DNA of 64,000 nucleotides from positions 1-64,000 of IMG/VR virus record IMGVR_UViG_3300027985_000661; one strand, given 5' to 3'. Every line of letters starts with the position of its first letter. Position 1 is the stretch's first letter. Source of the DNA: a virus. Below, piece after piece: positions 1-64,000 of this stretch. Under the pieces are notes generated by a model. The model saw only the letters and a list, made by a program, of their open reading frames with translations, searched no databases and was not told the origin of the DNA. The translations under genes and the position numbers were made by a program.

Positions 1-569
1 GCTGTTTGTTGTCGATTTTCTTTTAAAGCAGCAGCATTAGCATTAGCGGCAGCATAAGCAGCATTAGCGGCAGCATAAGCAGCATTAGAGGCATCTGCGT
101 AAGTATTAGCAGCATTAGCGGCAGCATAAGCAGCATTAGCGGCAGCATAAGCAGCATTAGCGGCATCTGCGTAAGTATTAGCAGCAGTAGCGGCAGCATA
201 AGCAGCAGTAGCAGAAGTAGCAGCGGCATAAGAGGCATTGGCAGTAACATCGGCATAAGCAGCATAAGCAGCAGTAGCAGCAATATCTAACTCTTCTTTA
301 GTAGCCAATCCGTTACCAAAATCTATAGCTACTTGTATGGCCTTTTTAGATCGCTCATCTTTCATTAGATGTTCTACAGTCTTAGCACAATACGCCTTGG
401 TTAATGTAAGGGTTCTCAAATTCATGCTTATGCTCTCATCAAACCATAACATCCAATCGCCTCTGTTACAATTCTCCCATGCTGTTTTGATATCGGGTTG
501 AGTGTTAAACCATTTTAGTCCTGGCCTGCATGGTATATATTTTTCAAGTATTTCTATATCTTTGTTCAT
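1..569 (-). CDS. Imm5-like phage protein with C-terminal Ala/Tyr/Asn (AAYAA) repeats; runs off the left edge
   Basis: Read by hand from ATG at 569: MNKDIEILEKYIPCRPGLKWFN...RGDWMLWF...AYCAKTVEHLMKDERSKKAIQVAIDFGNGLATKEELDIAATAAYAAYA...ALKENRQQT, with no stop before position 1. Absent from the ORF track. The family call is from recalled motif resemblance. Confidence 0.75.
   Translation of the reverse strand, partial: MNKDIEILEKYIPCRPGLKWFNTQPDIKTAWENCNRGDWMLWFDESISMNLRTLTLTKAYCAKTVEHLMKDERSKKAIQVAIDFGNGLATKEELDIAATAAYAAYADVTANASYAAATSATAAYAAATAANTYADAANAAYAAANAAYAAANAANTYADASNAAYAAANAAYAAANANAAALKENRQQT
28..283. repeat. Coding tandem repeat: 21-bp units (gcagcattagcggcagcataa) nested in a 72-bp period
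   Basis: gcgtaagtatta occurs at 97 and 169 (72-bp spacing). The unit encodes NTYADAANAAYAAANAAYAAANAA. Confidence 0.9.
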
Positions 570-575
570 TTTGAT

Positions 576-878
576 TTATTTAAGATTATATATCTCTTTT
601 TCTTCAACAAATTTCCACATTTTTAAAGCAAATTCTTCTATTAATTCTTTAGAAGATTCTGCTGTAGTTATTTCAAAAATATTACAATACTGCCCTGAAA
701 TAAAACATTCCCATACTCCGTCGTGAAATATAACTGCTATGTCTGGTGTATAGATTAGAAATTTAGTTTTTTTTGTTCTATTACTTTTACCTAAACATAA
801 TACTAAATATGTAAGTATGTTTAAAATATGAACTTTTATACTAGCTCTTATTATCTCTATGTGATGAGGAGTTGCCAT
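576..878 (-). CDS. Hypothetical protein
   Basis: 100-aa ORF in a tightly packed leftward gene run. Confidence 0.6.
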   Translation of the reverse strand: MATPHHIEIIRASIKVHILNILTYLVLCLGKSNRTKKTKFLIYTPDIAVIFHDGVWECFISGQYCNIFEITTAESSKELIEEFALKMWKFVEEKEIYNLK

Positions 879-1125
879 TTTTTAGATTTATTTGATTTAA
901 AATGACTATGTATTTATCTATTCCCCATAGGAATATACTTCCGTAAAAATAAACACCGAAAGAGTAGCCTCCTATTAAAGAAAATAATTCCACGTTATTT
1001 AGTAAAGTATTTTTACAAACTAACAGTCCTGCTAACAAGCAGAATGAAATTATAGACAGCAGTAAACTTCCTGCAATTAAGGTCGCTAAACCTATAATAT
1101 TAATTATTTTTATGATTATTTTCAT
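841..1125 (-). CDS. Hypothetical membrane protein (2 TM)
   Basis: Two long hydrophobic segments. Confidence 0.65.
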   Translation of the reverse strand: MKIIIKIINIIGLATLIAGSLLLSIISFCLLAGLLVCKNTLLNNVELFSLIGGYSFGVYFYGSIFLWGIDKYIVILNQINLKNGNSSSHRDNKS

Positions 1126-1242
1126 AATTTATAGGTTTTTTGTCTGTTTTCTGATTTAAAGTTTTAAATATTTTTTTCCCTTCTTTATTATAATATGTTC
1201 GTATTATATAAAAAGGCGTGACATAAATATGAAATCTAGTAC

Positions 1243-1344
1243 TCATGTTGTTAGAATATAAATGGTTAAACATCCTATACCTATACAAAAAGTAAATACA
1301 GATATAATAAAGAATACTAACAGTGCTATTTCTTTTAATTTCAT
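1243..1344 (-). CDS. Small single-TM peptide (33 aa)
   Basis: MKLKEIALLVFFIISVFTFCIGIGCLTIYILTT, with an A-rich leader and an ATGA overlap into the next ORF. Confidence 0.5.
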   Translation of the reverse strand: MKLKEIALLVFFIISVFTFCIGIGCLTIYILTT

Positions 1345-1349
1345 TTTGA

Positions 1350-1511
1350 TTAATTTAAAAGAGTTGCTGTTAAAATGGCGTAACCTACTAATATTACAAT
1401 CATACATAGTAGCGTTGTCCAAAATCCGTTTTCTAGGTTGATTTTTTTCATTTTTATAGATTTATAGTAATCATATAATGTTACTGCTATTATAACTATT
1501 AAATATTTCAT
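1350..1511 (-). CDS. Small hydrophobic peptide (53 aa)
   Basis: MKYLIVIIAVTLYDYYKSIKMKKINLENGFWTTLLCMIVILVGYAILTATLLN; it may start at the internal Met. Confidence 0.45.
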   Translation of the reverse strand: MKYLIVIIAVTLYDYYKSIKMKKINLENGFWTTLLCMIVILVGYAILTATLLN

Positions 1512-1637
1512 TATTTAGATTATTAAATAAAAGTAAGGCATTGGAACGCCGTGCCCTATCCCAAGTTTACGACTTTTTCCTTTGAACAAGCTTTAAGGAT
1601 TATCTATAAATACCTTACTTTTATATTGTTATTATCT

Positions 1638-1934
1638 CTAATTTAATTCGTACATTAAGTCTAATAGTCTAGCAGGGAAATGTATAATCCCTTTAGGGTA
1701 GTTCGACGGAGCCCCTTTAAATACATTTGCTGTATCTAATAAGTGGCTTTTAAATGTTTTTTCTCCAGAAGTGATACCTACAAGTATCATTTCTCTTTCT
1801 TCGTGGTATCCTAATATAAGTCCGTGGTTTATTTTATCTTCAGTTTGATTTGTTTGCTTGTCCACTATTTTATATATAAACTTTACGACTTTATATTTGT
1901 ACCTCTCAAAAATTTCTTTAGTATTCGATGTCAT
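1638..1934 (-). CDS. Hypothetical protein
   Basis: 98-aa ORF with an A-rich leader. Confidence 0.65.
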   Translation of the reverse strand: MTSNTKEIFERYKYKVVKFIYKIVDKQTNQTEDKINHGLILGYHEEREMILVGITSGEKTFKSHLLDTANVFKGAPSNYPKGIIHFPARLLDLMYELN

Positions 1935-1960
1935 TGATGTGTTTTGTGTGTATTTGTTTT

Positions 1961-2125
1961 TTAAATGATTATAAATCCTTTTATTATCTCTTCTAATTTA
2001 TATTCAAAATTAGTAGATTCTACAAACATATAAAATAACTTTTCTTCCGCTTCTTTGCGACTGGTGGCTATTATTAATATTGGCTTTTGTATTATGTCAG
2101 TAGTAAATTTGTATAAATTTAACAT
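1961..2125 (-). CDS. Hypothetical protein (54 aa)
   Basis: MLNLYKFTTDIIQKPILIIATSRKEAEEKLF...; below the ORF-track size cut-off. Confidence 0.55.
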   Translation of the reverse strand: MLNLYKFTTDIIQKPILIIATSRKEAEEKLFYMFVESTNFEYKLEEIIKGFIII

Positions 2126-2500
2126 GGCTAATTGATTTAGTTAATAAATATAAATTAATGTTATTAGGTTATATTTTCTTATTATATAGTGGGTGTGTCT
2201 CCAGCATATAAGTAAGTATAGTATAACCTAATTCGCACAATTAGTTTACTATTATTAGGACATTGTCTTAAAATAAAGAGCCTTAATGCTTTGTACGAAG
2301 CGTGCTTTTTCATAAACTATACGATAATACTTTTCAGTATTAAAGGCTTGAATTTTATTTATTTCATTTCAAGCTGCCTCCTCATTTTACCCTTATCATG
2401 AATAGATAAAATGATTTACATTGTCACCTATAACCTTCGCGACGGTTAAGTACAGTGCTTTGTCAGAGGGCATTTTATACTCTTGCCCAGGAGTGTTATT

Positions 2501-2839
2501 TTATTTCTTTTTTATATCTTTTAATTGCTCAGTTATATTCATTAGCTCCTCTCTATCCCATGTTAATGGAATTATAATCTCTGTTTTCATATATACTTTA
2601 GCTACTCTTTGTAGACTTAAAGTAAATACGTGTATCATCTCTTCTGCATATGTTGTGTAGAAATGAGAAGAAAAGATATTATTTTTTAAGTAGTTAGAAA
2701 TTTCATTCGGACTATGCATTACATAACTTAATGATAATGTTTTGTCCGTGTTTGGAAAATAGAATGAATAAATGTTATTTGGATTTTTTACCAATTCTAC
2801 TCCTTTGAATTTCTCTTCTACTATTTTTGAATTAATCAT
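2501..2839 (-). CDS. Hypothetical protein
   Basis: Track ORF 2501..2911. The ATG at 2839 (MINSKIVEEK) follows the upstream stop and is the likelier start. Confidence 0.6.
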   Translation of the reverse strand: MINSKIVEEKFKGVELVKNPNNIYSFYFPNTDKTLSLSYVMHSPNEISNYLKNNIFSSHFYTTYAEEMIHVFTLSLQRVAKVYMKTEIIIPLTWDREELMNITEQLKDIKKK

Positions 2840-2846
2840 GATATTG

Positions 2847-3071
2847 TTATTTACGTGAATATTTTGATATTTCTGGCACCCAGCTAGAATAGTCACAATA
2901 ATCATAATCATTGATTATGTTTTTATTATGTGGTATTTCTGGTTCGTCTATAAGATGAATATGAATATGATGTTTCCATACTCTCCTTATTGTCCGCCAA
3001 TACGTTGAAGTTCTTTTTACTCCGTGTTTTGGCTTATCTTTGATAAATGGTTTTCTGTAACTTCTGCTCAA
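2847..3071 (-). CDS. Small basic phage protein (MSRSYRK-type)
   Basis: Basic N-terminus SRSYRKP and C-terminal DYDYCDY, a pattern seen in small phage proteins. Confidence 0.65.
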   Translation of the reverse strand: MSRSYRKPFIKDKPKHGVKRTSTYWRTIRRVWKHHIHIHLIDEPEIPHNKNIINDYDYCDYSSWVPEISKYSRK

Positions 3072-3166
3072 ATTGTTAATTTAATAAAGTTAATACAAAC
3101 GCTATATAAGTGTCAATAAAATGATAATTTTAGGTGTATTGATATTGAGTGATATAGAGGGTTGGG

Positions 3167-3289
3167 TTATAAACAACCCCTTACCCTCTCATTTTCTTTA
3201 GCTTTTAAATACCTATTATAATGTATTTTTAATCTAAGTATGTTAATACTTGTGATTATTAAGCCTGCAATAATTACTAATATTATCAT
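3167..3289 (-). CDS. Small single-TM peptide (40 aa)
   Basis: MIILVIIAGLIITSINILRLKIHYNRYLKAKENERVRGCL. Confidence 0.45.
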   Translation of the reverse strand: MIILVIIAGLIITSINILRLKIHYNRYLKAKENERVRGCL

Positions 3290-3398
3290 GTCGTTGTGTT
3301 TTAAATTAATAGTTAAAGTAGAGGATGTATACCCATTGATCACAATCCCCTACTATATGTCTGTGCGTGGCCCGCACAAGACGAGCCACTTACAGTAT

Positions 3399-3974
3399 TT
3401 AATCTTCAATATCAGCGCTCGTACTCTCAGGTTTGATACCCAATCTTTCTAGTGCGAAAGCATATTGTTGAGCTACTGCTTCAGGTCTTTCTTCCAGAGT
3501 ACCTCTGTTGATGAAGAAACTAACCTCATTTCTTTCTACTCCATCTTTATCTGCATAAGATACTGGAGTTGGCATAACAATGAATTTACCCTCCATTTCC
3601 ATCTTAGTTACTGGAATAGGAATATAGTCACCATTGTTATCAGTTTTTTCTGCTACAAGAATACCTTTATTGTTCTCTGTAGCCCATTCAGGTTCGATAC
3701 ATTCATCAATTAACCATTGGAAATCATCAGCATCATGTAGATCAGATAATGTGTGAATCTTTCTACCTGCTGCTTTCTGGCCTCCTCTACGCACACCACC
3801 TACTGTATGTGTACCATTAGTTAATTCAATTACTACATACCTCATGTCTTTACCTGCATGTTTAGATAATGATTTTTTATCGTATGTATATTCTCTGATT
3901 ACATTTCCTGTTTTAGCTTCAGGGATAATCTTAATTCCGTAGACTTTGTAGTCTCCAATTACTGCATTTGCCAT
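3399..3974 (-). CDS. First gene of the leftward block; beta-rich protein with acidic tail (possibly nucleic-acid binding)
   Basis: 191-aa ORF ending STSADIED, followed by strong hairpins. The function is inferred only. Confidence 0.75.
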   Translation of the reverse strand: MANAVIGDYKVYGIKIIPEAKTGNVIREYTYDKKSLSKHAGKDMRYVVIELTNGTHTVGGVRRGGQKAAGRKIHTLSDLHDADDFQWLIDECIEPEWATENNKGILVAEKTDNNGDYIPIPVTKMEMEGKFIVMPTPVSYADKDGVERNEVSFFINRGTLEERPEAVAQQYAFALERLGIKPESTSADIED

Positions 3975-4080
3975 AGCGTTTTATCTTTATATTATTAATA
4001 CTCAACTGAATTTGATACGGGGGTCTTCCATCCCCATTCCGCATAGGGGGCACTTGAATTATGGTGGCTTAGACATTCTG

Positions 4081-4103
4081 ATATATATATATATATATAT
4101 ATA
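4081..4103. repeat. (AT)11 microsatellite in the divergent intergenic region
   Basis: atatatatatatatatatatata seen directly. Confidence 0.95.
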
Positions 4104-4246
4104 AAATTTGGCGGGGGTACTTTTATTATATTGGGTTAGGCACTCTAATATACATATATAAAAAAATTATAAAAAAAATTTTACAACACTGGTTACTCTA
4201 CCCCATGATTGGGGTCTCGGGGGTTGAGGAGCGAACGCAGTGAGAG

Positions 4247-4274
4247 GTAACTATATTAATACATATTCGTATAA
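4247..4274 (+). promoter_or_regulatory. ECF-sigma-like promoter upstream of ferritin
   Basis: GTAAC-N16-CGTATAA; one of seven copies. Confidence 0.7.
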
Positions 4275-4303
4275 AATAGTTAGTTAACTAAATTATAATT
4301 ATA

Positions 4304-4849
4304 ATGGAAAAACAGATTAAGTATAGAGTACCCTCTTCTATAACTAAAACTACAGGTAGTAAAGAGAGGCTATCTAAAGATATTAAGGATAAATTAAATA
4401 CTCAAATAGAGAATGAGCTATACGCAGCTCACTTATATAGATCAGCTTATATATGGGCGAAATTTAATGGGCTAACAGGGACAGCTAAATTTTTAGAGAA
4501 TGCCCCGGCAGAGGAAACAGGCCATGCTAATAAAGTATATAGTTATCTAATGGATAAAAATTGTATGCCTATTACTCCTGCTGTAAAAGCTCCTATTAAT
4601 GAATTTAAAGGTATAAAAGACATTATAGAAAAAGGGTATGAACATGAAATATTTGTAACAACCTCCTATAATGAATTAGCAGATTTGGCTTTAAAAAATA
4701 AAGACTATAGTACACTTGAGTTCGCACAATCTGTGTTAAAAGAACAAGTAGAGGAAGAGGCTAAATTTCTAGATATACTAGATAGGATAGAATTCTTAGA
4801 AAAAGAGGGAGTAGGACTATTAGAAATAGATCACGAATTGGGAGATTAA
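4304..4849 (+). CDS. Non-haem ferritin (FtnA-like)
   Basis: LNTQIENELYAAHLY...EETGHA...HEIFVT...EQVEEE matches the ferroxidase-centre pattern of bacterial ferritins. Confidence 0.9.
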   Translation: MEKQIKYRVPSSITKTTGSKERLSKDIKDKLNTQIENELYAAHLYRSAYIWAKFNGLTGTAKFLENAPAEETGHANKVYSYLMDKNCMPITPAVKAPINEFKGIKDIIEKGYEHEIFVTTSYNELADLALKNKDYSTLEFAQSVLKEQVEEEAKFLDILDRIEFLEKEGVGLLEIDHELGD

Positions 4850-4861
4850 TTTCTCCCTTTT
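4840..4861 (+). terminator. Intrinsic terminator after ferritin
   Basis: GGGAGA-ttaatt-TCTCCC followed by TTTT. Confidence 0.7.
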
Positions 4862-4888
4862 GTAACCTTTATTTTTACTGTTCGTAAA
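4862..4888 (+). promoter_or_regulatory. ECF-sigma-like promoter upstream of a non-coding region
   Basis: tGTAAC-N16-CGTAAA. Confidence 0.7.
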
Positions 4889-4892
4889 CACA

Positions 4893-5140
4893 TAATTAGA
4901 AACTGAAGCATAAGATACTTCAGCGACTAGCGTTTAAAGTTCTCTTATAGTAGGGACACGATAAACTTCACTAACCTAATAAAAGATGGAAGAGTGTTGG
5001 ATCAGGCAAATTATCTACTGCATAAGTTCTGCTCTTACCGCCTTAACCGAGTAAGACAATACTGAAGGAGCAGGAGGTCGAGCATTTAGCTCCCTCGTAG
5101 GGAATTCACAAACCATGGGGGGACAAGGGTTTTCTTTTTT
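4893..5140 (+). ncRNA. Candidate stand-alone structured ncRNA (about 250 nt)
   Basis: Has its own promoter motif, several stems (CTGAAG/CTTCAG, TTCTGCTCT/GGAGCAGGA, TCTTAC/GTAAGA, GAGC/GCTC) and a T-run at the end. No sizeable ORF (only a 22-codon one noticed). GC-richer than its flanks. Confidence 0.45.
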
Positions 5141-5263
5141 AGTACGTTCTAGTAATACTCCTGTTGTACTAGGACTACACTAACACCTTAACTTCCTTGG
5201 TTGTTAGTATTAATGCATGTTATGCGAATTAAAATAATATTAAAAAAAATAATGGAATAAATT

Positions 5264-5290
5264 GAAACTTATTCCTTTTTATTTCGTTAT
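5264..5290 (+). promoter_or_regulatory. ECF-sigma-like promoter
   Basis: tGAAAC-N16-CGTTAT, upstream of the ATG at 5317. Confidence 0.7.
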
Positions 5291-5316
5291 ATAGTTATAA
5301 TTAAAATATAACTCTT

Positions 5317-5493
5317 ATGGAACATATATCTGAATGCCGGAGATGCAAAGAAATATTTATGGTAGAAGAAAGGGAAGATATTTGCCCAGACTGTTTAGAT
5401 AAAGATATTGCCTTTGCTTTATTTTGTAGGTCCAATAAATCTTTAGAGGGCAAAGACGTTAAGTATGATAGTCTTAAAGGATTAAAGAAATGA
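5317..5493 (+). CDS. Small Zn-finger protein (CxxC...CPxC)
   Basis: MEHISECRRCKEIFMVEEREDICPDCLDKD...; 58 aa, ATGA overlap with the next ORF. Confidence 0.7.
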   Translation: MEHISECRRCKEIFMVEEREDICPDCLDKDIAFALFCRSNKSLEGKDVKYDSLKGLKK

Positions 5494-5666
5494 GAAATAA
5501 AGATAAAAAATGTATAAATTATTACGACTGTGATTCGTATAGTACAGACATTAAAAATGCAATACAAGAGTACCTAAAAAGTACGACAGAATGCAATACT
5601 TTAAAAATAGCACATAATTTATATAACGATACTGAAATTGTATATAATGTACGAACCGAAGAGTGA
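5490..5666 (+). CDS. Hypothetical protein (58 aa)
   Basis: MRNKDKKCINYYDCDSYSTDIKNAIQEYLK...; coupled to the previous ORF. Confidence 0.55.
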   Translation: MRNKDKKCINYYDCDSYSTDIKNAIQEYLKSTTECNTLKIAHNLYNDTEIVYNVRTEE

Positions 5667-5994
5667 GCTACCTTATGAAACATTAACCCCTTCTCAAGTA
5701 AGGGAAATAGAGAACCTGGACAGATTACCAATCCCCTACTCCCAGTTACCCATCCGACCAAACTCTAAAATAGAAATAGAAGAGGAAATAATTAAGGGTA
5801 AAAAATGGACAGTTTATTATTATACTGTAAATGATTGGGATACCTACTTAAGAGTTAAAGTAAACGGCGCCACTATTAAATATGTGGAATATAAACAAGG
5901 TATCAGGGTCGTACCTACCTCCCCTATTATAGAAGATCCATTAATAAACGAAATATTAGAACTTATAGACGATGATCAAAACTTACCCTATTAA
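5638..5994 (+). CDS. Hypothetical protein
   Basis: 118-aa ORF in an operon-like run. Confidence 0.65.
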   Translation: MYIMYEPKSELPYETLTPSQVREIENLDRLPIPYSQLPIRPNSKIEIEEEIIKGKKWTVYYYTVNDWDTYLRVKVNGATIKYVEYKQGIRVVPTSPIIEDPLINEILELIDDDQNLPY

Positions 5995-6253
5995 AATATT
6001 CTATGAAAATAGTTTAGAAAAACTAGTTTACGGAGATAAAGTAGTAAATCTTAAGAACAATGGAGCAAGGGGCAGAATATACGGCCCCGCCCCTAAAAAC
6101 GATGATATGAGAGAATGGAGGCCTTTTGTGTACGCTTTAAGCGAAAGTGGATATGAAAAACATTCTAAGGAATGGGAGAATGATATAATAAACTCAGTTT
6201 TAGATAATTTAAAAGGAACCGATTTTAGTAAAATAACTAATATACTTTATTAA
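5972..6253 (+). CDS. Hypothetical protein
   Basis: 93-aa ORF overlapping its neighbours. Confidence 0.6.
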   Translation: MIKTYPIKIFYENSLEKLVYGDKVVNLKNNGARGRIYGPAPKNDDMREWRPFVYALSESGYEKHSKEWENDIINSVLDNLKGTDFSKITNILY

Positions 6254-6426
6254 TGGGATTTGGACAAGGACATTTGAGGTTAACGTGCATCGCTCCGGAA
6301 TGTACTAATAAAGTAGAAAGCAGCGTAGGGTTTGAAAACGTCTATTGCAAAGAATGCCTAGCAAGCATAGAGTTATACAATTCCCTGCTAAAAGTCAACA
6401 ACAATAAAAACGAAGAAGATGATTAG
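6253..6426 (+). CDS. Small Cys4 protein
   Basis: MGFGQGHLRLTCIAPECTNKVESSVGFENVYCKECLASIE...; TAATG overlap. Confidence 0.65.
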   Translation: MGFGQGHLRLTCIAPECTNKVESSVGFENVYCKECLASIELYNSLLKVNNNKNEEDD

Positions 6427-6610
6427 TAAAGGAAGAGACGTAGAAGAACATATAAAGGCTGATATAGGGTATAGAGAAAGTAGTAATTCTTGCCAAAATT
6501 GTAAATATAGTATATGTGAAAGCCCCTCGTTTTTATACTGCCGTTATAATCCCTCATTTAAATTAAAAGTAAAACATTTAGGTATCTGCGATAAACAAAT
6601 TAGAATATGA
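6419..6610 (+). CDS. Small Cys-rich protein
   Basis: SCQNCKY...C...YC...GICD pattern. Confidence 0.65.
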   Translation: MISKGRDVEEHIKADIGYRESSNSCQNCKYSICESPSFLYCRYNPSFKLKVKHLGICDKQIRI

Positions 6611-6963
6611 TAAATACATTTAATGACTACCAAGTCGCCGCTTTAACAACGGCACAATACCCAAGAACCGTAGTAATGAAGTCGGCTAAAACAGCCTCCT
6701 ACATTTATCCGGCCCTAGGCTTGGCCGGTGAAGCTGGCGAAGTAGCTGAGAAGGTTAAGAAATTATTACGGGATAAACTAGGGGACTGGGATGAACTTGA
6801 TAAAGAGAATATCAAAAAAGAACTAGGAGATGTATTATGGTATGTAGCTGTATTGGCACATGAATTCGGAATTGATTTGCAAGATGTTGCAAATGGTAAT
6901 ATAAATAAACTTTCTTCTAGAAAAGAAAGAGGGGTAATACACGGGTCTGGAGACAATAGATAA
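6607..6963 (+). CDS. mazG: MazG-like nucleotide pyrophosphohydrolase
   Basis: LGLAGEAGEVAEKVKK...KKELGDVLWYVA...GSGDNR is a typical phage MazG-like signature. Confidence 0.9.
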   Translation: MINTFNDYQVAALTTAQYPRTVVMKSAKTASYIYPALGLAGEAGEVAEKVKKLLRDKLGDWDELDKENIKKELGDVLWYVAVLAHEFGIDLQDVANGNINKLSSRKERGVIHGSGDNR

Positions 6964-7136
6964 TGGCACATTATAAGGATTTAACTAGAAAGAACTGTAT
7001 AGTATGCAATGAAACATACTTCGATAAGGATCCTAATTCATTAACCTGTTCCAAGGTATGTAAAGAAATAGCATTAGATAAAGTAAAAGAAAGAAGTAAA
7101 GATGTATACAGAAATGAAACTGATCCAAGGGGATGA
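6963..7136 (+). CDS. Small Zn-finger protein (CxxC...CSxxC)
   Basis: MAHYKDLTRKNCIVCNETYFDKDPNSLTCSKVCKEIA...; TAATG overlap. Confidence 0.65.
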   Translation: MAHYKDLTRKNCIVCNETYFDKDPNSLTCSKVCKEIALDKVKERSKDVYRNETDPRG

Positions 7137-7440
7137 TCCCTTTAAAAATTTAATACCCAGCTCTTTTGAACTTGGGGGAACTACTTATAAAGTAGAGCAG
7201 GTGGATAATTTATTAGAAGGAGATAACGTGGCATTCATTAACTTCCCTACATCCACTGTTAGAATAGCAAACCAATTTAAAGGGAGCACATGCTCTGCTT
7301 CCTATAAAGAGGTGTCCTTCTACCATGAATTAGTACACGGTATATTAGATACAATGGGGCAATCCGAACTATCCTCTGATGAGGTATTTGTAGAAGGATT
7401 TGCTAACTTGTTACATCAATATATAAAAACAGCCAAATAA
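7102..7440 (+). CDS. Small zincin-like metallopeptidase
   Basis: HELVH motif followed by a downstream Glu (DEVFVEGFA). Confidence 0.75.
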   Translation: MYTEMKLIQGDDPFKNLIPSSFELGGTTYKVEQVDNLLEGDNVAFINFPTSTVRIANQFKGSTCSASYKEVSFYHELVHGILDTMGQSELSSDEVFVEGFANLLHQYIKTAK

Positions 7441-7613
7441 AAAATGATTACCCACATGATAAAATATTAACAGAGGTAGAAAGAAAAAATATCCTAGGCT
7501 ATACACAATTATAGAAAAATACATTGAAGATTTTATCTTTATAAGTTTTGCATTAGTTTTTAATGCTACTTTAATTTTATTTGATATTTTGTTATAACTT
7601 TATTATATTTTTT

Positions 7614-7640
7614 GTAACCTTAAGTATATAATAACGTAAA
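7614..7640 (+). promoter_or_regulatory. ECF-sigma-like promoter
   Basis: tGTAAC-N16-CGTAAA upstream of 7668. Confidence 0.7.
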
Positions 7641-7667
7641 AGAACGCATATAACCCAATAAATAATC

Positions 7668-8012
7668 ATGGTAAGTAAAAAAGTAAAGAACTTCGAGGAT
7701 TTAGAAAATATAATCCTTAGAAACGGCGTCATTTTAGTAAAAGCCGTAAATAAAAAACCTAAATCTAATATTGTCCTAACCAATGACTTAGGGTCCCCAA
7801 TAGAAGAGACAAACAGTGCTGTTTTTGACTATGCAATAATCGTTAATGCAAACGGATCTTCTAAATATAAAAATGGAGATATAGTAGTAGTCGCTAACTT
7901 TAGTACATTAGATGCTATAGCTATGAAGAATGCTGAAGATACTACTTATATTGTATTGCCAGAATATAATATTAGTTTGGCCGTTAAACCTGAAAATTTT
8001 AATTTTAATTAA
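7668..8012 (+). CDS. GroES-like co-chaperonin (divergent)
   Basis: ILVK...SNIVL...AIIV...KNGDIVV...YIVLPEYNI resembles the Cpn10 pattern; 114 aa. Confidence 0.5.
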   Translation: MVSKKVKNFEDLENIILRNGVILVKAVNKKPKSNIVLTNDLGSPIEETNSAVFDYAIIVNANGSSKYKNGDIVVVANFSTLDAIAMKNAEDTTYIVLPEYNISLAVKPENFNFN

Positions 8013-8019
8013 TAACCAA

Positions 8020-8463
8020 ATGAATTACTTTGTAAAAAAAGATCTTCCTTACTTAAACCTTACTAAAGGAGAGGAATTAGTTTATGACGAATCTTGCGAC
8101 GGCTATACTTTTAGTATAAAAGAGGAACATGTTGGGGAGTATGGCACTACAACTTCTTCACATGAGGTATTTGTAACAGAGGAATACCTTAAAAAATTTC
8201 CGGAACATTTTGAATCGGAATTTGTTGAAAGTGAGGTCTCCCCTAGTTTATATATAAATGACGCATACAATTCAAATATGAAATCTGAAAAGGATATAGA
8301 AGATAGAATAGAGTATCTAACTACTTTAATGGGTAATTTAGAGGCAGAGTTAGACTGTCCCATGCCCGACGAAGATAAAGTTATAGATTTAATTGACTTA
8401 ATCGAAAATATAAGAACAAAAGTAAATTTATTAAACTGGGTATTAAACGAAGATAAAGAATAG
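8020..8463 (+). CDS. Hypothetical protein with coiled-coil C-terminus
   Basis: Track ORF 7930..8463; the ATG at 8020 (MNYFVKKDLP) is the likelier start. Confidence 0.7.
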   Translation: MNYFVKKDLPYLNLTKGEELVYDESCDGYTFSIKEEHVGEYGTTTSSHEVFVTEEYLKKFPEHFESEFVESEVSPSLYINDAYNSNMKSEKDIEDRIEYLTTLMGNLEAELDCPMPDEDKVIDLIDLIENIRTKVNLLNWVLNEDKE

Positions 8464-8471
8464 TTAGTATT

Positions 8472-8855
8472 ATGGAAAATAAAGAATTAGAACAAAAAGT
8501 AGAAGAGGTAGTAAGCGTAGATCAGGATGTTGTAGAGGATACAGTGGTTGAAGAAGGGCCGGGTATTGTATTATTTGATTACGCTGATTTTAAATTAAAA
8601 TGTAATTGCGGGCATGTACAAACAATGCGTGAAAATGTACAAGGTGGGTTAGCCTTACAGTTATACTGTACAGATTATCATTCCTTAACCTTAGCCTGTG
8701 AAAAATGCGGAAATACCCTCACTGCTTTCTTTGAAGAAGCTTCTAATCCTCCCGTACAAACTATAGAAGAAATTATGGAGGACGTAGAAACATTAGACCA
8801 ATTAGGAAATGAAAACTCAGTACAAGAATCAGTTCAGGAAGAAGATAAAGCCTAA
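8472..8855 (+). CDS. Acidic Zn-ribbon protein
   Basis: LKCNCGH...LACEKCGN. Confidence 0.7.
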   Translation: MENKELEQKVEEVVSVDQDVVEDTVVEEGPGIVLFDYADFKLKCNCGHVQTMRENVQGGLALQLYCTDYHSLTLACEKCGNTLTAFFEEASNPPVQTIEEIMEDVETLDQLGNENSVQESVQEEDKA

Positions 8856-9192
8856 GAATAAGTACAGGGAGTTTGTTAAAATAATGAATGGGTTACTTCA
8901 GCTTTCTGAAAGGGAAGCTGAGGTACTTGCGTTACTAATGCAAGTAGACAACGATTGGAGCCCTGTTCTACAAAATGATATTAAAAACATCCTTAGTACA
9001 GATTCTAGAAGGGCAATAATGCAAGAAACGTATATTAACAAGAATAACCTTAGTAAGTATATTAAACTTCTTAAGGAAAAGGGTCTTGTATACGAGACTG
9101 CATTTGGAGGATACGAGGTATCCCCTTCTATTATGCCGGTAGAGAAAAATAATTTTATTGAAGTATTATTCACATTAGAAATAGGAGAATGA
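8809..9192 (+). CDS. Winged-HTH DNA-binding protein (RepL-like, conserved in crAss-like phages)
   Basis: LSEREAEVLALL...INKNNLSKYIKLLKEKGLV fits a wHTH pattern; position upstream of the terminase. Confidence 0.65.
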   Translation: MKTQYKNQFRKKIKPKNKYREFVKIMNGLLQLSEREAEVLALLMQVDNDWSPVLQNDIKNILSTDSRRAIMQETYINKNNLSKYIKLLKEKGLVYETAFGGYEVSPSIMPVEKNNFIEVLFTLEIGE

Positions 9193-9392
9193 GTTTAATT
9201 GAAAAATTAATGTATAAGTTTGGGTATATTAAAATATCTGGGCATCTTCGACTTATAAAAGACGCAGAAAAAGAGGCTTTTTATGCAGGGTTGCAAAGTG
9301 CAAACGAAGTAGCAACGTCTAAAGATTCTGAGAGCGCGCCTTCCCCTAAAAAGAAACCCAATAAACGGAAACCTACTATAAAGACTAAATAA
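9189..9392 (+). CDS. Hypothetical protein with basic tail
   Basis: 67-aa coupled ORF. Confidence 0.6.
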   Translation: MSLIEKLMYKFGYIKISGHLRLIKDAEKEAFYAGLQSANEVATSKDSESAPSPKKKPNKRKPTIKTK

Positions 9393-9613
9393 TGAGAATT
9401 ACAGAATTTAAACCTGGGTACTCTTATTTAATCCAAAATAATGATAGCTGTATCAACTCCAGTATTGAAGAAAAAAAGTTTTTAAAAGAATCTAAAAATT
9501 GTATTTGTTTTGAAGTAGAAGAAGATGGCAAGCTAGTTAAAGAATGGTATATAAAAGAATATTTCATTAATGAATATACTATAATAGAGGAACTTAAAAA
9601 TGAAGAAAAATGA
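9392..9613 (+). CDS. Hypothetical protein
   Basis: 73-aa coupled ORF. Confidence 0.6.
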   Translation: MRITEFKPGYSYLIQNNDSCINSSIEEKKFLKESKNCICFEVEEDGKLVKEWYIKEYFINEYTIIEELKNEEK

Positions 9614-9806
9614 TCTTATAAAAGAGATCTCTATAATGACAGGAGTAGATCAGCGAGTAGTTAGGCTAGTTGCGGACTACCCCTTAAAGTTTTCTAGGGA
9701 CCGTATGTCAGACCCAGACGACTGGAGAGCCATAATGATTAGATATTTTTGTAAGTTTGTACCCAAAAATAAAATATTAAAACAGTTAAAAGAAGATGGA
9801 AAGTAA
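9600..9806 (+). CDS. IHF/HU-like DNA-binding protein
   Basis: MKKNDLIKEIS...IMIRYFCKF resembles the HU N-terminal helices and the I.I..FG.F strand. Confidence 0.6.
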   Translation: MKKNDLIKEISIMTGVDQRVVRLVADYPLKFSRDRMSDPDDWRAIMIRYFCKFVPKNKILKQLKEDGK

Positions 9807-10221
9807 TAAATACTACACTCCTGATATTGAAGAATTCTATGTCGGATTTGAATATGAATCCCTACAAGACGAAAGGTATCCAGAGAAAGACTCTTCTTGG
9901 GGGAAGCAAAGTATAGATGATGAATGGGAGATGAGGGCTTTTATAGGGTATTATTGCGGAGACCATTTAGCAGGCCTTAGAGTAAAATACTTAGACAAAG
10001 AAGATATTGAAAGTTTAGGGTTTGAAAGGCAAGTAGCACATAGTGTGTATTTTAAAAAAGATGGATATAGATTAGTTCATTGGGTTACTAAGACAAAAAT
10101 AAATAGAGAAGTAGATATATATAAAGTATTTGATAAAGATGACGAACAGCTTATATTTAGAGGTATTGTTAAAAATAAATCAGAACTAAAGAAATTATTA
10201 GATCAATTAGGTGTTATATAA
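9796..10221 (+). CDS. Hypothetical phage protein (KYYTPDIEEFYVGFEYE type)
   Basis: 141-aa coupled ORF. Confidence 0.7.
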   Translation: MESNKYYTPDIEEFYVGFEYESLQDERYPEKDSSWGKQSIDDEWEMRAFIGYYCGDHLAGLRVKYLDKEDIESLGFERQVAHSVYFKKDGYRLVHWVTKTKINREVDIYKVFDKDDEQLIFRGIVKNKSELKKLLDQLGVI

Positions 10222-10238
10222 CAATGATATCTAATCAC

Positions 10239-10299
10239 GTAACAATCGTAGTATACAAACGTATTTATAAGTAACTTTACTTTACTTTACCTACGTTTA
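10239..10299 (+). promoter_or_regulatory. Two tandem ECF-sigma-like promoters in front of the packaging/structural operon
   Basis: GTAAC-N16-CGTATT at 10239 and GTAAC-N18-CGTTTA at 10271. Confidence 0.6.
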
Positions 10300-10310
10300 A
10301 GTTAGGAATA

Positions 10311-10370
10311 GGGCCTGTATTTAAGGGGGTAGCACTGAATAACCGCACCACTTATTATACAGGCTTTTTT
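10311..10370 (+). promoter_or_regulatory. Leader stem-loop with T-run (attenuator- or terminator-like)
   Basis: GGCCTGTAT...ATACAGGCT followed by TTTTT, between the promoters and the 10384 start. Confidence 0.5.
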
Positions 10371-10383
10371 AATATAATAAAAT

Positions 10384-10902
10384 ATGAAGAGACTTTTTGA
10401 TATAGTTAAAGGTAAAGTTGTACTTAACCCTGCTACATTATGGATACCCGAATTTAAAATTTTATGGGACCGTGACACTACAGAAGAAAAAATAACAGCT
10501 TTATCTGAAATAACTTATATTGTTTTTCTTTGCGACTACAGATCTCCTTATAGAGACATGAGGGAAGATTTAAAAGAAAAGACAGTGCGAAAAGACATGT
10601 CGGTAGATTCTAAATGGAAACCCGATAAAGAAGTAATAAAAGCAAAAGAAAAATATATACTACTACAAGATACAGCTAATACCAGATTACTACAGGCCGC
10701 TAAAGTAGCAGCAGATAAATTGACTGACTATTTTACTACTGTGGATCCCTCAGATGCTAATAATATAGTTAGGAACTTGAAGGAATTAGGGTCTGTAGTT
10801 AAATCTTTAGACACTCTACAAAAACAAGTAGAGAAAGAGCAATTAGATAGAGAATCTGCTAAAGGTAGTAGGGATATAGGGCATTATGAAAAACCACGAT
10901 AA
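10384..10902 (+). CDS. Conserved crAss-like protein, putative terminase small subunit
   Basis: Directly upstream of TerL, helical, 172 aa. The call is positional. Confidence 0.55.
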   Translation: MKRLFDIVKGKVVLNPATLWIPEFKILWDRDTTEEKITALSEITYIVFLCDYRSPYRDMREDLKEKTVRKDMSVDSKWKPDKEVIKAKEKYILLQDTANTRLLQAAKVAADKLTDYFTTVDPSDANNIVRNLKELGSVVKSLDTLQKQVEKEQLDRESAKGSRDIGHYEKPR

Positions 10903-10905
10903 TAT

Positions 10906-12978
10906 ATGATGGCGAAAGATTTTGAAATGCTTAAGATTACGAATAACAAGAATAAATTTCGTAAACCTGCACTTCATTTTGAAAAACACGATTGCTATAC
11001 ATTTTCCCCACCCGGGACTAGTGAATACTATGAATATTGGGATAAAGAATTAGAGTATTGCAGGTATGGGTATACCGCAGAAGATGGGGATAGGATAACC
11101 GGATACAATTATTTCTACTTGAATTATTCTAGAATTATGCTAGTAAAGGATGTCAAAGTAGAATTACCAGACGGCTCTTTTAGAGTAAAGGCAGAAAGGA
11201 TAGAAGATTTCCCAAGGTTCTACGATTATGATAGGGCCTACTTTGATGCTATAGAAAAAGCAGAATTAGAAGAAAAGCATCTTGCAGTATTAAAGGCAAG
11301 GGGTAAGGGGTACTCATTTAAAAGTGCAAGTATGTTAGCACGTAATTATATGTGTATTCCTAATAGTGTATCCTATGCTATCGCGGCAGAAGCAGAGTAC
11401 CTAACAAAAGACGGCCTCTTGACCAAAGCATTTAACATGATTGAATGGTTAAATGATAATACAGCTTGGTATAAAACATCCGATAAGAAAGACACCGCTA
11501 TGCATAAACGTGCATCCTATGTGTATAAAAATGAACAAGGTGTATGGGTAGAAGATGGGTATAAATCAGAGATTATAGGTGTTACACTTAAAAATGATTA
11601 TCAAAAAGCTAGGGGTAAAAGGGGGAAGTTAATCTTATTTGAAGAGGCAGGTAAGTTCCCTAATCTTAAAGCAGCTTGGCAGATTGCAAGGCCTTCAGTA
11701 GAGGAAGACGGAAAGGCTTTCGGTCTTATGGTAGCATTTGGAACAGGGGGTACAGAAGGTGGAGACTTTGAAGGTCTAAAAGACCTGTTCTATGAAACAA
11801 AGGCTTATAACTGTTTAGGGTTTGAGAATGTTTGGGACGAAGGGATGCAAGGAACTAAATGTGGATTTTTTATTCCGCAGTCCTCTAATATGACTGAGAT
11901 ACCTAAAGAGTTCAGAAGTGAATTTCCAGAAGGAACTAAGACGATGGACGAAGATGGGAATACTAACTTTGAAGTATGCGAAAAAGTAATCCTACTCCAA
12001 CGTCAACATGTAATAGATAATGCATCTGATAGGAGAGCGGTAGATCGACATATAGCGGAGCAACCTTTAAATCCAAGTGAGGCGTGTTTAGATATAAGTA
12101 CTAATATATTTCCCAAAATGGACTTACAGCGTCATTTAGCTTATATCCGAAACAATGAAAAAATAAAAAATTATAAACAAGTAGGCGATCTATATTATGA
12201 TGACCTTGGGGCATTAAAGTGGCTACAGGAAGATCCTAAAAAAGCAAAAGATCTTACAAAGTACAGGCTTAATAAGGGTGACGATCCGGAAGGTCAAGTT
12301 GTTATATGGGAGCATCCTCCAAAAGAAATACCATTTGGTTTGTATATTGCAGGCTGTGACCCCTATGATCATGATAAGTCTGGGACTAATTCTTTAGGTT
12401 CTATATTTATATATAAACGTATTAACGGACTAGAAGAATATAATGATCTTCCAGTGGCGGAATATACCGGGAGACCAGATACAGCTAATGAATTTTACGA
12501 GACTGTAAGGAAATTACTGCAATACTATAACGCCTCCCTACTATATGAAAATGAAAAGAAAGGTTTATTCTTTTATTTTGAAAAGCATAATATTACACAT
12601 ATGCTTGCAGATCAACCTAATGATCTGATAGGGGATATTGTAAAAGAGACAAGTGTACAACGTAAGAAGGGTATACATATGAACCAGCATATAAAAGACT
12701 GGGGAGAGGGGGCAATAAGAGATTGGTTAATAGAAGAATATGCCCCTGGTAAAAAGAACTTAACCAAAATACTATCTGAACCATTAATAGAGGAATTGAT
12801 AGCCTATAACGATGAGGGTAACTTTGACCGCGTGATGAGTTTTATGATGGTAATGTTATATAGACAACAACTTCACAAAGTACATGTGAAAAATAAAAAT
12901 AAACTGAGTAGACGTACTCAACTGTTTCCAAATGGGTTATTTAACTCTGAGAAAGATTCAGTATATTTTAATATTTAA
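10906..12978 (+). CDS. terL: Terminase large subunit
   Basis: Walker A-like KARGKGYS, Walker B LILFEEAG, nuclease motifs IAGCDPYD and GNFDRV. Confidence 0.95.
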   Translation: MMAKDFEMLKITNNKNKFRKPALHFEKHDCYTFSPPGTSEYYEYWDKELEYCRYGYTAEDGDRITGYNYFYLNYSRIMLVKDVKVELPDGSFRVKAERIEDFPRFYDYDRAYFDAIEKAELEEKHLAVLKARGKGYSFKSASMLARNYMCIPNSVSYAIAAEAEYLTKDGLLTKAFNMIEWLNDNTAWYKTSDKKDTAMHKRASYVYKNEQGVWVEDGYKSEIIGVTLKNDYQKARGKRGKLILFEEAGKFPNLKAAWQIARPSVEEDGKAFGLMVAFGTGGTEGGDFEGLKDLFYETKAYNCLGFENVWDEGMQGTKCGFFIPQSSNMTEIPKEFRSEFPEGTKTMDEDGNTNFEVCEKVILLQRQHVIDNASDRRAVDRHIAEQPLNPSEACLDISTNIFPKMDLQRHLAYIRNNEKIKNYKQVGDLYYDDLGALKWLQEDPKKAKDLTKYRLNKGDDPEGQVVIWEHPPKEIPFGLYIAGCDPYDHDKSGTNSLGSIFIYKRINGLEEYNDLPVAEYTGRPDTANEFYETVRKLLQYYNASLLYENEKKGLFFYFEKHNITHMLADQPNDLIGDIVKETSVQRKKGIHMNQHIKDWGEGAIRDWLIEEYAPGKKNLTKILSEPLIEELIAYNDEGNFDRVMSFMMVMLYRQQLHKVHVKNKNKLSRRTQLFPNGLFNSEKDSVYFNI

Positions 12979-12989
12979 ACTAGTTTAAA

Positions 12990-15317
12990 ATGAGTCCAAA
13001 CACAAATCCTAGTGTAGTACCTCATCAAAAACTTTCGCTAAAAGAAAAGAATAAAGAGTGGAGAGAGGCCACTGTAAATTCTTATATAAGTAAATACTAC
13101 TTCGGTGGCAATAATCGTATACAGCGAAAAGAGGAGATGAAAATAGCTTACGATTTGTACAATGGGGTATTCAATGAAAAAGATCTTAAGTATGTTACAG
13201 ATCCTTATAAAGTTGAAGATTCGTTCCCTGCTGCATTGCAGAATATGAATGTTATAAAACCTAAAATTGATTTATTATTAGGAGAACAATCAGGGATGCC
13301 CGATAGTATGATAGTAGCACAAACAAATGAGGAAGCTACAACTAGACTACAAGAGAAGTATAACGAACTTCTAAAAAAGGCTACTATGGAATTAGTTTCG
13401 CAAGGCGGACCTAATGATCCAGTAACAGATAAGGATTTAGATTATTTAGAACAGATAGGTACTTATATGACGAGGGACTTTTCCGATACAGGGGAACAGC
13501 TTGCATATCATATACTTAACTATTTAAAAGAAAAAGAAAACATAAAAGAGAAATTCTTTAAAGGTTTTCAGGATTTACTAATTGCTAGTATGGCTGTTTT
13601 TTATAATGGACAGTCTAATGGCGAACCTATTTTTGAAAGGGTAAATCCCCTACAGTTCAGCTTCGATTATAGTCCTGAAGTTGAATATATAGAAGATGGA
13701 GAATGGGCGTGTAGAAGAATGCGGATGACTCCTTCAGCTATATATGATAGATTTTATGACCTAATGGACGAGCGTCAATTAGACGAATTGTTATCTCGTT
13801 TTAATAGCGGGTCTTCTGAAAGAGGGGCAAACAATGAATTCAAAGCTTTATACTGGAGAAACATTCCTACTACTGATTTTAACGATAGTGATAATTTTAC
13901 AAGCAATACTATAGATGTATGGCACGTAGTATGGAAATCATTTAAAAAAGTAGGCTTTATAACGTACACTGACGATGATGGCGAGGTGCAACAAGATGTT
14001 GTAGACGAAACTTATAAACCATCTGCTAATGAAGAGATTTATTGGGATTGGGTAACTGAAGTATGGGAAGGGTATAGAATAGGGCATGATTTATTTATAG
14101 GCATTCAGCCTATAGCAGAGCAGTCTATATCAATAGATAATCCGAATAGCAATAAGTTGCCATATAGCGGTATAGTTTATAATAACAATAATACTGCCCC
14201 TAAATCTTTAGTAGAGATAATGAAGCCGTTGCAGTATATGTATATTGTAGTATGGTATAGGTTAGAGACTGCATTAGCTAGAGATAAAGGTAAAGTATTA
14301 AATGTTGATATAACTCAAATACCGGTATCTATGGGAGTAGATACTAATAAATGGTTACATTATTTATCTTCTGCCGGTGTTAATTTTATAAATCCTTACG
14401 AAGATGGATGGGATATACCAGGTAGGGAAGGCGGCAAACCTTCTGCTTTTAATCAGTTTTCTTCTCAAGATTTGACAATGTCGAATGTTATCATTGAGTA
14501 TATAAACTTAATGAACAAGATAGAAGAAATGATAGGGGAATTATCAGGGGTATCTAGGCAACGGCAAGGTCAGGTGCAGACTAGCGAGTTAGTAGGCAAT
14601 GTTCAACAAACTATAATACAATCGTCGCATATTACTAAAGGGTTGTTTTTTGCATATAGTCAAGTTAAAAAGAGAGCACTTAATAATTTATTAAATAGTG
14701 CCAAGAACATTTATAAGAACTCTGGTAAAAAGAAGTTGCATTATTTTACCGACGACATGACTAGGGTTTTTATGGATATTACTGATGACTTTTTATTTTC
14801 TGATTTTGATATCTTTATTACAGATAGCACTAAAGAAAATCAAGATTTAGAAATGCTAAGACAGTTATACCAACCTGCTATGCAAAATGGAGCATCCCTA
14901 CTTGATATTGCAGAAATAGCTTCCTCTACTAATATGACGGATATTAAAACCAAATTAGATAGGATAGAAAAACAAAGAAAACAACAAGAAATGCAAATGG
15001 TAGAAGCTCAGCAGCAGGCACAAACTGAGGCAGCGGCTATACAATCGCAAATGCAACAAGCTCAAATGCAACTTGAATTGGAAAAACTACGAGTAGATGA
15101 GGCCGATTCTATTAGGAGGGCAGAGACTGCTATACAAGTTGCTTTAATAAATGCAAGTAAAACAAATGAAGTAAAAGATACTTCTGTCCCTGATCTGGAT
15201 ATTAAAAAGTTTGATGAGGAATCCAAACTTAAAAGAGATCAGTTAAATGAACAAATTAGACACAATAAAGCTACTGAGTCAATCAGTAAGATAAAATCAA
15301 ATTCTAGTACTAAGTAA
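12990..15317 (+). CDS. Portal protein
   Basis: 775 aa after TerL; N.IKPKIDLLLGE motif, GVSRQRQG, Gln-rich C-terminal coiled coil. Confidence 0.9.
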   Translation: MSPNTNPSVVPHQKLSLKEKNKEWREATVNSYISKYYFGGNNRIQRKEEMKIAYDLYNGVFNEKDLKYVTDPYKVEDSFPAALQNMNVIKPKIDLLLGEQSGMPDSMIVAQTNEEATTRLQEKYNELLKKATMELVSQGGPNDPVTDKDLDYLEQIGTYMTRDFSDTGEQLAYHILNYLKEKENIKEKFFKGFQDLLIASMAVFYNGQSNGEPIFERVNPLQFSFDYSPEVEYIEDGEWACRRMRMTPSAIYDRFYDLMDERQLDELLSRFNSGSSERGANNEFKALYWRNIPTTDFNDSDNFTSNTIDVWHVVWKSFKKVGFITYTDDDGEVQQDVVDETYKPSANEEIYWDWVTEVWEGYRIGHDLFIGIQPIAEQSISIDNPNSNKLPYSGIVYNNNNTAPKSLVEIMKPLQYMYIVVWYRLETALARDKGKVLNVDITQIPVSMGVDTNKWLHYLSSAGVNFINPYEDGWDIPGREGGKPSAFNQFSSQDLTMSNVIIEYINLMNKIEEMIGELSGVSRQRQGQVQTSELVGNVQQTIIQSSHITKGLFFAYSQVKKRALNNLLNSAKNIYKNSGKKKLHYFTDDMTRVFMDITDDFLFSDFDIFITDSTKENQDLEMLRQLYQPAMQNGASLLDIAEIASSTNMTDIKTKLDRIEKQRKQQEMQMVEAQQQAQTEAAAIQSQMQQAQMQLELEKLRVDEADSIRRAETAIQVALINASKTNEVKDTSVPDLDIKKFDEESKLKRDQLNEQIRHNKATESISKIKSNSSTK

Positions 15318-15319
15318 CT

Positions 15320-16450
15320 ATGAAAAAAGAAGAAGCAATATTAGATTTAGGAGGGTTTTCCGCCGCATTTGGGGCCTTATCTAATGAAGGAGAATCCGGT
15401 AGTAATACGCCTGTAAACGAATTACCTATTGTAGATCCTAGTGAAATAACAGAAACCGAAGAAGAGGAAGAAGAGGAAGACCTGCAAGAAGATGAAGTTG
15501 AAGAAGTAGAAGAAGAGGAAGAGGAAGAGGAAGAAATTCTAGATCCGGACAAATCTTCTACTAAAGAAGAGGAAGTTGATGTAATAGAAGGATTTGGGGA
15601 TTATGAACCCGAATTAGCTTCTGTAGTACAAGAAAAACTTTTTGAATCTTTCGGATGGGAAATTGAAGAAGGAGAGCAATTTAATTCTATTGATGATATC
15701 TCTAAATTCATACAAAAAACTATAGATGATAATTCTATACCTGTGTATGCCAGCGAAGAGGTCAAGGCCATGGATGAGTATGTAAGAAATGGGGGAGAGT
15801 TATCTAAGTATTTCGATAGTGTACATAAAGGAGTACAGGTAGATAATTTCGATATAGATAATGTCAAGGATCAAAAAGAAGTTGTAAAAGAAAATCTTAA
15901 GCTAAAAGGTTATACAGAAGAAAGGATAACACGAGCCCTAGAACGGTACGAAGATGCTGGAACTTTAAAAGAAGAAGCCGAAGATGCTTTAGATTTAGTT
16001 ATAGAATATAAAAATAAAATTTCAGAAAGGCTATTAGAAGAGCAAAGAAATGAGCAAGCTGCTATACGCGAGCGCCAACAAAAATATCTAGAGGACGTAG
16101 AAAATGAAATAGAAGGACTATCTGATATACGAGGTATTGCCATATCCAAAGCTGAAAAGAAGCAACTTATGGATTACATGTTTAAGCCTACTTCAAATGG
16201 AAGATCGCAATACCAAAATGATTATGAGAAAAGTCAAAAGAATCTTATTGAGTCGGCTTATTTTACTATGAAGGGGGATAAGTTGGTTCAGAAAGTCACG
16301 AAGAAAGCAAATTCTGAAGCTGCGCAAAAACTTAGGGATAAACTTGCAAGTAAAGGCAAACGAGGAAAAGATCAAGGTGATGGTAATAGCGGCGGTTCGT
16401 ACTTAAGCTTTTTAGAAGCTGCAAATAGACAGCTTAAAAAACCCTTCTAA
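15320..16450 (+). CDS. Acidic helical protein between portal and MCP (putative scaffold)
   Basis: Poly-Glu N-terminal region, helical body, position typical of crAss-like genomes. Confidence 0.7.
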   Translation: MKKEEAILDLGGFSAAFGALSNEGESGSNTPVNELPIVDPSEITETEEEEEEEDLQEDEVEEVEEEEEEEEEILDPDKSSTKEEEVDVIEGFGDYEPELASVVQEKLFESFGWEIEEGEQFNSIDDISKFIQKTIDDNSIPVYASEEVKAMDEYVRNGGELSKYFDSVHKGVQVDNFDIDNVKDQKEVVKENLKLKGYTEERITRALERYEDAGTLKEEAEDALDLVIEYKNKISERLLEEQRNEQAAIRERQQKYLEDVENEIEGLSDIRGIAISKAEKKQLMDYMFKPTSNGRSQYQNDYEKSQKNLIESAYFTMKGDKLVQKVTKKANSEAAQKLRDKLASKGKRGKDQGDGNSGGSYLSFLEAANRQLKKPF

Positions 16451-16483
16451 AATTAATATAAAGTTAAATTAAATTAATATATA

Positions 16484-17950
16484 ATGCAAAATAACGTTTT
16501 AAACGGCCTGCAATTATATCGTACTAAATGGTTTTCAGACTTAGTAGATGAGAATATGTTGTCTAATGCTCTTATGACTAGGCCTCATGAAGTATCTACA
16601 GTGCTTTCGTACATCTTTGGTACTTTCGAAAACAACAGTGTTATTGATTTCCTTACTTCTGGTATGGGTAAAACAATGACAGTGGCTAACCGCCAGTACG
16701 AATGGCCAGTTATGATTCAACATGACAAAGCTATCGAGATTTATGACGCTAAATGGAACGGAGCTTCTATTACAGCTACAGATACTCCTGGTATCAATAA
16801 CACTCCAGTTCAAATCTATGTAAAAGAAAAATGGTTTGGTCCGGGTGCTATATTAGCATTTGATACACGTGAGTTCCAAGCTCGTATAGCAGGGGAACCT
16901 TTCCAGGACGGGGATTACTTTGTTTATACTTTAGTAACAGCGGATGGTCAGGCAGGTTCTTATATTCCACCTTCATTATTAGAGGCTGGTAAAAAAGTAT
17001 CACGTGAAGGTTCTGCGTACGAAGAGTACAGTGAAGAAGCTGACATCGTAAACTACAATACTCCATTCAAGTTGAGAAACCACTTGACTACTATGCGTCT
17101 TTCTTATGATATTACAGGAGATGCTTATTCAAGTGTGATGGTAATCGCAATGAAAGATCCTAAATCAGGTAAACAATCTTATTTATGGTCAGATTACCAA
17201 GAGTGGGTAGCGTTACGTCAATGGTATGAAACAATCGACCGTTTCTTAGTATACTCTCAGTATAATGCTAATCAAGATGGTACTACTTCTGTAAAAGGAA
17301 CTAATGGCCGTCCAGTATATATTGGGGCAGGTTTACTTCAACAAATCGCTTCTTCTAACCGTGAGTACTATACTAAACTTACTACTGATTTATTAGAAGA
17401 TTACTTATTTAACTTATCTTACAACCTTTTAGGTCGTGGGGAACGTAAATTCGTAGCTTTTACAGGTGAGATGGGTATGAAAGAGTTTGATCGCGTTTTA
17501 CGTGAGAAGGCCTCTGGTTACCAATTAGTAGATACTAAATTTATTTCTGGTTCTGGTCAAGAGCTTACTTTAGGTGGCCAATTCACTACTTATAAGATGC
17601 TTAATGGTATAGAGTTGACATTGAGACACATGCCTCTATATGATAACCCAGTGTATAACCGTAATTTACACCCTGTATCTGGTAAACCTTTAGAGTCTTA
17701 CAGAATGACATTCTTAGATTTTGGAATGCGTGATGGGGAATCTAATATTCAAAAGGTAGTTCGTAAAGACCGTGAAATGTCAATGTGGCATATCGCAGGT
17801 TCTGTAGCACCAGGCGTAGGACACGCTAAATCTATCTCTACTCTTAGAGCTAATGCTAAAGATGGTTACTCGGTTAATTTCTTAACAGAGCAAGGAGTTA
17901 TGATGAAAGATCCTACAACTAGTGGTGAATTAATCATGGAAGTAGAATAA
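16484..17950 (+). CDS. Major capsid protein (crAss-like)
   Basis: 488 aa with a high-expression codon bias (cgt, ggt, atc). The N-terminus LQLY..KWFSDLVDENM resembles Crassvirales MCPs. Followed by a terminator. Confidence 0.9.
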   Translation: MQNNVLNGLQLYRTKWFSDLVDENMLSNALMTRPHEVSTVLSYIFGTFENNSVIDFLTSGMGKTMTVANRQYEWPVMIQHDKAIEIYDAKWNGASITATDTPGINNTPVQIYVKEKWFGPGAILAFDTREFQARIAGEPFQDGDYFVYTLVTADGQAGSYIPPSLLEAGKKVSREGSAYEEYSEEADIVNYNTPFKLRNHLTTMRLSYDITGDAYSSVMVIAMKDPKSGKQSYLWSDYQEWVALRQWYETIDRFLVYSQYNANQDGTTSVKGTNGRPVYIGAGLLQQIASSNREYYTKLTTDLLEDYLFNLSYNLLGRGERKFVAFTGEMGMKEFDRVLREKASGYQLVDTKFISGSGQELTLGGQFTTYKMLNGIELTLRHMPLYDNPVYNRNLHPVSGKPLESYRMTFLDFGMRDGESNIQKVVRKDREMSMWHIAGSVAPGVGHAKSISTLRANAKDGYSVNFLTEQGVMMKDPTTSGELIMEVE

Positions 17951-17959
17951 TAAGGCTTT

Positions 17960-17992
17960 AGGGGCAGCCCGTTAATGCCCCTTTATTTATTT
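17960..17992 (+). terminator. Intrinsic terminator after MCP
   Basis: AGGGGCA-N9-TGCCCCT followed by ttatttattt. Confidence 0.75.
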
Positions 17993-18013
17993 AAAATCTT
18001 CTAACAAAAAGTT

Positions 18014-18760
18014 ATGGAAGTAAGAATTAGACATATTCGATCACAAGAGTGGTCTGGAATACATAAATACCCTAATTGTGCAGATGCTTTAGGATCTTAT
18101 TATACAAGATCCGGCAATAGATATACAGGGCTTACAAAAGAGGAAGCGACAGAACTAGGTGAAATTTTGGGTTTTGATTTAAGACCACAATCTAATTTTT
18201 GGGATACCTTTAGAATTAGAATAGGATCGGAAGACATTGTTTTAAATCCAGAAAAGGATGCGATGGATAAATTAAAATATTTATTTTTAAAAAGCCACAA
18301 AAGAGTAGCGGAATCCATAAGTAACCAAAAACCAGGAGCTTATTATTATATAAGTATAAAAGAACAAGAGGCTCAAAAAGCTAATGAGTATAGCCGTAAT
18401 AAACGTAAGGCATACAAAGAGTTTGATAAAATGAAGCCTGAAGACATTAAGAAATGTTTGAGGATTTATGGATATAAATCGGATAATGTTTCAGACGAGG
18501 TTGCTGAAGATAGGTTGATGACATTGTTAGAGCAGAACCCTGCTAGATTTTTTGAAAAGTGGGTAGATAACAAAAATAGAGCTTCAGAGTTCTTACTTGA
18601 AGATGCTGTAGCTAAAAATGTTATTCGCAGAAATAAAGGAATGCATACATACGGTACAACTACTTTAGGTAATACAAAAGAATTTGCAATTGCATTTTTA
18701 GATAGTCCTGAAAATTCAGAAATTAAAGCAGCTATTATAAACGATACAAACGTTAAGTAA
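18014..18760 (+). CDS. Conserved crAss-like protein downstream of MCP
   Basis: 248 aa in the conserved position after MCP. Confidence 0.7.
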   Translation: MEVRIRHIRSQEWSGIHKYPNCADALGSYYTRSGNRYTGLTKEEATELGEILGFDLRPQSNFWDTFRIRIGSEDIVLNPEKDAMDKLKYLFLKSHKRVAESISNQKPGAYYYISIKEQEAQKANEYSRNKRKAYKEFDKMKPEDIKKCLRIYGYKSDNVSDEVAEDRLMTLLEQNPARFFEKWVDNKNRASEFLLEDAVAKNVIRRNKGMHTYGTTTLGNTKEFAIAFLDSPENSEIKAAIINDTNVK

Positions 18761-19356
18761 TGACTGTTTTACAGATGCATGATTTGTTAGATAAAAAGCT
18801 GGGAGAATATCCTGGCTTTGAATCTTACGAGTGGAATTTAGATATAGACGATAAAGACCATTGGCTTACTCAGGCACAGAGAATGTATACTGAACAATTA
18901 TTTAAAGTTGATAAAACTCAACTTAATGGCCTTGTCGAGTATAAAGAAGTGGGTTTAGAAACTAACTTTAGAAATAACAGAAACGCCTTTATTTTTCCTG
19001 CTAATTCTGATACTTACGTTGGGGTATTGGATATTAAAGTAGGTGATAAAAAAATACAGGAAGTATTATTACATTCTATTATTGAAATTTTACGTAAAGA
19101 GGATCCTTATTTACCATCTCCTTATTATGCTACGGACAGAAATAAGGTAATAGTAGCTAAAGATCCATATAGTAAAATAAATAAAATTGAAATAGGGTAT
19201 ATTAAATATCCTTTAAAGTTAAGATCGTTTAAAGAAACTTTAGAAGATACAGACATGTGCCAATTACCTGAAAGGTATCATATAGAGATAGTCAGATTGG
19301 CAGTTAAATTAATAATAGAGATGTTAGAATCTCGTAAAATAAGTATAATACTATGA
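18760..19356 (+). CDS. Tail ring/adaptor protein paralogue 1
   Basis: MTVLQMH...D.WLTQAQ...YIKYP...CQLPERYHIEIV.LAV. Confidence 0.75.
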   Translation: MTVLQMHDLLDKKLGEYPGFESYEWNLDIDDKDHWLTQAQRMYTEQLFKVDKTQLNGLVEYKEVGLETNFRNNRNAFIFPANSDTYVGVLDIKVGDKKIQEVLLHSIIEILRKEDPYLPSPYYATDRNKVIVAKDPYSKINKIEIGYIKYPLKLRSFKETLEDTDMCQLPERYHIEIVRLAVKLIIEMLESRKISIIL

Positions 19357-20081
19357 CAGTATTAGAAATGCATGAAGCTATAAGACTTCAATTAGATAAG
19401 ACTAATAACTTCGCTGCTCCTGATTTTCTAGATGAAGAATTAGACTATTGGCTTAATGAGGCTCAGTTAGAACTCATAAAGCAAAAGATGTTCGGCAATA
19501 ACTATCGAAAAGAAGATTTCGATATGGGCACAAAAAGAGCGGACGACTTAAGTATATTAATGAGGTATTCAAATGAATTAACTTATAATGTAGCTAATGG
19601 ATCTCCTTATTTTAGGCCACATGCTTACCATCCAAATGTTGCAGTAGTAAATATAGTAGAAGATACTATGCCGGAGTACTTATTTTATATAGGAGCTGAC
19701 TTTTTAGTTACAGATCCTAATGCCCCCAATCCTACTGTAAAGCCAATGGAAACTACAGTAATAGAGCAAAAACATATAGGTAAATTAGTAGAAACTCCTT
19801 ATAATAAACCCTTTTTAAAAAATGGGTATGTTTATTTAAAAGAAGGAGAAGTGAATGTTATTTACGACCCCTACTCTACTCCAATATCTATATATGTATC
19901 CTATTTAAGAAAACCCGCTACTTTGACTAGCGGCATACCGGGGATAGGAGAATTGGGTACATCTGAATTGCCTGAACAAGTACATCCAGAAATAGTATCT
20001 TTAGCTGTAAAGTTACTTCTAGAGAATATAGAGTCGCCAAGACAACAAACAAATGAATTTGAATTAAGTAGAAAAGAATAA
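19353..20081 (+). CDS. Tail ring/adaptor protein paralogue 2
   Basis: MTVLEMH...LDYWLNEAQ...YLRKP...SELPEQVHPEIV.LAV. Confidence 0.8.
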   Translation: MTVLEMHEAIRLQLDKTNNFAAPDFLDEELDYWLNEAQLELIKQKMFGNNYRKEDFDMGTKRADDLSILMRYSNELTYNVANGSPYFRPHAYHPNVAVVNIVEDTMPEYLFYIGADFLVTDPNAPNPTVKPMETTVIEQKHIGKLVETPYNKPFLKNGYVYLKEGEVNVIYDPYSTPISIYVSYLRKPATLTSGIPGIGELGTSELPEQVHPEIVSLAVKLLLENIESPRQQTNEFELSRKE

Positions 20082-20083
20082 AC

Positions 20084-20776
20084 ATGACAGTACGTGAAAT
20101 GCAAATGGCTTTCGATACAAGAATTCAATTAGTATCTGAAAGAGAAGAGGTTATGGAAAAACCCGATTCATATACTATACTTCAATTCTTAAATAGAGCT
20201 CAAGAAAAATATATAAATGATAATTTTTTAAGTGAGGGTACTTTAAAGGAAAATATAGAGTTTATACAGAAAAGATCTGATATACTTAGAAATATTATAA
20301 AAAGGCATACTAATGTAGAAAGTCTTATTCCTATGTCCTCTACTGAAGTTGATGGCGGTATAGAAATGGAATTACCGTCAGATTATTTATATTATTTGAA
20401 ATCCTTTTCTTATGCAACTAACTCATTAGCCGGTATTTCAACTAAAACTTGGACTCCTAATAGAGTAGTTAACCATAGCGAATTAGATATGATTACTAAT
20501 GGGGTATTTAATACTCCTATACTTAGAAAGCCATGTGTAGTATTCGAAGAGGATGATAAAGCAATACTTTATAAAGATAGAGATACAGAAGTATATAATT
20601 TAAATTATATATACCTTAGAAAACCTTATGAAATGTCATTAGAGGCCACGGCCCCTAATACACCAGCAGGATTAACTAATGTATGTGATTTAGATAGTTA
20701 CACACATTTAGATATAGTAGAATTAGCTGTATCTATGTATATAAAAGATTACAAGTACAAATTAAGTCAGCAGTAA
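20084..20776 (+). CDS. Tail ring/adaptor protein paralogue 3
   Basis: MTVREMQ...FLNRAQ...YLRKP...CDLDSYTHLDIVELAV. Confidence 0.8.
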   Translation: MTVREMQMAFDTRIQLVSEREEVMEKPDSYTILQFLNRAQEKYINDNFLSEGTLKENIEFIQKRSDILRNIIKRHTNVESLIPMSSTEVDGGIEMELPSDYLYYLKSFSYATNSLAGISTKTWTPNRVVNHSELDMITNGVFNTPILRKPCVVFEEDDKAILYKDRDTEVYNLNYIYLRKPYEMSLEATAPNTPAGLTNVCDLDSYTHLDIVELAVSMYIKDYKYKLSQQ

Positions 20777-20782
20777 TAAGAT

Positions 20783-21469
20783 ATGACAGCTAGAGAAATG
20801 CAAAGCAGTTTTGAGTATAAAGCTAACCAATATGATTCAGAAGCAATAATGCATTCTCATCTTATTTTCCATTGGCTTAATGAAGCTCAAAATGAAATTG
20901 TAAAAAGTTTATTTGAGGGAGATACTAAAGATAAAATAGCCTTCGGGCAAACACAAAGAATAGTAGATGATTTAAGTATACTAGTTAAAGAATCAAAAAT
21001 TCCCACATCTTCTGGGTCTTCTTTGACTATAAAACCTAATTCTTTTGTAGCTACTTTGCCTGCTGATTATTACCATAAGGTAGGGGAATCGAGCACAATA
21101 GAGTTTACTAGTTTAAATGGGGGTAGTACTATAGTTAAAGTTCAGGGTGTAACTGAAAGTACATCTGATACTTTTAATAGTCAGTACAGTGATCCATATA
21201 GTGAACATAAGTTACACTATGAGACTGCTAAACCACTTAGATTATTTAAACAGAACTTTGTAGAATTGATCACAGATGGTAACTATAGTGTTACTTTTTA
21301 CCATTTGAGATACCTTAGATTGCCTGTTACAATAGGTTTAGATTTAAATGATTGCGAGTTGCCGGAACATCTTCATTATGAAGTTGTTAATTATGCTTTA
21401 AGTTTATATTTTAAATCTATAGGGGATAATAGATATCCTGCTTATAAACAGGATTTAAACCAAAATTAA
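20783..21469 (+). CDS. Tail ring/adaptor protein paralogue 4
   Basis: MTAREMQ...WLNEAQ...YLRLP...CELPEHLHYEVVNYAL. Confidence 0.8.
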   Translation: MTAREMQSSFEYKANQYDSEAIMHSHLIFHWLNEAQNEIVKSLFEGDTKDKIAFGQTQRIVDDLSILVKESKIPTSSGSSLTIKPNSFVATLPADYYHKVGESSTIEFTSLNGGSTIVKVQGVTESTSDTFNSQYSDPYSEHKLHYETAKPLRLFKQNFVELITDGNYSVTFYHLRYLRLPVTIGLDLNDCELPEHLHYEVVNYALSLYFKSIGDNRYPAYKQDLNQN

Positions 21470-21479
21470 ATAAAACACT

Positions 21480-22547
21480 ATGTTAAAAGGAGTAAATGAG
21501 ATATTAATCGGGAAGGATATTACCCGCACAGCAGCCCTAGTAGACGGCGCAGATGTGAAAACTATCCAAGAAAACATCGTAGAGGGAGAAGTTGTAGTTT
21601 TAAATAAAGACTTCGAAGTAGCTGCTGCCGCAATTACCTACTCTGACTCAGATGTTTTATATATAGCAGAAGGTTCTAGCGAAACTTTTGATTATGCTAA
21701 TGAGGCCGGTACTGCGTTTTCAGGTCGTAGACTTATCTTGTCTGCGCCTATTAATGGTAAGGGCGTTAAATTGTATAGTGGGAAAGCCTACAGCGCCAAG
21801 CCCGAACAAGTCACTACTATCCCTGCTATAAGCGATTCTATCGTTGCAGGTACTGAGTATGTTTTACGTTTAGTATATAAAGATATTCCTGAACACCCTG
21901 GTCAATTTACTCAAACTTATCGTTATGTAGCTAAATCTGGAGATACTTCTACAGATGTATTTGATGGATTACGTAAGCGTATTGTAAAACATACAGGTAG
22001 ATTAGCTATCTCTGGAAAAGGAGGTTCACGTGTAACTGCTAATGCTTTAGGTCAAGCTAGTTTAATCTTAACTGGTAAAGCCATTCCTGAGTGCACTACT
22101 TCAGTAAAAGATATAGATGAGTTAACTCAAGTATATTTTGAAGCCTACTTAAACTATGTTGATAGTAATGGCTTCTGGACAGAAGTTGGTCTTTCTACTG
22201 CTAAATCTACAGTAGCTCATGGTAGAGGAAATGGTACTTGGGAGGTTATTAGGGATGTTGAAAAACGCGCTAAGAGTTACAGAGGTATCGAGAATCGTAT
22301 TTGGTTCCCTGTATTTGAACCTGAATTCCGTACACTTAAAGGTGCAGAGTATGGTCAAATAGTTATCGAACACGATGCTGAATATCGTTCTTCTGACAAT
22401 CAGTACAATAAAGAAACTTCATTAACTACTGTTATCGCAGTAGCCAATGAAACTGGAACTAACCAGGGAGTGAATATCCAAACAAGATTGAATGCTTGGA
22501 TGACTTCATTACCTAAAAGTTTTGCTGCTATTGCAATATTCTCATAG
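21480..22547 (+). CDS. Abundant structural protein, likely auxiliary capsid protein
   Basis: 355 aa with MCP-like codon bias and its own terminator. The position after the ring genes matches crassvirus gene order. Confidence 0.65.
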   Translation: MLKGVNEILIGKDITRTAALVDGADVKTIQENIVEGEVVVLNKDFEVAAAAITYSDSDVLYIAEGSSETFDYANEAGTAFSGRRLILSAPINGKGVKLYSGKAYSAKPEQVTTIPAISDSIVAGTEYVLRLVYKDIPEHPGQFTQTYRYVAKSGDTSTDVFDGLRKRIVKHTGRLAISGKGGSRVTANALGQASLILTGKAIPECTTSVKDIDELTQVYFEAYLNYVDSNGFWTEVGLSTAKSTVAHGRGNGTWEVIRDVEKRAKSYRGIENRIWFPVFEPEFRTLKGAEYGQIVIEHDAEYRSSDNQYNKETSLTTVIAVANETGTNQGVNIQTRLNAWMTSLPKSFAAIAIFS

Positions 22548-22567
22548 TCTATAGTTATAGATAATAC

Positions 22568-22602
22568 AAGGGCGGTCGAGTAAAATCGTCCGTCCTTTTT
22601 TT
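22568..22602 (+). terminator. Intrinsic terminator
   Basis: AAGGGCGGTCGA-gtaaaa-TCGTCCGTCCTT followed by a T-run. Confidence 0.8.
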
Positions 22603-22628
22603 GTTTAATAAAATAAATAAATACTAAT

Positions 22629-25600
22629 ATGGCAACACCACCAGGAAATACAAATTTTATACCGGGTGATATACTTTCTGCAAGTCAATATAATACTACA
22701 AATAATGCAGTTAACAAACTAGCTATAGAAGATAATGAAAGGGTTGTTTTTCCAGGCAGTTTACCTCCGGCAGATATAGCTAATGGACATTGGGTAATAA
22801 CTGTAATGGGAGGAGATTATTCTAATTTCCCTGACATATCTCCTTATGAGATTACATCCCCTTCTGTATTGCAATACAACTCCTCTACTTTAAAATGGAC
22901 AAGTTATCCTTTAGCACCTAGTACATCAGGTAGAACAGTCTCGGTATGGGATAATAGTATAACATATAATATAAATGACTACGTTACTTATAAAAACGCC
23001 TTTTCTTCTTCTGAAGTATATAAAATAGAATATTTATATAGATGCAAGGAATCGTCTTCTATTACAGAATCTCCAGAAAGTACTCCTTCTAAATGGGAAA
23101 GAGTGGGGCAATTCTATGATTCTTCTACATTAAGTAGTCACATAGATAATACAGAAAATCCCCATAATGTAACAAAAACCCAATTAGGTTTAGATCAAGT
23201 AGATAATACAAGTGACTTAAATAAACCTATATCATCATCTACTCAAATTGCTTTGAATACCAAAACAAATAATGTAGATTTTACAGGGCATACTTTTAAT
23301 TCAAATAATCCGCATTCGGTTACTAAAGTGCAACTTGGGTTAAGTCAGGTAGATAATACTACAGATCTTGATAAGCCTATATCTACAGCTACACAAGCGG
23401 CAATTAACTTGAAGGCAAATGCAATTGATTTTAATAACCACGTTGTTACTTCTAGTATACACTTTACAGAAGGTGATATAGACCATGTGAATATTAAAAA
23501 TAAAGGTGTGCTTACACATAACCAAATAGATTCACATATACTTAGTAATTCTATACACTTTACAGAAGGGGCTATAAATCATGCCAATATAACTAATATT
23601 GGAACTAATTCCCATTCTCAGATAGATACTCACATTTCAAATAGCACAGTACATTTTACAGAGGGTTCTATAAATCACCTTAATATATCTAATAAAGGTA
23701 CAAATACCCATGCTCAAATAGACACACACATTGCAGATGCTACGAAGCACTTTACTGAGAGTTCTATAGATCATACAAATATAACAAATATAGGAACTAA
23801 TACCCATGCGCAAATAGATTCTCATATATCTAATACAAGTAACCCCCATTCTGTAGATAAAACAGATGTAGGACTTGCAAATGTGGATAATACATCTGAT
23901 CTAGATAAACCTATTTCTACGGCTACGCAAACAGCTTTAGATTCTAAATTAGATATTGAATCAGATTATTTAGATTTTGACAATGCCGTAGTTAATCCTT
24001 TATATAAAGAAGGAAGAGTATTTTACGATAATACTAAAAAGGCAGTATCCTACTATAATGATAAATCAGAATTAACTGTAAATTTAGGACAGGAAGTTTT
24101 ATTTAAAGTAGAAAACCAAACAGGTGGGTTTATACCTAATGGTACTGTTATATGTCCTGATATTACTACTGTTATAAGTTTAGCAGATGCTTATTTTAAA
24201 GATAAGTCTAGAATTGTAGCAGTAACTACACAAGATATAGACAATGGGGATACAGGTTATGCTACTAAATTAGGACAAGTTGGAGGATTAAATACATCTG
24301 CTTATGTAGAAGGTGAGATATTATACCTTGGTACGGACGGTCAGTTTACAAATACTACTCCTATAGGTGGTGGGTATATTGTAGTAATCGGTGTAGTAGA
24401 TGTGGTGGATGCTACCGAAGGGATTATTACTGTAGATACTAAATCTAGTGATTTGACAGTAGAAGTAACCGATACTAATGGGTTTCCAACAGACCAAAGA
24501 ACTAATACCACTTTATCTTTTGTAGAAGGAACTAGGACATTTACAATAGCTCCTGTAGGCGTTTCATTTCATTATTATCAATTTGGTGATAAATTTTTAA
24601 AGACATCTTCGGATAGTATAGTTATTACAGATGTTACAGGAGGGCATTTAATTTATTACGACGGTTATACACTGTCTGAGATAGCCAATCCTACAGAGGC
24701 CCAAGCTAAAGATATTATATTAAATAAAGTAATAGTATCTTATGTATATTGGAATTCCACTACAGCGCAGGCTGTATTAGTATGGGATGAAAGACACGGT
24801 ATAAATATGTCACCTACTGTCCATGAATATCTGCACTCTACAAGGGGATCGCAATTTGTAAGTGGGCTAGCCTTAAATGGTATAATTATAGATAATGGAT
24901 CTTTAGATTCACATGCTCAATTTGGTAACGTATCGGGTAGTACTAGAGATGAGGATATAGATTTTGAAATAACCTCTACTGCTAGTACAATAGGGTATGA
25001 ATATTTATATAGAAGTGGTGCATCAGGTTATTGGGTAAAAGCATCAAGGTCTGGATTTTCATTTCCTATAGGAGCTACCCCATTGCCGCAATATAATCAA
25101 TATACCGGAGCAACTTATCAATTGACTGAAGTTACAAGTGGTAATTTTATGTTAATACATGTATTTGGTAGTAATAATGTTAATCTTAAACCTTTAGTTA
25201 TAATAGGGGATTCCCAATATACTTCAGTAGCTGCTGCTACTACCGGGGCTAATGATGAGGTATCTAGAATACTAACTACCTTGCCTTTGCCTGAGTTCGT
25301 ACCTATTGGGTCAATTATATTAGAAGGTAAAACAAATTTTACTAACTCCCAAAATACTAGGATTGTACAAACTAGTTTTGCGGAGGACTATAAAGATTGG
25401 AGAACTACAGAATTATCTTCTGGGGCAGCTCCAACAAATCATAATAATCTTTCAGGATTGCAAGTAGCTAATACAGGAGTAAATTGGGGACACGTAGACA
25501 ATAACTACCCTTTACAACTTCCTAGTCTAACTACTACAGAGCGGGATGCCGTTGTTGCACCTAATGCTGGAATGATAATATACAACTCAACAACCGGAAC

Positions 25601-25637
25601 TTTTCAAGGATACACTACTTCTTGGGGGGATATTTAA
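22629..25637 (+). CDS. Fibre protein with NPH.VTK.QLGL..VDNTSD..KPIS repeats and His-rich 32-aa repeats
   Basis: Three fibre-shaft repeats and four HFTE repeats; C-terminal LTTTERDA...GMIIYNST motif. Confidence 0.8.
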   Translation: MATPPGNTNFIPGDILSASQYNTTNNAVNKLAIEDNERVVFPGSLPPADIANGHWVITVMGGDYSNFPDISPYEITSPSVLQYNSSTLKWTSYPLAPSTSGRTVSVWDNSITYNINDYVTYKNAFSSSEVYKIEYLYRCKESSSITESPESTPSKWERVGQFYDSSTLSSHIDNTENPHNVTKTQLGLDQVDNTSDLNKPISSSTQIALNTKTNNVDFTGHTFNSNNPHSVTKVQLGLSQVDNTTDLDKPISTATQAAINLKANAIDFNNHVVTSSIHFTEGDIDHVNIKNKGVLTHNQIDSHILSNSIHFTEGAINHANITNIGTNSHSQIDTHISNSTVHFTEGSINHLNISNKGTNTHAQIDTHIADATKHFTESSIDHTNITNIGTNTHAQIDSHISNTSNPHSVDKTDVGLANVDNTSDLDKPISTATQTALDSKLDIESDYLDFDNAVVNPLYKEGRVFYDNTKKAVSYYNDKSELTVNLGQEVLFKVENQTGGFIPNGTVICPDITTVISLADAYFKDKSRIVAVTTQDIDNGDTGYATKLGQVGGLNTSAYVEGEILYLGTDGQFTNTTPIGGGYIVVIGVVDVVDATEGIITVDTKSSDLTVEVTDTNGFPTDQRTNTTLSFVEGTRTFTIAPVGVSFHYYQFGDKFLKTSSDSIVITDVTGGHLIYYDGYTLSEIANPTEAQAKDIILNKVIVSYVYWNSTTAQAVLVWDERHGINMSPTVHEYLHSTRGSQFVSGLALNGIIIDNGSLDSHAQFGNVSGSTRDEDIDFEITSTASTIGYEYLYRSGASGYWVKASRSGFSFPIGATPLPQYNQYTGATYQLTEVTSGNFMLIHVFGSNNVNLKPLVIIGDSQYTSVAAATTGANDEVSRILTTLPLPEFVPIGSIILEGKTNFTNSQNTRIVQTSFAEDYKDWRTTELSSGAAPTNHNNLSGLQVANTGVNWGHVDNNYPLQLPSLTTTERDAVVAPNAGMIIYNSTTGTFQGYTTSWGDI
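23460..23843 (+). repeat. Four 96-bp coding repeats (HFTE..I.H.NI.N.G...H.QID.HI)
   Basis: His codons of HFTE at 23460, 23556, 23652 and 23748. Confidence 0.9.
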
Positions 25638-25647
25638 TATTTAAGAT

Positions 25648-26028
25648 ATGTCTATAAATAAAGATGAAACTTTAGAAAAATTGAAAGAAGAAAATTTAGA
25701 GCTCAAATTAAATTCTATTAGGGAAGAAATAAATTCATTAAAGAAGGATTTATATTCCAAATTAGATTTAATTTTAGAGCAAACTGGTAAAACAAATGGT
25801 AGTGTAGCCCGGACAATGGAGAAAATCATTACTATTGAAAAACAAGATACCCTTACTAAACTAGAAGAATTAAAAACAAGATTAGATCAACAAGTAAATG
25901 ATACTAAATTTTGGACTATTATCTCTACTAATAAATGGGTAACTGTAATGGCATCTATTTCATTATATGCATTGACTTATACAGAATTTAGAACTTTGGT
26001 TGGTAACGTATTTAAATTAATATTCTAA
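25648..26028 (+). CDS. Coiled-coil plus C-terminal TM protein (holin-like or lysis accessory)
   Basis: Hydrophobic C-terminus; coupled to the endolysin gene. Confidence 0.5.
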   Translation: MSINKDETLEKLKEENLELKLNSIREEINSLKKDLYSKLDLILEQTGKTNGSVARTMEKIITIEKQDTLTKLEELKTRLDQQVNDTKFWTIISTNKWVTVMASISLYALTYTEFRTLVGNVFKLIF

Positions 26029-26510
26029 TGGATAATGTAAGTAAATATATATCATATAAAGAAGCTACTAATTCGGAAACTGCTAAACGTAGGGGTATTT
26101 CTAATATTCCTACACAAGCTCAGTTGGAAAATATGAAGTTAGTAGGGGTAAATGTATTCGATAAAATTAGAGAGCATTTTAATACTCCTATATTTGTATC
26201 AAGTATGTTCCGTTCAGAAGAATTAAATAAGGCTATAGGAGGCTCTAAAACGAGCCAGCATTGCGCTAATAATGGGGCTGCTATAGATATAGATGCCGAC
26301 AGATATGGTATGGTAACAAATAAAGAGATCTTTTCGTATATATTAAATAACCTTGAATTTGATCAATTAATATGGGAATTCGGAAATGAGGACAATCCTG
26401 CTTGGGTACACGTGTCTTATAAAGAAAAGTATAATAGAAATCAAATATTGATTGCGTTTAAAGACGAAAGTGGAAAAACAAAATATAAAGAATATATAAA
26501 TTTTAAATAA
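26028..26510 (+). CDS. Peptidase M15-family endolysin
   Basis: SSMFRS..LN.AIGGS..SQH...GAAIDI...FDQLIWEF...WVHVSY. Confidence 0.9.
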   Translation: MDNVSKYISYKEATNSETAKRRGISNIPTQAQLENMKLVGVNVFDKIREHFNTPIFVSSMFRSEELNKAIGGSKTSQHCANNGAAIDIDADRYGMVTNKEIFSYILNNLEFDQLIWEFGNEDNPAWVHVSYKEKYNRNQILIAFKDESGKTKYKEYINFK

Positions 26511-26511
26511 A

Positions 26512-27483
26512 ATGGCAACATTCGGTGAAATTATAAATTTACAACCTTATATATTAAATTGGCTTGTAAATGGAGATAATGCAGATTTAGCAGAAAGAAA
26601 GGTATCAAGTGAGAAATTGGTAGGGAATGGGTTTAAAAAAGTTACATATGAAGGTATATATACAGATTTTTTAAATAGATTTTTAAAACCAGAATCTTTA
26701 ACTACTGATGTATACCCAGATAGAAAACCTTATTTTACTAATATAAATAAAGGTAAATTATTATCTTCTTTAATAGAGTATAAACGCAGATGGAATATTA
26801 ATGAGGACTCTGCTACTTTAAAAATAGATTACGTAGGGTTTAAAGGTAAATATTTAGTAATTAAAACTACAGAATCTATAACAAAACCATTACCAGCCGC
26901 TGCATTTTTTAATGGGACTAGCTCATTTTTAGCTATTGAACCTTATGATTTATCAGCTGCTGCAACTTTTACCTCTAATGCTGATATAGAACTTGAAGTT
27001 AGGGCTACTACAGATATGGGGTCTTCTGCTCAAGATTCTACATTATTTTTTATACAAGTTATAGGCCCTACTTATATTATTTTAGATGGCGGTGTTTCTA
27101 AACTTAATATAAATGCTTTTGGGAATACTACTATTAGTTTAACTGAGGATTTATTTGATAGTGAATGGCATTCTATAAAATTATCTATTCCTTTAAGCCC
27201 GGCCGTTACTACTAAATTAACTGTAGATGGCAACGAATATGATACTGGAATTGTAGGTACAGGGGCTCCTAATTGGGGGTCATTTTGGGGAGCGACTTCA
27301 TACATACATTGGGGAGCAGGTTATGTATCTCCGGGCGTAGCTAATAATTTTTATGAGGGCTGGCTAAGAAACTTAAAAATGACTATTCAAGGTACTGAAT
27401 TTATTAATATTGCTGACCCTTCTACAGGTACTAATACAGGAACTGCTGCTGATGCTTCTGTAACAGATGTAATCACACAATAA
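26512..27483 (+). CDS. Structural protein with C-terminal LamG/concanavalin-like domain
   Basis: FNGTSSF...DSEWHSI...LTVDG...FYEGWLRNL. Confidence 0.6.
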   Translation: MATFGEIINLQPYILNWLVNGDNADLAERKVSSEKLVGNGFKKVTYEGIYTDFLNRFLKPESLTTDVYPDRKPYFTNINKGKLLSSLIEYKRRWNINEDSATLKIDYVGFKGKYLVIKTTESITKPLPAAAFFNGTSSFLAIEPYDLSAAATFTSNADIELEVRATTDMGSSAQDSTLFFIQVIGPTYIILDGGVSKLNINAFGNTTISLTEDLFDSEWHSIKLSIPLSPAVTTKLTVDGNEYDTGIVGTGAPNWGSFWGATSYIHWGAGYVSPGVANNFYEGWLRNLKMTIQGTEFINIADPSTGTNTGTAADASVTDVITQ

Positions 27484-27487
27484 TATT

Positions 27488-27697
27488 ATGAAATCTAATA
27501 GTAAAAAATTAGCCTATTTACTAGTAGGGGTAACTTCTATCCTTACTAGTTTTGCTATTTATAAAAGTTTAGAAGGTATAGGTACTGCTATATGGTCGAC
27601 TGGTATACCAAGTGCAATAGCCTTATATGCTAATAAACAATTCCAAGATAGGAAATGGGGAGAAATAAATAAAGATAATAAAAATGGCAATAGTTAA
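27488..27697 (+). CDS. Small membrane protein (holin candidate)
   Basis: Two hydrophobic segments and a charged tail. Confidence 0.45.
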   Translation: MKSNSKKLAYLLVGVTSILTSFAIYKSLEGIGTAIWSTGIPSAIALYANKQFQDRKWGEINKDNKNGNS

Positions 27698-30440
27698 TAC
27701 AAACGAATTAAAAGGTACCAAAGGTATTAAGGAGATTAGATATCCTGATGAAAATGTAATGTTTAGATTTACATCTAAAGATTACACTGGGTACCTTATA
27801 CTTAATAATGAAACAGGGCTATTTGAATTCAATCCTCCATTAGATTTAGGTGCTTCTACTGGTACTACCTTTGAACATTACCAAGAGAATCATGGTTTTG
27901 CTGTAGGCACTCCTATATATCATGATGGTATATCATTTAAAAAAGCTTCATCCTCAAGTGAGGATAAACTAGCAATATGGGTAGTAGTAGAAGCTGAAGA
28001 TACTAATAACTTTGTTGCAGCGCAAAGCGGTAGGTTTACTATTACTGCTCATGGGCTACAACCAGGTAATTTTTATTTTGTAGGGGAGACGGACGGGTCT
28101 TTAACTCCTACTGAACCTGCTAGTTATAGCAACCCTGTAATATACGTTGAGAGTACAGAAGTATTTCACGTGCTACCTTATAGACCTTCTACTACTGCGG
28201 TTAACGGAGGTGGAGGAGGAGGCACAGGGGCTGTATCTTCAGTATTTGGAAGAATAGGGGATGTAACAGCACAGTCGGGAGATTACACTGCCTCTCAAGT
28301 AGGGCTAGGGAATGTTTTAAACGTAGCCCAAATACCCGCCTCTGAAAAGGGAGCTAATAATGGTGTAGCTACTCTAGACTCTGGAGGTAAGATTCTAGTT
28401 TCTCAGTTACCTGTAACCATACAAGGAGGTATTAGAGTTGTAGGTTTTTGGAATGCAAATAATAATACTCCTGATTTAAGTTCTTTATCGCTTCAAGATG
28501 GGGAGGCCTATCAGGTATCTGTTGCGGGGTCAACTGCACTGAATGGTATTACTAACTGGGAGGTTTATGACTTGGCAGTATACAGTAGTAGCGTGGCCGG
28601 TAATTGGTTTAAAATTACAAGTTCGAATAAAGTTCTTTCTGTAAATAATCAAACTGGTAATGTATCTTTAACTACAACACATATACCACAGGGTACTAAT
28701 TTATATTATAGCGATGCTTTAGTATCTTCTAATCCAAGTGTAGTTGCTAACACTTCTAAAATATCTGCCAGTGGTTCTATTAATACCCATTCAGATGTAG
28801 ACACGGATACCTTGGCTCCTGCTAATGGGCAGTTTCTAGGGTGGCAGGATGATCAATGGGTGCCTATGACTCCTCCTAGTGGCATAACTGGTGGAAATAA
28901 TATAGGTTTAGAAAGTGGGGTCGGACTTGTTATAGAAGGTTACCCTTTTTCACCAGATAGGATACCTTTGTGGAAATTGATAGAGGGAAGCGGGATATCT
29001 ATTAATACTATATCTGGAGGTATTCAGATATCTTCTACTGTGGCCGGGGGCGTAAGTTCTGTTAACGGAAGAGTAGGCGCAGTGACTTTAGATACAGATG
29101 ATATAGCTGAAGGCACTGTAAATAAATATTGGGAAGAAGCCCCTTTAGATGGCAGGGACTACGTTCGTAATTCAGGTAATTGGGTAAGAGATAGTAGGGT
29201 AACTGAAGTTATAGTTGTAAATGGAACTACTACAATAGCAGATATAAATAATATTTTAGATGCTATTCCTAGGGACCTAAAAGGAGGTTATATATATCTT
29301 AGTTTCGAAGCCGGCTCTTATATATTAAATGCTTTTTATAATATAGTAGGATTTCGTAATGGTACTATTTATGTAACAGGAGGTGAGGTAAGTAATATAG
29401 CAGACCCTAGACTTGTAAATATAAATGTACAAAATAGCTTCTTTAGTACTAATCCAGAAGATAACATTAGTATAGAATTTAAAAATATAGGATTTATATG
29501 GACAGCTAATTATTTCAACCCTGTTTATTATGGAGAAGGGGACAAAAACATTAAATTTTATAAATGCCATTTTGACTATTCCTCTACTTCTAATACATCT
29601 TCTATATATTCTATAGCTGCCAGATCTTATAATAAAATATACTTAGATGAAAATTATTTAATTGGGTCAGGAATTCCAAGTAGTATATCTCTTGTTAATG
29701 AAGATACTTTATCAATTTCAAGAATAGGAAGTTTGACCACATTTAGAGATAATACATCTAGCGCAGCTAAATTTGATTATTTTTATACAGGGAGAAGTTC
29801 TGTTATAGATGATGGTGGAAATACAGGGGCCGATAATTTTACAAACGGGTTAGCCACAATACTATCCCCTGCTTCTATGGGATCTTCTGTAGAAAGTGTT
29901 AATGGTCAAACAGGAATTGTAGTTTTAAATACGGATGATATAGATGATTCTACTTCAACTAATAAATACGCTAACGGTTCTATAAGTATCCACTCTGACG
30001 TAGATTTAACAGGTTTAGCAGATGGGCAAGTATTACAATATAATAGTACATCTGGTAATTTCGAACCTTATTCTATCTTAGAATCTTTTTCTTTCGCAAT
30101 TTCAGATTTTGAAACAGCTTTAGAAACAGGATTAAAGGATGTATTCAACTTTCCATTTGATTGTTATCTTGTCGATATATTTATAGCCGTTAATCCTAAT
30201 GATTTACCTACCGGGTCGCCATTTATCATTGATTTACATGGAGATGATAATGTTACAATTTTTACAACGCCTCCAAGTATAGATTCTGGAGAACAGAATA
30301 GTTTAACAGCTACTGTACCTCCTGTAATATCTACAAATACTTTTAATAGGGGAGATAAATTATATGGATATATAGATCAGGTTGGGGCTACAAATGCGGG
30401 AAGTGGCGCTAAAATTTATATGAATTTAAAAAGAAAATAG
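27684..30440 (+). CDS. Tail fibre/spike protein
   Basis: Repeated V.SV(N/F)..TG.V.L-like motifs, EEAPLDGRDYVR, a beta-helix-like middle and a C-terminal IDQVG...GSGAK domain. Confidence 0.8.
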   Translation: MAIVNTNELKGTKGIKEIRYPDENVMFRFTSKDYTGYLILNNETGLFEFNPPLDLGASTGTTFEHYQENHGFAVGTPIYHDGISFKKASSSSEDKLAIWVVVEAEDTNNFVAAQSGRFTITAHGLQPGNFYFVGETDGSLTPTEPASYSNPVIYVESTEVFHVLPYRPSTTAVNGGGGGGTGAVSSVFGRIGDVTAQSGDYTASQVGLGNVLNVAQIPASEKGANNGVATLDSGGKILVSQLPVTIQGGIRVVGFWNANNNTPDLSSLSLQDGEAYQVSVAGSTALNGITNWEVYDLAVYSSSVAGNWFKITSSNKVLSVNNQTGNVSLTTTHIPQGTNLYYSDALVSSNPSVVANTSKISASGSINTHSDVDTDTLAPANGQFLGWQDDQWVPMTPPSGITGGNNIGLESGVGLVIEGYPFSPDRIPLWKLIEGSGISINTISGGIQISSTVAGGVSSVNGRVGAVTLDTDDIAEGTVNKYWEEAPLDGRDYVRNSGNWVRDSRVTEVIVVNGTTTIADINNILDAIPRDLKGGYIYLSFEAGSYILNAFYNIVGFRNGTIYVTGGEVSNIADPRLVNINVQNSFFSTNPEDNISIEFKNIGFIWTANYFNPVYYGEGDKNIKFYKCHFDYSSTSNTSSIYSIAARSYNKIYLDENYLIGSGIPSSISLVNEDTLSISRIGSLTTFRDNTSSAAKFDYFYTGRSSVIDDGGNTGADNFTNGLATILSPASMGSSVESVNGQTGIVVLNTDDIDDSTSTNKYANGSISIHSDVDLTGLADGQVLQYNSTSGNFEPYSILESFSFAISDFETALETGLKDVFNFPFDCYLVDIFIAVNPNDLPTGSPFIIDLHGDDNVTIFTTPPSIDSGEQNSLTATVPPVISTNTFNRGDKLYGYIDQVGATNAGSGAKIYMNLKRK

Positions 30441-30977
30441 ATGAATGTAATTAGAGTTTGTAATGGGGAATGTAAAGAAGTACCCTATCCTAGGAGGGAT
30501 ATTTCAAAACCTATTACTGGGTTAGAAGAAGGTGTTGTTTTTTATTATATAAAAGAAAATGAAAAACCTACCTATGATATAAATAAATCCAGATTAATCA
30601 AAAAAGACATACTGACTGATTCTAAATGTCATAAATATCCACATTTGCTTGTATGCGAGCGTATATATGAAGTAGTTGATTTCCCTATGGAATATGTTGT
30701 AAATATGTTAAAACAATCTATGGAAGATCACTTAACTCAGCAATTGCCTGCTATAGAACAAACTAGGAATATTACTAGGTATTTAACATTGAGGGAATAC
30801 CAAAAAGAAGACAGAATTACCGAAGGGCAGTTACGAGAGTTATCGTTTCTAAATGAACTTGACAAATGGGATATTGAACTTAGAAATGATTTAAACAATA
30901 GAATACTAGAATATAAAGAAAATAATATTTTCCCATCTTTTACAGGATGGTCTATAAAACCAGAATATTATGATTGA
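30441..30977 (+). CDS. Fibre-associated accessory/chaperone-like protein A
   Basis: Follows a fibre gene; shares PI.GL...KP.YD with the next gene. Confidence 0.55.
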   Translation: MNVIRVCNGECKEVPYPRRDISKPITGLEEGVVFYYIKENEKPTYDINKSRLIKKDILTDSKCHKYPHLLVCERIYEVVDFPMEYVVNMLKQSMEDHLTQQLPAIEQTRNITRYLTLREYQKEDRITEGQLRELSFLNELDKWDIELRNDLNNRILEYKENNIFPSFTGWSIKPEYYD

Positions 30978-31533
30978 TTGTGTAGTAATACAGTGGAATG
31001 CAGATAGGACAAGCTATTCAGTAGTTAATTATAACTATCAAGTATCTAACTTACCTATAATTGGATTAGACGATAATTTAGAAGTTTTAGTTAAACGTAC
31101 TCCATTTGTTAAACCAAATTACGATCCTAGACTTAAGGTTCTAATTACATTATTAGGCGTTTCTGAAGATTACGATACTGAATTCCCCTTAAATAGGAAA
31201 TGGGAAGAAACGTTCGAACTTCAAGATAGAAGTCTAGAAGACCAGAAGATTAGTATAGTAGAGGCTGAAAATTACGCAAATTTGAAAGTATTCCCTACGA
31301 ACAAGCAATTTAAGTACATTGTACTAATGTCTGCAATTACTTACAGATTGACCAGCGGGATGACGTTGACAACTAAAGAACAAGAAATAGCTGATATCTT
31401 TATAGCTAAGGCTCAAAAGATATTTACTAATTGTAATGTTTGTGAAAGTAAAAAAACAGCTTTAGACGATGGCGAACTAGTCGATCTAGATTCTGATTGG
31501 GAAAATACAGATCCGGAGGATGGGTTACTATGA
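30970..31533 (+). CDS. Fibre-associated accessory/chaperone-like protein B (paralogue of A)
   Basis: LPIIGLDD...KPNYDPRL versus KPITGLEE...KPTYDINK. Confidence 0.55.
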   Translation: MIDCVVIQWNADRTSYSVVNYNYQVSNLPIIGLDDNLEVLVKRTPFVKPNYDPRLKVLITLLGVSEDYDTEFPLNRKWEETFELQDRSLEDQKISIVEAENYANLKVFPTNKQFKYIVLMSAITYRLTSGMTLTTKEQEIADIFIAKAQKIFTNCNVCESKKTALDDGELVDLDSDWENTDPEDGLL

Positions 31534-32816
31534 AATCTATTTTGAATTTTAAAGATAAAATTAATAGAACTATGGTTATAAATGGGAACAGGTTTGCTGC
31601 CAAGCAAGCGCCAATCATGTCTTTTCAGACAAGCAAAAATGGAACTTTTAATCCTTCTATTGAAACCTCAACGGGAAATACATTAAAATGGGTAGTTGAT
31701 GGAGTTGAGTATATTACAAATACTCTTAGCGTTGAGCTAACAGGGGATGTTGTAGACGTACAGGTTTATGCAAATAACTTTCAAGAGGGTGACCAAATAT
31801 CTGACGTAAACTTTTCAGGTCAAAATATAATTGGAGAGTTAGATTTTAGTTATTTTGCTCTGAGAGGGAACTTTTATGCGCACACAAATGCAGGATTAAC
31901 AAATGTGCGTTACAGTACTGATAATATAGTAAGTAATCTATATTTATATAGTACTGGTTTGATAGGAGTTTTGAATTTATCAACTGTGGTATTCAATGGG
32001 TATTTCTATGTTCACAATTGCCCCTCATTGACAAATATTACCTTCAGTTCATCTTTATCAACTCCTATCTTAGTTCGTGCTTACAGTAATTCTTTCACTG
32101 GGACGTTAGATTTTTCAACTGTAAAATGCACAAATTACGACATATCAAATAATAGTAATCTGACAGACTTGGTGATGTATGAAGATAACACTTTGAAATC
32201 GCTAACAGCTATAAATTGTGGTTTTACAAGTTTAAATTTCAGTAATACCCGCATGGCATCTGTAAATGTTCAGAATAATACATCGTTGTCAGCAATGACA
32301 TTTAGTAATTTAGATAATTCAGGCGCGATAACTATATCAGGGTGTTCATCACTATTGACATTAGATTTAAGTAATTATCAGTTATCTTATCTTGCTGCAA
32401 ATACAGTGAGTTCATTAAGTTCAATCACATTTAAAAATGCGCCACAAACGCTATCTTTATGCAGTATAACAAATACGCAAATAAGTTCATTAGATTTAAG
32501 CAACTTCACCGTAACCGCCTTTTATTGTTATTTTTACAACAATCCTAATTTAAGTAGTGTATCAATGCCTACTATAACTGCAAATATGCAATTAATAAGA
32601 GGTTATAATTGTGCATTATCTCAAGCGTCAGTAGATAGCATATTTAGCTATTTAAATACCTTTTTTAGTTCGACAACTCCTATCAAATCATTAGATGTTC
32701 AATTAAATGGCGGCACGAATGCAAGCCCAACAGGAGGGGCGAATAATGCAGATATTTTAAATCTGATCTCAATATATAATGCGGCAGGTTTCACATTTAC
32801 TTATACAATAAATTAA
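31530..32816 (+). CDS. Leucine-rich-repeat-like putative receptor-binding protein
   Basis: Repeated L..L.(F/L)S...N..LT.I.F units. The start is likely ATG 31530 or 31572 rather than 31497. Confidence 0.65.
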   Translation: MKSILNFKDKINRTMVINGNRFAAKQAPIMSFQTSKNGTFNPSIETSTGNTLKWVVDGVEYITNTLSVELTGDVVDVQVYANNFQEGDQISDVNFSGQNIIGELDFSYFALRGNFYAHTNAGLTNVRYSTDNIVSNLYLYSTGLIGVLNLSTVVFNGYFYVHNCPSLTNITFSSSLSTPILVRAYSNSFTGTLDFSTVKCTNYDISNNSNLTDLVMYEDNTLKSLTAINCGFTSLNFSNTRMASVNVQNNTSLSAMTFSNLDNSGAITISGCSSLLTLDLSNYQLSYLAANTVSSLSSITFKNAPQTLSLCSITNTQISSLDLSNFTVTAFYCYFYNNPNLSSVSMPTITANMQLIRGYNCALSQASVDSIFSYLNTFFSSTTPIKSLDVQLNGGTNASPTGGANNADILNLISIYNAAGFTFTYTIN

Positions 32817-32871
32817 ATCTATATCATATAACAAGTATTAATTATTGAATTTAAATATATAAATAAAAATA

Positions 32872-35313
32872 ATGGCAAATAACGCATTAGTAAACATTCC
32901 CGTACTTTCCGTTAATGGACTTACAGGTAATGTAAATATAACCTATACAGATTTAGGAGCTATAGAAGAAGCTCCTAATGATGGTAGTATATACGCAAGG
33001 CAGAATGAAGGGTGGGTGATATCTAGCTCGGGCGTGCCCGCACCTGCATCAGATAACTACACTTATTCATATAGAAATAATGATTGGGTAAGAACAGTAT
33101 ATAGCAACTACGCTAGTAATATTATTATTAATAAATCTACTTCTGAGACTAGACAAGGTTTACAAAATAAGTTAGATGCTTTACCTAAAGATTTAAATGG
33201 CGGTACCTTAACTATAGTTCTAGATGCAGGAACCCATTCTGGAGATGGTACCTCATTGAAGGTATCTGGATTTACAAATTGTACTATTGAAATAAAAGGT
33301 TCTGGAATATACACATCTGGGCAACAAGCGCCAACTGTATGGACAGGTTCTTTACTGGAAGTGAATAATATCCCCCATAGTATAACTATAGAAAAAATAC
33401 ATTTTTTGGATTCACTAGATCTTAAAAATATTAATAATATATACATAAAAAATTGTTCATTTGGAACAGGGTATGTAAATATTGCTTCAGGTTCTAAAAC
33501 TAATTGTTATATATTTGATAGTTTCTTCAATAATAATATATTAGGGTACTTTAACGCAAGAACCAATAATGTAATATTAGATAGTGTAACAGGGAGCGTA
33601 ACTTCATATTTCATACCTACTTCTCCTGGTAGAGTTTTAAGTATACAATATACAGGTTTTGATTATGTGGCGTTTTTTAGTGGACTAGATCCGGTAGGGG
33701 ACAGTACCGCTAACGATAACTTTTATTTTGGCAAATATGGTGAGAAAATAGAAAGTATTGAAGAAGCCCCTAATGATGGAAATATATATGCTAGGCAAAA
33801 CGAAGGATGGTCAATACTCCCAAGTTCAGGCATTTCCGCCCCAGCCGCGGATGGATATACCTACTCATATAAAAATAATGATTGGGTTAGGACAGTATAT
33901 AATAGTCATGGTAGTAATATAGTAGTTACTAAATCTATTGTTGAGACTAGGCAAGACCTCCAGGATAAATTAGATGCACTGCCTAAAGATTTAAATGGGG
34001 GTATCTTATATGTCTCTTTAGCTGGAGGTACCCATACAACAGACGGTGTAGATTTGGAGATAGAAGGTTTTAGAAATGGATCAGTAATAGTGGCAGGTGG
34101 CGGTACTTACGTACCTGGACAACCAGCTTCAGCAGTATGGGTAGGATCTTTCATAAATATGTCAAATTTAAAAACTTATACTGTTGTAGAGAGGATTCAT
34201 TTTTTAAATTCATTAAATATATATAACTGTCCTGATGTATATATAAAAAGTTGTTCTTTTGGAACTGGATATGTATATACTAATAATTCAGCTAGAGAAA
34301 ATATATATTTATATGATTGTTACTTTGACAATAATATATTAGGCTATTTTAATGGAAAAGAAAGCCATGTCATTTTAGACAGTCTTACTGGAAATATAAC
34401 AGCTTACAATTTCCGCACTAATTACGGAAGTACTTTAAAAATGGAGTATACAGGATTCGATTATACTACTTTCTTTAGTGGTTTAGATCCAGTGGGAGAT
34501 AGCGCATCCAATGATAATTTTTATTTTGGTAAGTATGGAGAAACTTCACCGGGTATAGAAGAAGCACCTATAAATGGAAGTGCCTATGTTAGAAAAGATG
34601 GCGGTTGGGAAGTAAGTGATGCTAGTTATTTAGAAAACGATGCAGTATATTATATGGTTGCCGGTACAACTCATACCGATATAAATTCTTTTCTAGATAC
34701 CCTACCTAAAAATTTGGGGGGTAAGCATGTTAGATTTTATTTTTCAGAAGGTTTTATGGATATGGAATGGACTGACAATGTTAATTTTAATGAGTTTTAT
34801 AATGGTAATATATCCTTTTTGAATAGTGCTTCTATTGACAACTCTTTAAATATATATGAGAGCATTAAGTTTAATAATTGCAGTAGTTTAAATATTAATT
34901 TTTATAGATTTAGTATTACAAAAACTGGAGGGGCTTCTAATACAACCTTTATAGAACTGACAGATAGTTTATCTATTAATGTTGAATTTGATCGAATAGC
35001 ATTTATATATAGTGTTGCTGGGACTTCAAGTTTGGTTTACTCTCCTAATGCAAGTATTATAAATTTTTCCGAGTGTAGTATTACAGGCGTGACAGGATTT
35101 GTAACTACAAGTACTAGAAAGGCAGCCTCTATTGAATTACATATTTATAATTGCACAGGAGATTCTACTTATATTATATATAAATCATTTGCAGAACAGA
35201 CTATATATTCACCTTTCAATATATATACAGATGGGATATCCTCTATATATACTACAGGAGTAGCAGTTTCAGGAGTCCCTTATACATTGTCAACCTACAC
35301 AATAGCACCTTAA
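32872..35313 (+). CDS. Fibre/spike protein with tandemly repeated beta-helix-like modules
   Basis: EEAP..G..Y.R...GW at 32965, 33760 and 34558, each followed by LD.LPK.L.G. Confidence 0.8.
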   Translation: MANNALVNIPVLSVNGLTGNVNITYTDLGAIEEAPNDGSIYARQNEGWVISSSGVPAPASDNYTYSYRNNDWVRTVYSNYASNIIINKSTSETRQGLQNKLDALPKDLNGGTLTIVLDAGTHSGDGTSLKVSGFTNCTIEIKGSGIYTSGQQAPTVWTGSLLEVNNIPHSITIEKIHFLDSLDLKNINNIYIKNCSFGTGYVNIASGSKTNCYIFDSFFNNNILGYFNARTNNVILDSVTGSVTSYFIPTSPGRVLSIQYTGFDYVAFFSGLDPVGDSTANDNFYFGKYGEKIESIEEAPNDGNIYARQNEGWSILPSSGISAPAADGYTYSYKNNDWVRTVYNSHGSNIVVTKSIVETRQDLQDKLDALPKDLNGGILYVSLAGGTHTTDGVDLEIEGFRNGSVIVAGGGTYVPGQPASAVWVGSFINMSNLKTYTVVERIHFLNSLNIYNCPDVYIKSCSFGTGYVYTNNSARENIYLYDCYFDNNILGYFNGKESHVILDSLTGNITAYNFRTNYGSTLKMEYTGFDYTTFFSGLDPVGDSASNDNFYFGKYGETSPGIEEAPINGSAYVRKDGGWEVSDASYLENDAVYYMVAGTTHTDINSFLDTLPKNLGGKHVRFYFSEGFMDMEWTDNVNFNEFYNGNISFLNSASIDNSLNIYESIKFNNCSSLNINFYRFSITKTGGASNTTFIELTDSLSINVEFDRIAFIYSVAGTSSLVYSPNASIINFSECSITGVTGFVTTSTRKAASIELHIYNCTGDSTYIIYKSFAEQTIYSPFNIYTDGISSIYTTGVAVSGVPYTLSTYTIAP

Positions 35314-35314
35314 T

Positions 35315-35986
35315 ATGATAGGAAATTTAATATCTAATATAAAAGACGCGATCACTATAATATCTATAGTTGTCACGCTAGGCCTAGGATACTGGGGTAA
35401 GGTACAACAAGAAGAGGCAAGTAGGGCTACTAATAACCTTTATTCTAAAACGGTAGAGTGGAAGGACGAGAAAGGGAGGTTAGTGACGGAAGTAACAGAG
35501 TTACGTTACACTACTAAAGAGTTGAAGGATATAGCTAAACTAGACTCTACTAAATTAAGTAGGGCACAGAAAGATTTGCTACAGGCTAACAATTTAGTTA
35601 AAGAACTTAAACTTAAAGAACGTAATGTAGAAAGTGTTAATATAGCCGATTTAAGAGTACATAACGACTCTTTGGTATCTACTATAACGTACGATAAAAA
35701 TAACAAATTAGAAGCCCTAAAACCTATCAAAACAGAACATTTATATATAGATTTTAAAGTAGAAGGTGATACCGTACTTGTTGATCATAAATATAATGTT
35801 AATATTAATACTGTAGTTAGAAGGGAAAGGGATAAAGTAACTAAAGCAGGCAATCCTAGATTTTTTATTGCTAGATGGGTAAACCCTAGATGGCAGTATT
35901 CTGCTATTAATGTAGCAGATGATGATAAGGCTAAGATAGACTCCGCTATACATATTAACTTTCAAAATAAAAAAGGAAAGAGATGA
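35315..35986 (+). CDS. N-terminally anchored membrane protein (spanin-like)
   Basis: Single N-terminal TM segment followed by a coiled coil. Confidence 0.45.
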   Translation: MIGNLISNIKDAITIISIVVTLGLGYWGKVQQEEASRATNNLYSKTVEWKDEKGRLVTEVTELRYTTKELKDIAKLDSTKLSRAQKDLLQANNLVKELKLKERNVESVNIADLRVHNDSLVSTITYDKNNKLEALKPIKTEHLYIDFKVEGDTVLVDHKYNVNINTVVRRERDKVTKAGNPRFFIARWVNPRWQYSAINVADDDKAKIDSAIHINFQNKKGKR

Positions 35987-36735
35987 TTTTTGAAACATTA
36001 AATACTATTGTAAATGATATCTTAAAAATAGCTAGGGGATCTGAAGTATCCTCTAGTGAGCCTATATCTAAAAGGCAAGTAGAGAATTGGGTTCATCAAT
36101 ACAGAGCGTTACTATTATCTAGAGATTTAGAAAAAGGATATTACCCTAATCCTGCTTATATACAAGAGATACCTTTATTACAAATAGAACAAGTACGAAG
36201 AGAAGGCGGGGGAGCTTTAAATGCCCAGTCTTTTCCTTATACATTTGACTTCCCATTACAGGCTGGGGATAGGCAAGTAGGTAATGAGTATTTTCTTAGG
36301 ACTGTGCTTGATATACCTAAAGTAATAGATATAAATTATAAACCCGGGTTTACGTACATAGGGGATACTTCTGGTAATGAATATCAATTTGTACCACAGC
36401 ACAGGGAAATATGGCAGCAATATAAAAGATATACCTCTAATTCTACTTTGAGCTTTGAATTAAATAATAAGATATATCTTACTAATAACAATCCTGATAT
36501 AGAGTATATATCTATAAGAGGTATATTTGAAAATCCTATGGAGGTAGGTAGGTTCCAAAATCCAGTAACAGATTTACCATTAGCAGATTGGGACACTCCT
36601 TACCCTATCCCTAATAACCTTCTCCCTACTCTAAAAGGAATGATACTTGAGAAAGAATTAAAAATAGAAATATCTTCTCCTAACGATGATAAGAATGATA
36701 GTGATCACGGGTTAAGTAATAAAGCAGAAAAATAA
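35983..36735 (+). CDS. Tail ring protein (crAss-type)
   Basis: TLNTIVNDIL...WVHQYRALL...GIFENP...YPIP; position before the IHF-like, ring and muzzle genes. Confidence 0.7.
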   Translation: MIFETLNTIVNDILKIARGSEVSSSEPISKRQVENWVHQYRALLLSRDLEKGYYPNPAYIQEIPLLQIEQVRREGGGALNAQSFPYTFDFPLQAGDRQVGNEYFLRTVLDIPKVIDINYKPGFTYIGDTSGNEYQFVPQHREIWQQYKRYTSNSTLSFELNNKIYLTNNNPDIEYISIRGIFENPMEVGRFQNPVTDLPLADWDTPYPIPNNLLPTLKGMILEKELKIEISSPNDDKNDSDHGLSNKAEK

Positions 36736-36736
36736 T

Positions 36737-37207
36737 ATGGCATTTTATAGCAGAGGACCAAATAAAGTTCAGAAACCTTATGTTCTAAAAGATATGTATT
36801 TAGAATACATTAAAGACAAGGAAGAAGGCTCTCCCTATTATATATCATATAATAAATTTGTTACTATATGTACCATGTATTATAAATCAATGGCAGAGTA
36901 TATTAAGGAAGGTAAACTATATTTATTGCCCTATAAGTTAGGGGAGGTTTCGGTATTAAAGAAGAAACCAAAAAACATGACAAGGGAAACAATGTCATTA
37001 GATTGGGAACAAACCCAAAAATTAGGAAAGCAAGTCTACCATACCAATGATCATACTAATTACTACAAGTATGTTTTTTCATGGGGAAAATTAAGAGCCC
37101 ACTTTAAACATAAAGGTAGTTATAGAATGGTATTTACAAGAGAACATAAAAGAGATTTGGCAAAGAAGATTAAATCAGGAGAATACGATTATTTTGAAAT
37201 AGATTAA
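36737..37207 (+). CDS. IHF/HU-like protein of the crAss tail module
   Basis: LPYKLGEVSVLKKK...LDW..T...YH.N.HT..Y...F.W; conserved position. Confidence 0.65.
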   Translation: MAFYSRGPNKVQKPYVLKDMYLEYIKDKEEGSPYYISYNKFVTICTMYYKSMAEYIKEGKLYLLPYKLGEVSVLKKKPKNMTRETMSLDWEQTQKLGKQVYHTNDHTNYYKYVFSWGKLRAHFKHKGSYRMVFTREHKRDLAKKIKSGEYDYFEID

Positions 37208-37210
37208 GTT

Positions 37211-38002
37211 ATGGTTTATAATACAGTTAGTGTAAAGCAAGTCATTGCAAAAGTAATGACAGATAATAACATACAAGAGGAAACTCACCGTATACCTGAT
37301 ATGATAGAATGGTGCGGAGAGGCATTGGAGAAGATAGGAGCGTTCCCTCAACTAGATACTGTCGTAACTGGTAAAGAAGGGGTTCCTCTATTAGAAATAA
37401 ATAATTATCAAACCCTTTTACCTTCAGGACTGCATACTATTATTCAAGCAGTGTACACTGAAACAGGCAATTATCCTTTTTCTGCTATGAGGTACGGCAC
37501 TGGAAGTTTCGATACTAAAAAAGGAATTACAACTAGCGCAGGAGTTAGTAGAGAGGAGTACAATAATGAAACTAGTTTTACTACCGATGTTACATATGTA
37601 GTGGTAGGTAATTATATGAAGTTTAATGTCCCTACTGGATATGTAATGTTGGCATATACTACTATACCTTTAGATGAAGAAGGCTTTCCAGTAGTTCCAG
37701 ATAATATAGGATTTATAGATGCGTTGTATTGGTATATAACCATGAAATTGTTATATCCTAAATGGGCAGAAGGAAGGGTAAGAGATGCTGTGTATTATGA
37801 TGCTAGGAGTTCTTGGAATTACTATAGGAAACAAGCATATGGAAATGCGATGATGCCTAATGGGGACCAATTAACTGCTATTAAAAATACATGGAATAAG
37901 TTAATTCCAGAGTTCAATGATCAGAATACTTTCTTTTCTACTACAGGTGAAAAACAAATAAAATATAATACAAATGGAGCAAGTTACACACATATTCTCT
38001 AA
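37211..38002 (+). CDS. Tail tubular/ring protein (P22 gp4-like position)
   Basis: SVKQVIAKV...IEWCGEALEKIG...AY..IPLDEEGFP.VPD. Confidence 0.75.
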   Translation: MVYNTVSVKQVIAKVMTDNNIQEETHRIPDMIEWCGEALEKIGAFPQLDTVVTGKEGVPLLEINNYQTLLPSGLHTIIQAVYTETGNYPFSAMRYGTGSFDTKKGITTSAGVSREEYNNETSFTTDVTYVVVGNYMKFNVPTGYVMLAYTTIPLDEEGFPVVPDNIGFIDALYWYITMKLLYPKWAEGRVRDAVYYDARSSWNYYRKQAYGNAMMPNGDQLTAIKNTWNKLIPEFNDQNTFFSTTGEKQIKYNTNGASYTHIL

Positions 38003-41000
38003 TGGGATGGACACTGATACTTCTTTTGCTTTAAGAAGTGAAGGTACTTATCTATATGCTGAAAATTTAACTTTTACTAAGAGTGAAGATGGAGATATGG
38101 GAGCTATGCAGAATAGAGTAGGCAATTGGTCTCCTCCTTTTTCCGCAATGGCAACTGACTCTAATATAAAAGGTGCTTGTTATATAGATAATTGCGTAGT
38201 GTTATTTACAGTTAATAATAGTGGCAGTACGTCTAGGATATATAAATATGAAAATGGAGTTACGTATCTATTATATACAGATGCTTCTTCATCGGTTAAA
38301 TTAGGGTTTAGAAATGAAAGTGATTACCACATCTCTACTACAGGGGTAAAAGAATCTGAAGAACTCGTTAAAGTATATTGGGTAGATGGGGAGAACGGCC
38401 TTAGAGTTATAAATATAAAAGAAGATGTAACTGGGAAATCCGCTTCTTATTTTGATGCTGTAATGCCAATGTACGCCAGTTTAGATTACACACCTACTAT
38501 TCAAGCAGGGGCTGGTAGTTATAAAGCAGGGAAAGTATATCACGCTGTTCAGTTTTATAGATTGAATGGGGGATCTAGTACTATAATATCATTCCCAGAA
38601 GGTAATAACTTATCTAAATATATAGATAAAGATGGGGGTACGGATAAAGGAGAAAGCACAAACTGCGCTATTAAAATAGATATTTCTGGAATAAATAGTT
38701 CGTTGTTAGATTTGTATAATAGGTATAGAATCTATTCTATATTTTATGACACTTATAATACACCACAAGTTAGAGTAGTAATAGAAAATCCATTTGCTTC
38801 AACTTCTATAAGTACAGTTGACTACGGAGATTATATAGATGAAATAGGATTAGATGAGTTCATAACTAAAAACCAAACATCTTATTCGTCTACTAGTATA
38901 GAAAGCAAAGATAGCGTGTTATTTTTAGCTAATATAAGTGAAACTACTTTTGAAAGTGATATTATAGATGCCTGGGATTCTAGAGCTTATAGGTATAATC
39001 TTAGCGGGAGCGCTGCTATATATGATAGTGTAAATTTATCTAATTATATAGTATTAGGTAATGACTTAAAGATATCTCAAATATACGGTACTGTACCCGG
39101 GGCTTCTATAGGAGGTAATGTTCCTGAAGAATTTGATTGTTATAATAGATATAATCAAATATATACTTTTAGATTAAAGGATAGGAATACTAGTTATGGA
39201 TTTAAATATAATAAACTAGGAACAGCATTAGGCGGAAGCGGTTTAAATCTAAGTTATAGTTTTGTAACTAAGAGTGATACTATTGATGATCCGGGAAGTA
39301 TAGTAGATATAGGGGATACTAAAGATATAGTAAAGCATATACAGGAAGATAGGTATATAGAATGTGAAGATGGTGAAGTATATAGAATAGGTATAAAATT
39401 CTTTAATAAAAATGGACAATCCAGTCAAGTTAAATGGATAGGGGATGTACTTTGGGAAGAAGCTTATATAGATACCGGGAATCCCGATTCATTTCCAAAT
39501 GCCCCTGGATATGTAACAGGAAGTTATAGAGAATACGGGGACACTTTTAAAACAAACCCTTCTGTGGCCCCTCCTTATACAGATACATATGATGTGTTAA
39601 CTAATAAAAGTTATAGGATATTAAAAGTAACTATAGATAATTTACCAAATGATCCCAATATAAAAGGATGGCAAATAGTAAGGGCAGATAGGTCTGCTTC
39701 CACCTGTTCTGTAGTTGGTAATGGACTACTAGTAGCATCCGAGGTTAATGAAACTACTAAGACAAAATGGCCTTCCATTGCTACACAAAGTCCATCTACT
39801 AAACCTACATGTACTACTTTTAAATTTGTATCACCTGAACTTATGTTTAATGATCCTGAAAATTTATCTTTAAGTGGTTATAGAGTTAGGGTATATAATA
39901 GAGTATCTAGGGATGGGAGTTTACCTCTTAAATGGAATAGTATAAATATAATTCCTAATTCACCTTATTGGGCTACTACAGAGAAACTACCATATTTAGG
40001 AGGATTACCTGTAAGGTTCGGAGTTGGAGGTACTTATAATTATTTAGCATTAACTAATCTTTTTGATATTACTGATTCTGTATACTCTAAAATATCTCAC
40101 GCACAGGATAGTAAAGGTGATTCAAATGTAACTATAAATGGGTATACTTATAAAAATCAAGTTATGCCTAGTAGTGACAGGTCAGGAGGAGGATGTTCTT
40201 CTTTTATTATAGAACTAAATAGACAAATAGAAAGATTGGAAATTAACCCAATTAATGAAGATGGCGTTTATTATTATGGATCTATTATTAGAAATGCTGA
40301 TTTTTCTAGATATGGAGGATCTACTTATAATGAGATTTTAACTACGGAATATGTACCTTTTTCTAAAGTTGCACTAGAAACAACTACTAATGTAGAGTGT
40401 AAGTATGGAGATGTATATACACTAATGTATACTCATTACCTTAGTAATTATTACGATGACTCTGGCAATCCTACATTTTCACTAGAACATATTAGAACAT
40501 TCCCTGTACAAACAAAAATAGATTTGAGAAAAAGGCAAGATAGGATTTTAGATTACCATATACCTACTAGGCAGAAAGATGCAGGAGCTAAATATTTTAT
40601 ACAAGAAACTGTAGCAGAAGGAATAGAGTTTTATGGGGATAATTATCCTACCGAAATCGGAGACTTATATACATTTAATACAGCATATTTGTCACAGCCG
40701 AAACATGATGTTTCTTTTTCTACCCCTGCTGATTTTATAAATGTATCTGAGAATTCAGTTAAAATAATTAATTCTGAAAAGAAAATTAATGGGGAGCAGG
40801 AAGATAGCTGGTTACAATTTTTACCTACTAATTTTATAGAGGTAGATTCAAGGTATGGGGGTATTACAGAACTTAAAAGAGTAGATAATAAGTTATTTTT
40901 CTGGCAAGAAAATTCTACAGGGTTATTAGCGGTAAATGATAGGGCGATAATAACTGAAAGTAATGGAACTCCATTGTCATTAGGTACAGGAGGTGTACTA

Positions 41001-41813
41001 GAAAGATTTGATTACATCTCTACTACTATAGGTAATAAGTTAAAAAACAATATAGTAAATACAGAGAATGGAATATTTTGGTACAATGAGGGTAAGATAT
41101 ATCTATATGACAGTCAGATAAAAGAACTATCTACTACTAAAAGTGTAAATAAATATATTAAAGATATAGGGTATATTCCATCTGTAATGAATGCTGTAAG
41201 TTTAGAAGATAAGAAAGTATATTTTAAATTAGGAGCTGAGTTATTAGTGTACGACACCCTTCAAGGTGCTTTTACAGGAGTATATACTACAGATTCCGAT
41301 TGGAATAGTAGTTATGGCAATAAAGTACTAATGTATTTGAATAATAATACAGGTAGGTTATATGAAATGCCTCAGCAGAATGCGGAAAAAGGAAGTTTCT
41401 TTGGTACAGTTTATCCCTCCACAATAAAGTTACTATGTAATGGGAATAAATATCCAGTTACTAAAGTATTCGATTTACTAAGTTGGGAGTCCCAATCTAA
41501 AGATAGTAATGGCATTGTATACTATGACGATACTTTTAATAATATAAGAGTATATAATAGTTATCAGAATACAGATTGGCAACCCATAGAGTTCAAAAGA
41601 AAAGAGAGAACATTTAAATCTAAAATTCCTAGGGACAAAGTAATAATCAGCGAGATCTTCTCTGGGGATATATTTGATGCTGGTAATTTTGGGACACCTA
41701 AAAGAAGGATGAGAGATAAATATATTATACTAGATTTAGAATACGATAATGCGAGTAACAATACTTTTTCATTTCCGTATATAAATATAAACTATCGTAA
41801 TTCAATAAGATAA
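37974..41813 (+). CDS. Tail muzzle/stabilisation protein
   Basis: 1279 aa; F..GMDTD start, EVYRIGI.F, EQEDSWLQF...VDSRYG.I, RMRDKY. Position before the cargo genes. Confidence 0.8.
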   Translation: MEQVTHIFSNGMDTDTSFALRSEGTYLYAENLTFTKSEDGDMGAMQNRVGNWSPPFSAMATDSNIKGACYIDNCVVLFTVNNSGSTSRIYKYENGVTYLLYTDASSSVKLGFRNESDYHISTTGVKESEELVKVYWVDGENGLRVINIKEDVTGKSASYFDAVMPMYASLDYTPTIQAGAGSYKAGKVYHAVQFYRLNGGSSTIISFPEGNNLSKYIDKDGGTDKGESTNCAIKIDISGINSSLLDLYNRYRIYSIFYDTYNTPQVRVVIENPFASTSISTVDYGDYIDEIGLDEFITKNQTSYSSTSIESKDSVLFLANISETTFESDIIDAWDSRAYRYNLSGSAAIYDSVNLSNYIVLGNDLKISQIYGTVPGASIGGNVPEEFDCYNRYNQIYTFRLKDRNTSYGFKYNKLGTALGGSGLNLSYSFVTKSDTIDDPGSIVDIGDTKDIVKHIQEDRYIECEDGEVYRIGIKFFNKNGQSSQVKWIGDVLWEEAYIDTGNPDSFPNAPGYVTGSYREYGDTFKTNPSVAPPYTDTYDVLTNKSYRILKVTIDNLPNDPNIKGWQIVRADRSASTCSVVGNGLLVASEVNETTKTKWPSIATQSPSTKPTCTTFKFVSPELMFNDPENLSLSGYRVRVYNRVSRDGSLPLKWNSINIIPNSPYWATTEKLPYLGGLPVRFGVGGTYNYLALTNLFDITDSVYSKISHAQDSKGDSNVTINGYTYKNQVMPSSDRSGGGCSSFIIELNRQIERLEINPINEDGVYYYGSIIRNADFSRYGGSTYNEILTTEYVPFSKVALETTTNVECKYGDVYTLMYTHYLSNYYDDSGNPTFSLEHIRTFPVQTKIDLRKRQDRILDYHIPTRQKDAGAKYFIQETVAEGIEFYGDNYPTEIGDLYTFNTAYLSQPKHDVSFSTPADFINVSENSVKIINSEKKINGEQEDSWLQFLPTNFIEVDSRYGGITELKRVDNKLFFWQENSTGLLAVNDRAIITESNGTPLSLGTGGVLERFDYISTTIGNKLKNNIVNTENGIFWYNEGKIYLYDSQIKELSTTKSVNKYIKDIGYIPSVMNAVSLEDKKVYFKLGAELLVYDTLQGAFTGVYTTDSDWNSSYGNKVLMYLNNNTGRLYEMPQQNAEKGSFFGTVYPSTIKLLCNGNKYPVTKVFDLLSWESQSKDSNGIVYYDDTFNNIRVYNSYQNTDWQPIEFKRKERTFKSKIPRDKVIISEIFSGDIFDAGNFGTPKRRMRDKYIILDLEYDNASNNTFSFPYININYRNSIR

Positions 41814-44449
41814 TGGCTAAATCAAAAATAATTAAACCTTTTAAAAAACAACAACTTAAAAATGCTAGAGCCAAGCAAGAACAGTTGCCTGAATATGGTC
41901 TTGGCGGAGATGTCTTCGCCGGGGCTGCTTCTGGCGCTGCGGCAGGCTCTGCGTTAGGTCCCTGGGGAGCAGCAGGAGGGGCAATAATAGGAGGGGCAGT
42001 TGCTTATTTTGGAAGTAAGAAAAAACAAGGGGCGGAAGATGCCGCAAAAATAGCCGCTAAGAAAGCGGAAGAATTTGAACAAGGTAGGCAAACTGCTTTA
42101 GCTAATTATACACCTTCACAAAGTTATAACCCTGTTAATTTTAAAATAGGCGGTATAGTAAAGGCGGGCAATGGACTTAAAGTATCTGACAAGGCCAAGA
42201 AACAAGCTGATTTTAATTACTATATACAAGATGTATATAATCGTCTAACTCCTGAGCAGAAAGTTGAAATTAGTTCTTTACAAGATATTGTAGATATAGG
42301 AACTAGATTAGGCAAAGCTGGAGAGTTAATGGAAGAAAGTCCTTCTTTATATACTCCTGTACAGGAAGCCGATTCCTCAGCTGTGAGATCCAGGACAGAG
42401 TTAGAAGGCGAGTATAAAATACCTACAGAAGGAAGATCTAAAGAATCCGATGCATTTGGAGCCAGATCTTTTTCTTATATAAACCCTGCTGTAGTTAAGA
42501 GGTATGATACCAAAGGTAACCTTAAAGAAAGCTACAAAGTAGTAAAAGACCCCAATACTAAAGAGGGGTATAGAAAAGCTACAGAAGGGGAGCCCCTTAT
42601 CAAATTTGAAGATGGGGGTGTATTTAGTATGTATACTAATAAGGCCAAAAAAGTAGCAAGGAATGTAATACAACAAGTAGTTCCGCCTAGGGGGTATTCA
42701 AATAAATTAGAAGATGTAGTAGATGTTGGAAAGGTCTCGATAGGAAATTTATTATCAGGAGAGCCTCGTAAAAGCGAAGGGGACTTAAGAGAGGATATGT
42801 GGAAGTACGCTTTAGGAACAAGTGATTCATTAGAGCACTTTGAAACTTCTCCCTACTCTCCAGCTTCTTCTAAAGACCCTAATGCAGTATATCATAGGGC
42901 TAAAAATATAGATAGGCAAGCTTTTCTTAATAATGCAAAAGAATATTTAGGTAGTAATGAAAGTATAGTAACTAAACAAGGACTTCCACTAAGTGTAGTA
43001 AATGAAGGGTTTAGAGACGTATATTCAGATGAAAATCCTGATGATGAAAAATTGAAATTTTCAGACGCTATGGGAAGATATACTATAGGTAGAGGGTCTG
43101 ATGACAAAGGTAATTATATATCTTACTATGATAAATGGGATTTAGCAAATCCAATAGCAAATAAGGTACTTAAAAGACAACCTGAAATTTATGATAGGGT
43201 GTACTATGAAGAAGATGATTTAGGTAATTATAACCTAATAGATGAATTTAAATGTGGAGGTAAAGTGAAAAAACCTAGAATAATGAGAAATGGAGGGGCA
43301 CAAATAGATACTGTTAATCCAAATGTAGAGGTAGAAGGAGGTGAGACTCTTTTAACTCCACAAGGTGATAATATAGCAGTAGAAGGCCCTAGCCATGAGC
43401 AGGGCGGTATCCCTATGAATTTGGAAGGGGGCACACAAGTGTTTAGTGATAGTTTAAAAGTACCTGGTACTAAAAAAACATTCTCAGATATTAATAAAAA
43501 ATTAATTAAAAAGATAGATCAGTATACTAAAGATTTAGAGTCCTCTAATTCTACTGGAATTACTAGAAAGACGGCTGAGAGAATGCTTTCTAAATTAAAA
43601 GGTGAACAACAAGATTTATTTGTAACCCAGGAAAGATTAAAGATTCCTACAAAAGGAATGCGTAAGAATGACGTAGCAAAAGCAGAGAACGGCTTATTAG
43701 TAAATAGAGTTCCTACATATAGTCAATTGCAAATGCCTAGCATACAAGCTGGGTTGGCTGATACATCGGCTACTCTAGCTACCCCTCAAGGAGGCTTCCC
43801 AGCATCCCCTGCTTTAGGCGGAGGAGGCAAAGGTCTTAATATGGGTAATGGTATATCTGCCGCAGCTACATTAGCGCCAGCTTTATATAATATCGGTCAA
43901 GGTTTATTTGGAGATGTAGAAATAGAAGAGCCTGTTAGATATGATAATTTTGCAGGGCAGGCTGCTGCTGCTAGATTAAGAGGTTTAAAAACAGATGTAT
44001 CTCCTCAATTAGAAGAAGCTAAACAAAGTTACAGAGTAGGGAGGCACAACCTATCTAAGGCAGCTAGGTCTAGAGGAGAATTGTTAAGCGGCCTAGGAGG
44101 ACTATCTGCTATGGAGGCTCAGACTAGAGCAGGTATACTGTCAAATGCTCAGAATTTAGATAATCAATACACTGTACAAGAAGCGCAGCTATCCTCTAAT
44201 TTGGGAGCACAACAAGCACAAATGGATTTCCAAGCGCGACAGGCTGCTAATTTAGCTAACCAGCAGGCGCGTACAGCGCAGAGTAATATGTTACGTACAG
44301 GACTTTCGCAAACTAGTCAAATAGTACAGAATAATCAATTAATGAGGAATCAACAACAGCGGGATGCCATGAGAATGGAATCTTTACAATCCCTACTTCC
44401 TAATTTCACGGTTGATCCTAGAACAGGAAAGATAATTTATAAAGGATAA
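41813..44449 (+). CDS. Ejected cargo protein with Gly/Ala-rich TM segment
   Basis: GAASGAAAGSALGPWGAAGGAIIGG, VEVEGGE...GPSHEQGGI and a Gln-rich C-terminus. First gene after the muzzle. Confidence 0.7.
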   Translation: MAKSKIIKPFKKQQLKNARAKQEQLPEYGLGGDVFAGAASGAAAGSALGPWGAAGGAIIGGAVAYFGSKKKQGAEDAAKIAAKKAEEFEQGRQTALANYTPSQSYNPVNFKIGGIVKAGNGLKVSDKAKKQADFNYYIQDVYNRLTPEQKVEISSLQDIVDIGTRLGKAGELMEESPSLYTPVQEADSSAVRSRTELEGEYKIPTEGRSKESDAFGARSFSYINPAVVKRYDTKGNLKESYKVVKDPNTKEGYRKATEGEPLIKFEDGGVFSMYTNKAKKVARNVIQQVVPPRGYSNKLEDVVDVGKVSIGNLLSGEPRKSEGDLREDMWKYALGTSDSLEHFETSPYSPASSKDPNAVYHRAKNIDRQAFLNNAKEYLGSNESIVTKQGLPLSVVNEGFRDVYSDENPDDEKLKFSDAMGRYTIGRGSDDKGNYISYYDKWDLANPIANKVLKRQPEIYDRVYYEEDDLGNYNLIDEFKCGGKVKKPRIMRNGGAQIDTVNPNVEVEGGETLLTPQGDNIAVEGPSHEQGGIPMNLEGGTQVFSDSLKVPGTKKTFSDINKKLIKKIDQYTKDLESSNSTGITRKTAERMLSKLKGEQQDLFVTQERLKIPTKGMRKNDVAKAENGLLVNRVPTYSQLQMPSIQAGLADTSATLATPQGGFPASPALGGGGKGLNMGNGISAAATLAPALYNIGQGLFGDVEIEEPVRYDNFAGQAAAARLRGLKTDVSPQLEEAKQSYRVGRHNLSKAARSRGELLSGLGGLSAMEAQTRAGILSNAQNLDNQYTVQEAQLSSNLGAQQAQMDFQARQAANLANQQARTAQSNMLRTGLSQTSQIVQNNQLMRNQQQRDAMRMESLQSLLPNFTVDPRTGKIIYKG

Positions 44450-44453
44450 TACA

Positions 44454-46523
44454 ATGGCAATTTCACGTTTCGATAGCCCTGCTGAAGCTCCAGTTATGAA
44501 CACTTATGTTCCTATTCCTTTTCAGGAATTGCAACAGGCGGCTTTAACAAGGCAACAAAGATTTGAAGAAGGTCTGGCAGCAGAAGAAGCCGTTGAGACC
44601 GAATTAGGCACTTTCTCAGGATTAGGGTCAGTATATTTACCACATAAGGGTAAAAGTGTAGCAGTAGGAGATAGAGATAGGGTATTAGAAAGGGTATCGC
44701 AATATAATAATCAGATAGACCAGTTAACTTCTAAATACCCTGATAAGTCTTCACCTGAATTTAGAACTGCTATTAGAAGTATAATAAGAAATATGCGAGC
44801 TGATAAGGCACCTACTGGATTATTTGGTAGGGCTGAGGCTACGACAGCAGCTTATAGAGACATACAAAAAAGGTTATCAGAAAATGAAGATTTGGCTACA
44901 AGTCCACATTTAGGGCAAGATATATACGCCGGCCTAGAGGATTTTGCAAATAAGTCTTTAAAAGAACAAGTAGATTTAGATATACCAGCATCTATAGGCA
45001 AACCTATGGATGTAGTCGGAGAGTTATCTGATCAGATTAAGAATATGAAAACCATGATAGGCGAGAACGCCTTTACTGAGGACGGTTATATAAAATCTGA
45101 GTATTTGGAAACACTTACTCCTGAAAGAATACAACAGGCCGCTATGGGAGTTATAAATTCTAGACCTGATTTACAAAGATATGTGGCTAGGGAAAGTCAG
45201 TATTACGGCAGAGATCCTCAAGAGGCTATCCAAGGATTAGCCAATACAATGGTTGATTTATTCCAAAAACAAGCGTACAAGAAAGATTTAAAAGGAGACC
45301 CTACTAACAAGGCTAATAAAAATAGATTATTATCTGGTATAGGAGAAGAGATAGCAGTAGCCGTTCCTGGGCAAGTGTATACTCCTAGGAAAGTAGAGGA
45401 TAATATAAAGGATCTTGGCAAATCCATACAGGATAAGGAAACTGAGATATCCCAGTTCAAACTGGATATGAATATACCACAAGGCTCTACTATAGGGGTA
45501 GATGAGTATGGTAATAAGAAAGACTTTGCATCTACCTTAGCTATTAAAAACAACGAGAAACAAAACATGCTGGATGAGAAGGCTAGGTTTGAAAAATTTA
45601 ATAGTTTAGCTAGGGAGCAGAGTGGCTGGACAGATGAATACTTATATACTAAATTAGAGGATCCTAAAGTTCAAGAAGAAGCTATTAAAGCAGCAGAAAA
45701 TGAATTTTACGCTTCCCTTAGATCTTTTAATCCTCATACAGGGGGTATAGATACTAAAAAGTATGAGTCCAAAGAACAAGAGAATGCAGAAAAAGAAGAC
45801 TATATAAATAATAATTGGCAACGTGTAGCTACTAATAAATTAAAGCAAGACGACACTAATTATAAAAAATATGAACAAGTACTACAAGGATTTGGAAATA
45901 CTTCTGCTGAAACTGCGGTTGTGTATCCTTTAACAAAGGAGTTAGTAGGTTCGGAAAATGTAGATTTTATAGAAGGTCTTGTTAATAAATATGGAACTTC
46001 TTTTGATATAGCAACTAAAGAAATAGTAAATACTAATACCGGATTGCCTATAGAAGATGAAGGGGAATGGAAAAAAATGAATTTTGAAAAAGCCAAATTC
46101 TTTGGGTACTTATTTGGACCAAGTGGGGAATTGAAACTGAATTATATAGTCCCTTCTAAAGATACAAATGGTGAGAATACTTCTATTGTAAGAAACGCCC
46201 CTAAAGGGTTAGAAAAAGCAGTATTAGAAGGCAATCAAGATTTCCTATTACAGAAAATAATAAAGGATCAAATATCTTATAATTTTAAAGATATAAGTGA
46301 AGATATGCAGCAAGATACTGTATATTTAGGTCTTGCAGGTCTTAAGAAAGAAATACCTGTTATAGGTCCAAACTTTAATAAAAGAAAAGGCAAATGGACA
46401 GCCGCTTATAAAATAGAAGGCGAAGAGGTGCCTTTAGAAATAGAAGCTGACAATAAAGAGGAATTAGTATCCAAGTTAGCTTTCGCTTATGAAATGGAAG
46501 CAAATAGTAAATATAATAAATAA
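44454..46523 (+). CDS. Putative ejected cargo protein
   Basis: MAISRFD...TYVPIPF N-terminus; lies between cargo 1 and the RNAP. Confidence 0.65.
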   Translation: MAISRFDSPAEAPVMNTYVPIPFQELQQAALTRQQRFEEGLAAEEAVETELGTFSGLGSVYLPHKGKSVAVGDRDRVLERVSQYNNQIDQLTSKYPDKSSPEFRTAIRSIIRNMRADKAPTGLFGRAEATTAAYRDIQKRLSENEDLATSPHLGQDIYAGLEDFANKSLKEQVDLDIPASIGKPMDVVGELSDQIKNMKTMIGENAFTEDGYIKSEYLETLTPERIQQAAMGVINSRPDLQRYVARESQYYGRDPQEAIQGLANTMVDLFQKQAYKKDLKGDPTNKANKNRLLSGIGEEIAVAVPGQVYTPRKVEDNIKDLGKSIQDKETEISQFKLDMNIPQGSTIGVDEYGNKKDFASTLAIKNNEKQNMLDEKARFEKFNSLAREQSGWTDEYLYTKLEDPKVQEEAIKAAENEFYASLRSFNPHTGGIDTKKYESKEQENAEKEDYINNNWQRVATNKLKQDDTNYKKYEQVLQGFGNTSAETAVVYPLTKELVGSENVDFIEGLVNKYGTSFDIATKEIVNTNTGLPIEDEGEWKKMNFEKAKFFGYLFGPSGELKLNYIVPSKDTNGENTSIVRNAPKGLEKAVLEGNQDFLLQKIIKDQISYNFKDISEDMQQDTVYLGLAGLKKEIPVIGPNFNKRKGKWTAAYKIEGEEVPLEIEADNKEELVSKLAFAYEMEANSKYNK

Positions 46524-46527
46524 CAAC

Positions 46528-49500
46528 ATGAGTAATAAACTTACTAACGAAAAATTACAGGTTTTATTAAATTCTAAAGTAGATCCGACGACGGGTTTAC
46601 AACAACCTGAGCGTAGTAGTAATCTTACAAATGAAGACTTAGCACGGGGGTTGAAGTACGCTTCACCCTCTTCTTTTTTAGGTGGTAAGGATTTGCAGCA
46701 AGACCCTACTAAATTTAATTTCGCTCTGAGGACAGATGCGGATAACCAAGAATTAAGGGCTCAAAACCAATCTTTTACACAACGTACTATGCATGGAGCT
46801 GGTAGGTTGATAGGAACTACTGTAACTAAGGCATTGTCAGGTCTAGGTTATGTAGGGTCTGGTATAGGAGCTTTAGCAAAAGGCGATATCAATGTCATGT
46901 TAGACAATGGGTGGTCTGCTGCTTTTAATGAGTTAGAAGAAGACATTAAAGAAGCACTTCCTATACACCATACTAGAAAATACTTAGAAGGAAATGTATG
47001 GGAGCAAATGGGTACATGGGGATTTTGGATGGACGATGTAGTAGACGGAGCAGCGTTTATGCTATCCTCTGCTATAGGAGCAAAGGGTCTAGACAAATTA
47101 GGTACCGCTACTAAAGTATACGGTAACCTTGCAAAAGCAGTATCTAAAGGACTTAGAGCTACTAAATTAGGTAAGGATATAGGTAAAACAAGTATCAGGT
47201 TAAAGAAAATAGCAGATGCGATGGATTTCGCTACTGTTACTGCTTATAATACTACAACAGAAGCTGCATTTGAAGCTAAGGATACTAAAGACCAAGTATT
47301 AAGATCTTTACAATCTAAAGTAGATAGGGGAGAAATATCTAAAGAAGAGGCTGATAAAATAGCTACAGGTGCTGCTAGAAATACATTTTGGTGGAACGCT
47401 GCTGCTATAGGACCGTCTAATGCTCTAGCTTTAGGCCAGATATTTAAAAAGTATGACTTTCTTAAGTTAGGTGCTAAAGGTACAGGACCTTTAAGTAAAA
47501 CACAAGTAGCTAGTATATTTGGCAAGAATGCTTTACTATCTGCTGCTTCTGAAGGGTTGTATGAAGAAAACATACAAAATGCTATTCAGTCTTATAATAC
47601 AGATGTTAATACTGGATTTGGACAGAATGGGGATTGGAAAGATCATTTAACAGGAGTATTAAGCAATGCTGCTAAAAACTTCACTACAGATGAAGGTCAA
47701 AAAGCAATGGCCTTAGGTGCTATTATAGGTCTAATACCAGGAGGTGTAGGTGGAGTAAGAAATGCCCAAGAATCTAATAAAAGAAATTCTATTTTAGCCA
47801 CTTCTAGAGGAGTACAGCTTAATTTACTTAAGCAAGGAATAGCTGATTTATACGAACGAGATAATGCAGGTAATGTTGTTCTAGATGAAAATAACAAAGC
47901 TAAACTAAACCTAGACAAAGTACAATCTGACTTTGCTAAATTGTACCAAGAACAGGCAGATCTAACCGCTATGTTAAAGGCCTCCAATTCTGGAAATGAA
48001 TTGATGGTAGATTTTCTAAAAGAACGCCAGGTACAAAGTGTGGCTAAACTACAAGCTGCTTCTAATTTAAATATTAATTCTTTTGAAGATTTCATAGATA
48101 CCTATGCTCAAAAAGAAATAGAAGAAGTAGGGGAAGAAAGTAGGGATGGAATAGAAGGCCAAGCTAAAGGCTATAAAGAAAGGGCTAAAGAATACTTCAA
48201 AATATATGATAGTATAACTAATAATTATGGTGGGTTATTTAATTTTGGAAATTCTAAAGAAGCTGTTGCTTTTAAAGAAAGCGTAATAGATTCACAATTT
48301 AATGAGGCCGCTACTCAATATTTTTGGGAAACTAAAAAGAAAGAGTTAGAGGAGTCTTTAAAAGTAGCAGAGGATTCTGCTAATGTATTGGATTTAGATA
48401 ATAAACTAAACGCATTAAAAAGGGAAAAAGGAGTAGAAGTAACTGAAGAAGAAGCTAAACTTCGCATAGCTCCAGAAGCGGCTAAACGTATAGAGTCTAC
48501 TAAGAAACGCATTAAAGAGATTGATAATATTCTATTAGAGTCCTATGAGAATATGAAAGATCTTCTTAATGAAGGTAAGCAAAAAGAAAGATTCGAAGAA
48601 GAAAAAAGACTTATCGAAAATTTCAAACAAGTTGTAGATGATGCAGTTCAGCAACAAAAAACTAATACTAGGAGCGAAGCAGATAAAACATCAACTAAAG
48701 ATAGAAGTGGTAAAGAAGTTAATCTTTCTAAGTTCTCCTACGAAGATGCTTTTAGACAAGGGTATGAAATAGACCAGCCTGCTACTGATATTAATAACAA
48801 ACTTAATAATATCACTCCTGGCGCTATTACAGCGTATTCTATTAAAAATGATGAAGCTAACCATAAACAAACTGTATTTACAAATGGAGATCCTAGTAAT
48901 GATGTATTAGGGGTATCGGATGTATTCTCTAGAAAGTTACAAAATATAAATACAGGCGAGGAAGTAGATGCTAATATAAGATTTAAAAATAATCAATTAG
49001 TAAATATAACTTATAAAGACACCAATAAAGGAGAGGAAGTTTCTTTTACTTTACCTACTAAAGAAGATGGTACTAAATATACACTAGATGACTTCAATGA
49101 AGTATTAGACTTAATCCCTGCTATATCTGCGTTTGAGGTTAAAGAAATAGAAGGTGAATATACATATTTAGGTAGAAAAAAAGTATCTGATTTTGATGCA
49201 TTGGCTAGTCAAACAAGACTAGAAATGAAAAGAGGTAATAGAGAAGTGCAACGTAGTATTTCAGACAAGGTCTCACAGATTAAAAGAGATATTGAAAATG
49301 GAATATCTAAAGGTTATGCTGACAGTAGGTACGGTAATACAACTTTTAAAGAACTGTTTAAAGATGCCGCTATACAGCATTACCCCGCTATTCATGCAGG
49401 TAAAGTAGGTATCCTTTCTTTGGAAGGAGGTAGTGTTATCTTTAAAGAAACTACTTTAGTACAAGATGACCTTAAGTTAGTTAAAAATATATCCGCTGTA

Positions 49501-52500
49501 GCTTCTATAGAGGACACTACAAAGTTAAGTGACCTTGAAATTTATATAGCTAAAGATATACCATTTAATATTAGTATAGAAGAATCTGGAAGTACATATA
49601 AAATACAGGATAAATTATATACAAATAGGCTTGTAAATAAAATAGATGCTGTAGAAGAAGATAGTAAAGGTAATCCAATATCTGTAACTCTTACAAATGA
49701 GTTAGGAGAAAATATAAAATTCACTACTCCTAATATAGTAGACAGTATAGCTAGTAATTTACTGCTGTTTGAGATGGGCAAGGATAAAACTATTATAGAT
49801 TTATTCGGTACAGATTATTCTGACTTTGTTGTAATTAGAAAAGAAAATACTAAATACCCTGAGAATTACACAGTATATAGAAAAGGAGGTAGGTACACAA
49901 TTTATACAGAAAGAGGTACCTTAGTTAAACCTCACTTTAAAAATTATAAAACTATAGCATTTCAAGTAGATAATGAAATTTCTAAATTGGCTATTGCTTA
50001 CGCCGATAAATTAAAGTATAACTATAATAAAAAAGAAGTTAAAGATGAACTCACTAGACTTACTAGGATTTTTAACTCCCCAACAACAGGAGAGGCTCTT
50101 AAGTACCCCACTAAATCAGAGGTACTCGCTACTGAAAGAGTGGAGAGACCAAAAGGAGAATTAAAAGAAAAAGAAGAGCAGGATATAGTAAATAGCTCTA
50201 TAGAAGATGACGCTATATCTGAAAGTGCTTTAGAGCAGAGAGAAGGGCAGAAGGCTGTAATTGCAGAGGAAGCTACAACTGATGATCTAATTAAACTAAC
50301 CGATAGTATAGAACCTATAGAGCCAAGTGAGGTAGAAGATAGGCAATATGAGAATGAGGTTTTATCTAGAGGTGTAAGACATACAGCTAGTGCTATAGGC
50401 TATGTAGCTAATATAGACGGGCAGCCTAGACCTATTAATGAAGAGTTTGGTAAGTATGTAATTAATCAAAATATCAAGGGAGATTATGTTACTCCTGATT
50501 TGGATATGGAGAATGATTGGTGGAATACCGACCAAGATTACTCAATAGAAGATAAGCAGAAAGTTAAAGATGCTATAAAAAAAGGATTAACAGCCGAGCA
50601 AATAGATAGGTTATTAGATTCTAAAAAACCAGGGTTTACAAATTGGGTAGATTCATTACCTATTAAAATAGAGTATGGTGAATTTGATTACGGCATTTAT
50701 ATGCATAGGTCAGATTATCCTCATATTAGAGTACCTAAAGATATAGAGTACGCTAACTATAAAAATAACGGTGAATATCTAGATGCTATAGACAAATATA
50801 AGAATAAAATAAAGTCTCAAACAAAAGCGGCTAGGTATAAAATAATAGAATCCCTACTTAAAGGTAATGTTGTTAACATTCCTGTGGAAGGTAAATCTAT
50901 GGGTACACCTAACAATATAGGAAATAAAAGAAATCTAGCAGAGGTATTAACCAAGATAGAGTCTAATATAGATCTTAGAGAGGTTACTTTAGGAGTAGCT
51001 ACTAAAGATGGGTCTATTGATAAAGGCAATGGAAGAAAAATGGTAGGTAAGGGTAGTCAAGGGAATATATTCTTAGAGACTTCTTATACTGCTAATGGTG
51101 AGGTAGGGAACTTTAAATTAAATCCTGGATATTTATCTCAAGAGCATGCTATTATTGTGTTAGAGACATTACAGCAAGCTTACGATCGTAAAAGTGGAGG
51201 ATTTAAAGGTAAGTACGAAGGTAAAGGAGTTACAGGTGATTTAACAAGATCTCAGATTTTAAAACTTCTTGTAGTATATGGGGAAGATAATACTAAAGTA
51301 GAAAATGACCCTAATAAACAGCATTTAAAAGAAAAACAACTTTGGGTAAAAAATGCTAGAATACTACATTATGGTACTAAGACTATGCCTTTACATAATC
51401 CAAGTAAAGAGCAGCTATCTGATTTTATAACTTGGGCAACTACTAAGAAAACATACGCTATTAATAGGGATCAACTTAATACAGGTGTTTATAATAAAGA
51501 CTTTACAATTGGTAATATAAAGTTCATTAAAGGTAAGGACAACTATAATAGCATGGTATTAAAGTCAGGTATGGTTCTTACAGATTTAGATGTAGTAGAA
51601 GGTACTAAATCTTTAACTAAAGATCCTGCTGTAATAATGGACTTAGAAGCTGCCGGAATTTCATATAGCGAAGTTATACCTACTAAAAAGAATGAGGTAG
51701 TACCTAAAGAAAGTAAGGTAGTACACACCTCTCCTAAAAAGGTAGCTAACGAGGTTAAACCTAAAGTTACAGAGGCTTCCGAATCTTCATCTGATGAGGT
51801 TAAACAAAAAGTTACTAAAAGAAGAAAAAATGCAGCAGGAGGTGTAGCAGGAGATAAGTTAGGAAACTTTACTAAAATTACTTCCATAGGAGTAGGAGGT
51901 AGTGTATATTTAGAAATAGAAAACGAGGAGGGTGATATATCTAAGAGAGTACTAGGAACAGTTGAACAAGACGAAGAAGGTCTATATTTTAGTTTAAAAG
52001 GAGTTGGTGCCGAATTCATTATTGTAGATAACGCCTTTAAGTCAGAAGGCGGGGATATCAGTTTGAATGATGCTAAAGCTTTCCAACGTATTAATGCTAA
52101 AGTTGGCATATTTAGTCATATGTTTAAGTATGATTCTCCTGGTATATCTGAGAGTAAAGTAGAAGAGTTAGAAAATAAAACTGCTGATATACAAGCGGAA
52201 ACTCCAGAGGTAAAAGTAGTTAATCCGCCATCTCAGGAGCAATCTAATCCTTCCCCTACTAAAGCTTTCAAAAATACAGGTAAGACAGGGTTACATCAGT
52301 TAGGTAGAAGTCCATTTAAAATGGCTACTAAAAAGCCAGGTACTTATACTTTAGCGGATCTCCAAAAGGAAACAAAATGGATTAAAGATAGATTTTCAGA
52401 TGTTGAAGTAGATATAATAGATAATTTTATAGAGTTGGCCGGAGATAGAAGAGCTATGGGGCAATCTAGAAGAGATTCTATTTTATTAGCTACAATGGCT

Positions 52501-55500
52501 GAGGCTGGTACAGCATACCACGAAGCTTTCCACCGTGTATCTCTTTTTTACTTAACAGATGAAGAAAGACAAGGTATATATAATGAAGCTAAATCTATAT
52601 ACCCAGGCTTAGAAAATAAGAAGGACTCAGAGATAGAAGAATTTTTAGCAGAGCGTTTCCGTAATTTTATTATAAGAGAGCAAGATAAACGTAATTCTAA
52701 AAAGAGTTGGGGAGCTAAAATATGGGATGCATTTAAAAAGATATGGAATGCTATTTCAAATTTATGGATTAAGCCGAGTAGATTTGATGAATTGACCTTG
52801 GATAGATTATTTAGTGATATAGAGCAAGGAAGGTATAAAAGAACTAAGATAGATCCTACTAAATATAAAGACTTAACTGATACAAGTGTAAACTCTGTAG
52901 TTAAAGGATTTGAATTAAAAGGGACTAGGCTTTATTCTATACAGACTGAACAACAACTTAAAGAAGTTGTGCAATCTATGTTTTATACTTTAGCTGAAAC
53001 CAATTTACTTGTTCAATACGATGAGGAGACAGGTGAACGCACCTTAGGCCTAAGTTCTGTAGAGGATCTTAAAGATATAAAATACGGTCCAATGTTTGAA
53101 GCTATAGAACAGGAGTATAACGATGCCTTATCTATAGGTGAAAGTAATGAAGCTTTCTTATTAGAAATACCCACAGCTACGCCCTCTAGACTTCGTGAAA
53201 TTAGAGAACAAGCTTTTGGAGATCCTAATTTCCAAGGAGATTTACAAGCAGAATTAAGACAGCAAGCGGATAGTGCATTTAATATAGGACTTATTTATGA
53301 AGAAATTTTAGACCATAGTGAAGTATTTACAGAGGTATTGGAAGATTACCTTAATGGTCTTAATATTAGAACTGTAAATAAAGATACCGATATAGATTTA
53401 GACGAATCCCCTGATGAATTAGATGGAAGTACTAGATCAGATTTTGATAAGTATAATAAGATAGCGTTCGAGTCATCGGCTAAACACAATGTAGCAGCCA
53501 ATATCAAGTTATTATTATCTATTCTCCCTGCTTCTAATGAACGTAGTGAATTGACTGGGTTATATACATTTGCAGAATTTGGGCAGCTAATGTCTAAGAT
53601 ATATAGAGATCTTAGAGGTATTAGAGACGCGCAATCTATGATGGATAAACTTGTAGAATTATCAGAAGGTAATATTACCTATTCTGTTCTTGTTAAGCAT
53701 TTAAATAAAGACGAAACACTTAAAACACAGTTCTTTAGAACAGTTAATAAAAATGCTCTTGACTTTGTAAATGCCTTAGTATCAGTAGAAGATGGTAAGC
53801 CTAGGATTACTTTTGGAGCATCTGCTATACAAACAGCAGGGGCAAGGAAGTTAAAAGAATGGAACAATTCTTTGATAAGATCTGGTTTATTTAAACATAG
53901 TAGAGGTGGTGAACCTATCCCTAATATCGAAGCCTTTAATAAATTACAAAATAAATTTATTGATCTATATGATAATATTAAATTTCAGGTAGATAGAAAG
54001 AAGAGTATTAATAATTTAGAAGAATTAAAAACTGATCTTATTTCTATTTTAAATGAAGCTGGTATTGAAATAGATATTAAAGGATTAGAATTAGCTTTAT
54101 CAGATATTAACGATATTCAATCAGAAGCTTTATTAGATTTAATTCAAGGAAGTGAGACATTTAAATCTCCTATATATTATATATTAGGTAAAGAGGGAAG
54201 TTTAGATAAACTTTTTAGAAGTAAAAACGGCACTTATAAAAATGATAAAGGAAAGTTTATCAATTTTGAAAATGTCTACACAGATGAAAAAGGAGCCAAA
54301 TACTTATCTAATAAACAAGCTGAAACTAACCCTTATGAAGAGGGAGATTCTATATTCGGAGCTGGTGGAAACAGGTATTACACTATTATGCAGCACACCT
54401 ATACTAGTAATACTTTTAATGAGTTTGCTAAGAATCCTGAGGTTATAGAAGCTAAATTAAATGCTGTATATAATAAAAATAGTAGATTTCTTAATGCTTT
54501 GAAAGACGACCCTAAATTGGCAGAGATAGTAGGCATGAAGACTATGGCCGCTATAGTTAGGGAGGATGAATATGATACTGGTAGAGAGTACCAAGGAATT
54601 ACTGAATTAGAGGATTATTTGCTTCGTATAGCCGCAAATGAGAAAGGACTATTCACACCCCCTACTCCTGCGGATCGTAGATTTTACGCTTTCTATCAAG
54701 GTTTTAATGACCTTAAATTAGATGGTACTATGGATACAGAAGGCAATATTAATGAGGAAGTATTAGAAGTATTTTCAGATTACGTTAAAGACGAAGAGGC
54801 CCGCATGAGAGTTGTAAGGGCAGATATAGACAAAGTTATCAAGGGACAACGCGATTCCTCTACTTTATTCGAAAATTACCATTATAAATATTTTGGAGCA
54901 GGCGAGACTGTACAAGAAGGGCAAGTGGTTATTGAGGGAAATGATATAGTTCCTGTAGGGAAGAAAGTTAAAAATGGAGGTAAGTTACTTAAGCGGAATA
55001 ATAAATATGTAGGAGGCGGAGCTAACTATACCAACTTTGCATCTTTTAACAACAATACACCTACTAATGTAAAGCAGGCATTACAGAGTATTATAAGAGA
55101 TCGTTTAAATGATGAAATTAAATACATTACAGACTTAGGAATTGTAGAATCAGAATTAGATAACGGGAATTATAGAATTACTAAGAATTTACTTTTGGAC
55201 GACGGTATGTTAGATCGTTATAAGAAAGAATTAGTAACAGAAGACGAAGAGTATGCTGCCGAGAATATAGTATTAGACAATTTAATTAATACTATGATGG
55301 CCAGCATTGAGACAGGTAAACTTATTACTGGTGACCCTGCTTCGTATAAATCTCCTGAAGATCATGTTAAACGTCTTCCTGGCTATACCTCTACTGGGGA
55401 TAATACACGGAATGACTTCCCTGCTGAATATTATACAGATAGTCCATTAGTGCATTCTAATAAATATAATGTAACTACTTTCACAAGTAAAATAATAGAA

Positions 55501-56816
55501 TCTACATATTACGATACTTTGTTAGATATACATACTAATGCACTTATATCTGAGGGGGTAGTAGCTAATAAAAATGAGGCTAGATCTATAGCAAAATTAA
55601 AATTGGAAGCTTATTTAAATGTAGATCAAACAGATGCTCAAACTTTTATTACACCTGAAATGTACAGGGCTGTTGCTATCAAATTAGGTGAATGGAATAA
55701 TGTAAAAGAACAAGCATATCAGCAGATATTAAATGGAGAGGGTAGTAATATGACAACTAAAGACGTTGTTTTCCAACCTCTTAAAATGACATATGTAAAT
55801 GTACAATATGTGGATGGCCATGCTATAGCAAAATTCGATAAAATGTCTATGGCTACTTTATTTAGAGCGGATATTAAAGGCACTAAAATGGAGAAGTTGT
55901 TAGATAGAATGGAAGCTGTAGGAGAGTTCAAAGGTCTAGAACCTATACACCAAGTTAAATTCCACACTGCTGAAAAAGTAGGGGGTAGAGATAGAAAAGA
56001 GATATTCCAAGATAATGGTGAATTTGTAGAACTATCTGAGCTTAACTACTACGATCAGGACTTTGATATGCTTAGGTTACAGCTTGTAACAGATCCCCAT
56101 GAAGTTAATGAAACTTTAGTAGGTTCTCAGTTTAAGAAAGTGGGTATGTCTAATGTTAAGTTAACCGAGACATACGGTAACGGTAAAACAGGGGCCGAAA
56201 TAGTAGAGGAAATAAATAGTATGCTTTCTGAATTATCGAATAGAGGTAAAGATTCCTTATCTGAGGAATTCAATCTAGATAAAAGTAATAAGATAGTAGA
56301 TAAGCAAGTATTTATGGATAAATTAAAAGAAGAAGGTAAAAAAGCAGGGATGCCTGATTATATACTTGATACTTTTAAATTGAATGAAAATGGAGATTAT
56401 TACGTAGAACCTGACGCTCATCCTGGTAATAGAAAATGGATACAGAATAGGGTGTTGTCTATAATTAAGAAGGCTACTATTGATTTGAAACTTCCAGGCA
56501 ATGTATTTATTCAAATGTCTAATATAGGTATAGCTAAGGATAAAGAACTTAGGCTTATGGATGAAGAAGGATACATAGAAGCTAAAATATCTGTAAGTGT
56601 ATTTAAAAATATGATACCTTCATATAATACTAAAACACATGCAGAAAGAGTTGAATTCTTGCGTTCTAGACCCGACATCACTGCTATGGCATATAGGATA
56701 CCTACTCAAGGACAGAACTCGACATTCGGTCTTAAAGTGGTTGATTTCTTAGATGAGAGAGTGGGAGATGTTATAGTATTGCCTGCTGAAGGTACTGCTG
56801 TTGGAGGTTTTGACTT
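46528..56816 (+). CDS. Giant virion RNA polymerase, exon 1 (includes a zincin HEAFH module)
   Basis: TDAQ.F, K...K, YRIPTQG motif and GGFDF at the exon end; HEAFH at 52519. ATG 46528 follows the upstream stop (the track start is 46489). Confidence 0.9.
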
Positions 56817-56847
56817 TAATTATAGAGTCACTGCGTAGAAATACGCT

Positions 56848-56876
56848 GAAACCTTTCAAATATATCAATCGTATAA
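56848..56876 (+). promoter_or_regulatory. ECF-sigma-like promoter inside the intron, upstream of the HNH gene
   Basis: tGAAAC-N17-CGTATAA; the motif ends 18 nt before the HNH ATG. Confidence 0.65.
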
Positions 56877-56894
56877 CCACATAAAGGTTATACA

Positions 56895-57389
56895 ATGGAA
56901 AAAGAAATATTTAATAATTATAGTATATCGAATACCGGAATTATAAAAAGTAAATTTACCGGTAAAGAAATGAAACAATATATAAGTAATGTAGGATATT
57001 CTGCGGTTAGACTTACAATAGAAAAAGGAAAAACAAAATTATTCCACGTACATGTTTTAATCGCAATTGCTTTTTTAGATTATAGTTTAAGTAGTAATTT
57101 AGTTGTAGATCATAAAAATAATATAAGGACAGATAATAGATTAGAGAATTTACAATTAGTAACTAGAAGATTAAATAATACTAAAGAATTTACAGGGAAA
57201 GTAAAATATCCAGGAGTACATATAGAAAAAGGAAGAAGGCATTATAGAGCTCGGATAAAAAATAAAGATAAGTATTTATCATTAGGTTCCTACTTAGATC
57301 CTAAGGATGCATACAGAGCTTATATGAAATCTTTAAAAGAAATAGATATACAGGCTTATAATTATTATAAAGATATATTTGGAGAATAA
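56895..57389 (+). CDS. Intron-encoded HNH homing endonuclease (NUMOD4-like/HNH/AP2-like)
   Basis: YSISNTG.I, VH.LIA.AF, VDHKNNIRTDNRLENL...N, C-terminal YPGV...YRARI...LG.Y...AY.AY. Confidence 0.9.
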   Translation: MEKEIFNNYSISNTGIIKSKFTGKEMKQYISNVGYSAVRLTIEKGKTKLFHVHVLIAIAFLDYSLSSNLVVDHKNNIRTDNRLENLQLVTRRLNNTKEFTGKVKYPGVHIEKGRRHYRARIKNKDKYLSLGSYLDPKDAYRAYMKSLKEIDIQAYNYYKDIFGE

Positions 57390-57644
57390 ATAACTCCTTT
57401 AATTGCTGGGAACTCCTATAATAGAGTATAGGGCAATCAGCAGCCAAGCTTCGAAAGAAGAAGGTTCAACGACTAGTCCGGCACGTTAAAAAGTGCGGTA
57501 GAAGGACGTACATCCAAGTGGATGGAAATGGGGAGCACCTTACTAGATAATGCTAAAGGTGAAGATATAGTCTAGTCTGTATGGTAACATACAGCAGTTC
57601 ATAAGAGAACGGGTACAGATTAACGACCTGTATTGAATATTACG

Positions 57645-60324
57645 TGACATTGATAAATTGTATTTTATACGCCATAATTATACCAAAGATGGATATAAGA
57701 TAGAGTACTTAACTGATGACAATTCTACTCTTGAAGAAAGAATGGAGGCGTATGCAGAAGAAGTATTAAAAGATAGATTTAAAGATATTAAAAGAAAGTA
57801 TAAAGGTGAAGAAATAGATAAGAGGATTAAACTTGAAATACTTAATTGGAAAAACAATAATAGAATTAGTTTTGAAAAAAGAAGTATTAAAGCTCAAAAT
57901 ACTAAAGAAGCTGTACAGAATAGGTTATTAGATATGTATTTTGATATTTATAGGGATAGTAAGCATGCTGCACATAGAACTCAACCTTTAGGATATGGAG
58001 CCGACCAATTGAAAAAGCTTGCAAAAGATATAAGAAAATGGAATGGTACTATAAGAACTGATAAAGAAGGAAATGTAATAGAAACAGACGTTGAATCACT
58101 TAAATCTACTACTCCAGTATTTAACTTAGATGTTAAAGCTAGGTATAAATTAGGTAAAGCTTTAGGTTCTTATGCTCTTTCTAACGTTCACCATGCTTTA
58201 GGTCAGACAGTAGGACTTTCCCTTAACCAGAATATAGGATCTGGAAACCTAAATGAATTTGGAAATACCAGTCTTGCAGGATTATTAGGTAGGGATAATG
58301 AGTATATAATGGAGTGGTTCTCTGCTCTTATTGATGCTCACGTTGATATAGCAGCCGATCCTTTCATTTACTTCTTAAATGCCAATGATTATACAGTTAA
58401 AGAACTTTCGTTACTATTAAGAGCCGGTGTTGGCGGTATTAAGACGTTTAAATTTATAGCCCAACCTATACTGTCTTCTATTGCAAAAGAAGTAGAAAAT
58501 GCTAAAAATAATATAGGTCTTGATATTCGAATTGCCGATGTTGTAGCTTCAATTAGAAAGAAATATGAAGCACAAGCTAGAAAACATGGAGTTTCGTATG
58601 TAGAGTATAACCCCTCTATAGATAATTTCGATTCTATATTAAATGAAGCAGAATTAGAAGATGCTTTTAAAGAATCTGCAAAAGAGAATCCAAAAGGAAG
58701 TTTTTACGTACAACAATTAAGGGTATTAGATGCTTTCCAAAGTATATCCTTACCTGCCCAGATGCTATCAGAAGCTGTAATGGCTAGTAGGATTGATACT
58801 AAGAAATTTGGTACATCGTTCTCAGAGGTAGAGAATTATACTATTAGAGTACAGAAAGCTTTAGATGACGAGGCAAAAGGAGCGGGAATTCAAGGTTTCA
58901 AGAAGTTTATTGAAGATACTTATTTAGGTGCCTATACCAACAATAGTATAGATCTATCTTATGGTATGTTATCTAATATATCTTTAGAGACCAAGCCTGC
59001 TTTTCGTAAAGCTGTTAGAAATATCTTAACAAGTGTAAATAAGAGGTATACTGCAAGTGAGAAACTAATAAAGACAGTATCTGATGAGATATATACTAAC
59101 CTTACTGCTGCTTATTTTAAAGAAAAAGGTATACTTGAAGAAAGTATGATCAAATCGCTTATATATGGAAATAACAGTATTCCTAAAAGAGTAGAGGATA
59201 TAAAAAATGGCAGTATTAAAGGATTTGAGAAGTATAAAGACTCAGGATTACTTTCTAAATTAGTACCTTACTATAAGCAGGATGCTCCTGATATGTTAAT
59301 ATTTAATAAGCCTGATGATAAGTATGAAAAGGATTCGTTAGTTAGATCTTGGAAAGATATGGCAAACAGTACTAATCCAGATGTTAGAGCTTTTGCACAA
59401 GATTTATTCTACTACTCCTATTTAACTAGTGGTTTTAAAAATACTCTTAATTCATTTTACGATCTCGCCCCTAGAGAATTATTAATAGATGAGGGCTATA
59501 ATGAGTTTATTAAAGAATATTTTAGTAAACTTAACGATCCTGATTATTTTGATATGTTCTTAGATGAATTCTACTTAAATAGTTGGAATAATAGTGAGTT
59601 AGTACCTGAAATTAAGGATAAGAGTATTAAAAGTAAGAAAAGTGCTAGTAAAGGAGGTACATACATGCTATTTACTGATAATATTTCTTTTTATGTAGGT
59701 AAGAATAATAAAGGCCAGTCTATTTATAGACCTTATATTAAGTATAAAGGGCCTGAAGGTTTAGAACTATATAAGTATACAGGTACTATATCAGAAAGAG
59801 GCAAAGAATTTGCAATTTATTATAGGGTAGAAAAGAAAGGTTATAATAAGAATGGATTTGTCGTAAAAGAGAATTTAACTAAAGGTACAATATTCTCTTC
59901 TAATAGGACTGGATTACCTGATAGCGTTACTAAATATCTAAACCCTACTAATATATCTTCTATAGCGAATGCTAAAAATAAAGACGGTATTAAAATATTC
60001 GATTTCCTAAGTAAGGCAGATTTCGTTAATATTGAGGATATGGTAGTGTCCCAATATAAAAATGATATAAGGGATTTCGATTCAGAAACACAGGCTAAAA
60101 TAAACAGAATTAGACCTTTAGATTTGACCGATGAAGCCACTAAATTATTTAGTACCCAAGAGATTGTGACTACTAGTTTAGATATACAAAAAGGTTTCTA
60201 TACTTTGAATAATAATAAAATTGTATTTATTGATAAAATAGAAGAAGATTCTTATTTGGTTGAACAGTGGGGATACCAAACACCTACTTCTGAACAGATA
60301 GATGCTAATATGAAAGAATGTTAA
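57645..60324 (+). CDS. Giant virion RNA polymerase, exon 2
   Basis: Begins T-GAC-ATT-GAT-AAA-TTG (DIDKL), in frame with track ORF 57658..60324; contains QNRLLD and HVDIAADP. Confidence 0.9.
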
Positions 60325-60335
60325 AATAATAAATA

Positions 60336-63300
60336 ATGAGTTGTCCTAATAAGAATTTAATAGATTACCAACGATTGGTCGACAGTCTTGGGGAGAAAGG
60401 GGCATTCCATGTATTTATAAAGAACGGTAATAAAGTTCCCTATATACAAAATAGGGAACAAAACCGTTTTATATGGGATGTAGAAAATAAGTTTGGATTA
60501 GTTGATTGGCCCTCTACAAATATAAAAGGCCTTAATCAAAAACAATATAAAGGATTCGATAGATTCACTACTGAAAAACTTATTAACCAAATACGTGAAC
60601 AATATGTAGGTGACTATACTATTAAACGTGTATCTCCGTATGGGAAAGGGGAATTCGGATTGAAGATAGAGGGTACTCCAGTTTCTAAAGAAGAACTAGA
60701 TAGTTTTTACCCTACTTTAGAGCATAGCGAAGCTTTACATAAGTACCTCTATTACAAAGAATTTCAAATAAGGGAAGAAGAGGCAAATGAGGATATACTT
60801 CCTTTAGATACGTATGATCAGAAAATAATGGACTTGAGTTCGGGCAATTCTGATTTAAGAATATCTAAAAGAGGTGTAGAAAAGACACTCCTCAAAATGC
60901 AAGCTACTTTAATGTCTAATATGCCTAGAATAAAAGAGGTTATATATGATAGTACTTTAGAAGTAGCGGGTAGATTAGAGGCAGGAGGAGAGATAATAAA
61001 AGTAAACCCTGAGTACATGACTACTGATACATTAGGTCATGAATTTGGGCACTTACTTATAGATTTGAGAGGAGGATTAAGAGACCCTTTTATACTACAA
61101 GCTATTGAACAATTAGAAAATACTGAATTAGCACAAGGAGTAAGAGAGAGGTACCCTGAATTAAAGGGAACTGAAAAATTGCAGAAAGAGATACTAGCCC
61201 AAGCTATAGGTAAAGAAGTAGTTGATTTATTTCAAGAGCAGGAGGAAAATAATAAATTTGAAAGATGGCTACTTAGATTATTTAGATGGCTAAAGTCTCG
61301 TTTAGGTATTGAAAAAAATAACGCTAGAGAGTTAGCAGGGATGCTAATAGGGGAAGTATCTTTAGATGAGAGTAAGTTTCTATTTTCACCATCCGATTAT
61401 CCGCAGGAACAAAAGTTAGCAGAAGATGGGGATATAGTTGATGAAGAGCTTGAAGATAGAAAAGACGCTTTAGAAAATTTACAAACTGCTGCTAAGATTA
61501 AAAATAAGTATCAACAAATACGTGACAAGGCTATTGATCTTATTAACACTCGTATACGTAGAGAGACAAGCGCAGGTAGGGCAGGTAGTTTACAGTCTTT
61601 AAAAGAAGTATTAGAAAAGTTACAAAATGAAGGAATAGATGATAAAATAGCTATCGCTTCCTTTGTAGACAACGCAGTTACAGCTATTAATTCCATATAC
61701 AAAGACTATAAAATTAGGAAAGAAGAATATGATAATGGAGACCCTGATGCTATAACTATCAAAATGCTTAATAGATGGACTAATATACTATCAGCATACG
61801 ATACTTTGGACACAGTCTCCTACTCTATTATGGAGGACGAATTCAACGTGGAAGGTATTTCCAAAGAAGATCTAAATAATATGCGTAGGGATGTGGATGA
61901 CGCTATTAAGAAGAAAAACCTAGTAAAAGAACTTTACAAGACTTTAGGGGGAGATTTAATGTCTAAGACATTAGCTAGATATACTACTAAAATATTGGCT
62001 GAGAAGCGTAATCAATTTAAAAGGGAATGGCTGTCTAAAAATAAAAACGATTATAGTAAAACAAAAGATCGTAATAAGGCATTACAAGAAGCTACAGATG
62101 CTTATATGAAGGACAAAATTTCTGACCTTACAGAAGAGACTACTATTAAATTGAGGGCGGAAATGCAGAAAGCCTCTACAGGAGATATAAATATGCTCGC
62201 TGCTTGGTTCGATACTGTATTAGATACTGACGATATGGTTGTTGGCGCTATGGTTAAAAAGTTTGTCATAGCAGATCGAAAAGCTAGACAAAGAGCTATA
62301 GATTTTAGGAATAGAATGTTGCCAATTCTAAAAGAACTGGAACAATTTACAGGGTATACAACAAATACCGCTCCTGAAAAAATGTACGATTTTATGCTAG
62401 AAAAGAATGAAAAAGGAGAGTATACAGGTCATGTTCTTTCACAATTTAGCAGCGGTCTTATAAACGAATTTGATAGGATTAAAAGAGAGTACCAAGATCT
62501 ACCTGAGAAAGAAAGGCGCATAGAAGTTTATAAATGGAAGCAGGAAAATATGCCCACAAATGAAGCTAAAAAAACAAAAGCTTTTCAAGAATTTTTGGGG
62601 GAATTGAAAGATAGTAAAATAATAAATGAAGAGGACATTAAAAGGATAAATTCTAACTTGGAATTACCATTCGAAAGGCAGAAAAACCCTGAGTCTTTTT
62701 TAAGTTTTGAAGCAGCTAATGAAATTACAACATGGTTTAGGAGTAATTCATTTAAATTTAGAGAGCCTACATCTAAATGGGAAAATAAAGAATGGAGGCA
62801 ATTAGAACGTATTTTAGAGGATAAAAATGATCCTAGAACTAAATTCTATGAATTAATAGCAGAAGCTAAAAATGAGGCGGACTCACAACTCCCATTTAAC
62901 AAGAGACAGCATGATAGACTCCCATTTGTAATAAAAAGTACACGGGAAAGAATGCTATCAGGTCAAACTCTTAAAAATATAGTACAGGATAAAATAAAAG
63001 ATCTTACACAAGTCCGAGAGGATGATACAGAAAGAGGGTCAGTATTAACAGATGAGAACGATAAACCTATAGATTTCGTACCTATACATTATATTAGAAG
63101 CTCAGATTATAATGTGAATGATCAATCTTTTGACTTAGCCACTGTTTACTATAAGTATTTTAAAATGGCAACTAATTATGGGGAAAAATCAGATCTTATA
63201 GCAGAAGCAGAATATACAAAAAAGATAATTTCAGAAAGAGAGATGCCGGTATATGATTCTAAAGGTAATCCTATTAAGGCATACTTGGGTAATTTATCAC

Positions 63301-64000
63301 AGAAAGATTTAACTAAAAGTGGTAAAAACTCTCAATTACTTGTTCAATACGAACAGTTTCTTAAATCCCTACTATACGGCCAAACGAAAATAGATCATGG
63401 GGAATGGGACGTGTTAGGATATAAAATAGATAAAGCAAAAGTAGGGGATAACCTTAATAAGTTCACTGCTTATAATATGTTAGGTTTCAATATGTTACAG
63501 GCCGTATCTAACGTTACGTTAGGTGAAACTACTCAAATATTGGAGGCTAAAGCAGGTTCTAAATTTAATATGCAAGATTTACATGATGCTACAGTAGAGT
63601 ACTATGCTAAGATGCCTGAGATAGTAGGTGATATAGGCCTTAGGGCTCCTGAGTCTAAAATAGGCCTATTAAACGAGAAATTCGATATACTTAACGAATA
63701 TGAAGGCGGAGTATATAGAAAGAACACTAGGTGGTCTAATTTGATGAATTCTAGTGCGTTATTCTTCATGTCTCATGCAGGTGAGCATTTTATGCAGACA
63801 CGTGTAATGATGGCAATGCTAAAGAAGAAAAGGGCATTTGATAAAGAAGGTAACGACATAGGTAGTATATACGATATGTACTCTACTGAAAATAATAAAT
63901 TGGTGTTAGACGAGAGGGTAGATATAGTAAAATCAGGATGGGATGAAGAAAATCAAATACTATTTGGAGAGGAAGTAAAAGCTTTACTAATGACCTTGCA
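60336..64000 (+). CDS. Large virion/cargo protein with zincin motif, truncated by the window end
   Basis: MSCPNKNLIDYQRLVDSLGE... from ATG 60336, with in-frame GHEFGH (His codon at 61038). Absent from the track, consistent with no stop before 64000; not checked codon by codon. Confidence 0.8.
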   Translation, partial: MSCPNKNLIDYQRLVDSLGEKGAFHVFIKNGNKVPYIQNREQNRFIWDVENKFGLVDWPSTNIKGLNQKQYKGFDRFTTEKLINQIREQYVGDYTIKRVSPYGKGEFGLKIEGTPVSKEELDSFYPTLEHSEALHKYLYYKEFQIREEEANEDILPLDTYDQKIMDLSSGNSDLRISKRGVEKTLLKMQATLMSNMPRIKEVIYDSTLEVAGRLEAGGEIIKVNPEYMTTDTLGHEFGHLLIDLRGGLRDPFILQAIEQLENTELAQGVRERYPELKGTEKLQKEILAQAIGKEVVDLFQEQEENNKFERWLLRLFRWLKSRLGIEKNNARELAGMLIGEVSLDESKFLFSPSDYPQEQKLAEDGDIVDEELEDRKDALENLQTAAKIKNKYQQIRDKAIDLINTRIRRETSAGRAGSLQSLKEVLEKLQNEGIDDKIAIASFVDNAVTAINSIYKDYKIRKEEYDNGDPDAITIKMLNRWTNILSAYDTLDTVSYSIMEDEFNVEGISKEDLNNMRRDVDDAIKKKNLVKELYKTLGGDLMSKTLARYTTKILAEKRNQFKREWLSKNKNDYSKTKDRNKALQEATDAYMKDKISDLTEETTIKLRAEMQKASTGDINMLAAWFDTVLDTDDMVVGAMVKKFVIADRKARQRAIDFRNRMLPILKELEQFTGYTTNTAPEKMYDFMLEKNEKGEYTGHVLSQFSSGLINEFDRIKREYQDLPEKERRIEVYKWKQENMPTNEAKKTKAFQEFLGELKDSKIINEEDIKRINSNLELPFERQKNPESFLSFEAANEITTWFRSNSFKFREPTSKWENKEWRQLERILEDKNDPRTKFYELIAEAKNEADSQLPFNKRQHDRLPFVIKSTRERMLSGQTLKNIVQDKIKDLTQVREDDTERGSVLTDENDKPIDFVPIHYIRSSDYNVNDQSFDLATVYYKYFKMATNYGEKSDLIAEAEYTKKIISEREMPVYDSKGNPIKAYLGNLSQKDLTKSGKNSQLLVQYEQFLKSLLYGQTKIDHGEWDVLGYKIDKAKVGDNLNKFTAYNMLGFNMLQAVSNVTLGETTQILEAKAGSKFNMQDLHDATVEYYAKMPEIVGDIGLRAPESKIGLLNEKFDILNEYEGGVYRKNTRWSNLMNSSALFFMSHAGEHFMQTRVMMAMLKKKRAFDKEGNDIGSIYDMYSTENNKLVLDERVDIVKSGWDEENQILFGEEVKALLMTL

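What the first reader, a model, noticed from the sequence alone, without database searches (positions are those of the whole stretch)
56812..57660. Group I intron splits the RNAP catalytic motif D-F-D-I-D inside the Phe codon
Exon 1 ends ...GAC TT (56816) and exon 2 starts T GAC ATT GAT AAA (57645). The internal guide pairs with both exons (AGAGTC with GACTTT; GTCA with TGAC). Unspliced RNA stops at TAG 56838 and lacks two of the three Asp residues of the motif, so active virion RNAP depends on splicing. ORF callers report two unrelated genes here. Introns are known in crAss-like phages, but this one can be resolved to the nucleotide at the active site.
Basis: partly seen in the sequence, partly recalled or inferred. 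Interest (0 to 1): 0.75.

Follow-up and report, generated by a model that had tools for sequence, protein, structure and literature searches.

The report
Group I intron splitting phage RNA polymerase
A self-splicing group I intron carrying its own homing nuclease gene sits in the codons for the catalytic site of a crAss-like phage's virion RNA polymerase; this is a clear new example of a well-known kind of mobile element, not a new mechanism.

Summary
Window 56817-57644 (828 nt) is a group I intron: Rfam RF00028 scores 95.1 bits (cut-off 50, E 1e-26). P1 puts a U56816·G56825 wobble at the 5' splice site, G57644 is the terminal guanosine, and the P3-P9.2 core is backed by covariation. An I-HmuI-like HNH homing endonuclease ORF (56895-57389) lies between P2 and P3.

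The host gene is the crAss-like virion RNA polymerase (matches phi14:2 gp66, PDB 6VR4). Joining exon 1 (to 56816) to exon 2 (from 57645) gives GGFDFDIDKLYF. In phi14:2, cr50_1 and cr10_1 the two exon matches lie exactly one codon apart. An intron-less relative (L088) has the predicted 20-nt junction sequence as continuous DNA.

The DFDID codons are a recurrent intron target:
- Two relatives appear to be broken at the same site (protein evidence only).
- Seven gut crAss-like contigs carry LAGLIDADG or ORF-less group I-type introns 4 nt downstream.

Introns in crAss-like phages, and an endonuclease-bearing intron in a phage RNAP subunit gene (PhiPA3), are already published. Splicing itself remains untested, because no RNA data exist. 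The scan had already flagged this same stretch in an overlapping window.

The parts
46489..56816 (+). Exon 1 of the virion RNA polymerase gene. It ends with GAC TT: the first Asp and two bases of the Phe codon of DFDID.
   Evidence: ORF 46489..56838. Matches PDB 6VR4 phi14:2 gp66, E 7.7e-38. The database gene call P0003 starts 13 codons later.
56812..56829 (+). P1 hairpin: 56812-56818 pairs with 56823-56829. The 5' splice site lies after U56816, which is wobble-paired to G56825. The internal guide sequence AGAGUC is 56824-56829.
   Evidence: Sequence; unconstrained MFE fold.
56833..56846 (+). P2 hairpin GCGUA-GAAA-UACGC (GNRA loop). It contains the TAG (56836-56838) that ends the unspliced exon-1 frame.
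56871..56893 (+). 8-bp hairpin directly upstream of the endonuclease start codon. It may occlude the start of translation.
   Evidence: MFE and centroid fold. The function is inferred only.
56895..57389 (+). Intron ORF of 164 aa: an I-HmuI-like HNH homing endonuclease (HNH_3 domain, with weak NUMOD4 and AP2-like matches).
   Evidence: Pfam HNH_3 1.8e-11; PHROG HNH families down to 6.6e-24; PDB 1U3E I-HmuI, E 9.4e-12.
57394..57634 (+). Ribozyme core:
- P3 57394-99/57530-35
- P4 57404-09/57437-42
- P5 57414-20/57427-33
- P6 57443-45/57463-65 and 57448-51/57457-60
- P7 57471-75/57568-72 (pseudoknot)
- P7.1 57478-84/57493-98
- P7.2 57511-15/57520-24
- P8 57536-41/57556-61
- P9 57577-83/57588-94
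- P9.1 57597-600/57607-10
- P9.2 57612-18/57628-34
   Evidence: Rfam RF00028 hit 57348-57594, 95.1 bits; fold; helix coordinates; covariation across six introns.
57644..57644 (+). Terminal guanosine (omega-G). The 3' splice site lies after it.
   Evidence: Sequence. It is the only G that gives an in-frame junction restoring DFDID.
57645..60324 (+). Exon 2 of the RNA polymerase gene. It starts T GAC ATT GAT AAA: the last base of Phe, then Asp-Ile-Asp-Lys.
   Evidence: The gene call P0123 starts only at TTG 57658, after the two Asp codons.

Best explanation
Window 56817-57644 is a mobile group I intron. P7.1/P7.2 point to subgroup IA. It is inserted after the second base of the Phe codon in the DFDID metal-binding motif of a roughly 4,320-4,335-aa crAss-like virion RNA polymerase.

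Shown here:
- A full ribozyme core is present.
- P1 has a U·G wobble at the 5' splice site.
- A terminal G precedes exon 2.
- An intact HNH endonuclease ORF is present.
- Joining the exons gives exactly the motif found in intron-less homologues.

Inferred:
- In the late pre-mRNA, an exogenous guanosine attacks after U56816.
- The freed 3'-OH then attacks after G57644, and the exons are ligated to GGTTTTGACTTTGACATTGATAAA.
- Only the spliced mRNA yields a polymerase with all three catalytic aspartates. Every virion therefore depends on splicing for the enzyme that starts the next infection.
- The I-HmuI-like HNH enzyme nicks or cuts intron-less alleles near the DFDID codons during co-infection, and repair copies the intron in (homing).
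- Sitting in the least mutable codons of an essential gene protects the intron from imprecise deletion.
For: - **Ribozyme.** RF00028 scores 95.1 bits against a 50-bit cut-off, covering model positions 1-253.
- **Folds.** Unconstrained folds recover P1 with U56816·G56825, P2, and P3-P9.2.
- **Covariation.** On six related introns, 83% of cells pair, against 34-44% when partners are slid. 31 pairs show changes on both sides, against 1-7 when slid. P7 is invariant, and P9.2 is kept through three different sequences.
- **Host gene.** It matches 6VR4 gp66.
- **Junction, protein level.** In phi14:2, cr50_1 and cr10_1 the exon-1 and exon-2 tblastn matches are separated by exactly 3 nt. The spliced peptide is GGFDFDIDKLYF, against GSDFDIDK[ML] in those phages.
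- **Junction, DNA level.** The intron-less relative L088 carries TTTGACTTTGACATTGATAA as continuous DNA.
- **Length.** The closest intron-less homologue, P0004, is 4323 aa, matching exon 1 plus exon 2.
- **Motif.** All three Asp of DFDID are essential in gp66.
- **Endonuclease.** The ORF matches I-HmuI with the DH...N...N region aligned.
- **Not an assembly artefact.** One 19,452-nt contig at depth about 965 spans the locus without differences.
Against: - No RNA data exist, so splicing is not observed; no RNA holder was listed.
- No intron-less allele of this same phage was seen, so mobility is not shown.
- P10 is at best 2 bp.
- Rfam's fast 'gathering' filters missed the hit on the whole window, although the score is far above the cut-off.
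That evidence is from proteins only.
Confidence: 0.9

Rival explanations
1. The polymerase is truly made as two polypeptides, a split subunit like the split beta' of cyanobacteria or archaeal A'/A''. The intervening DNA would be a free-standing HNH gene plus a decayed intron remnant that no longer splices.
For: Gene callers give two ORFs. Yutin et al. 2021 describe fragmented RNAP ORFs in some crAss-like phages.
Against: - The break falls inside the five-residue metal-binding loop.
- The downstream ORF has no start codon upstream of the D-I-D codons; the first start is TTG 57658.
- The ribozyme scores 95 bits over its full length, with intact P7 and terminal G.
- The exon ends abut to the codon in homologues.
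Confidence: 0.04
2. The gene is a pseudogene in a defective or dead-end genome: the intron was inserted and is tolerated only in a non-viable metagenomic variant.
For: Only metagenomic DNA is available, with no isolate and no RNA.
Against: - Both exons are long open frames of about 3,443 and 892 codons without stops.
- The record is a complete 96.4-kb genome with terminal repeats.
- The locus sits in a contig at depth about 965.
- Relatives at about 50% identity appear to keep an intron at the same site with open exons.
Confidence: 0.03
3. The insertion is another kind of intervening element, removed by another route: a group II intron, an intein, or bypassing/frameshifting.
For: Yutin et al. 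2021 suspected 'yet unknown expression mechanisms' for disruptions in the DxDxD motif of Zeta-group phages.
Against: - Stop codons in the exon frame exclude an intein.
- The only Rfam family above its cut-off is group I.
- P1 with U·G and the terminal G fit group I rules exactly.
Confidence: 0.01

Closest known systems
Group I introns of crAss-like phages (Yutin et al. 2021, Nat Commun 12:1044, PMC7886860)
   Same: - Same virus order.
- Group I introns with endonuclease ORFs in core genes.
- Their Fig. 3 legend shows a LAGLIDADG intron ORF in the transcription gene block.
- They noted disruptions inside the DxDxD motif.
   Different: - Their text lists MCP, PolB, primase and ATPase as typical targets in gut Delta/Zeta phages, and leaves the DxDxD disruptions unexplained.
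- Here the phage is environmental (the metagenome label of the holder runs is hydrothermal vent), the endonuclease is HNH, and the junction is resolved to the nucleotide.
Site-C introns in gut crAss-like RNAP genes (IMG/VR loci L018, L023, L030, L083, L035, L044, L081)
   Same: - Same gene and same motif.
- P1 with a U·G wobble and a terminal G.
- Closely similar P3-P4 core sequence.
- L044 scores 64.6 bits and L023 47.1 bits on RF00028.
   Different: - Inserted 4 nt downstream (DFD^ID, phase 0).
- They carry a LAGLIDADG ORF (927-969 nt) or no ORF (262-292 nt), not an HNH ORF.
- Their 3' domain is shorter, without P9.1/P9.2.
PhiPA3 intron in an RNA polymerase subunit gene (Birkholz et al. 2024, Science 385:105, as summarised in PMC12908238)
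   Same: A phage intron in an RNA polymerase subunit gene that encodes a homing endonuclease. That endonuclease nicks the intron-less virion RNAP (vRNAP) gene of the co-infecting phage PhiKZ.
   Different: - Multisubunit RNAP of a nucleus-forming jumbo phage, not the single-chain crAss-type enzyme.
- No sequence comparison was made here.
- A competitive role for the present intron is only a hypothesis.
SPO1 DNA polymerase intron with I-HmuI (PDB 1U3E); Acinetobacter phage DNA polymerase introns (L087)
   Same: - The endonuclease matches I-HmuI (E 9.4e-12).
- The intron's P7-P9.2 3' domain is about 90% identical over 77 nt to the intron that splits the DNA polymerase of Acinetobacter phage vB_Ab_02_KEN_01. 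The P8 and P9.2 helices are kept through compensatory changes.
   Different: - Different host gene.
- In the Acinetobacter intron the ORF sits in the P6 loop; here it lies between P2 and P3.

Membership tests
Group I intron (Rfam RF00028) | Conserved P3-P9 catalytic core scoring above the curated cut-off | tested here: met
   95.1 bits against 50, model positions 1-253, E 1.1e-26.
Group I intron (Rfam RF00028) | P1 helix between the 5' exon end and the internal guide, with a U·G wobble at the splice site | tested here: met
   56812-56818/56823-56829, with U56816·G56825.
Group I intron (Rfam RF00028) | Terminal guanosine immediately before the 3' exon | tested here: met
   G57644 precedes exon 2. 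It gives the only in-frame junction.
Group I intron (Rfam RF00028) | P3/P7 pseudoknot with the conserved guanosine-binding helix P7 | tested here: met
   GACUA 57471-75 pairs with UAGUC 57568-72. All five pairs are invariant in six related introns, so there is no covariation to test.
Group I intron (Rfam RF00028) | Helices supported by compensatory changes in relatives | tested here: met
   31 of 60 pairs have changes on both sides, against 1-7 for slid controls; 0 of 500 shuffles reach this. Only six sequences were used, and the structure was derived from one of them.
Group I intron (Rfam RF00028) | P10 pairing between the guide and the 3' exon | tested here: not met
Only U57645-A56824 and G57646·U56823 can form. 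P10 helps 3' exon alignment but does not define the family.
Group I intron (Rfam RF00028) | Guanosine-dependent self-splicing that ligates the exons | not testable with these tools
   No RNA run holds the locus. An in vitro assay is needed.
Subgroup IA | Extra hairpins P7.1/P7.2 between P7 and P3' | tested here: met
   A 51-nt insertion relative to the Rfam consensus folds into two hairpins, 57478-98 and 57511-24. The subgroup assignment rests on general knowledge of the IA class.
HNH homing endonuclease (I-HmuI type) | HNH_3 catalytic domain with the DH...N...N residues | tested here: met
   Pfam PF13392 scores 43.9 bits against a 24.8-bit cut-off. The alignment to 1U3E covers VVDHKNN...N.
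HNH homing endonuclease (I-HmuI type) | Cleaves or nicks the intron-less allele and promotes homing | not testable with these tools
   A candidate target exists: the 20-nt junction sequence is intact in L088. No intron-less allele of this phage was found.
crAss-like virion RNA polymerase (gp66 family) | Sequence homology to phi14:2 gp66 and the DFDID motif at the homologous place | tested here: met
   6VR4 E 7.7e-38. The motif aligns after splicing.

The most novel reading that the evidence does not exclude
The 15 nt that encode DFDID in Crassvirales virion RNAP genes may be a multi-site homing hot spot, invaded independently by unrelated endonuclease lineages.

- An HNH intron sits in the Phe codon (this phage and apparently two relatives).
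- LAGLIDADG and ORF-less introns sit 4 nt downstream (seven gut contigs).
- Truncated proteins hint at further sites after the first Asp and after Phe.

Such introns could account for at least part of the 'unknown expression mechanism' invoked for DxDxD disruptions in Zeta-group crAss-like phages. Their endonucleases could also act as weapons between co-infecting crAss-like phages by cutting the rival's virion RNAP gene, as shown for PhiPA3 against PhiKZ.
Probability: 0.3. Interest if true: 0.55.

Novelty: new member of a known kind. Interest (0 to 1): 0.35.

Why it matters
- **Annotation.** Two 'unrelated' ORFs plus an HNH gene are in fact one roughly 4,330-aa virion RNA polymerase. The two catalytic Asp codons at 57646-57654 lie in no called gene.
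- **Biology.** The enzyme that must be packaged to start the next infection depends on RNA self-splicing. The most conserved codons of the Crassvirales RNAP attract introns at more than one position.
- **Open question.** This offers a simple, testable explanation for some of the DxDxD-motif disruptions that the literature left open.

It does not reveal a new mechanism. Active-site targeting by endonuclease-bearing group I introns is textbook phage biology.

Tried and rejected
- **Rfam 'gathering' scan of the whole window.** It found nothing. This was a filter artefact, because the E-value mode finds the 95-bit hit.
- **Pfam and PHROGs on the exon ends.** No family matched. The PDB sequence search gave the identification instead. 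Exon 2 alone has no PDB sequence match.
- **The look-up of encoding contigs.** The same-site introns in relatives and the possible extra sites rest on protein ends only.
- **The search for related loci with the single protein.** No relatives were found; the alignment query was needed.
- **Pattern search in IMG/VR** for the intron's 3' domain followed by GAYATHGAYAA: 0 hits.
- **Metagenome scan.** All 80 loci had uninterrupted DFD[IV]D.
- **Sequencing runs.** No RNA holder was listed. Laying contigs gave no joint and no intron-less allele. The short partial hits are conserved cores of other introns in the samples.
- **blastn of the intron against its own genome.** Only a 20-nt core match turned up, at 78212-78231.
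- **Canonical P10.** Considered and rejected (see observation check).
- **Intein.** Rejected because of stops in the exon frame.
Full report
**1. Observation**

- The long + strand frame that starts at 46489 reads ...GGA GGT TTT GAC TT up to 56816. It runs on through TAAT TAT AGA GTC ACT GCG to TAG at 56836-56838.
- After G57644 the sequence reads T GAC ATT GAT AAA TTG TAT, and that frame stays open to 60324.
- Removing 56817-57644 (828 nt) gives GGTTTTGACTTTGACATTGATAAA, which translates to G-F-D-F-D-I-D-K.
- The protein database holds the two parts as separate gene calls: P0003 (3436 aa) and P0123 (888 aa, starting at TTG 57658). The two Asp codons at 57646-57654 therefore lie in no called gene.

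**2. The insert is a group I intron**

- A whole-window Rfam scan with the fast 'gathering' filters found nothing.
- The same library with E-value filters gives RF00028 at 57348-57594. The score is 95.1 bits against a cut-off of 50, it covers the full model, and E is 5e-25 to 1e-26.
- An unconstrained fold of 56806-56900 gives P1 (56812-56818 with 56823-56829), with the last exon base U56816 opposite G56825. It also gives P2 (56833-56846, GAAA loop), which contains the stop codon of the unspliced frame.
- The fold of 57386-57650 gives P3, P4, P5, P6, P7.1, P7.2, P8, P9, P9.1 and P9.2. P7 (GACUA 57471-75 with UAGUC 57568-72) completes the pseudoknot.
- I aligned the core with five related introns: three ORF-less introns from gut crAss-like RNAP genes, one from crAss phage cr116_1, and part of one from an Acinetobacter phage DNA polymerase gene.
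  - 83% of cells pair, against 34-44% when the partners are slid.
  - 31 of 60 pairs show changes on both sides, against 1-7 when slid.
  - P7 is invariant.
  - P9.2 is kept through three different sequences.
  - The sample is small and the structure came from one of the rows, so this is support added to the Rfam score, not a test that stands on its own.
- P7.1 and P7.2 point to subgroup IA. That assignment rests on general knowledge of the class.

**3. Exact junction**

- Three features together fix the cut at 56816|57645: the U·G wobble in P1, the terminal G57644, and the reading frame. Cutting one base later on both sides would give the same mRNA, because 56817 and 57645 are both T.
- Independent support comes from homologues. 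In phi14:2, cr50_1 and cr10_1 the tblastn match of exon 1's end and that of exon 2's start are separated by exactly 3 nt, the split Phe codon. The peptides read GSDFDIDK[ML], against GGFDFDIDKL here.
- The closest intron-less relative with DNA in hand is L088 (46% identity). It carries TTTGACTTTGACATTGATAA as continuous DNA, identical to the predicted ligated sequence. It is therefore also a candidate homing site.
- The closest intron-less protein, P0004, is 4323 aa. Exon 1 plus exon 2 gives 4335 aa from ATG 46489, or 4322 aa from the start used by the database call.

**4. Host gene**

- The last 805 residues of exon 1 match chain A of PDB 6VR4, the virion RNA polymerase gp66 of Cellulophaga phage phi14:2 (E 7.7e-38).
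- In gp66 the motif 1361-DFDID-1365 is the catalytic site, and changing any of its aspartates to alanine abolishes RNA synthesis (bioRxiv 10.1101/2020.03.07.982082).
- The unspliced exon-1 product keeps only the first Asp.
- Exon 2 has no start codon upstream of the other two.
- The genome is a complete 96,402-bp record with direct terminal repeats.
- The runs that hold it are labelled hydrothermal vent metagenome.
- One 19,452-nt contig at depth about 965 spans the whole locus without differences, so the intron is not an assembly artefact.

**5. Intron ORF**

- 56895-57389 encodes 164 aa with an HNH_3 domain (1.8e-11), plus weak NUMOD4 and AP2-like matches.
- It matches PHROG HNH endonuclease families.
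- It matches I-HmuI, the nicking homing endonuclease of the SPO1 DNA polymerase intron (PDB 1U3E, E 9.4e-12), with the DH...N...N region aligned.
- Its best phage relatives, at about 35% identity, are in Polaribacter and Flavobacterium phages. This fits a Bacteroidota host.
- The ORF lies between P2 and P3. In the related Acinetobacter intron the ORF sits in P6.
- An 8-bp hairpin (56871-56893) ends two bases before the ATG. Whether it controls translation was not tested.

**6.

- GUCA (56827-56830) is complementary to UGAC (57645-57648). However, three of those guide bases are already paired with the 5' exon in P1, and they lie 3' of the wobble G.
- The canonical P10 partner lies 5' of the wobble G.
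- The complementarity follows from GAC occurring in both exons.
- A canonical P10 here would have two pairs at most.

**7. Census of the motif in relatives**

| Source | Loci or proteins examined | Uninterrupted D[FY]D[IV]D | Interrupted |
|---|---|---|---|
| IMG/VR viral contigs | 80 | 73 | 7, after DFD |
| Metagenome contigs | 80 | 80 | 0 |
| Protein database, listed hits | 120 (12 read in full) | not tallied | P0009 and P0011 at the window's site; others below |

- **Site C (DNA evidence).** In the seven interrupted IMG/VR loci, exon 1 ends ...GAC TTY GAT and exon 2 starts ATT GAY AAR, 4 nt downstream of the window's site. Each has its own P1 with a U·G wobble and a terminal G.
  - Four carry a LAGLIDADG ORF (927-969 nt).
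  - Three have no ORF (262-292 nt).
  - Two reach Rfam E-values of 4e-14 and 7e-9.
- **Same site as the window (protein evidence).** P0009 and P0011, about 50% identical, end GGFDF followed by ...RVTA* or ...RVAV*. This is the same read-through as here (NYRVTA*, where RV is the guide AGAGUC).
- **Possible further sites (protein evidence only).** P0045 and P0058 end right after the first Asp. Other short forms begin MFDIDK or MDIDK.

**8. Comparison with what is known**

- Yutin et al. [quoted passage not shown] They also noted disruptions 'within ... the DxDxD motif' of Zeta-group RNAPs, for which they suspected unknown expression mechanisms (repeated in the review PMC10136315).
- An endonuclease-bearing intron in an RNA polymerase subunit gene is known in phage PhiPA3. 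Its endonuclease nicks the virion RNAP gene of the rival phage PhiKZ (Birkholz et al. 2024, as summarised in PMC12908238).
- Insertion at active-site codons of essential genes is the classic pattern for phage group I introns (same review).
- The present element is therefore a new, cleanly resolved member of a known kind. What it adds is the nucleotide-level junction in an environmental crAss-like phage and the evidence that the DFDID codons are hit at more than one position by different endonuclease families.

**9. Verdict**

- Splicing and homing are inferred.
- The scan had already flagged this same stretch in an overlapping window.

Noticed in passing
L018, L023, L030, L083 (927-969 nt) and L035, L044, L081 (262-292 nt); introns start about 4964-4985 in each locus: Seven IMG/VR crAss-like contigs, most from one large IMG/VR dataset whose other members match human-gut crAss phages, have an intervening sequence between the second Asp and the Ile codon of DFDID, 4 nt downstream of the window's site. 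Two of them (L044, L023) match the Rfam group I model. Four carry a LAGLIDADG ORF and three have no ORF.
   Followed up: partly
proteins P0045, P0058 (C-termini) and P0128, P0131, P0133, P0134, P0143, P0148 (N-termini): Truncated RNAP pieces end right after the first Asp (TGAD..., TGSD...) or begin MFDIDK or MDIDK. This hints at further insertion sites inside the motif. The DNA could not be fetched.
   Followed up: no
window 56871-56893: An 8-bp hairpin (UAUAACC...GGUUAUA) ends two bases before the HNH start codon and covers an AAGG. It may occlude translation initiation in the precursor, as described for T4 intron endonucleases.
   Followed up: partly
window 56806-56811 with 56848-56853: The MFE fold pairs exon bases GGUUUU, just upstream of P1, with GAAACC just after P2. 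This closes a three-way junction around P1 and P2. It could be an extension of exon-intron pairing or a chance pairing.
   Followed up: no
L087 (Acinetobacter phage vB_Ab_02_KEN_01, locus 1311-2084) and L086 (crAss phage cr116_1, locus about 2400-2635): The 3' domain of the window's intron (P7 strand to P9.2) is 80-96% identical over 50-130 nt to two other introns. One splits the DNA polymerase of 41-kb Acinetobacter phages. The other lies next to a 'mobile intron protein' gene in cr116_1. So the same ribozyme lineage occurs in unrelated phages and in different genes.
   Followed up: partly
G000:C1:77409-77556 (-) and 78212-78231 (-), beyond the window's end: A weak RF00028 hit (25.3 bits, below the cut-off) and a 20-nt match to the P3-P4 segment lie in the region where another first-stage note places polA introns. 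The genome seems to hold several group I introns that Rfam's filters barely see.
   Followed up: no
window 1-64000: Technical point: the default Rfam 'gathering' scan of the whole window returned nothing, although the intron scores 95 bits. Introns with large ORF or peripheral insertions can be lost by the speed filters.
   Followed up: yes
L025 about 4640; L080 and L082 about 5030: In-frame stop codons occur inside otherwise conserved RNAP sequence in some IMG/VR crAss contigs (DEFTT*TGSDFDID where relatives have Q; NYD* where relatives have E). This would fit stop-codon reassignment.
   Followed up: no
window 57966-58116 and 58123-58200: Two 151-nt contigs identical to exon 2 occur at depth about 2 in a sediment run and a freshwater run (X4, X5). 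The two runs' tables are identical and may be one data set. This hints that the phage or a very close relative occurs outside the source sample.
   Followed up: no
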